Positions 1 through 64,000 of a stretch of 64,000 nucleotides of DNA are shown one piece after another. The position numbers and the translations under genes were made by a program. The DNA comes from an uncultured Verrucomicrobiae bacterium (GTDB lineage Bacteria > Verrucomicrobiota > Verrucomicrobiia > Limisphaerales > Palsa-1400), in the NCBI GenBank assembly GCA_963707025.1, contig CAVPOM010000011.1, positions 63,164 to 127,163 of the forward strand, given 5' to 3'. The notes under the pieces are model-generated. The model searched no databases, was not told where the DNA came from, and saw only the letters and a list, made by a program, of their open reading frames with translations. Positions within the stretch are counted from its first letter, which is position 1. Each line of letters begins with the position of its first letter.

Positions 1-2
1 TC

Positions 3-743
3 CTGGTTTTTCACGATGTGACCCGCCTCAAGGAACTGGAAAGCATCCGCAAGGAATTTGTCGGCAACGTCAGCCACGAATTGCGCACCCCGCTTTCCCT
101 CATCAAGGGTTTTGCCCAGACCCTGCTCGACGGCGCCATGCACGATCCCGAACAAGCAGCCCGCTTCCTGCAGAAGATTGACAAACACTCCGACCGCCTC
201 CTCTTTCTCATCGAGGATTTGCTGGCCATCTCGCGCCTCGAATCCGGCCAGGTCGCCCTGAACGTCCAGGCGGTCAGCCTGCGCGACATGGCCCAGCGCG
301 TGGTGGACGACCTGGGCGCCCCGGCCGCCGCCCGCCAAACCGCGCTGGAAAACCGCATCCCCGCCGCCCTCTCCGTCCGGGCGGATGCCGACCGCCTCCC
401 CCAGGTTTTTTTCAACTTGACAGAAAACGCCATCAAATACGGCAAGACGGCCGGCCGCGTCATCCTGGACGCCCGCGAAGCGGAGGGGCAGAAGGTGGAG
501 GTCTCGGTGGCCGACGACGGCCCGGGCATTCCCCCCGACGCCATCGGCCGCATTTTTGAGCGGTTCTACCGGGTGGACCGCGCCCGTTCCCGCGAAAGCG
601 GCGGCACCGGCCTGGGGCTGGCCATTGTCAAACATATTGTTCAGGCCCACGGCGGCGAGGCCTGGGTCAAAAGCGATCTGGGCCGGGGCGCCTCCTTCCA
701 TTTCACCATCCCGCGAGCCGCCGCCCCCGCCGCCAAGCCGTGA
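3..743 (+). CDS. Sensor histidine kinase, PhoR-like (5'-partial; HisKA + HATPase_c)
   Basis: H-box 'FVGNVSHELRTPL', N-box 'NLTENAIKY', G1 'DDGPGI', F-box 'IFERFYRVD', G2 'GGTGLGLAIVKH'. Frame is open to the window start. Confidence 0.9.
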   Translation: MVFHDVTRLKELESIRKEFVGNVSHELRTPLSLIKGFAQTLLDGAMHDPEQAARFLQKIDKHSDRLLFLIEDLLAISRLESGQVALNVQAVSLRDMAQRVVDDLGAPAAARQTALENRIPAALSVRADADRLPQVFFNLTENAIKYGKTAGRVILDAREAEGQKVEVSVADDGPGIPPDAIGRIFERFYRVDRARSRESGGTGLGLAIVKHIVQAHGGEAWVKSDLGRGASFHFTIPRAAAPAAKP

Positions 744-788
744 TCCGCCTGGAGCGGCGCTCTGTGACCGCCGCCCATCACGCTTCCC

Positions 789-1479
789 TCAATCGGTGGT
801 GATCTCCATCATGGCCTTTTCCAAATCGAGGCACAACTGGGCGCGGGCCTCCGCCGTGGCGTCGCGCGGCACCGCGAAGGGCTGGCCGAAACGCAGGACG
901 CAGCGGGCAAAGGGCAGCGGGATTTGGAACTTGTCCCAGCTTCGAAATGGTGATTTTGCGACGCGCGTAATTGGACACCGGGATAATCGGACGGCCGGTC
1001 ACCTGGGCCAGGTGGATGATGCCCTCCTGCACTTTGTAGGCCGGACCGCGCGGTCCGTCCGGGGTGATGGCGATGCTGTAGTTTCTTTCCATCCAGGTGG
1101 TCGCCTCCAACAGCGCCTGCGCCCCGCGCCGGCTGGCCGAACCCCGGATCGGCACCACCCCGAATGGTTCCACCAGGCTGGCCAGAAACGACCCGTCCCG
1201 GCTGGCGCTAATCATGGCGCACAGGCAGGCGCACGGCCATTTCTCGCGCACAAAATCGCCATTCGCCGCCATGGCCAGCGCCAGCCGGTTGTGCCAGGTG
1301 CAAAAAATCACCGGCCCCGGCACAACGGGACAGAGGTCGCCGTCCTGCCAATGCAGGCGCCAGGTTTTCATCATCAGGCGCATGAAGGCCAGCACCACGG
1401 CCGCCGCCAGCTTGCGCCGCCACGTCAAGGGGCGCGGCACTACCGGCCCGCCCGCCTTCTGGTTGGTTGACACCGCCAT
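789..1479 (-). CDS. DUF374 / lysophospholipid acyltransferase family protein (one frameshift near 945)
   Basis: 'WHNRL', 'ISASRDG', 'RGSASRRG' and 'ITPDGPRGP' motifs. The C-terminus 'SWDKFQIPLPFARCVLRFG...ITTD*' continues in another frame to the stop at 789. Confidence 0.8.
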
Positions 1480-2084
1480 CACCCGCCTTTTTTCAACGCC
1501 GCCCGCACCAGTTCCTCCACCCCCGCCTCCGGCCCCAGCGCCGCCGCCGCGCCGCGGACGGCTTGCTGCGCCTCGGCCTGTTTGTAACCCAGCGCCATCA
1601 GGGCCAGCGTCGCGTCGTTGATTTTTTGCTCGCCGGCGGAAAGCGCCCGTTGCGCGCTGTCCGCCTCCAACACCCCGGCCGCGCCGATCTTGTCCTTCAA
1701 TTCCACCACGATCCGCTCCGCCGTTTTCTTGCCGACGCCGGAAATTTGCGACAGCATTTTGACATCGCCGCCCGCCACCGCGCCGCGAAAGGCGGTGACC
1801 GTGGTGCCGCTGAGAATACTGAGCGCGATTTTCGGGCCGATGCCGCTGACCGTATTGATGAGCAGCCGGAACAATCCCCGCTCCGCCGCGGTCATAAAGC
1901 CGTAGAGCACATGGGCGTCCTCCCGCACCGCCAGGTGCGTCAACAATTTGACCGGCTGGCCGGGCGCGGGCAGCTTGTCGAAGGAGGAAAGCGGAATGAG
2001 CGCCTCATAGCCAACCCCATTGACTTCCACCGTCACCTGGGTGGGCAGGGCCTCGACCAATTTGCCTTGCAGAAAAGTAATCAC
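1479..2084 (-). CDS. ruvA: Holliday junction branch migration protein RuvA
   Basis: 'MITFLQGKL...VNGVGYE', 'VREDAHVLYGF', HhH motifs 'VSGIGPKIAL' and 'ISGVGKKTAERIVVELKDK', C-terminal 'ALMALGY'. Confidence 0.97.
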   Translation of the reverse strand: MITFLQGKLVEALPTQVTVEVNGVGYEALIPLSSFDKLPAPGQPVKLLTHLAVREDAHVLYGFMTAAERGLFRLLINTVSGIGPKIALSILSGTTVTAFRGAVAGGDVKMLSQISGVGKKTAERIVVELKDKIGAAGVLEADSAQRALSAGEQKINDATLALMALGYKQAEAQQAVRGAAAALGPEAGVEELVRAALKKGG

Positions 2085-2100
2085 AGAAAAACGCCCGGCC

Positions 2101-2445
2101 TCATCCGGGCGGCCAGGCCAGCGCGCGTCCGCCCAGGAGATGGCAATGCAGGTGGGGCACCGTCTCGCCGCCGTCCCGGCCGTTGTTGATCACCAGGCGG
2201 TAGCCGTTTTGGTTGAGCCCCAATTGCCGGGCCACCTCGCCCGCCTTGAGCAGCAGGTGGCCGAGCAGCTTTTCATCCGCCGCGCCCGTCTCGGACAGGC
2301 GCGCGATGCTTTTTTTGGGAATGATCAGGACGTGGGTTGGGGCCTTGGGATTGATGTCGCGGAAGGCCAGCACCGCCTCATCTTCAAAGACGATGTCGGC
2401 CGGGATTTCGCGCGCAATGATTTTCTCGAAAATATTCATGCTCAT
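2101..2445 (-). CDS. Histidine triad (HIT) nucleotide-binding protein, HinT-like
   Basis: 'IFEKIIAREIPA', 'AFRDINPKAPTHVLIIPK', HxHxH 'HLHCHLLGGR', ends 'WPPG'. Confidence 0.95.
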   Translation of the reverse strand: MSMNIFEKIIAREIPADIVFEDEAVLAFRDINPKAPTHVLIIPKKSIARLSETGAADEKLLGHLLLKAGEVARQLGLNQNGYRLVINNGRDGGETVPHLHCHLLGGRALAWPPG

Positions 2446-2568
2446 AATCTGTTCGGGCGACGCTGACCCGACCCGGCAACAAACTGCCCCCGGTCAGGCG
2501 GCCCTGTCAACCTTGGCTGCGGCCCTGGGGGCCGGCGCGCTTCATTTTCCGGGATGAAGTTTTCCCTG

Positions 2569-2596
2569 TCTTAATCTTAATCTTAATCCTAATCTT
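2569..2596. repeat. AT-rich (TTAATC)n hexamer repeat
   Basis: TC-TTAATC-TTAATC-TTAATC-CTAATC-TT. The identical 28-mer recurs at 7589. Confidence 0.85.
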
Positions 2597-2610
2597 TCTC
2601 TGACGCCGCC

Positions 2611-3741
2611 ATGAAAAAAACCCGAAGCATTCCGAATGGCCCGGGGCACGGTTACGGTTTCCTCGTCATGCTGATGCTGGCGGGGACTACCGGTTGGCGA
2701 TGCCACGCCGGCGGGGCCGATGATTGGCGCGAAAAAATGCAGCCCATCGCCCCGCAGGGCTATCTTTGCCGCCACACCGCCCAGCCGATCTTGATGGATG
2801 GAAAACTGGACGCCGCCGCGTGGTCCGGGGCGCCGTGGACGGCTGATTTCGTGGACATTCAAGACGGCTCCAGGCCAAAACCGCGCTTCCGCACGCGCGC
2901 CAAACTGCTGTGGGACGACGATTATCTCTACATCGCCGCCCAACTGGAAGAGCCGCACGTCTGGGCCACGCTCACGCGGCACGACTCCGTTATTTTCCAA
3001 GACCCCGATTTCGAGGTGTTCATGGATCCGCGTGGCGCCACGCACGATTACTACGAATTCGAGATCAACGCGCTCAACACCAGTTGGGACCTGATGCTGG
3101 ACAAGCCTTACATGGACCAGGGCAAGCCCAACAATGCGTGGGACATTCCCGGCCTCAAAAGCGCGGTCCACGTCAACGGCACCCTCAACCATCCGGCCGA
3201 CACCGATCAGGGCTGGACCGTTGAAATCGCGTTCCCTTGGAAAGTTCTCGCCGAACACGCGCGTCATGCCGGCCCGCCCGCCGAAGGCGAGCAGTGGCGC
3301 ATCAACTTCTCCCGCGTGGAGTGGCAAATCACGACCAACGGCGGCGTTTACAAAAAGGTGCCGCGCACGCCCGAGGATAATTGGGTCTGGTCCCCGACCG
3401 GTGTGGTGGACATGCATCGTCCCGAGATGTGGGGACTGTTGCAATTCACCCGGCAGCCCGCGGGCGAAGCCATTGCGGTCGCGCCCATCCCTGGCAAACC
3501 CGCGCGCGATCTCGGCCTGGGAATTTACTACGCGCAACTGGATTTCAGGAAAGCGCACAAACGTTGGGCCACCAATCTGGTTGAACTCGCCTGGACCACG
3601 CCGGACCTTCCGCCCGGCATCGAACCCCCTGTCCTCGAGCCCACCCCGGACGGTTACGCCTGTTCGGTGGCCTGGAAAGAAGGCGGGCGCCGCCGCGTCT
3701 GGCGCATTGGCCAGGATCGGTTGCTGAAACTGGACGAGTAA
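2611..3741 (+). CDS. Secreted CBM9-like sugar-binding domain protein
   Basis: Signal-like N-terminus, 'MDGKLDAAAW', 'TRAKLLWDDDYLY', 'DPDFEVFMDP', 'YYEFEINALNTSWDL', 'WRINFSRVEW', 'MHRPEMWG'. Confidence 0.85.
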   Translation: MKKTRSIPNGPGHGYGFLVMLMLAGTTGWRCHAGGADDWREKMQPIAPQGYLCRHTAQPILMDGKLDAAAWSGAPWTADFVDIQDGSRPKPRFRTRAKLLWDDDYLYIAAQLEEPHVWATLTRHDSVIFQDPDFEVFMDPRGATHDYYEFEINALNTSWDLMLDKPYMDQGKPNNAWDIPGLKSAVHVNGTLNHPADTDQGWTVEIAFPWKVLAEHARHAGPPAEGEQWRINFSRVEWQITTNGGVYKKVPRTPEDNWVWSPTGVVDMHRPEMWGLLQFTRQPAGEAIAVAPIPGKPARDLGLGIYYAQLDFRKAHKRWATNLVELAWTTPDLPPGIEPPVLEPTPDGYACSVAWKEGGRRRVWRIGQDRLLKLDE

Positions 3742-3808
3742 TCCGTGCCCCGTGGACAGGGCGCGGGCAGAATTCTTCACGTCATTCGTCCCATTCCTCC
3801 CATGCGTG

Positions 3809-4522
3809 CTATTCTTTCCGCTCACCCTGCCGGGAGGAGACGTCTGGCCTCGCAGCCGGCACCACCCTGGCCCGGAGCAGTTTGTCCAGTTTTGGGAAAT
3901 CGCGGTCGAGCCAGGCGTTGCCTTCGGCGAAGAGGCGGGCTTGTTTGCCGGCGCGCATCCCGCCGCCCGAGGCCTCGCCGTAACCGGAATAGAGGCGGTC
4001 CACGATGTCCATCCCTTCCACCACCCTGCCAATGGGCGCGAAACCTTCCGGGTCGTTTTGTGGGTTGTCCCGGAGGTTGATGTAGAGCTGGGTGGTGCGC
4101 TGGCCCGGGCCGGTCATGGCGTAGCCGAGGGTGCCGCGCAGGTTGCTGGACTTGGGCGGATCGTCCGGCATGGTTTGATTTTGCCAAAGGGCGGCGAGCG
4201 CCGGCTGGCCGGGGATTCCAAACTGCGCGATGTAATGGGCGTCCACGCGGAAAAAACGGGAGTCGTCGAAGAAGCCGGCGCGGACCAGATGGTAGAAACG
4301 ATCCACGCCATGCGGCGCCCAGGCGCGGTTGGCTTCAATGACGAAATCGCCGATGCTGGTCTGGACGCGCACTGTGAATACTCCCGGCGCGGGCCGGCTC
4401 CAGAGCGGAGCCGCCGGGTCACGCAAGGCGGCGCTTTCCGTTGGGCTGGTCTGGCAGGCGCTCCAGAGAACGGGGCCGGCGGCCAGAAAAAGAAACCAGC
4501 GCCAATGCCGCCGGGGGATCAT
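3809..4522 (-). CDS. Cyclophilin-type peptidyl-prolyl cis-trans isomerase (probable lipoprotein)
   Basis: 'WAPHGVDRFYHLV', 'FFDDSRFFRV', 'AQFGIPG', 'RTTQLYINL', 'FAPIGRVVEGMDIVD'. The ATG overlaps the upstream stop (ATGA). Confidence 0.9.
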   Translation of the reverse strand: MIPRRHWRWFLFLAAGPVLWSACQTSPTESAALRDPAAPLWSRPAPGVFTVRVQTSIGDFVIEANRAWAPHGVDRFYHLVRAGFFDDSRFFRVDAHYIAQFGIPGQPALAALWQNQTMPDDPPKSSNLRGTLGYAMTGPGQRTTQLYINLRDNPQNDPEGFAPIGRVVEGMDIVDRLYSGYGEASGGGMRAGKQARLFAEGNAWLDRDFPKLDKLLRARVVPAARPDVSSRQGERKE

Positions 4523-5598
4523 GGGCGCTCCGAAGCCTTGAGCAGTTCGGCCAGATGATCCTTCCACAAGGCGGCCAGGGTGTGGGTGCCGTGGCCTTGC
4601 GTGCGATCACTGAGGGGCAGGACAATGGCCCGGCCGTTTTTGACCCGCTTGATTTCAGTTTCCAGAATTCTTAATTCGGGCGGATTGATCAAATCGTCGG
4701 CCGAATTGATGGCCAGCAACGGCGCCTGGATTTTTTCCAGATCGGGACCGGGAGTGTAATCACGGGACGCTTCAAAAGCGTACAAGGCATCGTTGGCGTC
4801 GAGGGTTCTCAGGTAGCTTTCCACGCCGCGATCAAAAACGCGGTCCGCCTCCGCCAGGGTGGGGGCGGATTTCTGGCGGCGCACCGGGTTGTCGCCCATG
4901 AGGAACATCATCCCGGCGACGGTGCGCAGGGCCAGCGGCTGTCTTTTGTACTCGCCGTTCTCCCAGGAGGGATCGGTGCGGACGGCGTCAATAATAATAC
5001 GCCGCCACATCCGGTTGCGGCCCGACATCGCGGCGGGGAGGCTGGCCAGCGGCATGAGGGCGTCCATGAAATCCGGGTGCATTTCCCCCCAAAGCCACGA
5101 GTGCATGCCGCCCATGGAGGTTCCGATGACCAGCCGCAGATGGTTGACTTGCAGCCCTTCGGTGAGAAGCCGGTATTGCGCCACAATCATGTCGCGGTAG
5201 CCGTAGGCCGGGAATTTGGCGCGCAGGCCGTCGCTGGGCTTGGAGGACTTGCCGTGACCGAGGTTGTCCACGATGACCAGATAATATCGCTCCGCATCCA
5301 GAAGCTGTCCCTGGCCAAAAAGTTCGCCGCCGAAGTTTTGGTTCACGAACTGGCTGCTGCTGCCGGTGGTGCCGTGGAGGATGAGCACGGCGTTGGTCAC
5401 CACCCCTTTGCCATCCTGCCGCGGCGCGCCCAAGGTGAGATAATGCATTTTGGCCTCCGGCAAGGTTTCGCCGTCATTAAAATGGAAATCTTTGATGACG
5501 TAGTCGCCGGGCGCCGGCGTGGGGAAGGTGGCGGCGGCAGCCGGGATCAAGGCGGTCAAAAGCGCAAGGAGACTATGGAAAAACTGCGGCTTCTTCAT
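4519..5598 (-). CDS. Alpha/beta hydrolase, homoserine O-acetyltransferase (MetX)-like, with signal peptide
   Basis: 'LILHGTTGS', nucleophile elbow 'GTSMGGMHSW', 'INSADDLINPP', 'GHGTHT'. Confidence 0.85.
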   Translation of the reverse strand: MKKPQFFHSLLALLTALIPAAAATFPTPAPGDYVIKDFHFNDGETLPEAKMHYLTLGAPRQDGKGVVTNAVLILHGTTGSSSQFVNQNFGGELFGQGQLLDAERYYLVIVDNLGHGKSSKPSDGLRAKFPAYGYRDMIVAQYRLLTEGLQVNHLRLVIGTSMGGMHSWLWGEMHPDFMDALMPLASLPAAMSGRNRMWRRIIIDAVRTDPSWENGEYKRQPLALRTVAGMMFLMGDNPVRRQKSAPTLAEADRVFDRGVESYLRTLDANDALYAFEASRDYTPGPDLEKIQAPLLAINSADDLINPPELRILETEIKRVKNGRAIVLPLSDRTQGHGTHTLAALWKDHLAELLKASERP

Positions 5599-5794
5599 GA
5601 GCGCGGAGGATAGCCGGCGGGAAGGGGGCTGAAAAGGAGGATTTGCAATTGCGGACTTCCGACCGCGGATGGCGCATCATGCCAGCGAAGTCCAGCGGGC
5701 CGGCTCCAGCGCGGCCTGCCGCCGATGACTGAGGCATCAGGCGCGCAAAAACTTTTCGCTTTTCAGCGCGCTCCCGGCGCGGCCATAATGAGGG

Positions 5795-6541
5795 GTGGAA
5801 GTTGTTCCCGTGATCGAGCTTGAGATTAAAGACCTCCAGCCAAGCTGGCCGCCGCCGCCGCCCGGAATGGAGCTGGCGGGTGAGGAGGTTCATGTCTGGA
5901 GCGCCGGGCTGGGGCGCGGGCAGGCCGGTTATTCTGCCGGCCTGGGGATGCTCTCCGAAGACGAACGGGCGCGCTCGGCCCAGTTCCATTTCGAGCGCGA
6001 CCGGAAACAGTTCGTGGCGCGGCGCTCCCTGCTGCGCGTCATCCTCGGCCATTACTTAAAGGTCCAGCCGTCGCAAATCATCCTGGCTTATGAAGCGCGG
6101 GGCAAACCGCGGCTCGCCGCGCCGGTCAGCGCGGCGCCGCTTCATTTCAACTTCTCCCATTCCCGCGGCCTGGCCTTGTGCGCCGTGGGCCGGTTCGGCC
6201 CGCTGGGCGTGGATGTGGAACAAATTCGGCCCATGCCGGAAATGACCGAACTTGCCGCCACGTTTTGTTCCGCGCAGGAAATTGCCCTGCTCAGCGCCGC
6301 CCCGCCGGAAAAAAAGCTGGAGGTTTTTTTCAGCATTTGGACGCGCAAGGAAGCCTGTCTCAAGGCCACCGGCGAAGGCATCGCCGGCGCGCTGGCGCAG
6401 TTGGATTGCTCGCAGCCGCCGCCGGGTTGGTCGCTGCATGCCTTGTCGCCCGCCCCCGGCTTCGTCGGCGCGCTGGCCTTCGCCGGCAGCCCAGCCAGGC
6501 TGCGGTGCTGGCAATGGGAACACCCCGCAGGTTGGGATTGA
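5795..6541 (+). CDS. 4'-phosphopantetheinyl transferase, Sfp/HetI-type
   Basis: 'LSEDERARS', 'GKPRL', 'FNFSHS', 'LGVDVE', 'WTRKEACLKATGEG'. Confidence 0.93.
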   Translation: MEVVPVIELEIKDLQPSWPPPPPGMELAGEEVHVWSAGLGRGQAGYSAGLGMLSEDERARSAQFHFERDRKQFVARRSLLRVILGHYLKVQPSQIILAYEARGKPRLAAPVSAAPLHFNFSHSRGLALCAVGRFGPLGVDVEQIRPMPEMTELAATFCSAQEIALLSAAPPEKKLEVFFSIWTRKEACLKATGEGIAGALAQLDCSQPPPGWSLHALSPAPGFVGALAFAGSPARLRCWQWEHPAGWD

Positions 6542-6572
6542 TCAAATCGCCCCGCCGGCCTATATTGCCGCC

Positions 6573-6803
6573 ATGCCGATTTACGAATTTCATTGTCAAA
6601 AGTGTGGCGCGGACAGCGAGTTGCTGATTCGTTCCAGCCGTTGGAAAGGGACGCCCTGCCCCAAGTGCGGTTCCACCAAACTGGCCAAAAAACTGTCGGT
6701 CTTCGCCTCCGGCGCCAGCGGACCATCTTCCGAGCCGGCCTCATGCAGCGGCAATCCCGGTTCGTGCGGGATGTGCGGCACGGGCCGGCCGCATTCCCAC
6801 TGA
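6573..6803 (+). CDS. FmdB-family zinc-ribbon protein
   Basis: 'MPIYEFHCQKCG...CPKCGS...KKLSVFA'. Confidence 0.9.
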   Translation: MPIYEFHCQKCGADSELLIRSSRWKGTPCPKCGSTKLAKKLSVFASGASGPSSEPASCSGNPGSCGMCGTGRPHSH

Positions 6804-6813
6804 GGCTCAGCGG

Positions 6814-7500
6814 TTAGAGATCGTCGGGCGCGATTTTGGACAAGTCTTCCACGGCCCAATCGGGGCGGTGCGCCTGAAGCTGCGGCACGGAAAAGGAGCC
6901 GGTGGCCACGGCCAGCACTTTCGCCCCAATGGCCCGGGCGCAACGAATGTCCAGCGGCGTATCGCCAACCACCAGCACCTCGCCGTCTTCGACCGGGCGG
7001 CCCAGCCGTTCGCGGCCGCGGCGGCGCGCGACGGCGGCGATCTGGTTGCGGTCTTCGTGGTCGTCGGCGAAGCCGCCGAAGGAAAACTTGTCCCACAACT
7101 GGAAGCGTTGCAGCTTGATTTGCGCGCCGCGCCGGATGTTGCCGGTGAGCAGACCGGGGAGCGGCGGCTCGGCCCGCGCCGCCAGGGCGCCATAAAATTC
7201 CGCCACGCCCGGACAGGGGCCGCCCGCGCATTGCCGCATTAATTCCTCCAGGCAAACCACGTAGGCCGCAAAAAAGCGCTCGAAATTTTTGGGTGACGGC
7301 TCGATTTGCCGGAGCGAAAAAAGCTCGCGCACCAGGGAAAAGTCGGTCCGGCCGCCGAACTTGACGAGTTCGGTCCCGTCGGCCACGCCAAACTCCGCGG
7401 CCAGAGTCAGGGCGAAGGCCTTCACCCCCGCGCCGGCGGTGTGAATGAGCGTGCCGTCCACATCGAACAAAACCAGCCGGATGGGTCGTGAGTTGGCCAT
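6814..7500 (-). CDS. HAD-superfamily hydrolase
   Basis: Motif I 'LFDVDGTLI', 'LLTGN', motif IV 'VVGDTPLDI', 'AVATG'. Confidence 0.9.
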   Translation of the reverse strand: MANSRPIRLVLFDVDGTLIHTAGAGVKAFALTLAAEFGVADGTELVKFGGRTDFSLVRELFSLRQIEPSPKNFERFFAAYVVCLEELMRQCAGGPCPGVAEFYGALAARAEPPLPGLLTGNIRRGAQIKLQRFQLWDKFSFGGFADDHEDRNQIAAVARRRGRERLGRPVEDGEVLVVGDTPLDIRCARAIGAKVLAVATGSFSVPQLQAHRPDWAVEDLSKIAPDDL

Positions 7501-7588
7501 TTGAAGTTCAAAGTTTAAGGATGGGAATCCGGGGCGCAAGAAGCAATCGCGGTGGGTGGGGTTCACTTTCCGGCTGTCGCGTTCCGGC

Positions 7589-7661
7589 TCTTAATCTTAA
7601 TCTTAATCCTAATCTTAATCTCTTTACTGCACGCGAAGGAGATTAAGATTAAGATTAGGAT
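7589..7661. repeat. Inverted (TTAATC)5 / (GATTAA)3 hexamer array, hairpin-forming
   Basis: Five TTAATC-type units at 7591-7620, a spacer, then GATTAA-GATTAA-GATTAG at 7641-7658. Confidence 0.85.
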
Positions 7662-7744
7662 CGAGACTCCAAAAGGGCGAAGGCCCCATTCGCGCTGGCC
7701 AATGGAATTTTGATCAGGTATGTATCCGGCCATCGTCCTGGTTG

Positions 7745-8293
7745 ATGAACCGCAACATCGTTTATTTTGATTTGGAAACGCAGAAGTCCGCCGAGGAAGT
7801 GGGCGGCTGGAACAACATCCGCGACATGCGGATGAGCGTGGGCGTGACCTACAGCACGGCCCCGTCGGAGTACAAAATCTACCGCGAAAGCCAGGTCAAC
7901 GCGCTGATTGAGGAATTGCGCCGGGCCGATCTGGTGGTTGGCTTCAACAATCTGCGCTTTGATTATGAAGTGCTGGCCGGCCACAACGCGCTCTTCGATG
8001 CCGGGCAAATCCAGTCGCTGGACATGCTGGTGGAACTGCAGAAGAGCTTGCCGCACCGGCTTTCCCTGGACTCCATTGCCCAGGCCACCCTGGGCGTGGA
8101 AAAAACCAGCGAAGGCATGCAAGCCATCCGCTGGTATCGCGAAGGCAAGCTGCTGGAGATCGCCGAGTATTGCTGTTACGACGTGAAAATCACCCGCCTG
8201 ATTCACGAATACGGGGCGGCCCACAAGCGCCTGCATTATACTAACAAGTACGGCAAAAAACTGAGCGTGGCTGTAAACTGGTCGGATTTTTGA
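7745..8293 (+). CDS. Stand-alone RNase H-like (DEDD, RNase_H_2/YprB-type) exonuclease domain protein
   Basis: 'VYFDLETQK', 'VVGFNNLRFDYEVL', 'LDML', 'SLDSIAQATLG', 'EYCCYDVKIT'. Confidence 0.85.
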   Translation: MNRNIVYFDLETQKSAEEVGGWNNIRDMRMSVGVTYSTAPSEYKIYRESQVNALIEELRRADLVVGFNNLRFDYEVLAGHNALFDAGQIQSLDMLVELQKSLPHRLSLDSIAQATLGVEKTSEGMQAIRWYREGKLLEIAEYCCYDVKITRLIHEYGAAHKRLHYTNKYGKKLSVAVNWSDF

Positions 8294-8431
8294 CAGGGCG
8301 GAACGGACGCTCCAGTTGGACGAGCAAGGCCGGGACTCGATAATTGCATGGGAAACCGGTGAAGCCGGCCGACGTGCGCCCCGAACAACCGTGCCAGCGG
8401 CGAAAGGAACGCCGGGCGTTCAGAGTGGAGA

Positions 8432-8866
8432 TTACGGTTTAACGGTGAGCCCGGCTTGTTTCGCCATCGCTCCCTGTCGCCCATCGAACGTTACAAATTC
8501 CCTGGCGCCCATGACGGCGGCGGCGGCGACGTGGATGAGGTCGAGCGTGCGGCAACCGAGACTGGCGGAATGACTGGCGGAAAGTTCATCGGCCTTTTGT
8601 TCAACGGTGGCGGCGGCATAGTCGGGACGCTGCCAGCGGCCCGTGGCGATGTCCTCCTCAAAAGCGGCGATAGATTGGTTCATTTCCGGCGCAGTGATTT
8701 CCTTGCGAAAGGCCTTCAAGCGAATGGCGTTCTTAACTTCCAGCGCCTGCCAATGCGTCAGCCAGTAAGGGGCAACGTAAGCGCCAACCAGCCGAATAGC
8801 CTCCGGGCTGGTCGCTTCCCTGACGTACAACTTGACGATGACGGCGGAGTCAAAATAGGCGTCCAT
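8432..8866 (-). CDS. PIN-domain VapC-family toxin
   Basis: 'AYFDSAVIVKLY', 'LEVKNAI', 'RTLDLIHVAAA', 'FVTFDGRQ'. Confidence 0.9.
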   Translation of the reverse strand: MDAYFDSAVIVKLYVREATSPEAIRLVGAYVAPYWLTHWQALEVKNAIRLKAFRKEITAPEMNQSIAAFEEDIATGRWQRPDYAAATVEQKADELSASHSASLGCRTLDLIHVAAAAVMGAREFVTFDGRQGAMAKQAGLTVKP

Positions 8867-9087
8867 CAGCGGTCCCCGCGCCCCTCCTCAATGATACTCC
8901 GGGAGTCAGGCGCGATTCTGTCTCCATAAATGCCGCGCAAGCGTTCGCCGAAGTCGGGCCAATTCGAGCGGCTCGCCCGGCCGGCAGCAGGCCTGCCATT
9001 CTTCATCCGGCGGAAAAGCTGCTCGAACCGCGTTCTTTCCCGCTGGGGAAGCGCGGCCACCTGTTTGATGAGTTCTGTGGCGCTCAT
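8866..9087 (-). CDS. Putative antitoxin of the VapC toxin
   Basis: 73-aa ORF overlapping the PIN start (TGATG). The C-terminus 'SRSIIEEGRGDR' resembles VapB tails. Confidence 0.7.
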   Translation of the reverse strand: MSATELIKQVAALPQRERTRFEQLFRRMKNGRPAAGRASRSNWPDFGERLRGIYGDRIAPDSRSIIEEGRGDR

Positions 9088-9167
9088 GGGGTGATTCTAG
9101 CTCAATTCCGCGACCCTGCCAAGTGGCTTTCTTCCCATGAGTCAACGGGGCCCAGTCCCCGCCCGCC

Positions 9168-11702
9168 TCACGGTTTCCAGACGGCGGGGTTGGGGCCGCA
9201 AAAGCGCCAGTCGGGCTGCCAGTCGCGGGCGAGCTTCTCGTTGGTCACGATGGCGCGGATCATGACGATGGGCATGTTGTTGGCCATGACCACGGCGTCG
9301 TGAAAGGCGCGGTTGGACATTTTGCGGGAGTCCACCAGTTCGCGATGCAGGTCCAGCAGTTGCAAGGCGCCGAGCAAATAGCCGGCCTGGTAAAGCGGGC
9401 CGTAGCTGCCGTCGAAGGAACGGCGGACTTCGGCGGTGGCATTGTCGCGCTCGTGGCCCATGCTGTCAACAAGATAATCAATGCACTGCCGCGGGGTCCA
9501 CTGGCCGAGGTGGAATTTGAGGGAGAAAACAATGCGGGCGCAGCGGTGCATGCGCCAGAACAGGGCGCCGAGGCGCTCCGGCGGGGTGGTGTGATAGCCG
9601 CGCTGGTAGAGATAAAGCTCCCAGTAGCAGGCCCAGCCTTCGACATAGAAAGGGGTGCTGAAAATGCGGCGCTCGGTGTGATAGCGGGAACTCATGAAGT
9701 TCTGCAATTCGTGGCCGGGAATCAGCTCGTGAAAGGCGGTGGCGTGGGCGAAGGGGATGTTGTTGCCGCGCATGCTGGCCAGTTTCTGCTCGTGGGTCAT
9801 GGTGTCGGTGGGATAGGAAACGGAAATGACCGGGCCGCCGGTGAAGAAGGGGTTGACCAACTGGCGCTGGGGGGTCATCATTTCCATGCCCCAGGTTTCG
9901 CGGGCGATGACCGGGATGGTGATGAGATTGTTCTTCTCCAAATAGTTGACAGCATCCCAGGCCAGGTCGCGGATGAGATAGGGTTGCTGGCCCGCCTCCT
10001 CATGCATGGTTTTGACCTTCTCCACCGCTTTGTGCCAGTCATCGCCGCAGCCCATCTGGCGGGAGGCCTTTTTCATTTCCGATTCGCACCAGGCGAATTC
10101 GCGGCCGGCAAGGGCGATCAATTCCTCCGGCGTGTAGGGGATCATTTCGTCGTGCAACTCCGCCAGCAAGCCGTCCCGGCCGATGGGGCGGCCCACGATG
10201 TCGCTGCCGTCGCGCTGGGCGCCGCTGGTGGAATTGTCGCGGAGGAAGGCGCCGTACTCCTGGAGAGATTGGTCAATCGCCTGGCAGGCGGCGGTGAGGG
10301 CCTCGGGCCACGGCGCACCGGCGGTGACACGGTCATGCCAGTCGCTGAGTTGGGCGCGCAGACCGCCGAGCGTGGCGGCGGCGCGTCCGGCGCGATTGGA
10401 GACGGCCCGGTTTTCGAGCGCGGAGACGGCGTTGCTGCGGCCGGCTTCGATGGAGGTTTTCAACAAGGCCAGGGTGTTGGAGGCCCTGGTCGCGTCGTAT
10501 TGTTCCGGCGCGGCGGGCGCTTCGCCCAGTTGCGCAATAAGTTGCTCGAACGGAAAAAGCCGGCTGTTGTCCACCGGGGCGGGGGCGGCGTTGGTGGGCA
10601 GATCCAGGGACATCAATTGATATTCGATGCGGTTGCGGAGCAGGATGTAGTCAACCTGGTCATCGTGGCTGAATTTGTCGAAATCCAGATGGGGCAGCGC
10701 GGCGAGCCATTGTTGGAGGGTTTCCCGGCTCATCCCGCGCCCGCCGCCGCGGCGTCCGCCGCCACCGCCGCCGCCGCCGCCCCCGAAGCCGCCCCGCCGG
10801 CCCCGTCCGCTGCTGTTGTTAAACCGCTCGATCACGCCGCGCATCTGGCTTTGGGGGAGGGAAATTAACCCGGCCAGGTCAGGCACTTCAGGACCTTTGC
10901 CGGCCAGTGTGACGGGCGGCAGGGAGGGTTGGGGCAAGGGGGCGGGCGGAGCGGCCGGGGCGGCGGCATCGGCGGGCGGAAGATTGCCCAGAAAAGAGGC
11001 GTAGTCGCCCAGCGCCTTGTCGGCTTCCTTGTAAGGCGCGGCCATCCACCAGGTGAACAGAGGATCGTAGTCATTATAGAAGGCGTTCCAGTTTTTGAGG
11101 ACGTTGCGGAGCGCCGTGACTTCGGTGGCGGCATGGGCGGCCTGGCTGGCGTCGAAGGCCACGGCCCCGGCGGCGGAGGCGGCCAGGCCGGCCTTGACCG
11201 CTTTCTGAGTTTCGGCGACGGCGCGCGCCAGGGCGTCCACCATGCCGGCGGCTTTTTCGGCGTTCATCTTTTCCACGCGGCGGCGGCCGGCTTCGAGGTC
11301 AATTATAATGTGGGCGAAAGGGACGAAGGGGGCGGCCTGGGCCTGGGTCTTGAGCAGATCGTCCAGCTTGGCGGAGTCCTCCCGCACGGTCTGGATCAGT
11401 TTGGCGTGCTCGGCGCGGGCCTCGGCAGAGAGGCGGTTGGTGTCGAGTTTTTGCAGGGCGGCGAGCCAGTCGGCATCAAAAAGTTTCAAGCGGGCGGTGC
11501 GCTCGGGGGCGAGGGGGACGCTGTAGAAGCGGGTGATGTTGGCCCGGTCGGCGTCATAGCGCTGGGCGGCGGCGCGCATTTCATTTTGCGGGGCGGTGAG
11601 ATATTGGCGGAGGTCCAGGGGCGCGTTGGTGGACTGGGCGCACAGGGCGGCGGCGGCCAGGACCCCCAGGCCGGCGAGAAATGTTCTTGGCGTGATCATC
11701 AC
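9168..11702 (-). CDS. DUF885-family secreted protein with duplicated N-terminal helical region and Gly-rich insert
   Basis: Signal peptide. DUF885 core 'HELIPGHELQ', 'FYVEGWACYWE', 'FWRMHRCARI', 'AEVRRS', 'YQAGYLLGAL'. Confidence 0.85.
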   Translation of the reverse strand: MMITPRTFLAGLGVLAAAALCAQSTNAPLDLRQYLTAPQNEMRAAAQRYDADRANITRFYSVPLAPERTARLKLFDADWLAALQKLDTNRLSAEARAEHAKLIQTVREDSAKLDDLLKTQAQAAPFVPFAHIIIDLEAGRRRVEKMNAEKAAGMVDALARAVAETQKAVKAGLAASAAGAVAFDASQAAHAATEVTALRNVLKNWNAFYNDYDPLFTWWMAAPYKEADKALGDYASFLGNLPPADAAAPAAPPAPLPQPSLPPVTLAGKGPEVPDLAGLISLPQSQMRGVIERFNNSSGRGRRGGFGGGGGGGGGGRRGGGRGMSRETLQQWLAALPHLDFDKFSHDDQVDYILLRNRIEYQLMSLDLPTNAAPAPVDNSRLFPFEQLIAQLGEAPAAPEQYDATRASNTLALLKTSIEAGRSNAVSALENRAVSNRAGRAAATLGGLRAQLSDWHDRVTAGAPWPEALTAACQAIDQSLQEYGAFLRDNSTSGAQRDGSDIVGRPIGRDGLLAELHDEMIPYTPEELIALAGREFAWCESEMKKASRQMGCGDDWHKAVEKVKTMHEEAGQQPYLIRDLAWDAVNYLEKNNLITIPVIARETWGMEMMTPQRQLVNPFFTGGPVISVSYPTDTMTHEQKLASMRGNNIPFAHATAFHELIPGHELQNFMSSRYHTERRIFSTPFYVEGWACYWELYLYQRGYHTTPPERLGALFWRMHRCARIVFSLKFHLGQWTPRQCIDYLVDSMGHERDNATAEVRRSFDGSYGPLYQAGYLLGALQLLDLHRELVDSRKMSNRAFHDAVVMANNMPIVMIRAIVTNEKLARDWQPDWRFCGPNPAVWKP

Positions 11703-12121
11703 AGGATTGTCAGCAAAGGTTGCCCGATGGCAAAAGCTGCTTGAGGGCGAGGTTAAAGGAACCTACCGGGCCAAGCCAAGGATAAATGAAAAAGGCGGCG
11801 GAGTGGTGGAGTGGTGGAGGGGCAGGAAATGCAGAATGCAAAATGCAGAATGGGAGGAATCCGCCAATTTCCGCGAAGTTGAGGATAAAGGTTGTTGGAT
11901 GCATGGGGGTCCCCAGGGGGCCGGGAAGTGGAATTAGGTGAAACCAGTTGAAACTAGCTGAAACCAGGTGAGATTAAGTGAAAATCGGGGGTTGGGTTTG
12001 AACCGCGAAATACGCAAACCTGAATGGATCGCTTAGGTATTGGTGAGCTGGACCCCTATTTTTAGACCACAGGTAAGTTTCGATTTTTGCCGGTTTGCTG
12101 TAGATAAGAAAGAGCAGACTT

Positions 12122-12412
12122 ATGAAAGCAAAACGGAAAAGACACAGTGCGGCCTTCAAGGCCAAAGTGGGATTCGAAGCCCTGGTGGGGCTGAAGACGG
12201 TCGCGCAATTGGCGCGAGAGTATGCGGTGCATCCGGCGCAGGTCACGCAGTGGCGGGCGACGATTCGGGATCACATGCCCGAATTGTTTGAGCCCGGGCA
12301 ACCCCGCACGGAGGATCAGGAACAGTTGATTGCCCAACTGCATGAGAAGATTGGCCAACTGACGGTGGACTTGGACTGGCTTAAAAAAAAGTCCAGGCAA
12401 CTGGGGCTTTAA
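12122..12412 (+). CDS. IS3 transposase OrfA (HTH)
   Basis: 'RKRHSAAFKAKV...LAREYAVHPAQVTQWR...KIGQLTVDLDWLKKK'. Ends in an A-AAA-AAG slippery site. Confidence 0.93.
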   Translation: MKAKRKRHSAAFKAKVGFEALVGLKTVAQLAREYAVHPAQVTQWRATIRDHMPELFEPGQPRTEDQEQLIAQLHEKIGQLTVDLDWLKKKSRQLGL

Positions 12413-13299
12413 CATGTTTAATCGCTCCCGATCCGCAGCTCAGCGTGCGGCGCCAGTGCGAGCTGCTGGCGGTGTGCCGTGGCAGTTATTATTACCAGTG
12501 CTGTCCGGAGACAGAGGAGAACCTGGCGCTGATGCGGCGGTTGGACCAGATGCATTTGGACCACCCGGTTTATGGCAGCCGCAAACTGACCGTGCTGTTG
12601 CGCCGGGAGGGTTTGACCATCAATCGCAAACGGGTGGTGCGGCTGCTGCGGTTGATGGGGATCGAGGCGATTTACGCCAAGCCCAAGACGAGTCTGCGGG
12701 AGATGGGGCACCAGATTTATCCGTATCTGTTACGCAATTTGGCAGTGACGGGACCGGATCAGGTTTGGTGTTCGGACATTACGTATGTGCCTATGGCAAC
12801 TGGGTTTATGTATTTGGTGGCGGTGATGGATTGGTGGAGTCGTTACGTGCTGGGATGGCGCTTGAGCAACACGTTGGAGGCGGACTTTTGTGTGGACGCT
12901 TGGGAGGCGGCGTTGCGGGCGGGGCGTCAGGCGCCGTTGATTTCCAATACCGACCAGGGATCGCAGTTCACCTCCCCGATGTTTATCGATGCGGTGGAAT
13001 CGGCGGGGGTGGACGTGAGCATGGACGGACGGGGTCGCTGGATGGACAACCGGTTTATCGAGCGGCTGTGGCGGAGCGCCAAGTATGAGGACATTTATTT
13101 GCAAGACTATGGCGACGGGTTGGCGGCAGGGCGCGGACTGGGCCGGTGGTTTGACGGCTACAACCGGGAACGACCGCACCAGGCGTTGGGCTATGCGACG
13201 CCGGCGGACGCGTATTTTGATCCCGGCACGCATGGAGCCCAACCGGCCAAATGGGAAGCGATGCAACCTGCCAGAGGCAGGAGCGATCGCAGCACTTGA
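12385..13299 (+). CDS. IS3 transposase OrfB (rve/DDE), fused to OrfA by -1 frameshift
   Basis: The -1 frame is open from the A8G run at 12383-91 (KKVQATGALTCLIAPDPQLSVRRQC...). DDE motifs 'WCSDITY', 'NTDQGSQF', 'DNRFIERLWRSAKYE'. Confidence 0.93.
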   Translation, partial: KKVQATGALTCLIAPDPQLSVRRQCELLAVCRGSYYYQCCPETEENLALMRRLDQMHLDHPVYGSRKLTVLLRREGLTINRKRVVRLLRLMGIEAIYAKPKTSLREMGHQIYPYLLRNLAVTGPDQVWCSDITYVPMATGFMYLVAVMDWWSRYVLGWRLSNTLEADFCVDAWEAALRAGRQAPLISNTDQGSQFTSPMFIDAVESAGVDVSMDGRGRWMDNRFIERLWRSAKYEDIYLQDYGDGLAAGRGLGRWFDGYNRERPHQALGYATPADAYFDPGTHGAQPAKWEAMQPARGRSDRST

Positions 13300-14320
13300 C
13301 AGAGAGGCAGGCGGCAGGAAAAGGCTTGAAATCAGACCGCCTGCGGCGGTAGAGTTGAGAACCCTAAGAAAACGGAGAGGGAGGACGGGCAGTGCTCCGC
13401 ATCGCTCGTTCTCTCTTTTCGAAAGGGTTTTGAAACACGGAATGAACAGTAGTCAACTACAATTAGTAATGACAGCAATCGGCAAAAGTCGCGCTTATTT
13501 CATGCGCTCCGTGGTCTAAAGGATGGGGTCCACCTCATTGGAGTGAATAAGTGACGGTCGCCGAGTTTCAAAAAATCACCTTGATTTAGCTTGATTGGGC
13601 TTGAAGGACCCTGATCGTGAAATCTCGTTTTTACGTGTAAGATGCACATGGAAAGGCACTTGAGTTGATTTGCCGCAAAAAGGCGCCAATCGCGCCAAGA
13701 TGCCATGGTTGGGGTGCGGGAATCGTATAGTTCACGGATTTGGTCAGGTATGGCATCGTTCTGGGTTGATGGAGTAATGGAGTCCTGCGCTGGCTGTGGC
13801 GCGTCGGTCAAAGTTAAAAAATGGTTTGACCGGGCATGACCGAGTATGACCGGGCACAATTGGGAAAGCGCCGTGAGGTGCGTAAACGGTTCATGGACAG
13901 GCATTTGGATTGATTTGCCGCCAGAAGCCACAAAAGGCGCACAGCAAGCCGTTGTTTGGGTGGTGGGAACATGGAAAAGGATACGATTAGTCAGCCGCCG
14001 CCAGTTGGAAGCAGGGTTGCAACCAAACCAACGAAGAAAGAACTTCGCTGGCTGCTGTGGAATTCGCAACCTGGGGAATCCCGTCCTGGTCCCGCCGCCG
14101 TCCGATGCCACTGTTGCCTTGCCCCTTCTCACTATGCAATTTTAGCATGTAAAGTCGTGCCGTCAACGGAAAAATGCGGATTTTGGCAAGGACTTGATCA
14201 TAAGCTGCTTGCGCCGTTTGATCACGGATGGTGAAAAGGCGGGAGGCGCAGCGCGGAAAGCCGCAACCAAAAAGAAGGTGGAGGCTGTCTCAAGTTCCGG
14301 GCTGGCGTGCGGCGCAGATG

Positions 14321-15253
14321 TCAGCGCGCTCCAGCATCCGGTTGAGCGACATCGAACTTCAACACGACGTTGGTGTCACCCGCCTTGACTGGCAGCCATG
14401 TGCCTGACCTGAGAATGGCGATCTTGTGGCTGCCCGGAGGGTGTTCAAAGCTGGCGTTGACGAAGAGCGAGCCGTCGCAGACATCGAAGGCGAAATGTCC
14501 CGTCGCATCCGATTGGGTGCTGGCGCTGAGTTCCCCGCAAATCCCCACCCAGGCCGCGGGAACCGGTTTGCCGTCAGAACCGAACACGTGGCCGGCGATT
14601 TTGCGGTTCAGCAATTTGAGGACAACGTCCGGGAAAACGAATTGGTTGGTTTGAGAATCCCTGGCTTGCAGCGAGACCGTGACCGGGGCGAATCCTGCGG
14701 CGCCGCAGCCGCATTGGTAATCGAATCCCTGTGGCAGAGCTGAAATGGAGAAGGCTCCTTGCCCATCCACCTTGACCGGTTGCGGGCCCAAATTGGAGTA
14801 GGAATGAGCCACCACGAAACAGAGATTCACTGAGGCCGTGCTGACCGGCGATCCCTTCGTATCCTTGAGCAATCCTGACAAGGTGATTCCGGGTTGCAGG
14901 TTTAAGTCCATTTTCGCCGGCGTGCCGGTGAATTCTCCGATGGCGGCAAGGTTCCGTTTGAGATCGCGAGCCAGGATGGCATTGGTCGGGTTGATGGGGC
15001 CGTCCCAAGGAACCGCATTGTCGTCTGGAGGGGTCTTCACGATCAAGTCATATCTCCCGTTTTTATGCGTCCTGGCTTCGGCGTAGGCGGGCGCTGCCGG
15101 GTATTGTCCTGGATGGAATGTCACCTCCACGCCTGGGGCCGGCGCGCCGGAAGGATCGCGCACCGTGCCGGAAATCGTCACGGACCGGTCTGAATCAGCC
15201 GGGACCAGTCCGTGGCAGGCCGAGCCGAAAACCAGAGCCGCCCCCAAAATCAA
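14321..15253 (-). CDS. Secreted protein with carboxypeptidase-regulatory-like (beta-sandwich) repeats
   Basis: Three 'I/LxGxVxDxxGxPV' repeats (ISGTVRDPSGAP, LSGLLKDTKGSP, IAGHVFGSDGKP). Hydrophobic N-terminus. Start codon uncertain. Confidence 0.7.
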   Translation of the reverse strand: MILGAALVFGSACHGLVPADSDRSVTISGTVRDPSGAPAPGVEVTFHPGQYPAAPAYAEARTHKNGRYDLIVKTPPDDNAVPWDGPINPTNAILARDLKRNLAAIGEFTGTPAKMDLNLQPGITLSGLLKDTKGSPVSTASVNLCFVVAHSYSNLGPQPVKVDGQGAFSISALPQGFDYQCGCGAAGFAPVTVSLQARDSQTNQFVFPDVVLKLLNRKIAGHVFGSDGKPVPAAWVGICGELSASTQSDATGHFAFDVCDGSLFVNASFEHPPGSHKIAILRSGTWLPVKAGDTNVVLKFDVAQPDAGAR

Positions 15254-15506
15254 ACCGCATTTCTGAAATCTTTTCGCAAGGCCTCCGAGGTTGAAAATTC
15301 AGTTCGCAGGATGTTCACTCATTATGACACCGAACGCTACCATTCATTTGACGGAAAAGAAGAATTTTCGCCCGCGCCCTTCCAAGCGCCTCCCAAAAAG
15401 TTGCGGCAGCGGCGGGAAGCACCTCTGCCCGACCAGTCCAAGGCAGGAGCATTGCATTGCCAAGGCAAGGGGTGTAAAGAAAACAGGTAATGGGTCAGTC
15501 ATGGAG

Positions 15507-15582
15507 GGTAGGGCGAGATTCCGTCGAGCCGAAATTCGATTTCTCGGGAAGAAGTCACGGCTCGACGGAGTCTCGCCCCACC
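15507..15582. repeat. GTAG-type REP palindrome pair
   Basis: GGTAGGGCGAGATTCCGTCGAGCCG ... CGGCTCGACGGAGTCTCGCCCCACC, an imperfect 25-bp inverted repeat. Confidence 0.8.
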
Positions 15583-15635
15583 GTCCCAGACGCCTTACGA
15601 AAACAGGAAACCGGCCGGAGCCGGAATTGACAGAT

Positions 15636-16523
15636 ATGACTATGCCGTTGACCGGGGTATTGGCGAAATGGACGCGCCGGGAAATGATCGGACGCACCAC
15701 ACAGTTGGCGGCAACGCTGGCCTTCGGTTCCGCCCTGGCCCCCTTGCTGGCCGCGCCGGGCGGACGCGGCTTCAAAATCGGCGCACCCGAATGGTCTTTG
15801 CGGAAGACCGACCCTTCCTGCTTCGAGGTGGCGCGCGACATTGGCCTGGACGGGGTGCAGGTCAACCTCGGCAGCGCGGGCGACCAGATGCACCTGCGCC
15901 AGCCCGCCGTGCAGCAGGCTTATTTGGCCGCCGCCCGCCAGAACGGATTGGAGATCGCCTCGCTGGCCCTGGCGGAATTGAACAATATCCCGCTCAAGAG
16001 CGATCCGCGCGCGGCCATTTGGCTGCTGGATTCCCTGGCGGTGGCGCAGGCGCTGGGCGTCAAGGTGATCCTGGTCGCGCAGTTTTTCCACGGCGAACTC
16101 AAGGGTGACAAAGAGGGGACGGATCGCACGGTGGGATTGCTCAAGGAACTGGCGCCTCGCGCCGAGAAAGCGGGCGCGATTCTTGGCCTGGAGAACTATC
16201 TCAGCGCGCCGGAGAATCTGGATATCATCCAGCGCGCCGGCTCGCCGGCGGTGCAGGTTTATTATGACGTGGGCAATTCCACCGACAAGGGCTACGACAT
16301 ATACCAGGAGATCCGCCTGCTCAAGGACCGCGTCTGCGAATTCCACGCCAAGGATGGAAACTTCATGCTCGGCCAGGGACGGATTGACTTTCACAAAGTC
16401 CGGCAGGCGATGGATGAGATCAATTACCGGGGCTGGATTCAGATTGAGGCCGCCGCGCCGCACGCGCTGGTGGAGGATTACCGCGCGGACTTGAAATTCC
16501 TCAAGGGCATATTCCCTGCTTGA
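15636..16523 (+). CDS. Tat-exported sugar phosphate isomerase/epimerase (xylose isomerase-like TIM barrel)
   Basis: 'TRREMI' Tat motif, 'GLDGVQV', 'LGLENY', 'VYYDVGNS', 'EFHAKD', 'GWIQIE'. Confidence 0.88.
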   Translation: MTMPLTGVLAKWTRREMIGRTTQLAATLAFGSALAPLLAAPGGRGFKIGAPEWSLRKTDPSCFEVARDIGLDGVQVNLGSAGDQMHLRQPAVQQAYLAAARQNGLEIASLALAELNNIPLKSDPRAAIWLLDSLAVAQALGVKVILVAQFFHGELKGDKEGTDRTVGLLKELAPRAEKAGAILGLENYLSAPENLDIIQRAGSPAVQVYYDVGNSTDKGYDIYQEIRLLKDRVCEFHAKDGNFMLGQGRIDFHKVRQAMDEINYRGWIQIEAAAPHALVEDYRADLKFLKGIFPA

Positions 16524-16602
16524 ACCGGGGTGAAAGCGGTCTATGCTCTGCTTGAATCAGCCCGGAGAAATTGAACTGGTGATACCGCAACCTGGCAAAT
16601 CT

Positions 16603-17844
16603 ATGATCCACGAAACATCGAAACCGTTCCAAGCCTCCCCTTTCACGCGCCGGCAGTTCCTGGCCACGGCCGGGGCTTCGGCCTTGTCTCTCGCGGTCGC
16701 GCCCGCGGGTTTGGCCCAGGGCGCCGGGAGCGATTCCCGCATCAACATTGGCCTGATTGGCTGCGGCGGCCGCGGTGTGTGGATCGCCGATCTTTTCCTG
16801 AAAAACGGCCATTACAACCTGGCGGCGGTGGCGGACTATTTCCCGGACAAGGCGGAGGCGGCGGGAGAAAAGTACCAGGTGGACAAGGCGCGCCGCTTCA
16901 CCGGGCTTGCCGCTTACAAGCGCCTGCTCGAACAGAAGTTGGACGCGGTGGTGATTGAGTCGCCGCCTTACTTCCACCCGGAGCAGGCGGCGGCGGCCAT
17001 CGAGGCGGGCAAGCAGGTCTATTGCGCCAAGCCCATCGCGGTGGACGCGCCCGGCTGCCAGACGATGGCGGAGAGCGGGCGCAAAGCGACGGAGAAGAAA
17101 CTGGTTTTCCTGGTGGACTTTCAGACCCGCGCCCACCCGTTCTATCAGGAGGCGGTGCGGGTGGTGCGGGCGGGCCGGATTGGCCGGATTGTCTCCGGCG
17201 AGGCCGCCTACCAAACCGGCGATGTCTGGAGCCGCATGGACGCGGTGATCCGGAACAATCCGAACAACGACGAGGCCCGGCTGCGCGCCTGGGGCGCGGA
17301 CCGCACCCTGTCCGGCGACATCATCACCGAGCAGAACATCCACGCCCTGGACGTGGCGTCGTGGATAATGGATGCCGCGCCCCTGCGCGCCTGGGGCGCC
17401 GGAGGACGGACCCGCGCGCCGGTGCCGAACGGGGTATGGGACAATTTTTCGGTGGTCTTTGACTATCCCAACGACGTGCGGCTGACCTTCAGTTCCAAAC
17501 AGGCCGGCAAGGGCTGGGAGGACATCCAATGCCGCGTCTATGGCATGGAAGGCGTGATTGACACGCATTATTTCGGCGTGGTCAAGGTGGTGTGCGACGA
17601 GCCTTACAACGGCGGCACCCTGGCCAATCTTTACACCGATGGTGTTGTCAATAATATCGCCACTTTCCACAAGGCCATCACCACGGGTGATTTTTCCAAT
17701 GGAACCGTCGCGCCCAGCGTGCGCAGCAACCTGACCACCATCCTCGGCCGCACCGCCGCCTACCGGCGCGCCGAGGTGACCTGGGACGAAATGATCAAGA
17801 CGAACGAGAAATGGGAGGCCGGCTTCAAAGGGCTGAAAGGCTAG
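16603..17844 (+). CDS. Tat-exported Gfo/Idh/MocA oxidoreductase
   Basis: 'TRRQFL' Tat motif, 'IGLIGCGGRG', 'ESPPYFHPE', 'YCAKPIAVD', 'EQNIHALD'. Confidence 0.92.
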   Translation: MIHETSKPFQASPFTRRQFLATAGASALSLAVAPAGLAQGAGSDSRINIGLIGCGGRGVWIADLFLKNGHYNLAAVADYFPDKAEAAGEKYQVDKARRFTGLAAYKRLLEQKLDAVVIESPPYFHPEQAAAAIEAGKQVYCAKPIAVDAPGCQTMAESGRKATEKKLVFLVDFQTRAHPFYQEAVRVVRAGRIGRIVSGEAAYQTGDVWSRMDAVIRNNPNNDEARLRAWGADRTLSGDIITEQNIHALDVASWIMDAAPLRAWGAGGRTRAPVPNGVWDNFSVVFDYPNDVRLTFSSKQAGKGWEDIQCRVYGMEGVIDTHYFGVVKVVCDEPYNGGTLANLYTDGVVNNIATFHKAITTGDFSNGTVAPSVRSNLTTILGRTAAYRRAEVTWDEMIKTNEKWEAGFKGLKG

Positions 17845-18128
17845 AGCAGTTTAATTAAAACTGCAGCCGTACGCGGCAAACCAGTTCATCGCCTCCTGAC
17901 AAGGCGTTCCGGCTCCAGTCTCATTGGAAACGCTTGAATCTTTTTTCTCGACAGATTCGAGTCCCTCGCTAAAATGAGACTACCACGCATTGAGTATTCA
18001 GCAATGCGTGGTAGTCTCATTTTCAAAGTGATTAGAGCAGTTTAAGGACTATTTTAATTACAGCAGGCAAACCAGTTCATCGCATCCCGGTCAGGTGCCC
18101 TGGCTACAGTTTTATTGAAAATGCTCTA
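17842..18128. repeat. Composite MITE/REP-like element: two degenerate ~95-bp units flanking a perfect 22-bp palindrome
   Basis: TAGAGCAGTTTAA at 17842 and 18033. GGCAAACCAGTTCATCGC at 17875 and 18066. Inverted repeat AAAATGAGACTACCACGCATTG at 17971-92 / 18002-23. Terminal ...AAATGCTCTA. Confidence 0.8.
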
Positions 18129-18134
18129 AACGGG

Positions 18135-20945
18135 TCACTTCAGCAACTGGCGAACCTGGGCGGAAGTGATTTCGGTTTTCGGATGGAAGGAAGGGCCGGC
18201 CATGTAGTCCAGCAGGGTTTGCCGCATCTGCCGGCCCACCGGATCATCGCTCAAATCGCCGGTCAGATCGAAACCGCAGACGACGATTCCGCCCTGGCCA
18301 ATCCTGGCTTCGATGACCAGGCCGAGGGGTCGGCCCGTCACCCAGTCGTCAATGATCCGCACAATCGGGTCGAGGCCTTTGGGCAAAACATCCAGCCGGA
18401 GCGCGCCCGCGCGGTGGAGCAGGTACCACCATTGCCAGTTGGCGCAGGATTCGGTTGGAAATTCAGCCAGGGCCGGATGCCGCGGCTGGCAAAGGATGCC
18501 CAGGGTGGTCGGCGGCTGGCGCCGGGTCCAGGCGGTGTTCCAGAAGATGCTGGAAAAGCCCACCGCCACCGGCGCGCGCTCAAAGTTGCGGATGGCCGCC
18601 GGGGCCAACGTCAACAATACTTTTCCGCCGGCTTGCAACCGCTGCTCCGCCGCTTCATCGAAACGCGACGTCACCAGCGCGCCGTCCGGCGCGGCTGCCG
18701 TCGCCGGCGCGGGATAAATCCAGACATCCCAATCGTTTTCCGCGAGCCTTGAGCCATTGGCCGCGTTGTGGATGGTCACCACCAATTTGTAACGCGCGGG
18801 CGCCTTGGCGTTTTGCAAATCCACCCGCACCGTGCCGAGCGCGGCGCCGTTGTCCACGGGGATTTCCCCGGCCGGGAATTTGCCGGTGGCGAAGGCCGGG
18901 CGGTTGTCGGGGAGGAGTTTCCAGGAGGCGGCCGCATTTTTCAGCGGGGCGGGGCCGAAATGAGCGGCCTCCACCGTCGCGGCGAGCGTTTCGGCGGTGG
19001 TGAAAACGCGTTTGTCCAGGCGGGCGAGAGGGACGGTGGCGTTGCAGAAACGGCTGTACTGGCTGGCGGTGACATAGCCTTTATCATGCCAAAAGGGATC
19101 GAGCACGCCGACCAGCGCCGTGCCCTGGCCGGGGAAATCGTGCAGGTCCAGCAATTCAAAGCCGCCCATGCCCGGGGTGCGCAAGGCGGACTCGATGTCT
19201 TCCTTGTAGCAGAGGGTTTGCAATTTGCCGGAGGCCAGCAAGAACGGTCTGGCCAGGCTGCCCAGGCCTGCGGCCCGGAGGCGGTCGCGGAAAATCTCGA
19301 AATTTTTCGGCTTGAGATAGCCGGTGTATTGCGGGATTTCGTCAAAATTGGGATAGACGCACCACTGGCCGATTTCGTGGCTGATGACCGGCACCTGGCG
19401 CGCGGAAATGAAGGAGCGGTAATCGGTCGTGGTTTCCGGCGGCCTGGAGTTGATGCGGGAGCGCAGGCCCTGGCCCCACTGTTGGATGCGCGGGCCGGGG
19501 GTGACATCGAACTGGTTTTCGGCAAGTTCCGGCCAGCCCGAACCGCTGGTCCAGAGCCGGCGCGGGTCGAGCGCCTTGAAATGGGAGACGTATTGGGCGA
19601 GCCAGGCGGTGGCGTTCCGGCCGCCCGGTTCGTTGCCGTAGGGCATGAGCATGAAGGAGGGATGGTTGCCGTAATACCGCAAGATGCGTGCGGTCTCGTC
19701 ATAAACCCATTGGTCCACCGGCCGGCCGTCGCCCAGCCCCGTGGCTCCATTGGCCCAGCAGGTCTCGACCTGCAAATACATGCCGAGCTGGTCCGCCGCC
19801 GCGAAGGCCGCTTCCGGCGGACAATAGGAATGGAAGCGCAGCAAATTCAGTCCGTAAGATTTGGCCGCGCCGATAATGCGTTTCCATTCCGCCACTTCCG
19901 TGGGCGGATGGCCGGTTTTTGGGAAAATGCAGCATTCCAGGGTGCCGCGGAAAAAAATCTTGCGGCCGTTGAGGACGAACTGGGTGCCGCTGGCGGAGAA
20001 ATCGCGCAGGCCAAAGGTGACGGACCTGGTGTCGTTGCCATTCAAGGTGACCTCCAGGCGGTGCAGCGCCGGGGAGAATTCATCCCAGGGTTGGGCGCCC
20101 GGGCCGAGGTTGAATTCGGTTTCAAACGAACCGCCGCCGGTTTCCCAAGCGACCTCCAATTGGGTTTTTTGGCCGTGGCCGGCGAGTTGAACCTGGCCGC
20201 GGCCGGCCTGCCCGGTGGCGTTGCCAATTTTTCCTTTGACTGTCACGGACTTGGCCGCCAGGCGCGGATAGACCTGCAAGTCCTCAATCCACACCAAGGG
20301 CGTGGCGCGCAATTGGATGGCGCCGGCGATGCCGTTCCAGTTGCCCTGGGTGTGATCGCTGACGGCGTGCGAATTGGCGCCGATATTGACGATCATCCGG
20401 TTGTCCACGCGAATGGTCAGGGTGTGGGAGCCGGGAGCCAGGCGGCCCAGGTCATATTCATGCGGTGTGGCAAGGCTGGCGTTGGAACCGGCCAGCCTGC
20501 CGTCGAGCCAGACGCGCGTTTCCCAGTGCGGCCTTTCCAGGGCAAGCACAACGCGGTTGGCCTCCCAATCTTTTGGAATGGCGATGTCCCGCTGGAACCA
20601 GGCCGCGCCCGCGTAGTATTTTTCCGGCTGAAGCCAGAAGGGGATTTTCACATTGCCCGGCTGGCGATAAGCCGCGAACTCCGGCGCGGTGAACCACGAC
20701 CGGTCCACAATGTCGCCCATCCAGCGTGTGTTGGTGGAGATGTCGTCACCGATGCCCTGCGCCGGCAGCGAGCCGGGCAGATTGATTTGGCCGTTTAATT
20801 TGCTGGCGAACCAGCTTTCCGTGATTCCGGCATCCGCGCGATCCAATTGAAAACGCCACCGGCAGGCCAGGGAAATGGAGGGCGCCGGTTTGGCCCAGGC
20901 GCCGGCCGCGGCCAGCGCCAGAAAAAGGATGGTCAGCCGTCTCAT
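18135..20945 (-). CDS. Glycoside hydrolase family 2 (beta-glycosidase), secreted
   Basis: Signal peptide, 'YAGAAWFQRDI', 'FGLRDF...FVLNGRKIFFRG', 'GLNLLRFHSYCPP', 'NHPSF...GNE', 'SHEIGQW'. Confidence 0.88.
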   Translation of the reverse strand: MRRLTILFLALAAAGAWAKPAPSISLACRWRFQLDRADAGITESWFASKLNGQINLPGSLPAQGIGDDISTNTRWMGDIVDRSWFTAPEFAAYRQPGNVKIPFWLQPEKYYAGAAWFQRDIAIPKDWEANRVVLALERPHWETRVWLDGRLAGSNASLATPHEYDLGRLAPGSHTLTIRVDNRMIVNIGANSHAVSDHTQGNWNGIAGAIQLRATPLVWIEDLQVYPRLAAKSVTVKGKIGNATGQAGRGQVQLAGHGQKTQLEVAWETGGGSFETEFNLGPGAQPWDEFSPALHRLEVTLNGNDTRSVTFGLRDFSASGTQFVLNGRKIFFRGTLECCIFPKTGHPPTEVAEWKRIIGAAKSYGLNLLRFHSYCPPEAAFAAADQLGMYLQVETCWANGATGLGDGRPVDQWVYDETARILRYYGNHPSFMLMPYGNEPGGRNATAWLAQYVSHFKALDPRRLWTSGSGWPELAENQFDVTPGPRIQQWGQGLRSRINSRPPETTTDYRSFISARQVPVISHEIGQWCVYPNFDEIPQYTGYLKPKNFEIFRDRLRAAGLGSLARPFLLASGKLQTLCYKEDIESALRTPGMGGFELLDLHDFPGQGTALVGVLDPFWHDKGYVTASQYSRFCNATVPLARLDKRVFTTAETLAATVEAAHFGPAPLKNAAASWKLLPDNRPAFATGKFPAGEIPVDNGAALGTVRVDLQNAKAPARYKLVVTIHNAANGSRLAENDWDVWIYPAPATAAAPDGALVTSRFDEAAEQRLQAGGKVLLTLAPAAIRNFERAPVAVGFSSIFWNTAWTRRQPPTTLGILCQPRHPALAEFPTESCANWQWWYLLHRAGALRLDVLPKGLDPIVRIIDDWVTGRPLGLVIEARIGQGGIVVCGFDLTGDLSDDPVGRQMRQTLLDYMAGPSFHPKTEITSAQVRQLLK

Positions 20946-21000
20946 AGGATGCAGGTTACTGTGCTTCTGATGCATTGTTCATTTCAAACAGCGCGCCGGC

Positions 21001-22584
21001 TCATGGGCGCGGCGCCGGCAGCGCGCCGGTCAAACGCGCCAGGCGCGGGGACGCGGCCATTTCGTTCCCGTCCGCCAACACGCGCAAGCCTTTGCCTTTC
21101 CCGTAGTGTTCGCCGGACTGGTCGTAGAGGACCGTCAGGATGTGACCGTGATAGGCAACGTTGTCCAGGCAGAAATAATCCCACGTTCCTTCCGGCACGA
21201 GCGGGTTGACTTCCACCAGGTTGTCGGCGCGGGGACGCAGCCCGGCCAGGCCGGTGATAATCAGGTCGCAGAAGGTGGAATGGTTGTAATCCTTGCCGCG
21301 CTCGTAAATTTGGTTCCCTGCTGTTTTCATGACCGTGCGGGCGATCCAGTCGCCGGTGAGCGGATTCAAATCTTCATCAATCCACGGCACGACCTTGCCG
21401 TCGTCGCGCCGGAGATGCTGCGACTTGGCGTAAATTTGCAGCAGGCCTAAATAATCGCGCCGGCTGACGGCGTTCTGCTGGTAGTGGTTGAGCAGGTTGG
21501 CCATCGCGGTCAACGTGACCAACGTCGCGAAGGGCCAGCTTGGCCCGTTCCATTGGCACTCGTGTCCCTGATAGGCCAGCCGGAATTTCGGGCTGCGCCG
21601 CTCGGCGGTGGTTGGCCCGAAAGGCGCGTAAAAGCCGTTCGTGTCCATGAGTTGCAGCCAGGCGGCTTCGTAGCCGGGGCCGGGCAAATTAACATACCAC
21701 GGCGTGTAGCCGTGCAACTCGCGCACGCCCACCAGCGCCGCGCCGGGCAGGCGGTTCGGAAGGGTCTCGAAGAATTGCTGGTCCGCGTTCCACAACTTTT
21801 CCTGGACGAGCTGCTTGATCTGCGCAGCCTTGGCGCGGAATTCCGCCGCGGCGTCATTCTTGCCCAGGAGGTCCGCCGTGCTGGCCAGGGCCAGCGCGTC
21901 GGCAAACATATAGCTGTTGATGGTGGGCCGGTAACCGCTGCCGCCGATGGACATCTCCATGCCGTCGCGGTCGTCCACCTGCCAGAACAAACCGTTGGTG
22001 CCGCGGTGGCTTTTCTCCCACTCGCCATAGTTGGCCACGAGGTCGGGGAACAATTCCTTCACCTCCGCCGCGTTGCCGGTGACCAGAAGGCGGTTCCATA
22101 ACGCATCGGCGATCCAGAAACTGTAACTGCGCGCGCTCCCGCCTTTGCGCAGCCAGAAGGCCGCGTAGTCGTCCAGATATTTCGGGTCGTGCAGCCAGCG
22201 TCCCTCGTAGAAGTGGAGGGCCGCCGCGCAGTTGATGGTATTGTCCTTGCCGGCCCACGGCACGTCGGGCAGGAATTCGGTGACGACAAACCCATCGGGC
22301 GTTTGCCGGAGGTGCTTGCGGTAAGTCCACCAGCGAAAGTAATAAATCTCCTCCAGCGAGTTGTCCGGGCACTCGAAGAGCGGAATGTTGTCCCGCAGAA
22401 ACCGCCAGGCGTTGGTGTTGCGGATGGCGGCGGGCCAGACCTCTTCATCGCCGGCGTTGAAGCTGTCAATATAATGTTGGAAGCTCTCCGCCTTGAGGAC
22501 GGCCTGGGCGGCGGCGGCCCCGGGCCGGAGCAGCGCCAGCGTCAGGCAGCAGGCGATGGCGAAGGCCGCCGAAGCTCGTTTCAT
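21001..22584 (-). CDS. (alpha/alpha)6 glycoside hydrolase, GH63/MGH1-like
   Basis: Signal peptide, 'IYYFRWWTYRKH', 'DDRDGME', 'RPTINSY', 'CQWNGPSWPF', 'DYNHSTF'. Confidence 0.8.
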   Translation of the reverse strand: MKRASAAFAIACCLTLALLRPGAAAAQAVLKAESFQHYIDSFNAGDEEVWPAAIRNTNAWRFLRDNIPLFECPDNSLEEIYYFRWWTYRKHLRQTPDGFVVTEFLPDVPWAGKDNTINCAAALHFYEGRWLHDPKYLDDYAAFWLRKGGSARSYSFWIADALWNRLLVTGNAAEVKELFPDLVANYGEWEKSHRGTNGLFWQVDDRDGMEMSIGGSGYRPTINSYMFADALALASTADLLGKNDAAAEFRAKAAQIKQLVQEKLWNADQQFFETLPNRLPGAALVGVRELHGYTPWYVNLPGPGYEAAWLQLMDTNGFYAPFGPTTAERRSPKFRLAYQGHECQWNGPSWPFATLVTLTAMANLLNHYQQNAVSRRDYLGLLQIYAKSQHLRRDDGKVVPWIDEDLNPLTGDWIARTVMKTAGNQIYERGKDYNHSTFCDLIITGLAGLRPRADNLVEVNPLVPEGTWDYFCLDNVAYHGHILTVLYDQSGEHYGKGKGLRVLADGNEMAASPRLARLTGALPAPRP

Positions 22585-22761
22585 GATGCGTGACCATTAT
22601 CCGACTCGTCGCGCAAACTCAAGACCAATGGCAACCGGTCCGTCTCAGGTGGGCCTGGCCGGCAGGGAGGTTTTGCGGCGTTCGTGAGCGATTCTCGCTT
22701 TTCAAATTCCCGTAGGCTGGTAAATTCCACCTTATGAGAGCGTGCGTCACTCAGGTACTTT

Positions 22762-23628
22762 TTGATTATGGCGCTTGTTACGGCTGCCTCAGCGCATCAG
22801 GTTGGTTCCGTTCTTCAGACGAATCTGCCGCCCCTGAAGCAAGTCCGTCTGGTCGATTTCAAAATAAAGGGAGCCCGTGCGGTTTCGTTCTGTTCCGCTT
22901 CCAGGAACCTCTTCGTGGCCTTTGCCCAAGAAGGCTCTCGGAAAGTTCATTGTTGGAGCCTAGATACAGGAAAGGACATCGCGTCATATACGGTCCCTCG
23001 AGGCTATCGCTGCGATGACTCATTGCCGTCGCCGGATGGGAAGCTTTTGCTGATCGCAACGTACGATCTCATCCATGACGCTCTACACGAGGTATTCAAG
23101 GTGTTCGTCTTCAACGTCAAGACCGAGAAACTGATTAAAGAACTGGATTACCCTGATGAACTCATCACGTTTCTCCAGTTCAGCCGAGATGGCAATTGTT
23201 TCCGGCTTTGCCGTGGGATCCCCAGCCGGTCCGCGGACTGGCCCGTTTATGTATATGATCCAAAGGGTAACACATTAACAAATGTTGATATGATGGCGTT
23301 CGCTCCTGCTGAAAGTCCCATCCTGAAACAAGGGGAATTTAAGGATCCGAGCCTTTACTACACTAAGGACGGAACTCAGCACAAGCTCGTCGAGGATGCA
23401 TTCTGTTATCTCTCAGCCGATGGTGACGCCTTCCTGGCGTCCTCGACCGTCAACGGCGAGGTTTTGGTTTGGCGCGCAAGCGATTTGAAGGAATTATTTC
23501 GAGGGAAGTTCGGCAAGCATCCGATCTGGGTGCGGTTCGATGACAAGCTTAATCGGTTTCTTGTCATTAACGGAAACGCGGACGAAAACTCTTTTTTAGA
23601 GGCAATTCAGATTGGAACTCCAAGGTGA
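22762..23628 (+). CDS. Hypothetical secreted protein, possibly beta-propeller (WD40/YVTN-like)
   Basis: Open 288-aa frame with lower GC than its neighbours. 'SPDGKLLL', 'FSRDGN' and 'LSADGD' look like propeller blade motifs. Confidence 0.55.
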   Translation: MIMALVTAASAHQVGSVLQTNLPPLKQVRLVDFKIKGARAVSFCSASRNLFVAFAQEGSRKVHCWSLDTGKDIASYTVPRGYRCDDSLPSPDGKLLLIATYDLIHDALHEVFKVFVFNVKTEKLIKELDYPDELITFLQFSRDGNCFRLCRGIPSRSADWPVYVYDPKGNTLTNVDMMAFAPAESPILKQGEFKDPSLYYTKDGTQHKLVEDAFCYLSADGDAFLASSTVNGEVLVWRASDLKELFRGKFGKHPIWVRFDDKLNRFLVINGNADENSFLEAIQIGTPR

Positions 23629-23689
23629 GAAAAGGCGGAAAGAGATCAGGCAAAGGTATCGTCGTATTTTTCCTTCTGGACGCAGCCTG

Positions 23690-23788
23690 GACCGAAAAAG
23701 CATCCAAGGCATGGCTGGCTTTGTGCCCGGCTGCTTGGATCTGGGCCAGGGCGGGACGGGGAAAATTCTCGTCCAGAAAATATGTCAT
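23690..23788 (-). pseudogene. Truncated DUF5615 (PIN-like, VapC45-type) toxin
   Basis: 'MTYFLDENFPRPALAQIQAAGHKASHALD' matches the DUF5615 N-terminus and is coupled to DUF433 by ATGA. Similarity is lost after about 30 aa. Confidence 0.7.
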
Positions 23789-24027
23789 CTCGCGGTGAGT
23801 TCGGCCTCAATCCCTTCCATGGCCGTCAACCGGCCGGCAAACTCAAGGCACGCCCGAACATCGGCCTCCGTGAGCGAGGGGTAATCCCGCAAGATCTCCG
23901 GCGTGGCCTGGCCGGCCGCCACGGCTCCAACCACATTGGCCACCAGAACACGCGTGCCGCGCACCACCGGCTTGCCATGACAAACCGCGGGATCGAAAAC
24001 AATTCTCTCTGAGAGCCAAGTTTGCAT
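23785..24027 (-). CDS. DUF433-domain antitoxin
   Basis: 'RIVFDPAVCHGKPVVRGTRVLV...EILRDYPSLTEADVRACLEFA'. Confidence 0.93.
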   Translation of the reverse strand: MQTWLSERIVFDPAVCHGKPVVRGTRVLVANVVGAVAAGQATPEILRDYPSLTEADVRACLEFAGRLTAMEGIEAELTAR

Positions 24028-24244
24028 GATGACACTTTATCCCCCCAAGGTTCCGTTGTTCAAGGATAAGTTTCGCGGCGCGCCGGGCCGGGAAGACCGG
24101 CAGTCGCGGGTCGCACGACCTCAGCATGGTCAATCCGGATGGCAAGACAACGCCAGCCAATGGTCGGGCCAGCATGTCTTGGCAGCGTTCTGACGCGGAG
24201 GTTGACCCCGCGCTTGATTTTGTTCACTCTAAGACATCGCCGCC

Positions 24245-27200
24245 ATGCGCCATGCTTCGCCAGTTCGGGTCCGGACCGGAACCATCACCCTTCCCACCTG
24301 GCGGCCCGCGCCGCCGGACAAGAACCCGATGTTTCTGGAAAAACGCGTTTATCAGGGCAGCAGCGGCAGGGTGTATCCGCTGCCGTTCACCGACCGCATC
24401 GCCGAAAAACCGGTCCGCCGCAAATGGCAGGCGGTCTGGATTGAAAACGAGTTCCTCCGCGTCCTGGTGCTGCCCGAAATCGGCGGGCGCATCCACGCCA
24501 TCCAGGACAAGACCAACGGTTACGATCTGATTTACAATCAGCCCGTCATCAAGCCCGCCCTGGTCGGCCTGGCCGGGCCGTGGATTTCCGGCGGGATCGA
24601 GTTCAACTGGCCGCAGCATCATCGTCCCGCCACCTTCCTGCCCGTGGATGTTAAAATCGAATCGCACGCCGATGGCTCCAAAACCATCTGGTGCGGCGAC
24701 CACGACCCGATGTGCCGGATGAAAGGCATGCACGGCGTCTGCCTGCATCCGGGCCGGAGCTGCCTGGAATTGAAGGTGCGCGCTTACAACCGCACGCCCT
24801 TCCAGCAGACTTTTCTCTGGTGGGCCAATGTCGCCATGCGCGTGCATGAGGCCTATCAAAGCTTTTTCCCGCCGGACGTTTATTACGTGGCCGACCACGC
24901 GCAGGCGCGCCATGAGCGAATATCCGCTCTGCCAGGAATGTCTATTACGGCGTCAACTACGGCCGAGCGCGGCGCGCCGGGGCATTCCGCAAAATGAAAT
25001 TCCAAAGCAGTTCCTCCCGCCCCACTGCCGGCGGGTCGATCGCAGTCCGCATGCCCGAATACGCGCCGAACGACCTTTCCTTTTACGCCAACATTCCGGT
25101 GCCGACCTCCTACATGTGCATGGGCAGCCGGGAGGATTTCTTCGGCGGCTACGATTACGCGGCGCAGGCGGGCATCGTTCACGTCGCCAACCACCACATT
25201 TCGCCCGGCAAGAAACAATGGACCTGGGGCAATCACGAATTCGGTTACGCCTGGGACCGCAACCTGACCGAGCGCGACGGCAAAGGTGAATTCGGCGCCC
25301 TACATCGAAATCATGGCCGGCGTCTATACCGACAACCAGCCCGACTTCAGCTTTCTCCAGCCCGGCGAGACGAAAACGTGGAGCCAGTATCTGGTATCCC
25401 ATCCAAAAAATCGGCCCGGCGCAACACGCCAATCTGCAGGCGGCCGTCAGCCTGAAAATCGCAGAATCGGCCGCGCGCGCCTTGGCGTCGCTGTCACCAC
25501 GGAACATTCCGGGCGCGGCCATTGCCCTGATTTGGCAAAAGCAAACGCTGGCAAAATGCGACGGCGCGACCTGGCGCCGGGTTCGCCGTTCGTCAAGGAA
25601 GTCAGCCTTCCGCGTGGCACCGGCGAAACCGGGCTGCTGCTGCGCGTCCTGGACCGCGCCGGCCGCGAAATTATTTCTTACGCGCCGAAGCCGCGCGTCC
25701 GGGGCGCAGTGCCGCCGCCCGCGACCGAACCGGCCGCGCCGGCGGACATCGCCAGCGCGGACGAATTGTTCATCACCGGCCTGCATCTGGAACAGTATCG
25801 CCATGCCACCCGTTCCCGGTGCTATATTGGCGCGAGGCGTTGCGCCGCGACCCGGTGGATGCGCGCTGCAACAACGCCCTGGGTCTGTGGCACCTGCAGC
25901 GCGGCGAATTCACTCTGGCGGAGGAATTCTTCCGCAGAGCCATCGCGCGCCTGACGCGCCGCAATCCCAATCCTTCCGACGGCGAGGCCTTTTACAACCT
26001 GGGCTTGTGCCTGCGCCATCTGGGCCGCGATGATGAAGCTTATGGCGCGTTTTACAAAGCCACCTGGAACCAGGCGTGGATGGCGGCGGGTTATCACGCG
26101 CTGGCGGAACTGGCTTGCAAAAAATCAGACTGGGCAGGCGCGCTGGAACATCTGAACCGCTCGCTCCGTTTCAACACCGACAATCTGCGGGCGCGCAATC
26201 TGAAGGTCATGGTCTTGCGGAGGCTCGGCCGTGAAGCCGAGGCGGGTGTGCTGCTGCGCGAAACGCTCGCGCTGGACCCGCTGGACTGGTGGGCGCGGCT
26301 CTTGACGGGCGGAAATTCCCGGTTGCGATTTGCCCACGCATCTGGACCTGGCGCACGATCTGGCGCAGCGCGGGTTTTGCGCTGAGGCGGTGGCGGCTGC
26401 TGGAGGGCGCGCCCGTCCAGAGCGGCGGGTGAGTTGCCAACCAAAGTTTGGGAGCGTTGCCGCTGGTCCACTACACGCTCGGCTGGCTTCAGGAAAAACT
26501 GGGCAATAAAAAATCCGCCTTGCGGCATTTCCGCCAGGCGGCGCGCGCTCCCGCCGGATTATTGTTTTCCGTGCGCGTCTGGAAGAGATTGCGGTGTTGG
26601 AAGCGGCCATGCGGGCCAATCCGCACGACGCCCGCGCGCCTTATTATCTGGGCAATTTGTTTTACGACCGCCGCCGCCACGCCGAGGCCATCCGGCTTTG
26701 GGAGCGCAGCGCGAAATTGAATCCCGATTTCTCCATCGTCTGGCGCAACCTCGGCATCGGTTACTTCAACATTTCCAAACAACCGGCCAAAGCCCGCGCC
26801 GCTTACGAGCGCGCCTTCCGGGCCAATCCGCGCGACGCGCGGCTGCTCTTCGAGCGCGACCAGCTTTGGAAACGGCTCGGCGAAAAACCGGCGAAACGAT
26901 TGCGGGAACTGGAAAAATATGCCGCGCTCGTCCGCCAGCGCGACGATTTGACGGTGGAACTGTGCGCGCTCTCAATCAGACCGGCCGCCACGTCGAAGCG
27001 ATGCAACTCCTGGCCCAACGCCGGTTTCAGCCGTGGGAAGGCGGCGAAGGCGGGGCGCTGGGCCAGCACGTCCGCACGCAGCTTGCGCTCGGACGCGCAG
27101 GCCCTGGCACAGCAAGATTTTCCGCTGCGCCGCCAGGCCATTTTGAGAACGCGCTCGCTCGCGCCGGAAAATCTCGGCGAAGCCAGGCATCTGCTGGCCA

Positions 27201-27679
27201 ACCAGAGCGACATTCATTATTGGCTGGGCGTCGCGCTGGATTTGCTCGGCGAGCAAAAAAGGCGCGCGCAGCACTGGCTGGCCGCCGCCAACTTCAAGGG
27301 CGATTTTCAGGAGATGAGCGTCCGCGCTTTTCAGCGAAATGACCTTTTACTCGGCGCTGTGCACTGCGAAAAGCTGGGCCGGAAGCGGAGGCGAAAAAAC
27401 TTTTGCGCGACTTGCTGGCCTACGCGCAAAAGCGTTGCAAAAGTCGCCGGCCAAAATTGATTACTTCGCCACGTCGCTGCCGACCATGCTGCTGTTCGAG
27501 GATGATTTGCCATTCCGCCAGGAAACAACCGCGCTGTTTTTGCAGGCGCAGGCGCGGCTGGGCCTGGGGCAAAAAGCGAAGGCGCAGGCGCTTTTGCGGA
27601 AAGTTTTGCGGCGCGACCCGAACCACGCGCTGGCGGCGGATTTGTGGGCGGGTTGGCCCCGCGGAAGGGAGCCGCATGA
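24245..27679 (+). CDS. DUF5107 + TPR-repeat protein, broken by many indels
   Basis: 'EKRVYQGSSGRVYPLP', 'LPEIGGRIH', 'GPWISGGIEFNWPQHHRP', 'ISPGKKQWTWG', 'YIEIMAGVYTDNQPDF', then TPRs and 'IDYFATSLP'. The pieces are scattered over all three frames. Confidence 0.8.
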
Positions 27680-29102
27680 CGGCGGTGGCTCCAAAAGACG
27701 ACCCGCCTCTCAAGGCCGAATACAATTTCGGTTACATCTGGCTCATTTCCGTGACGCCGCGCTTGGGCGGGCTGTTGTTCGGCTACGACTGGGTGGTCAT
27801 TGGCGGGGCGAAGCCGTTTTTCGAGCGGTACTTTCACCTGGCCAAAGCCGCGCAATCCGGCTGGGCGAACAGTTGCGCGCTCATCGGCTGTCTGGCGGGC
27901 GCGCTCGTCGCCGGCGCGTTGAGCGACAAGTTCGGCCGGAAAAGATTGTTGATCGCTTCGGCGTTTTTGTTCGCGCGTCACCTCGCTGGGCAACGCGCTG
28001 GCGCCGAATGTTTTCCATTTTCGTCGCGTGGCGGATGCTGGGCGGCGTGGCCATCGGCCTGGCTTCGAACCTTTCGCCGATGTATATCGCCGAAATCGCC
28101 CCGGCGCGGATGCGCGGCAAACTGGTCTCCATCAACCAGCTCACCATCGTCATCGGCGTGCTGGCGGCGCAACTGATCAACTGGTCGCTCGTGCGCCATC
28201 TGCCGCCGGGCGCGACGGATGAGTTCATCGTCAATTCCTGGTATGGCCAGTCCGGCTGGCGCTGGATGTTTGCCCTCACCGCCATTCCTGCGGCGTTGTT
28301 TTTTGCCGGCATGTTTTTCGTTCCCGAAAGCCCGCGCTGGCTGGCCAAAAACGGCAAGCCCGAACAGGCCCGCGCCGTCCTGCAAAAAATCGGCGGGGCG
28401 AGCTTACGCGGGTCAGCGCCGCTCCGGGAAATCGAGGCGACGCTGGTGAACGAAACCGAAAAGGTGGATTTCCGCGAACTGCTGCAGCCGAGGATGAGAA
28501 AGGTGCTGGTGCTGGGCGTCGTGCTGGCCGTGTTCCAGCAATGGTGCGGCATCAACGTCATTTTCAATTACGCCGAGGAGATTTTCAGGGCCGCCGGCTA
28601 CGACATTTCCACCGTGCTGAAAAACATCGCCTGGACCGGCTCGGTCAACCTGGCGTTCACCTTTGTCGCGCTGGGCGTGGTGGACCGCCGCGGGCGGCGT
28701 CCGCTGATGCTGTTCGGCGCGGCGGGGCTGGCGGTCATCTACACGGCGATCGAGTTTTTGTTATCACGCGCGGCGTGCAGGGATGGCCGGTGCTGCTGCT
28801 CGTGCTGGCGGCCATCGCCTGTTATTCCATGTCGCTGGCGCCGGTGACGTGGGTGGTGATTTCGGAAATCTTTCCCGAATCGCATCCGCGGCGCGGCCAT
28901 GGCCGTCGCCGTGGCGGCGCTGTGGCTGGCCTGTTTCATCCTGACTTACACGTTCCCGATTTTGAAGGACAAGCTCGGTCCGGCGGGCACGTTCTGGCTC
29001 TACGCCGCCATCTGCGCACTGGGCCTGCTTTTCATCTGGAAGAAACTGCCCGAAACCAAGGGGCGGACGCTGGAACAGATCGAAAAGGAATTGGTGAAAT
29101 AG
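27676..29102 (+). CDS. Sugar porter family MFS transporter (XylE-like), several frameshifts
   Basis: 'LGGLLFGYDWVVI', 'SDKFGRK', 'PMYIAEIAPARMRG', 'PESPRWL', 'FQQWCGINVIFNY', 'PETKGRTLEQIE'. Confidence 0.88.
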
Positions 29103-29109
29103 GGGGCGG

Positions 29110-29280
29110 ATCTTGACACTGCTGCCGGCGTCTGGCGAAAGAATGCCATAGGAGTGCGCCCGTCCTCGGGCGCAGCCGCGTGGGAAACACGGCGCGCCGG
29201 TGATTTTCCTGAGCACCCAAACCATCCCTGGCTTGCTGCGGCCGGGGACGGCCGCACTCCGCCGGCAGCAGTGTCAAGAT
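29110..29280. repeat. MITE-like element with perfect 21-bp TIRs enclosing an inverted REP-like pair
   Basis: ATCTTGACACTGCTGCCGGCG (29110-30) is the exact reverse complement of 29260-80. The inner GGAGTGCGCCCGTCCTCGGGCGCAGC / GCTGCGGCCGGGGACGGCCGCACTCC pair matches at 23 of 26 positions. Confidence 0.85.
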
Positions 29281-29307
29281 GCGCGTTGAAATAGGTGCGT
29301 TTAGGGA

Positions 29308-29335
29308 TTGACATCGCCGGGGGAAGGACTAATGT
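29308..29335 (+). promoter_or_regulatory. Putative sigma70 promoter
   Basis: TTGACA-16 nt-TAATGT, 27 nt upstream of the ATG at 29363. Confidence 0.5.
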
Positions 29336-29362
29336 GGAGTTGACGCAACAGAAGGATCTCTT

Positions 29363-30868
29363 ATGAAAAAGTCACTATTTTTATGCGGAGCGCTCTTGCT
29401 GGCGGTTCCGGGTCTTTCGCCGGCAGCGGACTATCCCCTGGTATTCAAGACCCTCGATGCCCAGCAGGCCATGTCCTTTCCTTCCGGCTCCACCATTTAC
29501 GCCATGATGCAGGCCGCCAAACCGGCTGGCCTCCACAAGGCGCCGCCGGCCGTCTCCCAGCACCCGCTCTATGGCCAGATTGCGGCCGGAAGCGACCAAC
29601 TCCTGTGCCGGCTGGATGAATCCAAAGGCACCGGCCAGGGCTATGACCGGCTGATCGTGGACGTGAATCAGAATGGGGACCTGACGGACGACCCGGTGGT
29701 CAACCTGGTCCCGTCCGCCATGCATCAAGGAGTGGTCTCCGCGCCGCAGCAATTGCTCTTTGGGCCGATTCAGGCGCCGGACAATCTTAAGATTGGGGCG
29801 GATCGCCCCGTCTTTTTCGCCCAGGTTTACATGTTCATGGCAGCGGGGATCTCGGCTGCCGCCATGCCCAATGCCACCGTCGCCGAGATTCTCGTCCGGC
29901 CGGGCTGGTATTTGGAAGCCACGGTGAACGTGGATGGCAAGGAGCACAAGGTGGGCTTGGTGGACGGGAACTGCAATTTCCGCATCGGGGACCCGGAACG
30001 GCCCGTGACTTCCCGGACTGGGGTCAATGGCAGCGAAACCAGTTGGTATTTCCAGGGCGGCGACCGTTTCCTGATGGACTGGGGCCGTGCAGGAGGCATG
30101 CAAAGCTCCGTTCTGGAAGACCAATCCCGTTCCTTCGGCCCATTGCTTTATCTGGGCGCCAAGCCCTATAAAGTCGCCGTGGCCGCTGACAGCAAATCGC
30201 TGTCGCTGGCCCCCTGGACCGAGCCGCTGGCGGAGTTGGCCATGCAACCGGGCGGGGAGCACATCAGCAGCTTGGAGCTGGCTTGGGAGAAAGCCCCTGG
30301 CGACTGGGTGCTGCTGCAGCCCGGCGTCGAAAACGGCAAGGCCAAAGTGCCGCCGGGCAACTATCGGCTTTATTCCTTGGTCTTGAAAGGCAAAACCGCG
30401 GCCGGCGATTCCCTGATCATGAGCGGCATCAAGCGCGCTCCGGAAGGCACCGTCAAGGCCGTGGCCGGGGAAACCACGCCCTTGAAGTGCGGCGCGCCGC
30501 TGCAAATCAACTTGAGTTCCGTGCCCACGCGCGCTGCCGGCGGCTTGTTGCAGGGTCTCTTCGGTCAGGCCGGCCCTGCGCAGACCATCCAGGCTTCCAT
30601 CCTCGGCGCCGGAGGGGAGACCTATTCAGCCCCTCAACTGATGGGCGCCAGGGGAATGGGGCGCCCGCCGACCGGCCCGACTTACGCCGTCCTGACAACG
30701 GAAGGCAAACAGGTGGACTCGGGCAATCTGGAGTATGGCTGAGGCGGCGTTTGTTCGCACTCATGGCGAGTGCCCCAAGATTTGTCCGGCAAGAAAGTCA
30801 CCATCAAAGCCGAGTTCGATCTGAAACCGATTGACACGGTGAGCAAATCCATCGAAGTGCAGTTATAG
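29363..30868 (+). CDS. Secreted protein, candidate selenoprotein (in-frame TGA at 30740-42, motif EYG-U-GGVC)
   Basis: Signal peptide and EF-hand-like 'DVNQNGDLTDD'. After the TGA the frame stays open for 41 codons (GGVCSHSWRVPQDLSGKKVTIKAEFDLKPIDTVSKSIEVQL) to TAG at 30866-68. A hairpin follows the TGA. Confidence 0.7.
30757..30773 (+). promoter_or_regulatory. Candidate bacterial SECIS hairpin
   Basis: GCACTC-ATGGC-GAGTGC. The apical loop begins 20 nt after the UGA and contains GG. Confidence 0.5.
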
Positions 30869-31003
30869 AAGCAGATGGCAATTGCCAGATGCGTCCGCCC
30901 CGGACTGCCAGGGGGGCAGTCCTGCTCATTTGCCGTGTCGAGCCTGCGGCTCGCAATCGGCGCAGAGCGCCGGCGCGGCAACGAATTTGGACACTACCGA
31001 AGT

Positions 31004-31099
31004 TAGGGCGTTTTCAAGAAAACCGTAGCCGCAGCACGCGGTAGGGTCCCGGCAGGCCGGGATTGCCCGCCGCGGCGCGCACGGAGTGCGCGCCCTACC
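31004..31099. repeat. Half copy of the 17.8-kb element end plus a GTAG-type REP palindrome
   Basis: TAGGGCGTTTTCAAGAAAACCGTAGCC is 23/27 identical to the reverse complement of 18102-18128. It is followed by GGTAGGG...GGCGCGCACGGAGTGCGCGCCCTACC. Confidence 0.7.
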
Positions 31100-31146
31100 T
31101 CCCTCGTTTCGGCTACATCATTTCTTAAACCGCTCTTGCGTGCTTT

Positions 31147-31482
31147 CTATTTGTCGCCTTCCTCTTTTTCCTTTTCTGGTTTTTCTTGTGCCGCCTTTTC
31201 GTGCTCGACGTTTACGACGGTGCCTGCGATCGCATCCACATTGACCTCGGTGATGTCCTTTGAATCCGGGGTGGTGAAGCAAAACGACCAGATCAGTTTG
31301 CCGTGTTCCCGTTCCAGTTCGCATTCCTTGTAGGTGCCGTTCGGCACCATGGTGAGGGCGGTGGCCTGAGCCTGAGGCTTGCTGATTTTCGCCTCCGCTT
31401 CAAGCTGGGATTCATTCTCCGTGGCGCAGCCGGCGAGGAAGCCGGCGGCCAGGATCGAACAAAGAGTTAATCGCATTTTCAC
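31147..31482 (-). CDS. PepSY-domain lipoprotein
   Basis: Lipobox 'LAGC', 'ISKPQAQATAL', 'ELEREHGKLIWSF', 'EVNVDAIAGTVV'. Confidence 0.85.
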   Translation of the reverse strand: MKMRLTLCSILAAGFLAGCATENESQLEAEAKISKPQAQATALTMVPNGTYKECELEREHGKLIWSFCFTTPDSKDITEVNVDAIAGTVVNVEHEKAAQEKPEKEKEEGDK

Positions 31483-31566
31483 TGTTTTCCTATTCGTTAA
31501 TTGTGTCCTGCGGAGAAAGCTACCCGGCTGGAAAGAGCACGCAACGAAATTAACATTACAATATCG

Positions 31567-33768
31567 TCATTCAACCTGTTTCCAACTGAGGATTTCGTAG
31601 GCGTTGGTCAGGGACGGAGAGGAGCGGAGGATGCGCCCGGATTTGGTGGCGCTGTCCCAACTCAATTGCACGGAATCCAGCGCCGGCGTCCAACTGCCGT
31701 CGTCTTCAAACAGGGTCGCCGCCCGTCCGCCATCGCCATAGACCCAAACCGTGAGCTTTCGGCTGGCCGGGTCATCGGTATGCAACGTCGGTTGGGCCAG
31801 CGGCAGCACCGTGCCCGTCTTGACGAAGAGCGGAATGCGCCCGACCGGCACGCTGACGTTAATGCGTTGCCCGCCCGCGTGCCTCGCGCCGGTCCAAAAG
31901 TCGTGCCACTCGCCGGCGGGCAGGTAAACCGGGCGCATGGCTTCCGCGCCGGCCGCGGCGGCGCCCGCCGTGTCTGCCCGCCGGCCTCCCCGGCTGGCCG
32001 CCCCCTCCACGATGACCGGCGCGACCAGCAGGCTGTCGCCCATCATGTATTCATCGTCCATCGTTCGGGTCCGGGGATCATCGGGATAATCCATGACGAG
32101 GGCGCGGAAAGGCGGCAGGCCCTCGCGATGATAACGGACGAAGGCGGCGTGCAGGTAAGGAATGAACTTCATGCGCAAATCCAGAACTTCCCGGCAGAGC
32201 GCCTCGACATTTTCCCAGCCTTCCGCGAACCGGCCTGCATTATTCGCGGCGCGGTCCACTTGTTTCCAGGGCGGGTGGCGCAGATACCAGGCATTGATCA
32301 TGGCCAGGGGCGAGAAGGCCGCGCTTTCCAGCCGCCGCAACAATTCTTCCGGCTGGGCCGCCTCCCGCACTTCCGGCGCCCAGAGCAGGCCGGAAAAACC
32401 GGCCTGCGCCACCCCGCGAACGAACTGGCGGTGATCGTAGAGATCGCTGTAGAGAACGTAGGGATACGGCGCCGCCAGCGCGCCGGACGAGCGCACCAGG
32501 CCGTAAGTCCGCTGCTGCCGCCGCTCGAACGCCCCTTGCAGGGCGTCCTGATAACGCAGCCCAAAAAGACTGTGCATCTGCTCGCCGTCCGCTCCCGAAG
32601 GAAACCGGCTCATCTCCGGGAAGGACCAGCCGCCGGTAAAATCCGAATTGTCGCACTCGTCCGCCTTGAAGCCGGCCGCGCCCTGGGCGACAAATGTTTT
32701 CTCGTGGTAGTCGGTGAAGATCCGGCGCGTTTCAGGCTGGAGAAAGTCCGGCACCAGACCGCCCCACACCTCGTAGTCCCCGCAGTGTGGCAGCAACGAG
32801 GCATAGATCGGCGCGGAGGGATCCACGAAGGCCTGTTCCCACAGGTTCAGGCGAAAATGTTGCCCGGCCAGCGCCGCCATCAGGCCCGCAGGATCGGGAA
32901 ACCGCGTGCTCCAGAGGTATGAAGAGGAGTAAGAATGGCTCTGCCAATGCGGCTCCAGACCCAGGACGTTGCACGGCAGGCGGCGCTCGCGGAATTCGCC
33001 GGCCAGCTTCAGCACGTCCTCCTGGGTGTAATCGCTCTGCACGCGATACCAAAAACCCAGGCCCCAACGCGGAGGCAGGGGACCGCCTCCGGAAAAAAGA
33101 TGGTAGCGCTGCACCGCCTGGCACAACGACGGCCCGGCGAAGATGTAAACAGCCACGCCCGCCGCCTCTGGAATTTCCACCAGCACCTCGCTCTCCGCGC
33201 CCAGACCTCTTCGTTCGTCGGGCGAAAGTCCGTTCCAATTGTCCGGGCGGTTGCCGGCTTGCCCATCATTGGCCGGCAGGGGCGGGTGCTTTTTGTTGCC
33301 CAGATAGAATGTCGGGTAGCGCGCCGTGTCTATGAGCACACCGTAGCCGCGCGTGGTGACGTAGAAGGGCACGGGGGCATGGGAGTCGCCGGAGTCCATC
33401 GCCGGATCGGCATTGACGCGCAGGCGTTTCTTCATGCCCCGCTGCTGGAAGGATTGCAATTGCAGCCCTAGGCCGTAAATCATCTCCTCCGCCGCCAGGG
33501 GCACGCTCACCAGCGGCCCGCGCGGGGAGAGCGTCGCGGTCACAGTGACAGGGCAGGACGCAACCGCCGGCAGCGCGGCCAGTCCATTGGTCGCCGGTGG
33601 ATAGTGGCGCGTGCTGACCGGGGTGATCTTTTCAGGAGCGCCGAAGGTGAACCGCCAGACGCCCGGCAGTATTTCCACCGGGGCGGGCGCGGGCGGTGTT
33701 TGCGCAATAGTAGTGTTGACGCAAATTGCCGCCGCCATCAGGCCGGGGATGAGGAGTTTACGTTTCAT
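31567..33768 (-). CDS. Glycoside hydrolase family 31 (alpha-xylosidase-like)
   Basis: 'IYGLGLQ', 'HAPVPFYV', 'LPPRWGLGFW', nucleophile 'GFKADECD', 'RALVMDYPDD', 'YMMGDSLLVAP', 'VYLPAGEW', 'IPLFVK'. Confidence 0.9.
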   Translation of the reverse strand: MKRKLLIPGLMAAAICVNTTIAQTPPAPAPVEILPGVWRFTFGAPEKITPVSTRHYPPATNGLAALPAVASCPVTVTATLSPRGPLVSVPLAAEEMIYGLGLQLQSFQQRGMKKRLRVNADPAMDSGDSHAPVPFYVTTRGYGVLIDTARYPTFYLGNKKHPPLPANDGQAGNRPDNWNGLSPDERRGLGAESEVLVEIPEAAGVAVYIFAGPSLCQAVQRYHLFSGGGPLPPRWGLGFWYRVQSDYTQEDVLKLAGEFRERRLPCNVLGLEPHWQSHSYSSSYLWSTRFPDPAGLMAALAGQHFRLNLWEQAFVDPSAPIYASLLPHCGDYEVWGGLVPDFLQPETRRIFTDYHEKTFVAQGAAGFKADECDNSDFTGGWSFPEMSRFPSGADGEQMHSLFGLRYQDALQGAFERRQQRTYGLVRSSGALAAPYPYVLYSDLYDHRQFVRGVAQAGFSGLLWAPEVREAAQPEELLRRLESAAFSPLAMINAWYLRHPPWKQVDRAANNAGRFAEGWENVEALCREVLDLRMKFIPYLHAAFVRYHREGLPPFRALVMDYPDDPRTRTMDDEYMMGDSLLVAPVIVEGAASRGGRRADTAGAAAAGAEAMRPVYLPAGEWHDFWTGARHAGGQRINVSVPVGRIPLFVKTGTVLPLAQPTLHTDDPASRKLTVWVYGDGGRAATLFEDDGSWTPALDSVQLSWDSATKSGRILRSSPSLTNAYEILSWKQVE

Positions 33769-33771
33769 TTT

Positions 33772-35863
33772 TCAATGAGTTGGGTCATCCGTGTGCAATG
33801 GTGCCATCCCCCTGGGCAATTTTCCAGCAGACTTTGGCGGCGCGACGGCCACGCTGGCATTGTCAAACATCACCGTGGTTGTGATCCTCGGCTCTGTCGA
33901 GGAGGCGGCCAGGCCGGCGAGGAGGCCCGGCTTCAGGGGCAGGCTGATTTCCGCGATCTGGCTCCATTCCTTCCCATCGGGGGAATAAGACGCGGTGAAG
34001 GTGTTGCCGGCACGGGTCAGGCGCAGCCAGCAGCAGCCGAGCATCCGGCCCTGGTCGGAGTAAGGTTGGCCCAACCGGGGACTCTCCCCGGCGACCACCG
34101 TCCCGGCCGCGGTGGCGGCCCCGGGTCTGAAATCGCGCCAGATAACCGGCGCTCTCCGCGTTCCGCCGATTTTGCGGGGTGATGAGCAGGGCGACGTAAG
34201 GTGAACCGGGCGCGGGCGATTCGCGCAGCATCACGCCGACGGTGGAGAGCACGGCGCTCATCTGCGGAACGAAGCGCGCGATAATGGCCCCGTCTCCGTT
34301 CATCGGCTGCCAGGCGAACTGAAACTGGTCTTCCGTGCCGCCCAGGCCCGCGCCCGCGCCCTCCAGGTTGAACGTGCGGCCGTCGAATTCCGTGGAACCC
34401 TTGACCTTGACCGCGCCAATATCCTGCTGGGCCCAAGGGGCCGGCGGGCTGGCGCTGATTCCCGTCTCCCAGGCGTCGGCGCTTTCCCCGGCGGCGTTGC
34501 TGGCGGTGGCGACATAATAATAGACTTGGCCAGGAGTGACGCCGGCATCGGTGTAGGCGGCGGTTTTGACGTTCCGGGCAATCGCGGTGTAAGGCCCGCC
34601 CGGCGTGATGGAACGTCTAACCGTGTAATCTGTGGCGCCGACGGAGGCGATCCAAGTGAGCCGGTTGCCTTGAGGGGAACCAAGGCCGGCGATGGCTCCA
34701 GGAGCGGCGGGCGGCGCTGTGGCGGGGGCGGTCTCCGCGGCGGCCTTGGGGCGGGCATAGAGCAGCGTGCCGAAACCGGTGTGGTCATGGTTGTTGATGG
34801 CGCCTTCCGGGCGGAGGTGTTCGAGGACAACCCGTTGCGCATAGGGCGCGGGCAGGCCGGCGCGATTGACATAATGATTGTAGATCTGCTCGTAAATGGG
34901 GCGGAAGCCGGAGCGCCCCGAGATTTTCTCCCACGGATACTTGCCGGTTCTGTCAATCATTGGCGTGAACGGCACCTCCCCGCCCAGGAGGTATTTCGCG
35001 GTGTATTCAAACCCCTTGAGCAACCGGTTGTCCGCAGAGGCGTAGAGATCCAACCCCTGGTTCCAGGCGACTTGGCAACAGTCGCCGAGCTGGCCCAGGC
35101 CGAGTTGGGTGTGCTGCTGATCGCGGCCGCTTTCCTGCGCCTGGCCGTCTTCGTTGATGACATAATGGGTCAGCCGGCCGTCGCCGCCGCCATTGCAATA
35201 ATAACGCAAAGACCGTTCAAACATGGCGCGGTCATTGCAGAAAACGGCGATGGCCATCATGGTTTTTTCGGCGGCGGCGTCCCAGTTGCCGTTGGCGAAG
35301 AGGGCAAAATCCTTGATCTCAGGATAAATCGCGTTGGTGAACATTTGCTCGCACCGGTGAATTTCCGCCTCCGGCCAGCCGGCGTTGGAATAACGAAGCA
35401 GCTCGGCGGCGTTGACCATCTCGAACGGACCCAGGCCCGCCATCAAAACCCCGTCCCGTCCGGTCACGCGCTTGAGTTGGGACGCCCAGGCGTTGAGGAT
35501 CTCCCTGGCCTTGTTAGCGTAGGCCATCTCGCCGGTCTGACACCACATCAGGGCGTTTTGATAAGCGGCGGCCGCGTCGTTGTTGAACTCACCGAAGTTA
35601 GAGTTGGGATTGCGTCCGATCGTTTCGCCCGGACCCTGCATGAGGTAAGTGGATTGGGAAAGCCTGTTGTTGCGAAAAACCGCAAAGCCGGCCGTGATCA
35701 CCGGGTCCTTCGTTTCGATGCCCTTTTTCATCCGTGCGAGGTCCTCCCCGGTCTGGAGGAGGCCGGGATGGACGAACGGCTGGGCCGGGGCCGCGTCGGT
35801 CGTGCCCAGGAGCAAACCCAGGAGCGCGACCGCGAAATATTTCTGTGCGAGCGTGAATTTCAC
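33772..35863 (-). CDS. Alginate-lyase-family protein with FN3 and C-terminal DUF1349/ConA-like domain (frameshift near 34110)
   Basis: 'FVHPGLL', 'ANGNWD', 'QESGRDQQH', 'WNQGLDLY', 'NRLLKGFEYTAKY'. FN3 'YYYVATASNAAGES'. The C-terminal 'WLRLTRAGNTFTASYSPDG' lies in the adjacent frame. Confidence 0.8.
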
Positions 35864-37740
35864 CGTCCCGGCTTCTGTTCACTGGCAATCCAGACGGCCT
35901 GCCCGCCGCCCGCCCCCAAGGGCGTGTCGAGCACGGTCTTGTCATTCACGGCCAGCGTCTTGACGCCGACTTTAGTTTTGGTCGCCGCCGTGTCGTCGTC
36001 CGCATAGATATGCGCCACATAGTTCCAGTCTGCGTTCAAAAACGTCAGCGGCACTTGCAGCCTCCGGGCGGCACTGCTGTTGATCGTGCCGATGAACCAG
36101 TCCTCGCCCTTGCGGCGCGCAATCGTCGCGAATTTTCCAATCTCTCCGTGAATCACCCTGGTGTCGTCCCAAACCGTCGGCACCTTTTGAAAAAACTCAA
36201 TTTCCGGTTCGCCCTGGTACTGGCCGGGCCGGTCATACCAGAAGATCCATTGCAGCGGACTGAAGGAAACCACCGCCATGGCCAATTGGTGGGCGTGCGT
36301 GGTCTTGATTCGTTTGTCGTAATAACAAACCGTGTAGTCGGCCGGACCGGCCGTGTAGCGGGCGAAGGGGACCGTGCAATTATGTTCGGGAGTGGGAAAG
36401 TGCTCGTTGCCCCGGATGCCTTCGACCGTGAGCAGGTTCGGATACTCGCGGCTCAGGCCCATGGAACGGTAGCCGTCGTGAATGTTCAGGACCAGATGGT
36501 GCTCCGCCGCCTTTTGCACCGTCTCCGTAATCCACGCCGTCTCCTCCTGCGGACCGACCTCTATGAATCCAATCTTGACTCCCTTCACGCCCCATTTTTC
36601 GTAAAGCGGAAAAAGAATGTCGCGCTGCTTTTTGATCTGCTGCCGGTCCACGTAAAGGATCACCCCTACATTTTTCGCGCTGCCATACCGGATAATCTCA
36701 GGGAGATCCAGATTGGTCGCGCGCACCGTGGTGGCGTCCCCGGTTTGGTTCTCAGCGCCATACCATCGGGTGTCCAGCGACACATACTGCAACCCGCCTT
36801 TCTCCGCGAAATCAATGATGGCTTTGGAATTGGCCGTGGTCAGCGCCGTGTCCCGCATCACCTTGCCGGGCTTGATCCACGAAAGATCCGGCAACGCCGC
36901 CGGCGGCACCAAGTCCAGAATGAGATAATTGCGCTCCAGCAGGTCGCCCGGCTTTTCCCCCACGATGAGCGTTCGCCACGGCGTCGCCGCCCCGGCGGCC
37001 AGGCGCGCGGGCCACCGCCCCGGGCGGCTGCCGGCGTTGTTGGCGCTCGATCCGCCCAGCGCGCTGACCAGCGCCCCGGGCACACCCGGCAGACCGGACA
37101 ACAACATGCGCGGATAATTTTCATTGTCCGCTTCGGCCAGTGACGCCAGCAAGCCATTGGTCAATTCCAGCGTCAGGGGCCGTTCGCACCACGGCTCCAT
37201 GTCGGCAACCCGCACCCGCCGATACTCCCCCTCCGTGCCATGCTCCTCATAAGCCATCGTCTCCGGGGCAAACCGGAATTCCGTCCGCTCGGCTGTAAAC
37301 ACAAATTCCCGCGATCCCTCCTGCGCCGGGAACGAATAACGAAACGCCGCCCCTTCATTGTAGGCCCGAAAAGTAATCCGCATCTGTTCTCCCGACTCCT
37401 GTTTCAGGTCCACATTGAGTTCGCCATAGTTGTCGGGAATGATTTTGCGCTCGCCGAAATTGTTGGTCCATTGGCCCCGGTGCGAACCCGAGGAGCTTTT
37501 CGCCGCATGAAAACCATTCGTCAGGCCGGGTTCAAAACCGAGTCTTGACTCCAGCACAACGGGCTTTCCCAAAAACTCGATTTTGTAAGCCGGAGCGCCA
37601 TCGGCCTCCAGCACAAATTCAACCGCCATCTTGCCGTCGGGGGACTCGACCCGGTCCGCCGCCGGGGCGACGCCGGGGGCGGCGGTCGCCAGGGCGAGGG
37701 AGAAAACGGTTCGGAGCAGGAGGTTTTGTAAATTCATCAT
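35860..37740 (-). CDS. Glycoside hydrolase family 97
   Basis: 'SPDGK', 'FRAYNEGAAFRY', 'TPWR', 'SWIKPGK', 'WGVKGVKIGF', 'YPNLLTVEGIRGNE', 'GPADYT', 'VPTVWDDT'. Confidence 0.92.
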   Translation of the reverse strand: MMNLQNLLLRTVFSLALATAAPGVAPAADRVESPDGKMAVEFVLEADGAPAYKIEFLGKPVVLESRLGFEPGLTNGFHAAKSSSGSHRGQWTNNFGERKIIPDNYGELNVDLKQESGEQMRITFRAYNEGAAFRYSFPAQEGSREFVFTAERTEFRFAPETMAYEEHGTEGEYRRVRVADMEPWCERPLTLELTNGLLASLAEADNENYPRMLLSGLPGVPGALVSALGGSSANNAGSRPGRWPARLAAGAATPWRTLIVGEKPGDLLERNYLILDLVPPAALPDLSWIKPGKVMRDTALTTANSKAIIDFAEKGGLQYVSLDTRWYGAENQTGDATTVRATNLDLPEIIRYGSAKNVGVILYVDRQQIKKQRDILFPLYEKWGVKGVKIGFIEVGPQEETAWITETVQKAAEHHLVLNIHDGYRSMGLSREYPNLLTVEGIRGNEHFPTPEHNCTVPFARYTAGPADYTVCYYDKRIKTTHAHQLAMAVVSFSPLQWIFWYDRPGQYQGEPEIEFFQKVPTVWDDTRVIHGEIGKFATIARRKGEDWFIGTINSSAARRLQVPLTFLNADWNYVAHIYADDDTAATKTKVGVKTLAVNDKTVLDTPLGAGGGQAVWIASEQKPGR

Positions 37741-37846
37741 GGATAATTCAGGCGAAAAAACACCCTGCTGTTCGCTGGAATTAAAGTAAAGATCATTTCA
37801 TTGGACTTTCCAAAGGGAACCCCAACTTGCATGGTAAAGGGCAGTT

Positions 37847-39541
37847 ATGAAAATAAGTCCCTTTGCGGGAAAACCTGTCGAGGCCGGGATGCTGGTCAAC
37901 GTGCCCCGGCTCGTCACGGCCTACTATGCCGGGGCGCCCGACCCCGCGGTGCCCGCGCAGCGGGTGGCCTTCGGCACCTCGGGCCATCGCGGCACGGCCT
38001 TGGACAACTCTTTCAATGAAGATCACATCCTGGCGATCACACAAGCCATCTGCCTCTACCGCAAGCGGCAGGGAACCGATGGCCCGCTCTTTCTGGGCCT
38101 TGACACCCACGCGCTGTCGGCGCCGGCCGGCGCCACCGCCCTGGAGGTGCTGGCGGCCAATGGGGTCGAGGTCATGATCGCGGCCGGGGATGAATACACG
38201 CCGACCCCGGTGATTTCTCATGCCATCCTGACCTGCAATCGCGGCCGGAAAACCGGGCTGGCCGATGGCATTGTCGTCACCCCCTCGCACAATCCACCGC
38301 AGGATGGAGGCTTTAAATACAACCCGGCCAACGGCGGCCCGGCGGACACGACGGCCACCGGTTGGATCGAAAGGCGGGCCAATAGATTTCTTGAGTCCCG
38401 CCTGCGCGGCGTGAAACGCCTCCCTCTGGCCAAAGCCCTCAACGCCTCCACGACGCACCGGCACGACTATCTCAGCGCCTACATCGGCGATCTGGGCAAT
38501 GTCGTTGACATGGAGGTCATCCGCGGCGCGAAACTCAACCTGGGTGTGGATCCCCTGGGAGGCGCGGGCGTCCATTATTGGGGACGCATCGCCGAGCGTT
38601 ATGGTTTGAATCTGGCCGTGGTCAACGAAGCGATTGATCCCACCTTCCGGTTTATGACGGCGGATTGGGATGGCCAGATACGGATGGACCCTTCCTCGGC
38701 CTGCGCGATGCAGCGTTTAATCGCGATGAAGGACCGCTTTGACCTATCCTTCGCCTGCGACACCGACCATGACCGGCACGGCATTGTCACCCGAAGCCAC
38801 GGATTGCTGCCGCCCAATCACTACCTGTGCGCCGCGATCTTCTATCTTTTTCAGAACCGGCCAAAGTGGCCCAAGGCGATGGCGGTCGGCAAGACGCTGG
38901 TGAGCAGCCAGATGATTGACCGGATCGCCGCCAAACTGGGCCGAAAGCTCTTCGAGGTCCCGGTCGGTTTCAAGTGGTTTGTGGATGGCTTGCTGGACGG
39001 CTCGCTTGGCTTTGTGGGAGAGGAAAGCGCGGGCGCCACCTTCGCCCGGCTGGACGGCACGGTTTGGACGACAGACAAAGACGGCTTTGTGCCGGCCTTG
39101 CTGGCGGCGGAAATGACCGCCCGGATGGGCCGCGATCCCGGGGAAATCTACCACGAATTGACGCGCGAATTCGGGGAGCCGGCTTATGACCGGGTTGAAG
39201 CGCCGGCCACTCCGGAGCAAAAGGCGCTGTTGGCCAGGCTCTCACCCCAGCAAGTTAAGTTCACCGATTTGGCCGGCGAAAAAATCCAGGCCGTTCTTAC
39301 CCGCGCGCCGGGCAATGGCGCTCCAATCGGCGGGCTGAAAGTGGCGGCCGGGAGCGGATGGTTCGCGGCGCGTCCGTCGGGGACCGAGAATATCTACAAG
39401 ATTTATGCGGAAAGCTTCCGGGGAGCGGACCATTTGCGCCGCGTCCTGGAGGAAGCCCAGACGATGGTCAGCGATGCGTTGGCGGCGTCCCCGCCGGAAC
39501 CGGGGATTCCGTCCGCGCCACAACCGAAGGAGAAATCATGA
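37847..39541 (+). CDS. pgm: Phosphoglucomutase (alpha-D-glucose-1,6-bisphosphate-dependent)
   Basis: 'FGTSGHRG', 'TPSHNPP', 'DTDHDRH', 'GEESAGA', 'ARPSGTENIYKIYAESF'. Confidence 0.96.
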   Translation: MKISPFAGKPVEAGMLVNVPRLVTAYYAGAPDPAVPAQRVAFGTSGHRGTALDNSFNEDHILAITQAICLYRKRQGTDGPLFLGLDTHALSAPAGATALEVLAANGVEVMIAAGDEYTPTPVISHAILTCNRGRKTGLADGIVVTPSHNPPQDGGFKYNPANGGPADTTATGWIERRANRFLESRLRGVKRLPLAKALNASTTHRHDYLSAYIGDLGNVVDMEVIRGAKLNLGVDPLGGAGVHYWGRIAERYGLNLAVVNEAIDPTFRFMTADWDGQIRMDPSSACAMQRLIAMKDRFDLSFACDTDHDRHGIVTRSHGLLPPNHYLCAAIFYLFQNRPKWPKAMAVGKTLVSSQMIDRIAAKLGRKLFEVPVGFKWFVDGLLDGSLGFVGEESAGATFARLDGTVWTTDKDGFVPALLAAEMTARMGRDPGEIYHELTREFGEPAYDRVEAPATPEQKALLARLSPQQVKFTDLAGEKIQAVLTRAPGNGAPIGGLKVAAGSGWFAARPSGTENIYKIYAESFRGADHLRRVLEEAQTMVSDALAASPPEPGIPSAPQPKEKS

Positions 39542-42084
39542 GCAATCAAACCCGTTTCAGCCACCCCATCCACAGCCTTCCGCCCACGGACATCGCGGGA
39601 TTCGACTCCCTGGCGGAGCTGGCCCTGGACTTGCGCTGGTCGTGGAATCACTGCGCCGACGAAGTGTGGCGGCAGCTTGATCCAGCGCTGTGGGAACTGA
39701 CGCAGAACCCCTGGGTCGTCCTGCAAACGGTTTCGCGGGACCAGCTCCAGCGCGTGCTGGCCGAGGCGGCCTTCCGCGAGAAAGTGGATGACCTGCTGCA
39801 AGCCAAGCGTCAGGCGGCGGAGACGCCGGCGTGGTTTCAGCAACAGCATCCGCAGTCGCCCTTGACCTGCGTGGCCTATTTCAGCATGGAATTCATGTTG
39901 AGCGAGGCGCTGCCGATTTATTCGGGAGGGCTGGGCAATGTGGCCGGCGATCAGCTCAAAGCGGCCAGCGATCTGGGCGTGCCGGTGGCCGCAGTGGGGC
40001 TGCTCTACCAGCGGGGCTATTTTCGCCAGGTGATTGACCCGGACGGAGCGCAACAGGCGCTCTACCCGTATAATGACCCCGGACAGTTGCCGGTCACGCC
40101 CTTGCGCCACCCCAACGGCGAGTGGTTGCGCCTGGAGATCGCCCTGCCCGGTTACTCGGTCTGGCTGCGCGCCTGGCAGGTCCAGGTCGGGCGAGTCAAA
40201 CTATACTTGCTTGACAGCAATGACGCGGCCAATTTTCCCGCCCATCGGGGAATTACCAGCGAGCTGTATGGAGGCGGGCCGGAGTTGCGGCTCAAGCAGG
40301 AACTGCTCCTCGGCATTGGGGGATGGCGGCTGCTGGCCGCGCTGGGCATCAAACCGGAAGTCTGCCACCTCAATGAAGGGCATGCCGCCTTCGCCGTCCT
40401 GGAGCGCGCCCGCAGTTTCATGGAGGAAACCGGGCAGCCGTTTGAGGTGGCGCTGGCCGCCACGCGGGCCGGCAATCTTTTCACCACCCACACCGCCGTG
40501 GCCGCCGGCTTTGATCGTTTCCCTCCGGCACTTATCGAACAATACCTGGGCCGCCATGCCGAACAGAAACTCGGCATTGCGCGGCGTGACTTGCTGGCCC
40601 TGGGCCGTCAGAATCCGAACGACGCGTCGGAAAGTTTCAACATGGCCTATCTGGCCATCCGCGGCAGCGGGGCGGTCAATGGCGTCAGCCGCCTGCATGG
40701 CAAAGTCAGCCGGCACCTGTTTGAGTCTCTCTTTCCCCGGTGGCCGGCGGAAGAAGTGCCGGTCGGACATGTGACCAACGGAGTTCACGTGCCGAGTTGG
40801 GACTCAGCGGCCGCCGACGATCTTTGGACCAAGGCCTGTGGAAAAGACCGCTGGCTGGGGGCGACCGAACCCCTGGAGCAGGATATTCGCCGCGTCTCCG
40901 ACGCCGACCTCTGGCAATTTCGCACGACCGCCAGCAAGTCGCTGATTGACTATGCCCGCCAGCGCCTGGCCCACCACTATGCCGCCGCCGGCGCGTCGCC
41001 CGAGACGGTGGAGGAGGCCAGGCATCTGTTCGATCCCCACGCCCTGACCCTGGGCTTTGCCCGGCGCTTTGCGACCTACAAGCGGCCCAACCTGCTGCTG
41101 CACGATCCCGCCCGACTGCTGCGGCTGCTGTCCAATCCGCAGCGCCCGGTGCAACTCATTCTGGCGGGCAAGGCCCACCCGGCGGACGCGGCGGGACAGG
41201 CCCTGGTCCAGCAATGGGTACGGTTCATTCGCCAGCCCGAGGTCCGTCCGCATGCGATTTTCCTCAGCGACTACGACATGCTCCTGACGGAGCGCCTGGT
41301 GCAGGGGGTGGATGTCTGGCTGAACACGCCGCGCCGGCCTTGGGAGGCGTGTGGGACCAGCGGCATGAAGGTGCTGGTCAATGGCGGGATCAATCTCTCG
41401 GAATTGGACGGATGGTGGGCGGAAGCCTACGCGCCGGAAGTGGGGTGGTCGTTGGGGGATGGCCAGGAGCATGACGACGATCCGGCCTGGGACGCGGCCG
41501 AAGCCGCCTCGCTTTATGAGCGGCTGGAACAGGAGGTGATCCCGGAGTTTTATGCCCGCGACCAACAGGGCATTCCCACGGCCTGGGTGGCGCGGATGCG
41601 GGAAAGCATGGCGCGGTTGACCCCGCGCTTTTCCGCCAACCGCACCGTGCGCGAATACACCGAACAACACTACCTCCCGGCGGCCGCCGCCTACGGCAGG
41701 CGCGTCGCCGCTCGAGGCGCCCTCAGCGGGCAATGGATCGCATGGCGGCGTCACCTGGAACAGAACTGGGCCGCGCTGCGCTTCGGCGAAAGGAAGGTTG
41801 AAACTCGTGACGGGCAGCACCTGTTTGAGGTTCAGGTCTGTCTCCATGACCTCGACCCGAAGGCCGTGCGCGTCGAGCTTTATGCCGACGGCGTCAACGG
41901 CGGCAGCCCGGTGCGCCAGGAGATGAAGCCCGCTGGCCCGCCGGCCGGGGCGTCGGGCGGCTGCGTTTACAGCGCGGCCGTGTCCGCGGCCCGCGCGGCG
42001 GGGGACTATACGGCGCGAGTGCTGCCCAACTATGACGGCGTGGCCATCCCGCTGGAAGACGCGCGCATCCTTTGGCAGCGGTGA
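39538..42084 (+). CDS. glgP: Alpha-glucan (glycogen) phosphorylase
   Basis: 'YFSMEF', 'YSGGLGNVAGD', 'HLNEGH', 'FARRFATYKRP', 'EACGTSGMK', 'SELDGWW'. The ATG overlaps the pgm stop. Confidence 0.95.
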   Translation: MSNQTRFSHPIHSLPPTDIAGFDSLAELALDLRWSWNHCADEVWRQLDPALWELTQNPWVVLQTVSRDQLQRVLAEAAFREKVDDLLQAKRQAAETPAWFQQQHPQSPLTCVAYFSMEFMLSEALPIYSGGLGNVAGDQLKAASDLGVPVAAVGLLYQRGYFRQVIDPDGAQQALYPYNDPGQLPVTPLRHPNGEWLRLEIALPGYSVWLRAWQVQVGRVKLYLLDSNDAANFPAHRGITSELYGGGPELRLKQELLLGIGGWRLLAALGIKPEVCHLNEGHAAFAVLERARSFMEETGQPFEVALAATRAGNLFTTHTAVAAGFDRFPPALIEQYLGRHAEQKLGIARRDLLALGRQNPNDASESFNMAYLAIRGSGAVNGVSRLHGKVSRHLFESLFPRWPAEEVPVGHVTNGVHVPSWDSAAADDLWTKACGKDRWLGATEPLEQDIRRVSDADLWQFRTTASKSLIDYARQRLAHHYAAAGASPETVEEARHLFDPHALTLGFARRFATYKRPNLLLHDPARLLRLLSNPQRPVQLILAGKAHPADAAGQALVQQWVRFIRQPEVRPHAIFLSDYDMLLTERLVQGVDVWLNTPRRPWEACGTSGMKVLVNGGINLSELDGWWAEAYAPEVGWSLGDGQEHDDDPAWDAAEAASLYERLEQEVIPEFYARDQQGIPTAWVARMRESMARLTPRFSANRTVREYTEQHYLPAAAAYGRRVAARGALSGQWIAWRRHLEQNWAALRFGERKVETRDGQHLFEVQVCLHDLDPKAVRVELYADGVNGGSPVRQEMKPAGPPAGASGGCVYSAAVSAARAAGDYTARVLPNYDGVAIPLEDARILWQR

Positions 42085-42273
42085 TCGGCGCGATGGAAAA
42101 CAAAACCGGCTCGCCCAACCCTGGCCACGCCGTCGCGGCGCTCCAGCAAATATGGACACTGCCAAATTCCTCGGGAGGGGAATCCTGGCGGGCGTTGCGC
42201 CGGCTGGCTTGTCTCGCCGCCGCGGAAAATCCGGCGGTGCGGGCTGTCCCGGCTGACTCCCTGAAATCCCAAG

Positions 42274-43266
42274 TTAATCCGCCAAAACCCGGTCAATCCG
42301 CGCCAGTTCTTCGGCCGTAAAATTCAGATGGCGCGTCGCGCCCACGCCGTCGTCCACCTGGCTCACGCGGCTGGCGCCGATGAGCGCGCTCGTCACCGTC
42401 TTGTGCCGCAACACCCAGGCCAGCGCCATTTGCGCCAGGGTCTGTCCACGGGATTGGGCCAGGTCGTTCAGCTTTTTCGTCCTGGCCAGCACTTCGACGG
42501 TGATGTCTTCGGGACGGAGAAAACGCGGATCGTGGCCCGCCCGGGAATCGGCCGGGATGCCTTTGAAATAGCGGTCGGTCAACACCCCTTTGGCCAGCGG
42601 CGAGAATACGACGCAGCCGATGCCTTCCTGTTCCAGGGTGGCGAGCAATTGCGGTTCAACCCAGCGATCCAACATGTTGTAACGCGGCTGATGGATGAGA
42701 CACGGCGTTCCCAGTTCACGCAGAAGCCTGGCCGCGCGCGCCGTTTCGGCGGGCGGATAATTGGAGAGACCGGCGTAGAGCGCCTTGCCGCTGCGGACGG
42801 CGTGGGCCAGCGCGCCCATCGTTTCCTCCAAAGGCGTGTCGGGGTCGGGGCGGTGATGATAAAAAATGTCAACGTAGGACAACCCCATCCGCCGGAGCGA
42901 TTGGTCGAGCGACGCCAGAAGATATTTGCGCGAGCCCCATTCACCATACGGGCCGGGCCACATCAAATAACCCGCCTTGGTGGTGATGATCATTTCATCG
43001 CGCCACCTTCCCAGATCCTCGCGCAGGATGCGTCCGAAGGTTTCCTCCGCGGTGCCATCGGGCGGGCCATAGTTGTTGGCCAGGTCAAAATGCGTGATGC
43101 CCAAATCAAAGGCGCGGCAGGCCATGGAGCGGGCAATTTCGAACGAATCCTTCGCTCCGAAATTGTGCCAGAAACCGAGGGAAATCAGCGGCAGCTTGAC
43201 GCCGGAACGTCCGCAGCGGCGGTAGAACGAGGGCGAATCGTAGCGGGTGGATGCGGGTAAATGCAT
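42274..43266 (-). CDS. Aldo/keto reductase, L-glyceraldehyde 3-phosphate reductase (YghZ/MgrA-like)
   Basis: 'SLGFWHNFG', 'GITHFDLANNYGPP', 'TKAGYLMWPGPYGEWGSRKYL', 'YVDIFYHHRPDP'. Confidence 0.92.
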   Translation of the reverse strand: MHLPASTRYDSPSFYRRCGRSGVKLPLISLGFWHNFGAKDSFEIARSMACRAFDLGITHFDLANNYGPPDGTAEETFGRILREDLGRWRDEMIITTKAGYLMWPGPYGEWGSRKYLLASLDQSLRRMGLSYVDIFYHHRPDPDTPLEETMGALAHAVRSGKALYAGLSNYPPAETARAARLLRELGTPCLIHQPRYNMLDRWVEPQLLATLEQEGIGCVVFSPLAKGVLTDRYFKGIPADSRAGHDPRFLRPEDITVEVLARTKKLNDLAQSRGQTLAQMALAWVLRHKTVTSALIGASRVSQVDDGVGATRHLNFTAEELARIDRVLAD

Positions 43267-43518
43267 AATGGAGGCAGGTTAATGAGGAATCCATTCAGGC
43301 GCGACAAAATAAATGGCGGACGGCCCCAATGCGTTCCCCGCCATTGCCCATGGTCAAACCACCCGGGCCGCTTCCCGGTGGTGGAAGTGGAGCAACCCTC
43401 CCAGGCGCTCCGGTGAGCGAACCTCCCGGGACATGATGATGGGTTCCAGCATGGCTCCGCCGCCAACCCCGTTCCAAAGAGGGGGCTGCCCCGCTCCGCC
43501 ATGAAAGGCCCTTGGCAC

Positions 43519-44604
43519 TCAGGCCCGCTTGCGGCCCTGCACCAGCGCCAGCATCTCCCGATCCAGCTTGTGGCCATGCCAGCTTTCATAGGCAACGTCC
43601 GCCCGGTCACTGTCAATAATTCCGAATGGCCCCGTGAAATTCCACAGCGCCCAACCCCAGCCCGCCGCCGTCCACAAATCCACATAGTCGCGCATCCAGG
43701 CCAGGACGACCAGGTGCGGTGTTTGGTTGTAAGCGCCAAATTCCCCCACCATCACGCCGACGCCTTGCCTTTCCAGGCGTTGCCAGGGGGCGATTTGCCG
43801 GGATTGCAGCGTCTCCTTGTCCCAAGGCACGCCGTCCTCTGCGATGGGCCAGGTCGGCGCCGGCCATCGGTCCGCGCCGTTCATCCAACTGGCCCGGTAA
43901 TGGGAAACGTGGATGGGCGCATAACCGCGCGTGGCCGCCGCCACTCCCAGCCCGGCCAGCTCTGTCGGGGCGGTGTTGCCCCAATCGCGTCCGTCGCAAA
44001 TGATCAACCGGTCCGGGTCCCGCTGGCGAATGGCGCTGCAAACGCTGCTGACCACGCGCCGGTAAGTTTGCGGTTCCAATTTGGGCGGTTCGTTGAACAA
44101 GTCGAAACTGAGCCGGCGATTGGAGATGCCTTTGTAACGCTCCGCAAAATGCGCCCAGTGCAATCCGCAAATCCGCAGCGCCTCATCGTCCGACCAGAGG
44201 GATTTTGCCTCCGGCGGCTGGGCCACCGTATAGCCGGGGGCGCGGTGGAAATTCAGGCAGACATGAATGCCATGACGGGCGCCGAGGTCCACCGCCTGGT
44301 CAATCTGCTGGAGGGTGGCTTCACGAAAATGAGTCCAATCGCCCTCCGCAATCCACGTGCGGTAATCCATGGGCAGGCGGACGAAATTGAACCCCAGTTC
44401 CGCCAGCCATTCGAAATCCCGCTCCGCAAAGGGGCCATTTTGGCCGTTGAACTTGTTCAAAAGGTTGAACCCGCGCCACGGTGGCAGCTTGGAAGCCTGG
44501 GCTTCGGGCAACGCCGGCCCATCCGCGCCCGCCGCCGCGGATGTCGCCGCGCCCAAACCCGCCGCCGCCAGGCTTTTGAGAAACTCTCTTCGGGAAGTGT
44601 TCAT
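43519..44604 (-). CDS. Glycoside hydrolase family 5 (cellulase family), Tat signal
   Basis: GGAGG RBS, 'SRREFLK', 'GFNFVRLP', 'LNFHRAPG', acid/base 'LFNEP', nucleophile 'VGEFG', 'WALWNF'. Confidence 0.9.
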   Translation of the reverse strand: MNTSRREFLKSLAAAGLGAATSAAAGADGPALPEAQASKLPPWRGFNLLNKFNGQNGPFAERDFEWLAELGFNFVRLPMDYRTWIAEGDWTHFREATLQQIDQAVDLGARHGIHVCLNFHRAPGYTVAQPPEAKSLWSDDEALRICGLHWAHFAERYKGISNRRLSFDLFNEPPKLEPQTYRRVVSSVCSAIRQRDPDRLIICDGRDWGNTAPTELAGLGVAAATRGYAPIHVSHYRASWMNGADRWPAPTWPIAEDGVPWDKETLQSRQIAPWQRLERQGVGVMVGEFGAYNQTPHLVVLAWMRDYVDLWTAAGWGWALWNFTGPFGIIDSDRADVAYESWHGHKLDREMLALVQGRKRA

Positions 44605-44845
44605 GCCTCCATATAACTCCTGCAAGGTCCAAAAGACGATCTTGATTTCCCGGACCAGTCCCCGCCAGCGGGAGGCTGAGTTGTGCCCGTCTCCAATCCG
44701 TTGCTCGAGCGGCCTCGCCGTTCTCTCGCCACGGGTTTTTCGAGCTGCCCATCGCCGTGTGAGCAGGAATTGGCCATACACAGGAATGGGAGCAGGACGA
44801 AAAGCTCGTTGAGCGGCGCCATCCGTGCTACCATGTCTGGCGTAA

Positions 44846-47800
44846 ATGCGTGGATTTTCTTTTGTGGCGGCCAAGGCCGTTTTTCTCACGGCGGCGCTCG
44901 GCCCGGTGAGCGTTGCGCGCGCGGATTTCGCGCCGATCGCGCTGACCAGCGCCAGTTATAACCGGGACATCGTGGTCGAGGCCACCGCCGCCGCGCCTGT
45001 CATCGCCGGCGCCTACACCACCGCCTCGATGGACGCAGGCACCGGCAACACGGCCACCAGTTGGTACGAAGAAGGTTACAACACGGCAGCTTCCACGACG
45101 GGGCTGCCGCATCCCGGCACGACCTTCAGCAGCCAAAGTCTGGCCAATCATTCCTACACCATGGCTCCCAGTTACACCACCAATGACGCCGTGCTGCTGG
45201 ACTCCACCGTCACCAGCGCGACTCTCACCCTGGCCTTTCCCACCGCTTATGCCCAGCTCAGCTTTCTGGAAAGCGGCGGCAATAACGGTGTCACTTTCGC
45301 TTACACCGTCCATCACGAAAACGGAACCTTGGACACCGGCAGCGCCGTCATCCCGGACTGGTATAACGGCGGCAATCCAGCCTGGACAGCCAATGGCCGG
45401 GTGGATGTGGGCACCTTTGCGCTCAGTTCCGTCAATGGCAACGACCCGCGCCTTTACTCGCTGGACATTAGTTTGGGGAATGTTTCCAGTCCGGTCACGA
45501 GCATTGGCTTTGCTTACCTCTCCGGGGGCGGCCATGGCGCCATCCTGGCCGTCAGCGGGTTGAACGGATCAAGCTGCGCACCGCTGACGGTCACCGGTTA
45601 CAACGAGGACATGGTGGTGGAGGCCGCCGCCGGCAAGCCCGGTTCTCTCAGCGGCGTGACCACCGCCACCATGGACACAGGAACGGCCAACGCGCTCAAT
45701 ACGTGGTACGAAACCGGTTACGATCCCGCCGCGCCGGCGACCGGTCTGCCGCACGCCGGTTCCATCCTGACCAACCTTTCCGCGCCGGACCATCTTTACC
45801 TCCTTGCGCCAAGCTACACGGCCAACAACGTCGTCCTGGTTTCCTCCAACCTGTCCACCGTCTCCATCACGCCCGCGCGGCCGGCCGCCTGTCAGGCGCT
45901 GTCGTTCCTGGTCGCCAGCGGCAATGGCCCGGTCACTCTGCAATGCACGATCTACCACGCCAATGGCCTGTCCGAAACCCACGCCCTGGTCGTGCCGGAC
46001 TGGTTTTCCGGCTCGCCCGTCGCTTTCGTGGCCGGCGGCCGGGTTGACGTCAACAATACGACCGTCAGTTCGGTCAACGGCGGGGGAGCGCGCCTCTACG
46101 GGGAGGACATCAACCTGGCCATCACCAGCAGTCCGGTGACGAACATCGCGCTGGCCTTTCCGGCCAACGGCGGGGGTGCCAACGCGGCCATCTTCGCCGT
46201 CAGCGGCGGCGCCTCCGTCCTGCCGCTGGCGGGGGATGATTTCAACGCCAACACCGGGCCGCGGCGCAGATTCTGCAACAGTGGTATAACAGCGGCGGAT
46301 TGTATGACAGCACCGGCTGGTGGAACGCGGCCAACTGCCTGGAGGCGATTGAGAACGACATCGTGGCCAACAACGATCTGTCCTACCTGGCGGTTCTCAC
46401 CAACACGTTCAACCGGAACTCCTCCGGCAGCTTTTTGAATGATTACTACGACGACGAGGGCTGGTGGGCCAACGCCTGGATTCGCGCCTACGACCTGACG
46501 GGCGACACCAACTTCCTGGGCATGGCCAAAACGATTTTCGCCGATATGGCGGGCGGGTGGGACACCACCAACACGGCCTGCCCGGGCGGCCTCTGGTGGA
46601 ACAAGGCCCACAGTTACAAGAACGCCATCCCCAACGAATTGTTCCTGCTGGCCGCCATCCGGCTGCACCAGCGAACGCCCGGCGACGGCGGCGCGGGCAG
46701 CTATTTCTACTGGGCCACCAACGAATGGGTCTGGTTCCAGGCCAGCGGCATGATCAATTCCAGCGATCTCATCAACGACGGACTGTCCGGATGCCAGAAC
46801 AACGGGGAAACCACCTGGACCTACAACCAGGGGGTCATTCTCGGCGGCCTGACCGACCTTTACAAAGTGACGGGCAACGCCACCTACTTGACTGAGGCCG
46901 AACTCATCGCCAACGCGGCCGTGGCCGCGCTGGTCAACGGCGGCGGCGTCCTGGCCGAGCCGTGCGAGCCGGACAATTGCGGCGGCGACGGCCCGCAATT
47001 CAAGGGGATTTTTGTCCGCTATCTGGCCTATCTCTACGATGTCAACCGCAGCAGGGCCTATTACAATTTTCTTTATGACAACGCCCACGCCGTCTGGTTC
47101 AACGACCGCAATGGCTACAATCAATTGGGCTTGATCTGGAACGGGCCGTGGGACGCGGATGACGCCGCGCGGCAAAGCTCGGCCCTCATGCCGGTCAGCG
47201 CCCTGGCCGAACCGGTCACCGCCGGCCTGCTTTTTGCCAAGGGGGCGGGCGACCCGGCCTTCAGCCATGCGGTGGGCGGCCCCGCCGGCACTCTGGCCTG
47301 GCTCTGCGCCGCCAGCAACACGCCCCAGGCCGGTTTCATGCAATTCGGTCCGCGCGTCGCTTATCTGCCGGCCGGCGCGCACGCCGCCCATTTCCGGGCC
47401 GGCGTCAGCGCCGTGAGCGGTTCCACCGCGAGCCTGGCCCAGTTCAGCGTCGTGGAGGACAACGGCGGCGCGGCGCTGGCCAGCATGGCGGTGCCCTGGA
47501 ATGCCTTCGCCGCCGGCAATGCGCCGCAGGATTTCGTCCTGCTTTTCACCAACACCCTGGCCGCCGGCCCCCTGGATTTTGAGGTTTATTGGGACAACGC
47601 GGCGGGCGCTCCAAGTTTCACCTTGACAGATATCACCGTGGACGGGCTGGCCAATTGGACCGCCGCCAATCTGGCGCACGACATCGGCCGTCTGGACGGC
47701 CTCAACGGATGGGAAGCCGACCCCGTGCGCGACCCGGCCTCCGGCTACCTGGTCCGCGGTCCGGACGCCGGGCAGTTCTTTGCGGGCGATTACACCGCCA

Positions 47801-48276
47801 GCTTCGAGTTGAAGGTGGACAATTTCAATTGGGACAAAGCCAGGGTGGCCACCATTTCAGTGGTGGACACGGACAACAACAGCGTGCTGGCCTCGCAAGA
47901 CCTGGCCCGGAACCAATTCTCCAACACGCTTTACCAGGCTTTCCCGCTCGCTTTTAGCGCGCGGGCGGGCGCGCACTATGATTTCCGCACCTACTGGTAC
48001 TACAGTTCGACCGCGCCGCGTCTGACCCAGCGCAGCGTGATGCTGCAACCGGGGCCGGTTCCTTTTTTCACGTCGGCCCAGGTGTCCGGCGGCAACGTGG
48101 CGCTGGGTCTGATCGGCGTTCCCGGCCGCGCCTACACCGTGGAGGTCTCCGGCAGCCTGGCCCCCGGGACATGGTCTCCGTTGGGCAGTGTGACGGTGCC
48201 GGCCTTTCTCGGCAGCGCCGCATTCGCGGACACCGCCACCAACTCCGCCCGTTTTTACAGGCTCCGCTACCCGTGA
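44846..48276 (+). CDS. Multidomain GH76 (alpha-1,6-mannanase-like) with duplicated N-terminal and post-catalytic domains (frameshift near 46260)
   Basis: GH76 motifs 'GWWNAAN', 'YYDDEGWW', 'GGLWW', 'YKNAIPNELF', 'WTYNQGVILG', 'QFKGIFVRYL'. The N-terminal ORF 44846 joins the 46300 frame. C-terminal 'ARFYRLRYP'. Confidence 0.85.
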
Positions 48277-48387
48277 GGCAGGCCGTGTTGCCGGTGGCCG
48301 GAGCGTGCCCTTCATCCTGTTCCATAAAGGCTGCAAATCAGGATCATCAATGGCCACACGCTGGACGGCAAGTTCCCCGAAGGGAAT

Positions 48388-50040
48388 TCAGGTCTGAATT
48401 CCGAAGGTTGCCGGATTGAGAACCAGCGGGTCGCGGATCGTCTCCTGCCACTTCTTCAGCTCGCGAAACATTTCAGAAACCGTGGCGGCCTGGGCGGAGC
48501 CATCGGCCAGATTGTTCATTTCCCAAGGGTCCTTCTCCAGGTCAAACAGTTGAATCTTCCTGGCCTCGGGGTACAGGATCAATTTGTGTTGCTCGGTTCG
48601 CACCATCCGTTGAAAACCGCGGTAGGCGCAATAAATGGAGTCAAACATCCGCTCCCGCTCCCCGCGCAACAGCCCATGCAGGCTGGGAAACTGGACGGTG
48701 GCAGGCGTGGCCAGGCCCGCCAAATCGCACACCGTGGGGAAAAGAGAATGTTGATACATCAGCGCGTCAATCCGGCGTCCAGGGGCGATGCCGGGGCCAG
48801 CCAGGATGAAGGGCATCCGCACCGAGCAGTCGTAAAGGTTCTGTTTGCCCATCAGTCCGTGCTCCCCCACCGCCAGCCCGTGGTCGCCCGTCACGATGAT
48901 GCAGGTGTTCTCCGCCTGCCCCGTCTTCTCCAGCGCCCCAAGGATGCGGCCCAGTTGCCGGTCCATAAAACTGATCAGCGCGTAGTATTCCCCCCGGTGG
49001 ACCTGCACCCCGCCCGGCGTGCGCGGAAAAGGCGCCAATTGTTCGTCGCGACAGTGGAAGTCGCCCAGGTCAAAGGGATGTTCCGCCAGGAAATTCGGCG
49101 GCACTTGCACCTGGTCCGCCGGATACATGTCCACCCATTCCTTTGGCGCCTGACGCGGGTCGTGCGGTGAGTTCCAGGCGACATAGAGAAGGAAGGGGCG
49201 GTCGGGCCGCGCCGCTGTTTGCTGCAACATCGCGATGGCGCTGTCGGCGTAGAGTTCGCAGGAATGTTGCCGCCGTTCGTAGCGCGGACCGGCCTGCCTG
49301 GGACTCGGCCCGTGTTGAGAAATCCACGCGCCATTATGCTCCTCCTGTTCGATGTTCCAAAGTTCCTTCGGCGTCCAATGCCCCCCGTACTTCGGGTCCC
49401 ACGGCGTCCACGGGTCTCCGGCACGGGGCCGGTTGTAGGCCGGCCCGTCCACGGCAGTGGAAGCAAAAAAGCCCGGGCCAATGGTCTGGCCCGTGGTGAA
49501 ACTGCGCAGCGCCGCCGGGTCGCCATTATGCCATTTGCCGACGGCGTAAGTGTCGTAGCCTCCCATCTGCAAGGCTTCGCCCAGCAGCGGATAATAGCCG
49601 CAACTGTCGCCGCCGCAGTTCCAGAGGTAACGGCCCGTGTGCATCATCGCCCGGCTGGCCACACACACCGCCCCCGTCCAGGAACCCTGATGAAAGCAGT
49701 GCGTGAAAGTGGCGCCGCGTTCCAGCAGGCGATCAAACGCCGGCGTGCGAACCTCGCGGTTGTTCAGAGCGTTGATGGTCCGAAAGCACTGGTCATCGGC
49801 CACCACGACCAGAAAATTGGGCTTCCGGCCCGCGGCGAAGGCGGGAGGCGGCGAGGACGGCTCCGCGCCGCTCAACTCCGCCGGAGCAAGGAGTGTCGCA
49901 GCCGGCAAGCCGCCCACCGTTTTCAAAAAAGTCCGCCGGTCAATCGTTGACGGGCTGGCCTTGCGCGCGACCTTTAATCCTTCGGCTCTGACTTTGCCAG
50001 GCACGGCCGCAACCCTGCAAGTTCCCTCCACGAACATCAA
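48388..50040 (-). CDS. Sulfatase (S1, choline-sulfatase-like), Tat signal
   Basis: 'DRRTFLK', 'NFLVVVADDQ', FGly motif 'CVASRA', 'GKWHNG', 'PHDPR', 'GDHG', 'GKQNLYD'. Start codon uncertain. Confidence 0.9.
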   Translation of the reverse strand: MMFVEGTCRVAAVPGKVRAEGLKVARKASPSTIDRRTFLKTVGGLPAATLLAPAELSGAEPSSPPPAFAAGRKPNFLVVVADDQCFRTINALNNREVRTPAFDRLLERGATFTHCFHQGSWTGAVCVASRAMMHTGRYLWNCGGDSCGYYPLLGEALQMGGYDTYAVGKWHNGDPAALRSFTTGQTIGPGFFASTAVDGPAYNRPRAGDPWTPWDPKYGGHWTPKELWNIEQEEHNGAWISQHGPSPRQAGPRYERRQHSCELYADSAIAMLQQTAARPDRPFLLYVAWNSPHDPRQAPKEWVDMYPADQVQVPPNFLAEHPFDLGDFHCRDEQLAPFPRTPGGVQVHRGEYYALISFMDRQLGRILGALEKTGQAENTCIIVTGDHGLAVGEHGLMGKQNLYDCSVRMPFILAGPGIAPGRRIDALMYQHSLFPTVCDLAGLATPATVQFPSLHGLLRGERERMFDSIYCAYRGFQRMVRTEQHKLILYPEARKIQLFDLEKDPWEMNNLADGSAQAATVSEMFRELKKWQETIRDPLVLNPATFGIQT

Positions 50041-50433
50041 GCCTTTTCTCTTTTTCTCAAATTTCCAGTTCCGGCCCGGGGTGAACGCTCAACGTAATGC
50101 CGCCATTTTCCGTGGAGATTTCTTCGGCGTTGGTTGAACCCATCGAGCGTAATCACGCCCGCTTGCGCGTTGGCTGCGCCCTCCCATCCGGGTGGAAGCT
50201 GGCGCGTTTCTTTCCCCCGCAAGAAGGCGCGCGAAAGGGTTGCGCTGTCCAGCGGCTTGGCACAATATTGGGGCATCGAACAAAAAGCGCCCATCTCGCA
50301 TCCGGAAGGCCATCCCCATGAAGCGCGCATGGCTGGTCTGCTCCTGTTTTTCGCGATGACGATAAACCCTTGCCGGGCATGCCTGGCAACGGCTGGGCCC
50401 AGTGTGGGAGCAGTTGGAGGCGGGGCCGCCGCA

Positions 50434-51267
50434 ATGAAGGCCGCGCCGTTTGCCAGGCCGGTGGAATTCCGGGGCGGCTTTGCGCCGCGCCCTTCCCTGA
50501 GCCATGCGGTTTTTGACTTCGATGGCACCCTCTCCTGGCTGCGCCACGGCTGGCCGGAGTTGATGTGCCAAGTCTTCCTCCCCTACTACCCGATGCGGTC
50601 CGATGAATCCGAAGCGGAGGTCCGCCGGGAACTGCTGGCGGAAATCCTTTCCACCAATGGCCAGCCTTCCATTGTGCAGATGGAAAGATTCGCGCAGCGC
50701 GTCCAAGCCCGTCAGGCCCGGGTCCCCGCGCCCCGGCAATTGCTCCAGCAATACCAAAATCGGCTGGACCAAATCATCGCGGAACGATCGGAGCTGATTC
50801 TGCAAAAGAGGGCGCGCCCCGATGACTTTGTGGTGTTTGGGGCGCGCGCCCTGCTCGACCTCCTCCAGCAACGGGGCCTCCAGCTCATCGTTCTAAGCGG
50901 GACCCTGGAAAGCCGGGTCCAACAGGAGGCGGAACTGCTGGATTTGGCCCGCTACTTTGGCGGCCGGATCTTCGGCAGCCCGCCCGCGCCGGCCCCGTTC
51001 TCCAAGCGCGCCGTCCTGCACAAAATCCTGGCCGGCGAGAATCTCCGGGGCGAGGGCTTGCTTTGTTTTGGCGACGGGCCGGTCGAAATCTTCCAAGCCC
51101 GGCAACTGGGGGGATTGGCGGTGGCGCTGGCGAGCGATGAAGACGAAAATGGCTCCGGCCGCATGGACCCGCTGAAACGGGCGCAACTGATTGAGGCCGG
51201 CGCCCACGTTGTTATTCCCGATTATGGCGACGCGGCGGCGCTGGTGGACGCCTTGTTCCATGAATGA
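50434..51267 (+). CDS. HAD-family hydrolase
   Basis: 'VFDFDGTLSWLRHGW', 'LSGT', 'FGDGPVEI'. Confidence 0.85.
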   Translation: MKAAPFARPVEFRGGFAPRPSLSHAVFDFDGTLSWLRHGWPELMCQVFLPYYPMRSDESEAEVRRELLAEILSTNGQPSIVQMERFAQRVQARQARVPAPRQLLQQYQNRLDQIIAERSELILQKRARPDDFVVFGARALLDLLQQRGLQLIVLSGTLESRVQQEAELLDLARYFGGRIFGSPPAPAPFSKRAVLHKILAGENLRGEGLLCFGDGPVEIFQARQLGGLAVALASDEDENGSGRMDPLKRAQLIEAGAHVVIPDYGDAAALVDALFHE

Positions 51268-52305
51268 CGACCCGAAATCCGCAGGGATCAGCCCGGCGCG
51301 ATTCCGCGCGCTGACAAAACGCTATGGGCAACTGCGCATCGCGGTGGCAGGTGACTTTTGCCTGGACCGATACCTCGAGATAGATCCAGCCCGAAAGGAG
51401 GTGTCCCTTGAAACCGGACTGCCGGTGCATAACGTCGTGCGCATCCGCTCCCAACCCGGCGCCGCGGGCACCATTGTGAGCAACCTGGCGGCCCTGGGTG
51501 TGGCGGAGATTTTTCCGGTCGGCTTGGCCGGGGACGACGGGGAAGGGTTCGAGCTGAGGCGGGCCCTGGCCGCTGTGCCGGGGGTCCGCGCGGAGGGGTT
51601 CTTCTTGACTGCGGGGAGACGGACGTTTACCTACGCCAAGCCGCTGCTCCTTTCGCCCGGCCAGCCACCGCGGGAGTTGAACCGTTTGGACTGCAAGAAT
51701 TGGAGTCCGACCCGGCCGGCCTGCAACGCCGCCTCCTCGCGGCCCTGCGCAAACTGGCGCCGGGCGTCCATGCCATCATCGTCCTGGATCAAGTGGATTT
51801 GCCGGAAAGCGGCGTCATCGCCCGGCGGGTCCGCCACGGGATCGGCGCCCTGCAAAAGGAACGGCCCGGCCTGTTGGTCATGGCCGACAGCCGGCGCAGC
51901 CTGCAAGGCTGGCCCGCCGTCTGCCTGAAAATGAATCGCGCCGAACTTTCCCGGCTGGCCGGAAAGGCGGGTCTGATTCCGCTTGGCCAAGCCGGCCCCG
52001 CCATCGCGGCTTTGGCGCGGGAGAAAACAAACTGCTGCTTTGTCACACTGGCGGAAAACGGCATGATCGGAGCGGATGCGCAGGGCGCGGTGGAACGGCT
52101 GGCCGCCCTGCCCGTGCGCGGGAAAATAGACCCTGTGGGCGCGGGCGATTGTGTCACCGCCAATCTGACCGCGGCCTTGGCAGCCGGCGCCAGCCTGCGG
52201 GAAGCTCTCCAACTGGCCAACACCGCCGCCTCCGTCGTCGTTCACAAGCTGGGCACGACCGGCACCGCGTCCGTCGCGGAGATCAGGAAGTTAATTTTCG
52301 GCTGA
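51260..52305 (+). CDS. PfkB-family carbohydrate kinase, RfaE/HldA-like (frameshift near 51715)
   Basis: 'VAGDFCLDRY', 'PGAAGTIVSNLAALG', 'KMNRAE', 'VTLAENG', 'DPVGAGD', 'KLGTTGTAS'. Confidence 0.85.
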
Positions 52306-52472
52306 AGATTTATGGGCGGCCCGCATCGCGCCCAGGATTGGGCAAATCTCTCCGCCGCATCATCGGGGTTGGGGCAGCGCAACGTGAGAGGGAATGCCGA
52401 AGCCGGCCCTGTTGTCAGAGGCGGTGCCAGACCACGCTCCCGCGGAGATGAACTTTCCGGGGGCAACCCCAT

Positions 52473-53237
52473 TCAACGTGCTCCGGCCTCTGGTTTTGGA
52501 ACCTCCGGCTTTTGAGACTGGCCTGTCATCGGCACAAAGCGAACCGGCAGGACCGCCTGCCGCTCCAGGCTGCCACCTTGTTTGCGGAGCAGCACCAATT
52601 CCTGGTCCCAGACGGGGCCGACCGGAATAATCATCCGGCCACCGTCTTTGAGTTGCTCGATGAGCGGTGGCGGCACCTTTTCCGGCGCACAGGTGACAAT
52701 AATGGCGTCGAACGGCGCCGCCTCAGGCCAGCCTTGGTAGCCGTCACCGGCGCGCCCATAGACATTGGTGTAACCGAGCCGCTTGAGGCCGGCCGCAGCC
52801 TGCCCGGCCAAGTCTTCGATGATCTCGACCGTATAGACCTTCGCCACCAATTCGGCGAGAATGGCGGCCTGATAACCGGAGCCGGTGCCGATTTCCAGAA
52901 CATGGTCGGCCAGCTTGGGCTCGAGCCGCTCGGTCATGAAGGCGACGACATAGGGTTGCGAGATGGTTTGGTCGTGGCCGATGGGCAGCGCGCGATCCTG
53001 GCAAGCCCGGGAACGCAGGCGGTCCGGCACGAACTCATGGCGCGGCACTTTTCCCATCGCCGCCAGAACCAGGGCGTTGGTGATATTGCGCCCGGGGCCG
53101 GCGAGCTGTTCTGCCACCATGCGTTGCCGGGCGAGGGCAAGGGGATCCTCCGCCCCCGGCGCCAGCCCGGGCCGGGCCGTTTCATCCGCAGTCAAAGCCC
53201 CCAACCACGCCGTCATCAGCAATGCTGGCTTCCTCAT
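52473..53237 (-). CDS. pcm: Protein-L-isoaspartate O-methyltransferase
   Basis: 'VPRHEFV', 'LPIGHDQTISQPYVVA', 'VLEIGTGSGYQAA', 'APFDAIIVT', 'VRFVPM'. Confidence 0.95.
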   Translation of the reverse strand: MRKPALLMTAWLGALTADETARPGLAPGAEDPLALARQRMVAEQLAGPGRNITNALVLAAMGKVPRHEFVPDRLRSRACQDRALPIGHDQTISQPYVVAFMTERLEPKLADHVLEIGTGSGYQAAILAELVAKVYTVEIIEDLAGQAAAGLKRLGYTNVYGRAGDGYQGWPEAAPFDAIIVTCAPEKVPPPLIEQLKDGGRMIIPVGPVWDQELVLLRKQGGSLERQAVLPVRFVPMTGQSQKPEVPKPEAGAR

Positions 53238-53438
53238 GTCCTCAACATAAGTCCGAAATCAGCATCTGTCATGTGCAAGATGCCATGCAAGCCAATCGGG
53301 CCACAAAGCGGCCGGATGGTGCAGTCGTTTCCGGCAGTGGACAACGGAGACTTTGCCGTCGGTCAGAATCGGCAGAGGATTCTCCCCGCTTGTCTCCACC
53401 AACTTTGCCGGGCGGAGCCCATGAGGGCTTCCTGCGGT

Positions 53439-56400
53439 TTACGGCGGAATCAAAGCGTAGAACCGGGCTCCGATGCCAGTGTTGATCGTGATGGTGTAGT
53501 TGGTGCCGTTGACGGTCATACCGCTCACAGGCGTCCATGCGATTGGTGAGGCCAGGCTTGAGGTCTGGTTCAACGCAAAGCCGGCGGCATTGGTCGGCCA
53601 GGAAAGAGTCATGCTCGACGGGCTGGCCACGAGGTTCAACGAGGGGCCTGTCACTGTGAGCGCGCCCTTGGCCAGGACACCCGCGGCATCCGCTTGTGAG
53701 CCGCTGGCCGAGGGTGTGACGGTCACCGCCAAACCATTTGCCGTGTTGGCGCTGGTGACATTGTAGAATCCGTTCGGCACGCAACCGGTGATGAAGTGCT
53801 GGTTGACGTTCGCCGGCACGGTGTAAGTGGTTCCGTTAAACGGCGCCGTGGCGTCCACAATAAAAAGCACCGCGGTCGTTCCGACCACCACGCCTTCCAT
53901 GGGTGTGCCAGCCGTGCTTTGAACCAGGGTGGCCCCATCCGGTTGGACACCGGCATCCGCACCTTGAAGAACATGCAGGAACCGCGCGTCGGCCGGATGA
54001 TTCGTGTCCTGGATGACCATGCGGTACTGGCAGGGTTCGAGGTCCGCGACGGTGGTGAGCGCGCCGTTAATCGAGATGGGAGTGAACGTGGCGCCGGCCG
54101 GCAGGAGCGAGGTGATGTAGAGGTTCTGGCCGCCGGGAGTGGTGGTGGTGATGACATTGCCGTTCTTGGCGGGCAAGGTTGGAAACGATAGATTGAATTG
54201 TTTGAGCAGGCCGGCCGTATGCGAGGTGGCCCGGTCATAAACGACGATGTGGTCGGGCTTGAGCCATAAAATCGAGCGGCTGGCCTCCAGGATGTCCAGC
54301 GCGGCATCGGGCGGACTCCAAAAATCCGGGCGGTTGTAGAGCTGGGTGGTGTCGCCGAAGGCATAGTCGTAATTGCTCTGCACGCTGGCGCAGGTGGCGG
54401 GGTCGCCGTTATTGATGGCCAGCGGCCATTGGGAGCCGTTGGTCCAGAAGGTAATTTCCCATTCGATGCCGCCGGGCGTGCCGTTGGCGCACCGGTTTTG
54501 CAACGTCAGGGTGTTGTGGTAATCGGAGGATTGGCCGTTGTCGTTGTTGTCGTAGTTGGCGACTCCCTTGGTCAGCCATTCGCCTTTGCGGTAGAACTCG
54601 AATTGGTTGGCGTCGCCTTGCTGGTGGTTGATGGATTCCCAACTGCAACGGAAGTCGAACAAGGTGGCGTTGGGTGTCCAGTCGGTGCGATCCACCAGTC
54701 GGCCCTGGCCGGGGTCATAGAACGCGGTCGCATAATTGGGGCGCGGGTCGGTCGTGGTGGCCGCGGGATCCAGCAGCAGGAACAGAAAGATGGAGTCCTG
54801 GACTCCCCAAGTCCACGGATCCTGGACCCGGCTCAGGAGACTGGGCGCGCCGCCCTCGACGGCATTGATGGCAAACCAGCGCTCCGCGTTCAGCCGCGAC
54901 AGATCGTTGTTTTGGCGGTCCAGCAGGCTGAGCACACCGAACACCGACACCATGTCGGGCGTGGCATACATGCGGAGGATGTCCCCGTAACTGGCGAATT
55001 CATAGACCAGGCCGAGGTAACTCTCGCCAGGAGGTATCTGTTGGACGGGCACAAGCGAGGAAAGGAAGCCGGTGACAAACCGGGACCAGACCGGAGCGTT
55101 GTTCGCCAGCGCGACCTGCGGGCCGGAGATCGCCGGATCGGCAAAGCCGGCCGTCTTGAGCGCGAGCAATTCCCCGACGATGGAGCGGACCGAATCACCG
55201 TAAAGCATGCCCTCGGGCGGAAGCCCGCCGCTGGCCAGGCCCACCGACGCGGTGGGGGGCAGGCCGTAAGCATTTTCCACAACGTCCGGGTCGCCGAACA
55301 TGGCGAACTGCTGGTAGAGCCACGCCCCGGTGGCGTCGAGGATGTAGCTGCGGAGCGAGTTGCCCAGCAGGGCCGGCGGCGAATTGGTGTCCAGAGAAGG
55401 ATCGTCGGCCGGATCAATGGCGAGGGACATCAGGGTCATCAGGCGCGCGTGCGCTTGATAATAATTGTTCGCCGCCATCCGGTAGGCGTTGCCGCCGGGA
55501 AGGAGGACGGGATTGTTCATGACGCCGACGGCCGGGGGACTGTCGCCACCGGTGGTGGAAGCCGTCAGGCACTGGCCGGCCCAGATCAAAAACACATTGC
55601 GGATGGTGGCCTTGTCCTGGGCTGAGAAGATGAGCTGGCCGGAGGCATTGGTGGCGTTGTAGAGCCAGTCCAGCGTGAGGGGCCAGCTTTCTGAGCTGAA
55701 GCTGGCGCGGTTGTAGATGGGAAAAGTGGGATCACGGAAGGGCGCGCCGGCCAAGGGTCCTTGGGCGGCCTGGTTCATCGCATACATCATCAGGTCATGC
55801 GCGTACTGCGCGTACTGGAGGCGGGCCGCCGGGTTGGGATCAATCAGCGCGTTCAGCGCAAACACCATCATGTATTGCTCGCTCAAAAGGCCGGTGTAAC
55901 CCTGCGAATCGCCGAAATCGGGATACACCGGATTCGGCGCGCCGCCGGGAAAGAATTGGGTTTGGTAGTCGCTCACGCATTGTTCCAGCAACGGCACCAG
56001 GCCCTGCTGGTAGATCGGATTGGTCGCAACGGCCCAACTTTGCAAGCGGGGCAAATCGGCGGGGGTGATCCACAGTCGCGGATGTCCCGTGACGGGCTGC
56101 GGCACGTTGGTGACGGCGGGCGGGGCGAATCCGTAATGGGCCGTCATGGTGACATTGTTGGAGGGCATGACCAACGTGGTGTTCGCCGCGGTTGGATTGG
56201 CGACCACTGCGCCGGACCAACTGCCGAACACCTCGCCCGCCGGTGCGGCGTCGGCCGTGATGGAGACGGTGGTGTTGGCCGTGAAATTGCCGCTGCCGGA
56301 GCCGTTGACAACCACCAGAACATACGTCGGCGCCGGCAGCCCGTAATTGGCGGTCACCGTGGTGGGGGCCGCGGGCATGATCAGGGTCGTGTTGGGCGAT

Positions 56401-57197
56401 TGTGGATTGGCCACCGCTGCCCCGGTCCAATTCACAAAGAGCTGGCCGGCGGGAGCGGCGTCGGCCGTGATGGGGACGCTGGTGTTGGCGGGAAAGGAGC
56501 CGCCGCCCGTGCCGTTGACCACGGTGAGCGGGTAACTCGGCGGCGCGGCGCCATAGACCGCCGTCACAGTCACGTTGCTGGCCGGCATGACGAGACTGGT
56601 GGACGCTGCCAGCGGATTGGCCACGGCCGCCCCGGTCCAATTATCAAAGACTTCACCCGCGGGAGCGGCGTTGGCCGCAATACCCACAGTCGTGTTGGTC
56701 AGATACAAGCCACCCCCGGAGCCATTTGACACCGTCAGCGTAAAGTAAGTGTTCGGAGCGGGCACTACCGTTATGACGAGGCTGGCGGCGGCGGTGTTGG
56801 AGGCCGCGTCAGTGACGACGATGTAAACCTCGAAAGGATAACTGAAAACCCAGGAACCCGAGGCAGTTGGCATCCCGGCGATTTGTCCATTAGTGGGATT
56901 GAGTGCCAAAAGGCTCGGCAGCCCGCCTGATTGTATGGCCCAAGTGTAAGGAGCAGCGCCCCCGGTGGCGGCCAGCGTTTGCAAGTAGGCAGTGCCAACA
57001 ACGGCGTTTGAAAGCGCCCCGGTCGTGATCGTCAGCGGCGCCGCGGCCAGGGATTTGGCGAGCAGCAGAAGGGCGAGCAGGAATGGGCCGCGAACGCTTG
57101 TCAGACCAAGCCGCCCCGCGACGCCGGGATGCCTGCCGCGTTCGGGTTCATGGGAATTTGCGCTCTGCCGCATGATCTGTGGGTAATTCAAGCCCAT
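53439..57197 (-). CDS. Large secreted protein: putative Ig domain, three ~70-aa repeats, heparinase II/III-like lyase-type core, C-terminal RFY-L domain
   Basis: 'TGGAAPYTW...GLP' Ig domain. Three YxLTVxNGxGxG...AAPAG..F..WxGAxVANP repeats. 'HPRLW', 'RTDW', 'NHQQGDANQFEFYRKGEWL', 'YHNT', 'VVYDR'. Confidence 0.7.
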   Translation of the reverse strand: MGLNYPQIMRQSANSHEPERGRHPGVAGRLGLTSVRGPFLLALLLLAKSLAAAPLTITTGALSNAVVGTAYLQTLAATGGAAPYTWAIQSGGLPSLLALNPTNGQIAGMPTASGSWVFSYPFEVYIVVTDAASNTAAASLVITVVPAPNTYFTLTVSNGSGGGLYLTNTTVGIAANAAPAGEVFDNWTGAAVANPLAASTSLVMPASNVTVTAVYGAAPPSYPLTVVNGTGGGSFPANTSVPITADAAPAGQLFVNWTGAAVANPQSPNTTLIMPAAPTTVTANYGLPAPTYVLVVVNGSGSGNFTANTTVSITADAAPAGEVFGSWSGAVVANPTAANTTLVMPSNNVTMTAHYGFAPPAVTNVPQPVTGHPRLWITPADLPRLQSWAVATNPIYQQGLVPLLEQCVSDYQTQFFPGGAPNPVYPDFGDSQGYTGLLSEQYMMVFALNALIDPNPAARLQYAQYAHDLMMYAMNQAAQGPLAGAPFRDPTFPIYNRASFSSESWPLTLDWLYNATNASGQLIFSAQDKATIRNVFLIWAGQCLTASTTGGDSPPAVGVMNNPVLLPGGNAYRMAANNYYQAHARLMTLMSLAIDPADDPSLDTNSPPALLGNSLRSYILDATGAWLYQQFAMFGDPDVVENAYGLPPTASVGLASGGLPPEGMLYGDSVRSIVGELLALKTAGFADPAISGPQVALANNAPVWSRFVTGFLSSLVPVQQIPPGESYLGLVYEFASYGDILRMYATPDMVSVFGVLSLLDRQNNDLSRLNAERWFAINAVEGGAPSLLSRVQDPWTWGVQDSIFLFLLLDPAATTTDPRPNYATAFYDPGQGRLVDRTDWTPNATLFDFRCSWESINHQQGDANQFEFYRKGEWLTKGVANYDNNDNGQSSDYHNTLTLQNRCANGTPGGIEWEITFWTNGSQWPLAINNGDPATCASVQSNYDYAFGDTTQLYNRPDFWSPPDAALDILEASRSILWLKPDHIVVYDRATSHTAGLLKQFNLSFPTLPAKNGNVITTTTPGGQNLYITSLLPAGATFTPISINGALTTVADLEPCQYRMVIQDTNHPADARFLHVLQGADAGVQPDGATLVQSTAGTPMEGVVVGTTAVLFIVDATAPFNGTTYTVPANVNQHFITGCVPNGFYNVTSANTANGLAVTVTPSASGSQADAAGVLAKGALTVTGPSLNLVASPSSMTLSWPTNAAGFALNQTSSLASPIAWTPVSGMTVNGTNYTITINTGIGARFYALIPP

Positions 57198-57321
57198 TCA
57201 GGTCGCTCCTTAATTTGAAACTGTTTCATTTTTTGTCCAGGTTGGCACTGTTTTTGCCGGTGCCACTTAGCCGGATTCTTAATTCGTGCGCATTTCGCAA
57301 ACGACATTGAGACTCTTGGTT

Positions 57322-57338
57322 AGCACGAGACGTGCCAA
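57322..57338 (-). promoter_or_regulatory. Putative sigma54 (-24/-12) promoter of the 1252-aa gene
   Basis: Minus strand TTGGCACG-TCTC-GTGCT (GG-N10-GC), about 125 nt upstream of the start. Confidence 0.5.
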
Positions 57339-57684
57339 TCATTGCTTGCCTGCTTCTTTGGCCGGGTACGCGATCCCCACTTGCACCGCCCCCTGTTCAG
57401 AGTCCACCGGCGGCAGTTTCAGTATCGTGGTGAGCTGGTCAGTCTTCCATGAAGGCAAGGGCAAACCGGAGCGCGGCGCACTGATTCCGACCCTGGATGA
57501 TTCTGAGCTTCGTCCTTCGTGCGGAGACTGGTTTGTTTGCGGGTGGTCACTCTGTTGCGGAACCGCTTGCTCATGGAGGTATTGTGGCCTGGTTGGTGCC
57601 GGAAAACGAGAATTTTCCTGCTCCCATCTCCTCAGATTACCCCGCCTGCTCTTGCTCAACAATGCGTTTCAAGGGAGCGGCGAA

Positions 57685-58552
57685 TTAGTTGGCCGGAATC
57701 ATGTCCGCTTCCGGCCAGCCGTCCGCGTTCCAGTGGAGCGGCATGAGGGCCAGGGTGGTGGCCCCGCCCCGTCCGCCGTCGTATTCAAAGTGGCAACTCA
57801 ACCAGTTTGTGCCCTTGTCCACTATAATCCCAGCGTGCCCCGGTCCAATCATCTGCCCCCTCGCGCCCAAAAACAGGCTGCCGCCTCCTGCCAGCATGTC
57901 CACTCCATTCTTGTCCAGATAAGGCCCCGTAACCTTGTGGCTCCTTCCCACCCTGATGTTGTAGGTGCTCTTCGCCCCTTGGAGGCACGACCCCCAATTC
58001 ACAAACAAATAGTAATCGCCTCCCCGCTGGTAAAGGTAGGACGCCTCAATGGAGCTGTTATGAGCCAGGGACGTGACTGGGGAATCCGGGGCGATGCGCT
58101 TGCCAGTCTGCGGATCCAGTTGGATCAATTTAATGCCGCTCCAGTACGAACCGAAAGACAGCCAAAGACTCCCATCAGCGTCATGGAATATGGCCGGGTC
58201 AATCGTGTTGAAATCATTGCTCGCGCGGGACTGAACAACCATGCCCTGGTCTGTCCACCGAGAGCCTGGATCGTTCGAGTCCAGGGTGGGGTTTGTCGCC
58301 AGGCCGATGGCGGAGGTGTTCTTGCCGAGACTGGAAGCTGAGTAATAAAGCAAATACCGGTCCCCCAGGTGAATAATGTCCGGCGCCCAATAAGTGCCGC
58401 GATTCTCCGGCACGGCTTGGGCAATCCAATCCGGCGCATTGGTGAATACGCGCGGTCCCCGCTCCCATTTCACCAGGTCTTTTGAATGATACGACATCAC
58501 ACCGCGACCTGTATGAAAAACCCAGAACTCGTCCTTGCATTTGATGATGGTG
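57685..58552 (-). pseudogene. GH43 endo-1,5-alpha-L-arabinanase, 5'-truncated by IS3 copy 2
   Basis: The frame reads TIIKCKDEFWVFHTGRG directly from the IS end. 'WAPDI', 'NTIDPA', 'SFGSYWSGI', 'IEASY' and 'GPGH' are present, but the signal peptide and the HDP motif are missing. Confidence 0.85.
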
Positions 58553-58789
58553 TGAGGTGGACCCCATCCTTTAGACCACGGAGCGCATGAAATAAGCGCG
58601 ACTTTTGCCGATTGCTGTCATTACTAATTGTAGTTGACTACTGTTCATTCCGTGTTTCAAAACCCTTTCGAAAGAGAGAACGAGCGATGCGGAGCACTGC
58701 CCGTCCTCCCTCTCCGTTTTCTTAGGGTTCTCAACTCTACCGCCGCAGGCGGTCTGATTTCAAGCCTTTTCCTGCCGCCTGCCTCTCTG

Positions 58790-59677
58790 TCAAGTGCTGC
58801 GATCGCTCCTGCCTCTGGCAGGTTGCATCGCTTCCCATTTGGCCGGTTGGGCTCCATGCGTGCCGGGATCAAAATACGCGTCCGCCGGCGTCGCATAGCC
58901 CAACGCCTGGTGCGGTCGTTCCCGGTTGTAGCCGTCAAACCACCGGCCCAGTCCGCGCCCTGCCGCCAACCCGTCGCCATAGTCTTGCAAATAAATGTCC
59001 TCATACTTGGCGCTCCGCCACAGCCGCTCGATAAACCGGTTGTCCATCCAGCGACCCCGTCCGTCCATGCTCACGTCCACCCCCGCCGATTCCACCGCAT
59101 CGATAAACATCGGGGAGGTGAACTGCGATCCCTGGTCGGTATTGGAAATCAACGGCGCCTGACGCCCCGCCCGCAACGCCGCCTCCCAAGCGTCCACACA
59201 AAAGTCCGCCTCCAACGTGTTGCTCAAGCGCCATCCCAGCACGTAACGACTCCACCAGATCCATCACCGCCACCAAATACATAAACCCAGTTGCCATAGG
59301 CACATACGTAATGTCCGAACACCAAACCTGATCCGGTCCCGTCACTGCCAAATTGCGTAACAGATACGGATAAATCTGGTGCCCCATCTCCCGCAGACTC
59401 GTCTTGGGCTTGGCGTAAATCGCCTCGATCCCCATCAACCGCAGCAGCCGCACCACCCGTTTGCGATTGATGGTCAAACCCTCCCGGCGCAACAGCACGG
59501 TCAGTTTGCGGCTGCCATAAACCGGGTGGTCCAAATGCATCTGGTCCAACCGCCGCATCAGCGCCAGGTTCTCCTCTGTCTCCGGACAGCACTGGTAATA
59601 ATAACTGCCACGGCACACCGCCAGCAGCTCGCACTGGCGCCGCACGCTGAGCTGCGGATCGGGAGCGATTAAACATG
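58790..59677 (-). pseudogene. IS3 OrfB of copy 2 (detached from OrfA; +1 indel near 59258)
   Basis: Same protein as copy 1, split into ORFs 59001-59645 and 58790-59242. Confidence 0.9.
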
Positions 59678-59686
59678 TTAAAGCCC

Positions 59687-61137
59687 CACACCCGTCTCAT
59701 AAGGGGAAAAGTCTGGTGCTGACCTGTTCATTTGCAAGGGTTTAATTGGTCTTCGGGGTAAAATGAGATTTTGATTTTTCCGAGTTTGGCTTTTGGGTTT
59801 GGTATGCGCCTGTTTGGGCGCGTGTGCTGTCCCATAGCTTTATTGGAAGCCGGGGAAATACGCCTGCTCGGGCCGCGCCAAGTGGCGAAAGCTGCCGCCT
59901 GCTGTCCCATAGCACGCCAGCAAATTGAGCAGATCATATTTCTCCCAGAGCGCCGCCCGCAAAATCGTGAACAGCCGGGTGAAGCTGTGCGCCCAGTTGG
60001 AGAGGTGACTGAGGTAGCGCAACAGCACGTAGGTCAACAGCGCCGTCCACACCTGCCAGCGCACGGCGTTGGCGTTGTGGCCCAGAAAATCCGCCAACTG
60101 CAAGGTCTGCTTGATTTGTTTGAAGAAGACTTCGATCTGCCAGCGGCAGCGGTAAAGGTCGGCCACGCTGCGCGGACTCCACTCCAGGTTGTTGGTCAGG
60201 AAGGTCATTTCCCGTTCCTCTCCATCAATCTCGACCAGCGCCACCACCCGGCGCATCAACTCCGGCGCGGGTTTGTTCTCGTTGCTCAGGACGATCACTT
60301 CGTCGCGCAAAATCTTCGGGTCTCTGGAGGCGGGCATTTTCCGCACCACCTCATAGCCCATGTTCTCCTTGGCCCGCGTCACCCAAAAGACCCCGCGCCC
60401 GTCCAAATCCCGCAAGTGGCCGAAGTCCACATAACCCTTGTCGAACAAGGCGATTTCGCCGCTCTTCAAGTCGGCGCACAGTTCCCGCGCCCGTCGGTTG
60501 TCGTGCTCGGCGGCAGTGTCCACAATGACAAAACCGGGCAAAAGATTCTGCAGATTCAACCGCATATGGGTTTTGGCGGCGGCCTTGCGCCGGCGGTGCT
60601 TGGCCCAGTCCAGGCAGTTGGCCACCAGTTCCATGGTCGTGCTATCAATCACATGGATGGGCATCTTGAAACGGAAGGCGGGGCCACGGCGCTGGCCCGC
60701 GGCAAAGCCGGGCGTCTGTGCTTTCAAATGCTCCAGGACCCGCCAGAAGAGTTGTTCGGCCATCTGGGCCGGACGCTCCCGGTTGGCGTGGGAGAGGCCG
60801 TTGCGGCTGGGGGCGCTGGCGCCGCGCAAAGTGGACAGCGGCCCGGAATGCAATTGCAGCGAGTCGCACAGATCGTTGAGTCCGATGCAATGGGTGAGTT
60901 GCGCGTCCAGCAAACTGACCGTGTGACTCCACGGACTGAAGGTGCGCGACTTATCCAGAGCCCCGGTCTCCCGCGCTATTTTGGAGACTTCATGCGCAGG
61001 AATGAGATTGCAAATCTGGCGCAAAACGTTAAACCGGGACCGTGTCGGTTTGATTTTTTTGTTTTTCATGCCTGCCTTGTGGCAGGTTCAAATGGTCAAG
61101 CCAACACTTTTTTCCAATTTCCTGTGGGATGGCTGTG
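59687..61137 (-). mobile_element. IS4-family insertion sequence, copy 1 (1451 bp)
   Basis: Imperfect IRs CACAGCCATCCCACAG / CACACCCGTCTCATAA. 9-bp target duplication TTAAAGCCC at 59678-86 and 61138-46. Confidence 0.93.
59840..61069 (-). CDS. IS4-family transposase (DUF4372 + DDE_Tnp_1)
   Basis: 'IDSTT', 'FDKGY', 'FLTNN', YREK-type 'YRCRWQIEVFFKQIKQ', 'NAVRWQVW'. Confidence 0.95.
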   Translation of the reverse strand: MKNKKIKPTRSRFNVLRQICNLIPAHEVSKIARETGALDKSRTFSPWSHTVSLLDAQLTHCIGLNDLCDSLQLHSGPLSTLRGASAPSRNGLSHANRERPAQMAEQLFWRVLEHLKAQTPGFAAGQRRGPAFRFKMPIHVIDSTTMELVANCLDWAKHRRRKAAAKTHMRLNLQNLLPGFVIVDTAAEHDNRRARELCADLKSGEIALFDKGYVDFGHLRDLDGRGVFWVTRAKENMGYEVVRKMPASRDPKILRDEVIVLSNENKPAPELMRRVVALVEIDGEEREMTFLTNNLEWSPRSVADLYRCRWQIEVFFKQIKQTLQLADFLGHNANAVRWQVWTALLTYVLLRYLSHLSNWAHSFTRLFTILRAALWEKYDLLNLLACYGTAGGSFRHLARPEQAYFPGFQ

Positions 61138-61428
61138 TTAAAGCCCCAGTTGCCTGGACTTTTTTTTAAGCCAGTCCAAGTCCACCGTCAGTTGGCCAAT
61201 CTTCTCATGCAGTTGGGCAATCAACTGTTCCTGATCCTCCGTGCGGGGTTGCCCGGGCTCAAACAATTCGGGCATGTGATCCCGAATCGTCGCCCGCCAC
61301 TGCGTGACCTGCGCCGGATGCACCGCATACTCTCGCGCCAATTGCGCGACCGTCTTCAGCCCCACCAGGGCTTCGAATCCCACTTTGGCCTTGAAGGCCG
61401 CACTGTGTCTTTTCCGTTTTGCTTTCAT
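61138..61428 (-). CDS. IS3 OrfA of copy 2 (intact)
   Basis: Identical to 12122-12412. Confidence 0.93.
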   Translation of the reverse strand: MKAKRKRHSAAFKAKVGFEALVGLKTVAQLAREYAVHPAQVTQWRATIRDHMPELFEPGQPRTEDQEQLIAQLHEKIGQLTVDLDWLKKKSRQLGL

Positions 61429-61506
61429 AAGTCTGCTCTTTCTTATCTACAGCAAACCGGCAAAAATCGAAACTTACCTGTGGTCTAAAAATAGGGGTCC
61501 AGCTCA

Positions 61507-61549
61507 ACATCACGGTTAATCCCGACAAGTCGGGACTCTGCCATTGAGC
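61507..61549 (-). other. tRNA-Asn-like fragment with the anticodon arm's 5' half replaced by a palindrome; truncated by IS3
   Basis: Minus strand GCTCAATGGCAGAG (D-arm-like) - TCCCGACTTGTCGGGA - TTAACCGTGATGT (3' part of a GTT anticodon loop and stem). Confidence 0.6.
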
Positions 61550-61788
61550 AACGTCTCCCGAATCCACCGGGCTGATTTCATGGATTTGATTTGCCGCTCG
61601 CGTTGCATGGCGGCAGAACGAGTTGGATGCTGCTCGGACCAAACCAGCTTCCAAGGGCCGTTTTTCCGTGTGAATTTACCGGCGATTCGATCGGTGCGAT
61701 TGTGATTTTCCAACCGCACCGCAAGATCGCTCGTATGGCCGGTGTAAAAGCGGCCCTCTGCATTCTCAAGAATGTATACCCAAAACAT
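61516..61788 (-). CDS. Small GIY-YIG nuclease (UPF0213/SLX1-like)
   Basis: 'WVYIL...FYTGHT..L..RL..HN', 'FT...GPWKLV', 'AMQRERQIKSMKS'. Confidence 0.92.
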   Translation of the reverse strand: MFWVYILENAEGRFYTGHTSDLAVRLENHNRTDRIAGKFTRKNGPWKLVWSEQHPTRSAAMQRERQIKSMKSARWIRETLLNGRVPTCRD

Positions 61789-61813
61789 GGAGCCAATGAA
61801 AAAGTTGGCTCCC
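61789..61813 (-). other. tRNA 3'-end-like GGGAGCCA paired in a hairpin directly before the GIY-YIG ATG; possible att site
   Basis: Minus strand GGGAGCCA-ACTTTTTCA-TTGGCTCC-ATG. AT-richer DNA extends rightwards from here. Confidence 0.5.
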
Positions 61814-62012
61814 TTGGTCTCACGATAGAAAGAACTTTCAAAATCACAGTGTCGCTAGGCGCTTCTAGGCGACAAAAGCCCTACGAAGCTACGATCTAAC
61901 GATGCGGGTCTGGGAGGCCCCAGAACCAAAAAAGATGGCCGTGTCTTAATTTCGATTTCCGGCAGATTTTGCCGGGTTTTTGGCGTAAGTTTGGCTCATG
62001 CGGGTATAAACT

Positions 62013-62792
62013 TCATTTTCCATCATACCTGCCAGCCCATTGTCCAGTCATATCTATTAAATCCAATGGGAAAACGCTCCAATGGTTTGTCCCATTGATT
62101 GTGGTTTTTTTGCTGGTGATGCAACCCAGCCGCTCATTTTGTTGGGGAATTTCAAACCGCCATTTCGTCTGTCCGTTTACAACCGCATCCACTTCCCCAC
62201 GAAGCACTGTAAATGTATTATTTGTTTCTAAACCTCTAATTTGCAAAGCTAAAGAGGCAATTTTATTGAAGTTTTTTGCAGGCATTCCCCACCCTGGATA
62301 TTCTGGGAGAGTTAACGTTGAAACGGGCTTTCTAAATTTCATGTCGCATTCTCGATCCACACCCCCTCCGAGAATGTTCGCCACGGTTACATCGGCCCAG
62401 TCCGCATTTAAAAAGAACATTTTATTGGAAACTTCATTCCCCATAAATAAAGTCAGCCACCCGCTCCAATTCGTGGTCTCGGAAGACAGGTGTATATGTC
62501 CATCTCCTTTGATGATGAATCTTGCCTCAGCCGAAAGGTCATTGATTGGCTGGTTCATTGGCTCACTTTCCCAGTCAATGATTGCGACACTTACAGCAAC
62601 AACCAATTCGATTACGACGCCAGCCGTGACCACCCACGCTCCAATTTCACGAATTTGTTTTGACCGTCTGAAATCCGAAATATTTTTATACCAGTGTTTT
62701 TCACATAGTATTTCCATTAGCAGCCCGACAAACACCACCAGCCCTCCTAGCCCCGCCCAGACCACAAACCAAAAAAGTGACGGTGTTGTCAT
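62013..62792 (-). CDS. Hypothetical membrane protein (2 N-terminal TM helices), low GC
   Basis: Hydrophobic segments 'LFWFVVWAGLGGLVVFVGLLM' and 'IGAWVVTAGVVIELVVAVSVAII'. Confidence 0.65.
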   Translation of the reverse strand: MTTPSLFWFVVWAGLGGLVVFVGLLMEILCEKHWYKNISDFRRSKQIREIGAWVVTAGVVIELVVAVSVAIIDWESEPMNQPINDLSAEARFIIKGDGHIHLSSETTNWSGWLTLFMGNEVSNKMFFLNADWADVTVANILGGGVDRECDMKFRKPVSTLTLPEYPGWGMPAKNFNKIASLALQIRGLETNNTFTVLRGEVDAVVNGQTKWRFEIPQQNERLGCITSKKTTINGTNHWSVFPLDLIDMTGQWAGRYDGK

Positions 62793-62798
62793 ACTGCT

Positions 62799-63449
62799 TT
62801 ACTTGATCGCTGTCCGTTGAATATATTCGCCCGTGTTAATCCGTCGCTCAATTTCTTTGCCAAGGGCATCCTGAAGGTGTTCCCATCCATGGTCAAACTC
62901 TCTCTTGAAATGGCAATGAGAACACGAAAGAGAGATTGGAGGGCCGAACTGGCTTGGTCTGATGTTCGTATAACGTTCAAAATCCATTTGCCTATCAAGG
63001 CGATTCAGGCAGTTAGGCTCAGGACAGATCGGCGTTAATGAATTCAAATTTATCATCCCTCGCATGTCGTAACTCCAAAGCCACATAACACCGAAAATGT
63101 GGTCATTGACGTAGTTATGAGGGTCTGGCCTTTGTGGTGGTAGTGTCTCTGGTTGTTGTGCGTTGATTGTGATAGAGTGAACAAATGCCCATAATACAAT
63201 CGGCACGGCCAGCAGAATACCTCCAAACAAAATCCATTCCCAAATGGGCAGAGTGACGGGATGAAACAACCAATCAAAATATCCACGAACCCACAGAGCG
63301 TATAGAGCAACAATTAGAAACGCAGGCAAAATTACTTTCCAGAACCGTTTGCAAAAGACCATGACCTTTTTGTATTGTATGGCCAATGTCACAAAGGTTG
63401 CCACACCCATAAATATCTCTGCGATATGTGCCCAATCTTCAAGTTTCAT
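62799..63449 (-). CDS. Hypothetical membrane protein (about 3 TM) with C-terminal Cys cluster, low GC
   Basis: AGGA RBS before the ATG at 63449, three hydrophobic stretches, 'CPEPNC...CSHC' putative zinc ribbon. Confidence 0.65.
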   Translation of the reverse strand: MKLEDWAHIAEIFMGVATFVTLAIQYKKVMVFCKRFWKVILPAFLIVALYALWVRGYFDWLFHPVTLPIWEWILFGGILLAVPIVLWAFVHSITINAQQPETLPPQRPDPHNYVNDHIFGVMWLWSYDMRGMINLNSLTPICPEPNCLNRLDRQMDFERYTNIRPSQFGPPISLSCSHCHFKREFDHGWEHLQDALGKEIERRINTGEYIQRTAIK

Positions 63450-63461
63450 TAGTCCTATCTT

Positions 63462-64000
63462 CACAGCCATCCCACAGGAAATTGGAAAAGAGTGTTGGCT
63501 TGACCATTTGAACCTGCCACAAGGCAGGCATGAAAAACAAAAAAATCAAACCAACACGGTCCCGGTTTAACGTTTTGCGCCAGATTTGCAATCTCATTCC
63601 TGCGCATGAAGTCTCCAAAATAGCGCGGGAGACCGGGGCTCTGGATAAGTCGCGCACCTTCAGTCCGTGGAGTCACACGGTCAGTTTGCTGGACGCGCAA
63701 CTCACCCATTGCATCGGACTCAACGATCTGTGCGACTCGCTGCAATTGCATTCCGGGCCGCTGTCCACTTTGCGCGGCGCCAGCGCCCCCAGCCGCAACG
63801 GCCTCTCCCACGCCAACCGGGAGCGTCCGGCCCAGATGGCCGAACAACTCTTCTGGCGGGTCCTGGAGCATTTGAAAGCACAGACGCCCGGCTTTGCCGC
63901 GGGCCAGCGCCGTGGCCCCGCCTTCCGTTTCAAGATGCCCATCCATGTGATTGATAGCACGACCATGGAACTGGTGGCCAACTGCCTGGACTGGGCTGCC
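63462..64000 (+). mobile_element. IS4-family copy 2 (left end plus partial transposase from 63530), runs off the window
   Basis: Begins CACAGCCATCCCACAGG and is nearly identical to the reverse complement of the 60.6-61.1 kb part of copy 1. Confidence 0.93.

Follow-up and report, generated by a model that had tools for sequence, protein, structure and literature searches.

A predicted exported selenoprotein with a UxxxC motif in an Ig-like domain, encoded by an uncultured Verrucomicrobiae bacterium

The window, which is the whole stretch of 64,000 nucleotides that was analyzed, came from an uncultured Verrucomicrobiae bacterium. An ORF of 459 aa on its forward strand (29363-30742) ends at a TGA in the sequence SGNLEYG*GGVC. 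Past the TGA, 41 further codons follow in frame before a TAG at 30866-30868, as the earlier note had described. The same note had stated that the downstream part has no start codon of its own. A GTG at 30769 (Val of SWRVP) is possible in principle as an internal start. It would give only a 32-aa peptide that begins inside the conserved motif. The features of the locus are collected in Table 1.

Table 1. Features of the predicted selenoprotein gene in the window
Feature	Position	Strand	Remarks
Promoter-like site TTGACA-N16-TAATGT (putative)	29308..29335	+	from sequence; hexamers kept in L020 and L021
Full gene	29363..30868	+	501 aa if TGA 30740-30742 is Sec (U460); ends at TAG
Signal peptide (predicted)	29363..29428	+	residues 1 to ~22; MKK, hydrophobic 4-22, small-residue cleavage region
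N-terminal all-beta domain	29558..30217	+	residues ~66-285; conserved Asp/Asn loops; predicted fold
Asp/Asn loops of the N-terminal domain	29660-29692 (DxNxNGDLxDD)	+	also DGNxN, D234 and D276
Middle beta domain	30218..30490	+	residues ~286-376; secondary structure of AlphaFold model
C-terminal Ig/FnIII/macroglobulin-like beta-sandwich with Sec site	30491..30865	+	AlphaFold model, fold searches
In-frame TGA, predicted selenocysteine U460	30740..30742	+	within E-Y/F-G-U-G-G-x-C-x-x-S-W-R
Cys464, likely partner cysteine (UxxxC)	30752..30754	+	alignments A1, A3
SECIS-like hairpin	30757..30773	+	6-bp stem; AUGGC loop, or R-C pair closing a UGG triloop

A promoter had also been proposed for the gene. 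Both hexamers, TTGACA (29308) and TAATGT, were kept in the orthologous loci L020 and L021, where the spacer was 16 or 17 nt long and different in sequence. On the other hand, a consensus promoter scan called 0 sites at TTGACA-N16-TAATGT. The proposed signal peptide was seen as a hydrophobic segment at residues 4-22 of the gene product, from which export is predicted. The DxNxNGD loop, a putative calcium-binding site, was present as DVNQNGD at residues 100-106; among 103 aligned rows, 89-102 keep D100, N102, N104, D106 and D109.

The gene stands alone, far from the CxxU and 4Fe-4S genes described below. Its neighbors are a sugar transporter gene on one side and, on the other, a small gene for a PepSY-type predicted lipoprotein (31147-31482, reverse strand), which is convergent with it. 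Upstream of the promoter-like site lies a palindromic element of ~110 bases (29150-29262), the reverse-strand translation of which matched at least eight places on other contigs. The element is suggestive of a dispersed REP- or MITE-like repeat.

Split genes occurred at several places in this assembly (window 24245-28847; G000:C12:65-69 kb; G000:C6:405.5-406.3 kb; G000:C17:175.1 kb). The frame-shifted genes were a TPR-rich gene, the sugar transporter gene, selA, selB, selD, the EF-Tu gene and one paralogue of the gene under study, all of which are intact in relatives. The splits are probably assembly indels. In such an indel-prone assembly one TGA codon alone proves little, and these breaks favor reading it as an ordinary stop, a sequencing error, a nonsense mutation, or a Trp or Gly codon under a changed code. 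Contigs of four DNA runs, covering pieces of the region, contained no listed difference within the TGA; this is weak evidence, to which no weight was given.

Comparison of homologous DNA contradicted such a reading. Five paralogues in the same genome, found by tblastn and a motif scan, all have TGA at this column, followed by S-W-R-x-P. Among 61 related genomes, the family was found in 11, which were identical by single-sequence and by profile search. TGA was contained in 33 of the 34 matches in these 11 relatives. The remaining one stopped before the site at a contig end, and one of the 34 also held a TAG. In a sample of 300 phylum genomes (at least 90% complete, 15 candidates scored per genome), the family was present in nine, with 13 matches and one TGA in each. 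A metagenome pattern that was codon-neutral at this column, accepting TGA, TGC, TGT or TGG, gave TGA in 131 of the 131 matches listed, which represent at least 130 loci. Coding sequence was conserved beyond the TGA as well.

The protein homologues mostly ended at the site. For the gene in the window, 115 of the 120 homologues listed end at EYG or EFG, and for one paralogue the number was 116 of the 120 listed. A profile of the domain scored with 840 representatives (50% identity). Among the best 150 of these, 108 stopped at the site, 38 read through, and the other four were unrelated repeats or had no local alignment. Hundreds of database proteins thus appear to be annotated short, often without the whole membrane domain described below.

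The 38 read-through homologues had Cys at the Sec column in five cases and a non-Cys residue (Gly, Ser, Leu, Trp, Arg, Pro and others) in 33. These residues count in favor of an ordinary stop or error. Gene callers may have produced some of the Trp and Gly by translating TGA with a different code. Since 33 of the 38 have a non-Cys residue, the Sec site appears, judged by the alignment, to be dispensable in some paralogues. The earlier note had expected TGA or Cys at this column and conservation past it, and both were seen, with TGA in all homologous DNA examined and Cys in five proteins. Its warning that another residue would speak against Sec applies to the read-through proteins, but not to the DNA.

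Cys464 was invariant in alignments A1 and A3, both of which were picked with a motif that includes this Cys. The +4 Cys is absent in two Sec members, L087 and L088. In non-Sec homologues its column often holds Tyr, His or Phe, as expected of a semi-buried structural position. Motif variants in other families of the phylum (L087, L088 and L091-L093) have either UGG without the +4 Cys, or UGFSC with a different hairpin sequence.

In the last 102 residues, the two closest named relatives are 85% and 79% identical to the protein in the window; their records are titled Verrucomicrobiota bacterium. A single-sequence contig search gave two true orthologues and two spurious N-terminal-word matches in Acidobacteria; a profile search of the two Acidobacteria genomes did not find the family. 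Membership in Planctomycetota was taken from ESM Atlas taxa and two named records.

The hairpin GCACTC-ATGGC-GAGTGC was found as proposed, with its loop 20 nt after the UGA. The folding energy was -9.3 kcal/mol for 30750-30790. These values and the 6-bp stem are within the limits of the bSECIS model, which the accessible text of PMC13188914 gives as a stem of 4-16 bp and a loop of 3-9 nt, located 16-37 nt after the UGA, at -7.5 kcal/mol or lower. By itself, the hairpin was not more stable than shuffled sequences (z = +0.33, +0.27, +0.76 and -0.46 for four stretches), as might be the case with an ordinary stop. The single-sequence stability being unremarkable, comparative support was needed, and conservation and covariation raised the hairpin above chance. 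The six pairs held in 100% of the cells in 28 aligned sequences and 99.6% in 75 sequences, with 19 and 40 two-sided changes in the stem, respectively. The covariation score was reached by 0 of 500 shuffles, and slid controls dropped to 22-67%. The hairpin thus covaries in homologues, as the earlier note had predicted.

The codons in the hairpin gave further results. Across the stem, His-Val, Tyr-Val, Leu-Glu, Arg-Ala and Asn-Val were seen as reverse-complementary codon pairs. The Ser codon was TCA or TCG in all of 77 distinct metagenome hairpins (77/77), compared with 30% upstream, and the Arg codon was CGA in 70, compared with 11% upstream. The free third position was G in 76 of the 77. We interpreted these sequence patterns to mean that the hairpin is under RNA selection, with the protein following the RNA.

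Among 115 distinct metagenome hairpins, 58 have G-C at positions 21 and 25 after the UGA, and 53 have A.C, as does the gene in the window. This suggested a UGG triloop with G as the second nucleotide, closed by the 21-25 pair, which would fit the consensus model of PMC13188914. A caveat had been raised that the G of the loop is not in the first two positions. This is true of a 5-nt AUGGC loop, but the G fits if positions 21 and 25 pair. The caveat would be largely answered by such pairing, for which the G-C in 58 of the 115 hairpins and the same loop in the CxxU gene speak.

The same hairpin geometry was present in two other gene families, represented by the C-U gene of G033 and the CxxU gene. 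When hairpins were scanned for loosely over the whole genome, 2091 of 67558 TGA were picked, mostly noise. A tighter scan gave 29 matches, compared with 22-44 for control triplets of similar frequency, and the credible ones were family members and the CxxU gene only. The family itself was missed by a codon-model scan for read-through, which was therefore uninformative on other selenoproteins.

The Sec machinery, for which the earlier note had suggested a search, was present in this genome. The selA-selB-selD genes lie on contig C12, and tRNA-Sec lies on C17, ~310 bases downstream of one paralogue. SelD has a Cys motif in this genome and no internal stop in four relatives. The same SelD (L062:14779-16368, reverse strand; G000:C12:68.3-69.9 kb) is extended at the N-terminus by a Cys-rich part, in which CxC and CPC occur several times, and has a CMD/AhpD-like domain at the C-terminus. 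At G000:C2:106.5-112.2 kb, C8:72.5-81.8 kb and C4:150.8-153.8 kb, tRNA genes form arrays of 10, 11 and 5, respectively. TGA ends 1507 of the 2594 long coding-like ORFs of this genome and is its commonest stop, which excludes a changed genetic code.

The family also followed the Sec machinery in other genomes. Eight of the 11 family genomes among the relatives had selA. The three without a selA hit (78%, 64% and 91% complete) each had a tRNA-Sec above the Rfam cut-off. The 91% complete one, G036, contained selB, selD, tRNA-Sec and two family genes, and no selA match with two models. In the phylum sample, selA was found in 17 of the 300 genomes, and all nine family genomes were among these 17. 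None of the 283 selA-negative genomes contained the family, which argues against an ordinary stop or error. The nominal p of 5e-13 for this co-occurrence is overstated, since related genomes do not count as independent. Four genomes had a family gene on the same contig as selA at a distance of 20 kb or less, and in one it was directly downstream. Fdh-alpha matches in 20 family genomes had no internal stop (0/20).

From these comparisons, the TGA near the end of the gene is very likely read as selenocysteine. For binding of the hairpin by SelB and insertion of Sec at codon 460, we estimate a probability of about 0.95.

AlphaFold models were built with Cys in place of Sec. The whole chain was all-beta, with a mean pLDDT of 90.2 and a pTM of 0.86; the pLDDT of the last 127 residues was 86.5. 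The predicted position of the Sec was in a turn between strands 450-455 and 463-469. Strands 463-469, 478-484 and 492-500 of the predicted sandwich are encoded after the UGA. Read-through is thus predicted to complete a seven-stranded beta-sandwich, and the product stopped at the UGA would be an incomplete domain. The loss of three strands on truncation is another argument against an ordinary stop.

Fold searches with the C-terminal domain gave tied hits with Z of 10.4-10.1 and rmsd of 1.9-3.3 over 77-101 residues: MtrC domain I (10.4), OST48 (10.3), MG domains (10.3-10.1) and an IL-6 receptor domain (10.1). Foldseek found nothing at E 0.001 for this domain, and only weak partial Ig-type matches (TM 0.15) for the whole model. 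The predicted beta-sandwich agrees with the Ig-like, non-thioredoxin domain proposed previously. A thioredoxin-fold selenoprotein was rejected on the basis of this model, the lack of a Pfam thioredoxin match, and a motif that is UxxxC, not UxxC or CxxU. No match passed in Pfam and NCBIfam for the protein and 28 domain members. A sequence search of solved structures gave two matches at E 1.2, which were dismissed as chance.

Family members came in different forms. Soluble ones have ~41 residues after the U, and membrane-fused ones have ~280, with six or seven predicted helices of no known family. Some members carry other tails after the Sec domain. Long forms with 230-590 residues after the Sec domain were seen in L033, L108, L150 and L171; we take these tails to resemble F5/8-type and LamG-type domains. 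There were two to five paralogues per genome, with soluble and membrane-fused forms in tandem, and some phylum genomes showed a single copy. Searches of the ESM Atlas with the protein and with the membrane domain returned hypothetical clusters only, and a plasmid comparison gave no match.

The N-terminal domain connected the family to redoxins. Its profile matched 21 of the 61 relatives. Outside the Sec family, 12 loci were examined. Exported proteins with a C-terminal redoxin domain (WCGPC or WCPPC) were found in 10 genomes, one of which holds a second, frame-shifted copy. The remaining non-Sec match among these loci was the C-U gene of G033. By profile search, nine of the 10 redoxin-form genomes lack the Sec family; G004 has both. 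In two Cys homologues, P0142 and P0156, a CxxxC Ig domain is placed before a redoxin domain. In a search for remote homologues of this domain, close members of the family took up the list.

One paralogue cluster contains tRNA-Sec, a CxxU protein gene and the gene for a Fer4_5 membrane protein, the CxxU gene lying between the other two. The CxxU protein (G000:C17:179554; L046:621, reverse strand; also in L058, L060, L064 and L070) is small and predicted to be membrane-anchored. In five of these genomes it ends with C-P-T-UGA and two codons. A 6-7 bp hairpin lies beyond the stop codon, in non-coding sequence; in its kind of loop and its distance from the UGA it agrees with that of the family. 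An exported 1100-residue protein with CarboxypepD_reg repeats is encoded after the short paralogue at L059:8023-11328, L064:9173-12469 and L060:4198-7650, and is missing at that place in G000. Its C-terminus presumably resembles a redoxin domain without CxxC, as seen by eye; there was no such Pfam match.

The C-U gene of G033 (L251:1369-2256, contig C78) lies between selA and selB and has the N-terminal domain common to the Sec family. Its R-C-UGA-G and the hairpin were confirmed at this one locus. The C-terminal part did not score on the C-terminal profile of the family. Because 65 of the 69 homologues listed end in RC, this sister is likely, on sequence grounds, a second uncatalogued Sec family. 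One homologue was fused to a peroxiredoxin-type domain. The sister family was found in one of the 61 relatives, and was absent from the 300-genome phylum sample except for partial N-terminal matches in one genome.

We propose the following mechanism. Hundreds of homologues conserve the UGA, the hairpin and the frame beyond it, and these are restricted to genomes that have the Sec machinery. SelB-dependent read-through would produce a 501-residue, predicted-exported selenoprotein. The read-through would complete the sandwich, with the Sec in the turn of a beta-hairpin and a conserved Cys four residues further on. Sec460 would attack oxidized substrates (disulfides, peroxides, or oxidized envelope proteins that the N-terminal domain with its Asp/Asn loops would present), and Cys464 would resolve it. 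It would then be re-reduced from the membrane. The small CxxU protein with its predicted membrane anchor and the 4Fe-4S membrane protein, the genes of which adjoin paralogues and tRNA-Sec, are plausible intermediates. The Sec domain would take the place held by the CxxC TlpA/redoxin domain in relatives.

The redoxin swaps, the Cys homologues fused to redoxins, the C-U family and the CxxU/Fer4_5 neighbors favor a selenol/thiol oxidoreductase. Against a redox role are the 33 of 38 non-Cys residues at the column, the missing +4 Cys in L087 and L088, the UxxxC motif, which is not that of thioredoxin, the presence of both forms in G004, and the neighbors of the gene in the window, which give no hint. 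On balance, we give slightly better than even odds to an extracytoplasmic selenol/thiol oxidoreductase that is re-reduced from the membrane. More tentatively, and with the odds against it, one may envisage a selenium-based redox relay in the envelope of uncultured Verrucomicrobiota and Planctomycetota. In such a relay the 4Fe-4S protein and the CxxU anchor would feed Ig-fold selenoproteins that replace the TlpA domain, Cys forms would almost never be found, and the relay would be the main reason why the Sec machinery is kept by these bacteria, in which no Sec-formate dehydrogenase was seen.

Sec may be inserted for another purpose. An exposed selenolate might capture soft metals, metalloids or electrophiles (Hg, Cu, As, organometals), with the Cys as a second ligand. 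In the model a lone Sec is exposed on a loop and the fold is of a binding type, the partner Cys is variable (+4, -1 in the sister family, or absent), and the accessible part of PMC13188914 catalogues Ig-fold and CU/UxxU selenoproteins with metal links. The clusters examined, however, contained no metal-resistance or metal-transport genes, and the domain swaps and fusions indicate redoxins. We consider metal capture unlikely. A little less likely still is that the Sec cross-links subunits by diselenide or selenylsulfide bonds, tethering soluble paralogues to membrane-fused ones or to each other in an envelope complex. Selenium shortage would then cause termination at the UGA and yield truncated chains in which the last strands or the membrane domain are missing. 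The two to five paralogues per genome, with soluble and membrane-fused forms in tandem, and the many residues tolerated at the column in some paralogues would agree with cross-linking, but the single copy in some phylum genomes does not, and the redoxin swaps would be left unexplained. An ordinary stop, an error or a changed code, to which the indels, the unremarkable hairpin stability and the non-Cys residues lend something, is very improbable in view of the conserved TGA and downstream coding sequence, the stop codon usage, the restriction to selA-positive genomes and the truncated sandwich.

To selenoenzyme chemistry, the family would contribute a UxxxC motif and a scaffold that lies outside the cytoplasm and is not a thioredoxin. 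The family would also define a lineage-type SECIS loop, RUGGC at +20, which already flags two further gene families. It would explain the Sec machinery in genomes where no Sec-FdhA was found (0 of 20 family genomes) and, in those examined, SelD has no UGA. As Cys versions are rare, searches based on Cys/Sec pairs would tend to miss it.

The earlier note had placed the protein outside the classical selenoprotein families. This agrees with the absence of a passing family model and with the 119-family table of 2026 (PMC13188914), where the accessible motif column contains no UxxxC or E-Y/F-G-U-G-G-x-C. The accessible text of that paper does not mention Verrucomicrobia or Planctomycetes. The parts available of the deep-Sep paper (PMC12013277), PMC1976440, PMC4807772 and BSepDB (PMC13326102) contain no description of the family, and a literature search for 'UxxxC' with 'selenocysteine' found none. 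This is apparently an uncatalogued bacterial selenoprotein family, with known decoding in a new context of fold and motif, as far as the accessible parts of these sources go.

In decoding, the family resembles the bacterial SelB/bSECIS selenoproteins: an in-frame UGA, a 6-bp stem, a loop 20-21 nt downstream, selA/selB/selC/selD in the genome and the existence of Cys homologues. It differs from them in having no passing NCBIfam model, rare Cys homologues and the RUGGC loop. The predicted fold is similar (Z ~10) to those of the alpha-2-macroglobulin MG domains (bacterial and human), MtrC domain I and the OST48 Ig-like domain. With MG domains the likeness is of fold only, at 5-12% identity and tied scores, with no Pfam MG match and no other macroglobulin domains. 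The predicted OS_HP2/DUF1573 selenoprotein (NCBIfam NF041425, Pfam PF07610), in the accessible text of PMC1976440, likewise has Sec in an Ig-like domain with a Gly-/Cys-rich turn, and its motif is UGC (from CGC), compared with UGGxC here. Identity with OS_HP2 was rejected: the best score was 12 bits against a cut-off of 100, for one of 28 members and none for the protein in the window, and the profile-profile probability was 0.2%. The exported TlpA/ResA-type redoxins (AhpC-TSA PF00578, Redoxin PF08534) share with the family the N-terminal DxNxNGDLxDD domain, the predicted export and reactive chalcogen residues in the C-terminal domain. In contrast to these redoxins, the protein in the window has an extra middle beta domain, and a UxxxC in a beta-sandwich instead of a CxxC in a thioredoxin fold.

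Follow-up and report, generated by a model that had tools for sequence, protein, structure and literature searches.

A small GIY-YIG nuclease gene joined to a dead, hairpin-bearing copy of tRNA-Asn: a candidate selfish cassette at bacterial tRNA genes

The locus analysed here raises the question of why a small, intact nuclease gene should lie between pieces of tRNA-Asn and take its own stop codon from one of them. The locus is located near the end of the window, which is the whole stretch of 64,000 nucleotides of DNA that was analysed. The original prediction had interpreted it as a tRNA-targeting mobile element, an interpretation that is supported by the analysis below, as its predictions held. 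Our best explanation, to which we assign a probability of about one half, is a selfish cassette at tRNA genes, whose predicted nuclease would bind its own hairpin in single-stranded DNA, nick beside it and spread by recombination through tRNA halves.

The nuclease gene and its dead tRNA-Asn copy

The nuclease gene is encoded on the minus strand (61516-61788) and specifies a 90-residue, single-domain GIY-YIG protein. A Pfam profile search matched it to PF01541 with an E-value of 1.6e-17, which places it in the GIY-YIG superfamily; NCBIfam and PADLOC gave no match, and the matches in the ESM Atlas are unnamed GIY-YIG clusters only. Residues Y15, G17, R25, H29, R63, E64 and K68 are invariant across 97 aligned nuclease sequences, and the gene is under purifying selection, with a median dN/dS of 0.15 (351 pairs, 72 sequences). 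The predicted structure consists of one 90-residue domain (pLDDT 80). Its nearest folds are UPF0213, HIGLE and Slx1, which are also the closest solved sequences, with I-TevI ranked lower; Slx1 differs in being a multi-domain repair enzyme, and no function of UPF0213 was found in the literature searched. Among public sequencing runs, the best shared 0.23 of words, and the four runs compared contained contigs of relatives.

The tRNA pieces reported around this gene were all confirmed at their positions in the window sequence, and they match the host tRNA-Asn(GTT), which is encoded by two identical genes (C5:323128-323202 and C9:16456-16530 of the host genome, G000). The first of these lacks the usual upstream region and has AT-rich flanks. 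The last codons of the ORF run through a remnant of the D-arm (61536-61549, minus strand; about tRNA positions 10-24), in which 13 of 14 nucleotides are identical to the host tRNA, and into a 16-bp palindrome with 7-bp arms (61520-61535) that takes the place of positions 25-34, an exact swap common to 63 loci. The stop codon corresponds to tRNA positions 36-38 in the anticodon loop. Of the duplicated 3' half, only the start is present (61507-61519, minus strand; positions 35-47), cut by an IS3-like element, and its 13 nucleotides are identical to the host tRNA (15 if two bases shared with the end of the insertion sequence are counted). The ORF end therefore has the composition originally proposed, a D-arm and the 3' side of the anticodon arm with the palindrome between them; the 5' anticodon strand, which had been expected to read CACGG, is CGCGG in the host, with one G-U pair.

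No tRNA or other RNA was identified in the window by ARAGORN and Rfam. The cloverleaf cannot be restored by splicing, as 10 nucleotides including anticodon position 34 are gone and the 5' strand of the acceptor stem is overwritten, and an intact tRNA or a tRNA with an intron was thus ruled out. Judged from its sequence, the tRNA-like part derives from the tRNA-Asn gene of the host itself, as a dead duplicate. Consequently, the proposed combination of a nuclease and a tRNA mimic is retained with respect to the tRNA duplication, but not as an independent mimic.

On the upstream side, a 17-nt spacer (61789-61805, minus strand) separates the ATG from GGAGCCA (61806-61812, minus strand), the final 7 nt of a preceding tRNA copy. 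The shared tRNA 3' end is limited to these 7 nt; the longer match that had been suggested fails, since the host tRNA has T, not G, before them. The reported complement of the tRNA end, the 8-nt sequence TTGGCTCC, is present in the spacer (61789-61796), but is not a family feature, with at least 6 nt complementary to the tRNA end in only 2 of 62 distinct spacers of relatives; a conserved hairpin over the start codon was rejected on the same count. The ATG is located 5-7 nt past the tRNA CCA in 19 of the 62 spacers, and in these the acceptor-stem GGAG could act as a ribosome-binding site that would be removed by tRNA maturation.

A second copy of the cassette in the same genome (C9:13197-13466) has 2 differences in 304 bp and a complete 42-nt 3' half. 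The order on C9 is intact tRNA-Asn, IS1-family insertion, spacer, nuclease gene, D-arm remnant, palindrome, 42-nt 3' half and serine-recombinase island. The IS1-family element (C9:about 13490-16450), which carries passenger genes and has an 8-bp duplication, parts the intact tRNA-Asn from this first nuclease gene. The 13-mer just past the C9 dead copy has a perfect inverted repeat in the window (61823-61835). These 13-bp repeats, which are probably the attP arms of the island, have the 7-nt tRNA end as shared core, and a length of at least 13 was reached by 1 of 20000 random junction pairs.

The remainder of the window (61813-64000), with two orphan ORFs and a split IS4 copy, appears to be the end of the island, which would continue on C9. 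The ORFs (62013-62792, 259 aa, and 62799-63470, 223 aa) have no Pfam or PADLOC match. Contig C11, which carries the window, ends with bases 1-533 of IS4, and on C9 the element continues from base 527, beyond a 3.67-kb repeat; the two contigs probably join. We infer that the ancestral locus consisted of a tRNA followed by two units; the island would then have entered at the end of the first dead copy, and the IS3-like element would have truncated the second. The window copy would thus be the damaged second unit of a tandem pair. The nuclease had been described as embedded between tRNA pieces, and a tRNA end does lie upstream; this description is refined here in that GGAGCCA would have ended the dead copy of the preceding unit and would now form the crossover core at the island junction. 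The serine-recombinase island evidently used the dead tRNA copy as its landing site, and the cassette unit itself (309-379 bp) contains no integrase, the serine recombinase belonging to the separate island. A gene for a large serine recombinase on C9 (L001:7601-9226) takes its last codons from the antisense strand of the dead tRNA copy and of the palindrome within it.

The IS3-like element (58553-61506, minus strand), which contains a nested IS4, truncates the dead tRNA copy and is not part of the cassette. No target duplication accompanies it, and on its far side it borders directly on the middle of a GH43 gene (57685-58552), which indicates an IS-linked deletion or rearrangement.

A family of cassettes at tRNA genes

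Related loci were collected from genomes and metagenomes (116 loci, 105 with a relative at at least 60% identity; many metagenome loci are near-copies, so locus counts are not independent). The unit is arranged as an intact tRNA-Asn, the 90-residue GIY-YIG gene and a dead, host-matched duplicate with the palindrome at positions 25-34. An intact tRNA-Asn is adjacent in 83 of the 105 loci, and an intact gene or a 3' fragment is present in 104 by a loose motif test. The palindrome is found in 99 of the 105 loci, compared with 13 of 1391 control bins, which, together with the second genome copy and its whole 42-nt 3' half, argues that the arrangement is not due to chance. Homologs numbered 444; among the 120 listed, 99 have last codons and a stop built from the dead copy and end in G.VP..RD, in line with the 'NGRVP..RD' ending that had been expected. 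Full-length tandem units, 2-4 per array, occur in 4 of 118 loci. Adjacency to tRNA-Asn, palindrome conservation, tandem arrays and empty sites (see below) had all been anticipated in the original prediction. At L040, L085 and L162 the layout is reversed, with the hairpin in the promoter-side copy and the intact copy behind the gene.

Comparison of intact and dead copies over positions 35-76 in 51 distinct pairs gave 29 identical pairs, 9 with one difference and 13 with at least 4, the latter being truncated or further plugged. The dead copy best matches its own host tRNA in 44 of the 51 pairs (19 alleles, median 8 nt apart). Identity to the host tRNA in these pairs is 0.73-1.0 over the 14 nt before the palindrome and at most 0.53 beyond. 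In 4 of the 51 pairs, one with a compensatory pair, the dead 3' half is closer to another functional allele; these 4 informative pairs fit either direction for the origin of the 3' halves.

The closest relatives of the window nuclease are found in MAGs labelled Verrucomicrobiota, and one nuclease clade spans MAGs labelled Verrucomicrobiota, Planctomycetota and Acidobacteriota. Three congeners (G017, G019 and G021) have the empty allele, that is, the same tRNA without the cassette; G018 gave no match and G020 matched in the neighbouring gene only. A close relative is present in 1 of 30 other genomes of the family, and 7 of 300 genomes of the class score in the same range, tRNA loci being under-assembled in incomplete MAGs. 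The best matches on plasmids and viral contigs have 34-55% identity, with none of the 7 viral loci beside a tRNA and the 8 plasmid records below 60%. Phage or plasmid carriage of close relatives was therefore rejected, and this lack of plasmid or viral relatives is a point against a selfish cassette.

Weaker matches represent the same kind of cassette at the tRNAs for fMet, elongator-Met/Ile2, Pro, Ser, Leu, Gly, Glu, Gln and Arg. On a nuclease tree (FastTree, 173 rows, 81 columns, 90 labelled), tRNA type requires 11 label changes, compared with 34-39 in 200 shuffles; as kin share labels, this shows clustering only. The Asn and fMet clades remain apart even within the same locus. The hairpin variant also differs by nuclease clade: TCCCGA in 59 of 70 for Asn, TCCCGC or TCCGGC in 18 of 20 for fMet and CCCCGA in 7 of 7 for elongator-Met/Ile2, after two tree rows labelled Met/Ile2 were relabelled as initiator-type for this tally. 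Clade-matched variants lie side by side in 6 of the 8 loci holding both cassettes. This pairing could be plain co-inheritance, a second point against our preferred reading. Within the Asn clade, hairpins have replaced positions 25-34, 29-34 or 39-46, in each case directly next to positions 35-38, and every primary hairpin destroys the anticodon stem-loop.

These last observations favour the main rival, intron-less homing, as does the tracking of tRNA type by nuclease clade. The nuclease would cut the intact anticodon arm of its own tRNA type, and repair from the donor would insert the cassette with a new 3' half and displace the native half; the palindrome would then confer immunity on the displaced copy. 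The four dead 3' halves closer to another functional allele are as expected for halves of different origin. In fungal mitochondrial mORFs, an endonuclease gene is likewise flanked by a working gene and by a second copy of that gene's 3' part, although the cassette differs in its bacterial chromosomal location, tRNA target, lack of a DNA-binding extension, conserved hairpin plug and tandem arrays (available text of PMC3630166). Similarly, the free-standing phage GIY-YIG enzyme SegB is encoded at tRNA genes, cuts them and is linked to amplification of tRNA segments, but, in the accessible parts of these sources, it has a DNA-binding motif, reads the T-arm, and has no isotype preference and no dead hairpin-plugged copy (PMC2330249, PMC13096335). 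The window locus shares with homing elements a 3' duplicate of the target beyond the ORF and empty alleles in relatives. However, the filled allele retains an intact tRNA gene, and an intact target always remains beside the gene. The modelled single domain of 90 residues leaves no separate DNA-binding region for a long site, and its predicted fold ranks Slx1 and UPF0213 above I-TevI. Immunity needs no single conserved hairpin across distant clades, and it leaves the hairpin in rRNA, attC-like and REP-like stem-loops unexplained. Homing is therefore rather unlikely in our estimate, and it is not mutually exclusive with a hairpin-nicking cassette.

The clade-specific tRNA types would also suit an anticodon nuclease with an RNA decoy, in which tRNA-Asn is the substrate of the protein and the dead copy, transcribed together with the gene, acts as an inhibitor that cannot be cut, as a toxin-antitoxin or anti-phage system. 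The junctions between positions 34 and 35 and between 38 and 39, which we take to be the cut sites of known anticodon nucleases, and the presence of HIGLE among the predicted fold neighbours point in the same direction. Nevertheless, dead copies are often without a T-arm or contain further hairpins, in the window the gene is intact although its dead copy has lost nearly all of the 3' half, PADLOC gave no match, and the related enzyme SsnA (discussed below) is inactive on RNA according to the available part of PMC11893778. This is the least probable of the explanations that we weighed.

The hairpin outside the cassette

The palindrome is not confined to the cassette and behaves as a separately spreading hairpin. 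Among 32 comparable cores in the host genome, hairpins with a TCCCG core show the strongest enrichment, and the genome has 120 strict-pattern matches in 56 flank classes. At sites for which there is an empty allele, the two ends of the replaced segment are complementary in 17 of 17 tRNA site classes (about 4.8 expected for 18), with at least two Watson-Crick end pairs in 14 of the 17 (about 1.3 expected) and a C to G run in 11; the classes are not fully independent, and one of 18 rows (Arg) was dropped as an artefact, its dead copy having been called as a tRNA. Among repeat families of the genome, 13 of 22 have at least two end pairs (1.6 expected; 12 of 132 slid windows) and 5 of 22 have none. 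Complementary ends are also seen at a 23S rRNA hairpin, at attC-like sites and at REP-like tips, and no target duplication was seen at hairpin swaps.

In 23S rRNA, a variable hairpin has given way to this 16-bp palindrome (host genome C18:256444-256459, L253; compare L238, L239 and L248); relatives carry other stem-loops there, and in G006 and G007 a related palindrome is found in the rRNA operon, about 1.1 kb upstream. It is also present in sites of the host genome that, from their end motifs, we take to be attC-like (C5:203160, 203809, 223337 and 292457; C6:262991; C7:103672), whose sister sites have a 12-nt stem-loop instead. The genome further contains three arrays of divergent tRNA genes (C2:106545-112159, C4:150761-153834 and C8:72468-81806), one of which carries the palindrome within a tRNA-like spacer (C4:152772).

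The number of hairpins is not tied to the presence of a cassette, which is a third point against a selfish cassette. In the class sample, six of the seven other cassette genomes have 0-4 matches and one (G261) has 25, and genomes without a detected cassette reach 13-41, as in G018 (25; 64% complete) and G020 (41; 78% complete). A hairpin burst as a rule for cassette carriers was thus not supported. The uncoupled counts would be expected if the nuclease gene were a passive passenger, with the duplicate being the att scar of integrative elements and the hairpin a REP-like repeat spread by Y1 transposases. The ends of tRNA-Asn are island hot spots here, many hairpins of the host genome lie in REP-like repeats, and its 10 Y1 transposase matches, sited away from the nuclease, could have amplified REP-like repeats that already bore the hairpin. 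On the other hand, the D-arm is duplicated too, which is not expected of an att scar, and a passenger would have neither an ORF end derived from the dead copy, as seen in 99 of the 120 homologs listed, nor the strict pairing of clade, tRNA and hairpin. Purifying selection and the lack of an integrase in the unit also argue against this scenario, which we regard as improbable.

REP/RAYT systems (REPtrons) resemble the cassette in that a nuclease gene is associated with genome-wide short palindromes. They are defined by a HUH/Y1 transposase flanked by GTAG-type REPs, whereas the cassette enzyme is a PF01541 protein and its hairpin takes the place of host sequence and lacks a fixed GTAG or CGTC tag; a mention of GIY-YIG was not found in the available text on these systems (PMC3733652). 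At L193, L200, L210 and L228, a different small GIY-YIG clade is located between the arms of a split palindrome inside integron-integrase genes (L183 and L192 in another gene), and the L228 flank matches TIGR02249. This clade is possibly the autonomous form of another palindrome family.

Comparison with Ssn nucleases and a proposed mechanism

The best precedent for a hairpin-reading enzyme is SsnA, a 94-residue, single-domain GIY-YIG protein that binds a hairpin with a TCCCG..CGGGA core as single-stranded DNA and cuts a few nucleotides upstream of it, without action on duplex DNA or RNA (PMC11893778, in part). In Neisseria it cuts incoming DNA that bears the hairpin, limiting integration, and a mobile-element origin has been proposed for Ssn (Chenal et al. 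2025, PMC11893778). The Ssn family (SsnA/NTS, cd10448) and the cassette share a stand-alone GIY-YIG enzyme of about 90 residues (about 95 in a single domain for Ssn; 90 in one domain here), the TCCCG..CGGGA hairpin and the pairing of hairpin variants with enzyme variants. They differ in that Ssn has inverted repeats on both sides, while the cassette has one hairpin inside a dead tRNA copy. The word 'tRNA' is absent from the main text of this source, and 12 of its 14 supplements had no relevant match (PMC11893778).

Ssn-type proteins are 37-42% identical to the window protein, which falls outside a clade with support of 99 that contains two proteins flanked by exact NTS and related REP-flanked proteins, used as proxies for SsnA (61 rows, 81 columns). 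The leader (SRM) that gives Ssn sites their direction (PMC11893778) was absent from all 138 cassette matches and from the window ORF, the search pattern being narrow (4 of 6 viral controls and 0 of 10 REP-flanked Verrucomicrobial loci recovered). By these two features, clade and SRM, with proxies standing for SsnA, the window protein is not an Ssn member; the missing leader is also a point against our preferred reading. By analogy, the window nuclease may nevertheless work like Ssn. The Verrucomicrobiae also contain Ssn-clade GIY-YIG genes whose inverted, GTCA-led flanking repeats are missed by the published SRM pattern (L196, L198, L202, L211, L213, L216, L217, L220 and L227).

The precedent in Neisseria also raises the possibility of a domesticated enzyme, kept by the host to cut incoming hairpin-bearing DNA and limit its integration (PMC11893778). 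The 120 hairpins of the host genome and the purifying selection would be in keeping with such a role. This is very improbable in our view, given that the gene is patchy and absent in congeners, that arrays contain decayed copies, that most cassette genomes hold 0-4 hairpins and that the tRNA duplicate is left unexplained. A hairpin-reading, nicking nuclease is ranked first because the hairpin that SsnA binds in single-stranded DNA has this core too (PMC11893778). The original prediction had left two roles for the palindrome side by side, a recognition or an immunity mark, and the evidence leans towards recognition.

A selfish cassette is favoured by the host-matched duplicate, conserved catalytic residues, purifying selection, patchy presence, tandem copies, clade pairing and hairpin swaps. 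In the mechanism that we propose, the nuclease would bind the palindrome in single-stranded DNA and nick next to the hairpin. The nicked ends would be homologous to an intact tRNA, so that the unit could be copied into or behind tRNA genes through 14-42 bp of tRNA homology, with one tRNA staying intact during copying. Nicking would thus drive recombination between two tRNA copies, and host recombination would do the copying. The same nicking at other stem-loops (rRNA, attC-like sites, REP-like tips and further arms of the dead copy) would seed the hairpin there. GIY-YIG domains are not known to perform strand transfer, a further point against this reading; host repair would therefore have to finish the swap.

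No description of a tRNA-nested nuclease cassette with a hairpin was found in the literature searched, which included few subscription papers. We tentatively entertain, as possible though doubtful, the broader proposal that a 90-residue nuclease and host repair together exchange the enzyme's own palindrome for any short stem-loop without target duplication. This would be a new class of mobile DNA, with the tRNA cassette as its autonomous form and dozens of clades, each with its own hairpin and tRNA address. The cassette also points to a route by which short palindromes may spread in bacterial genomes, through stem-loop replacement without duplication, a matter that concerns several repeat families. 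Should these enzymes be single-strand nucleases directed by hairpins, the Ssn toolbox would gain natural enzyme-hairpin pairs. For the very numerous small GIY-YIG genes that lie outside the Ssn clade and are uncharacterised, the proposed mechanism offers a role that can be tested on a named DNA substrate, and the cassette accounts for many tRNA fragments and false tRNA calls beside such genes.
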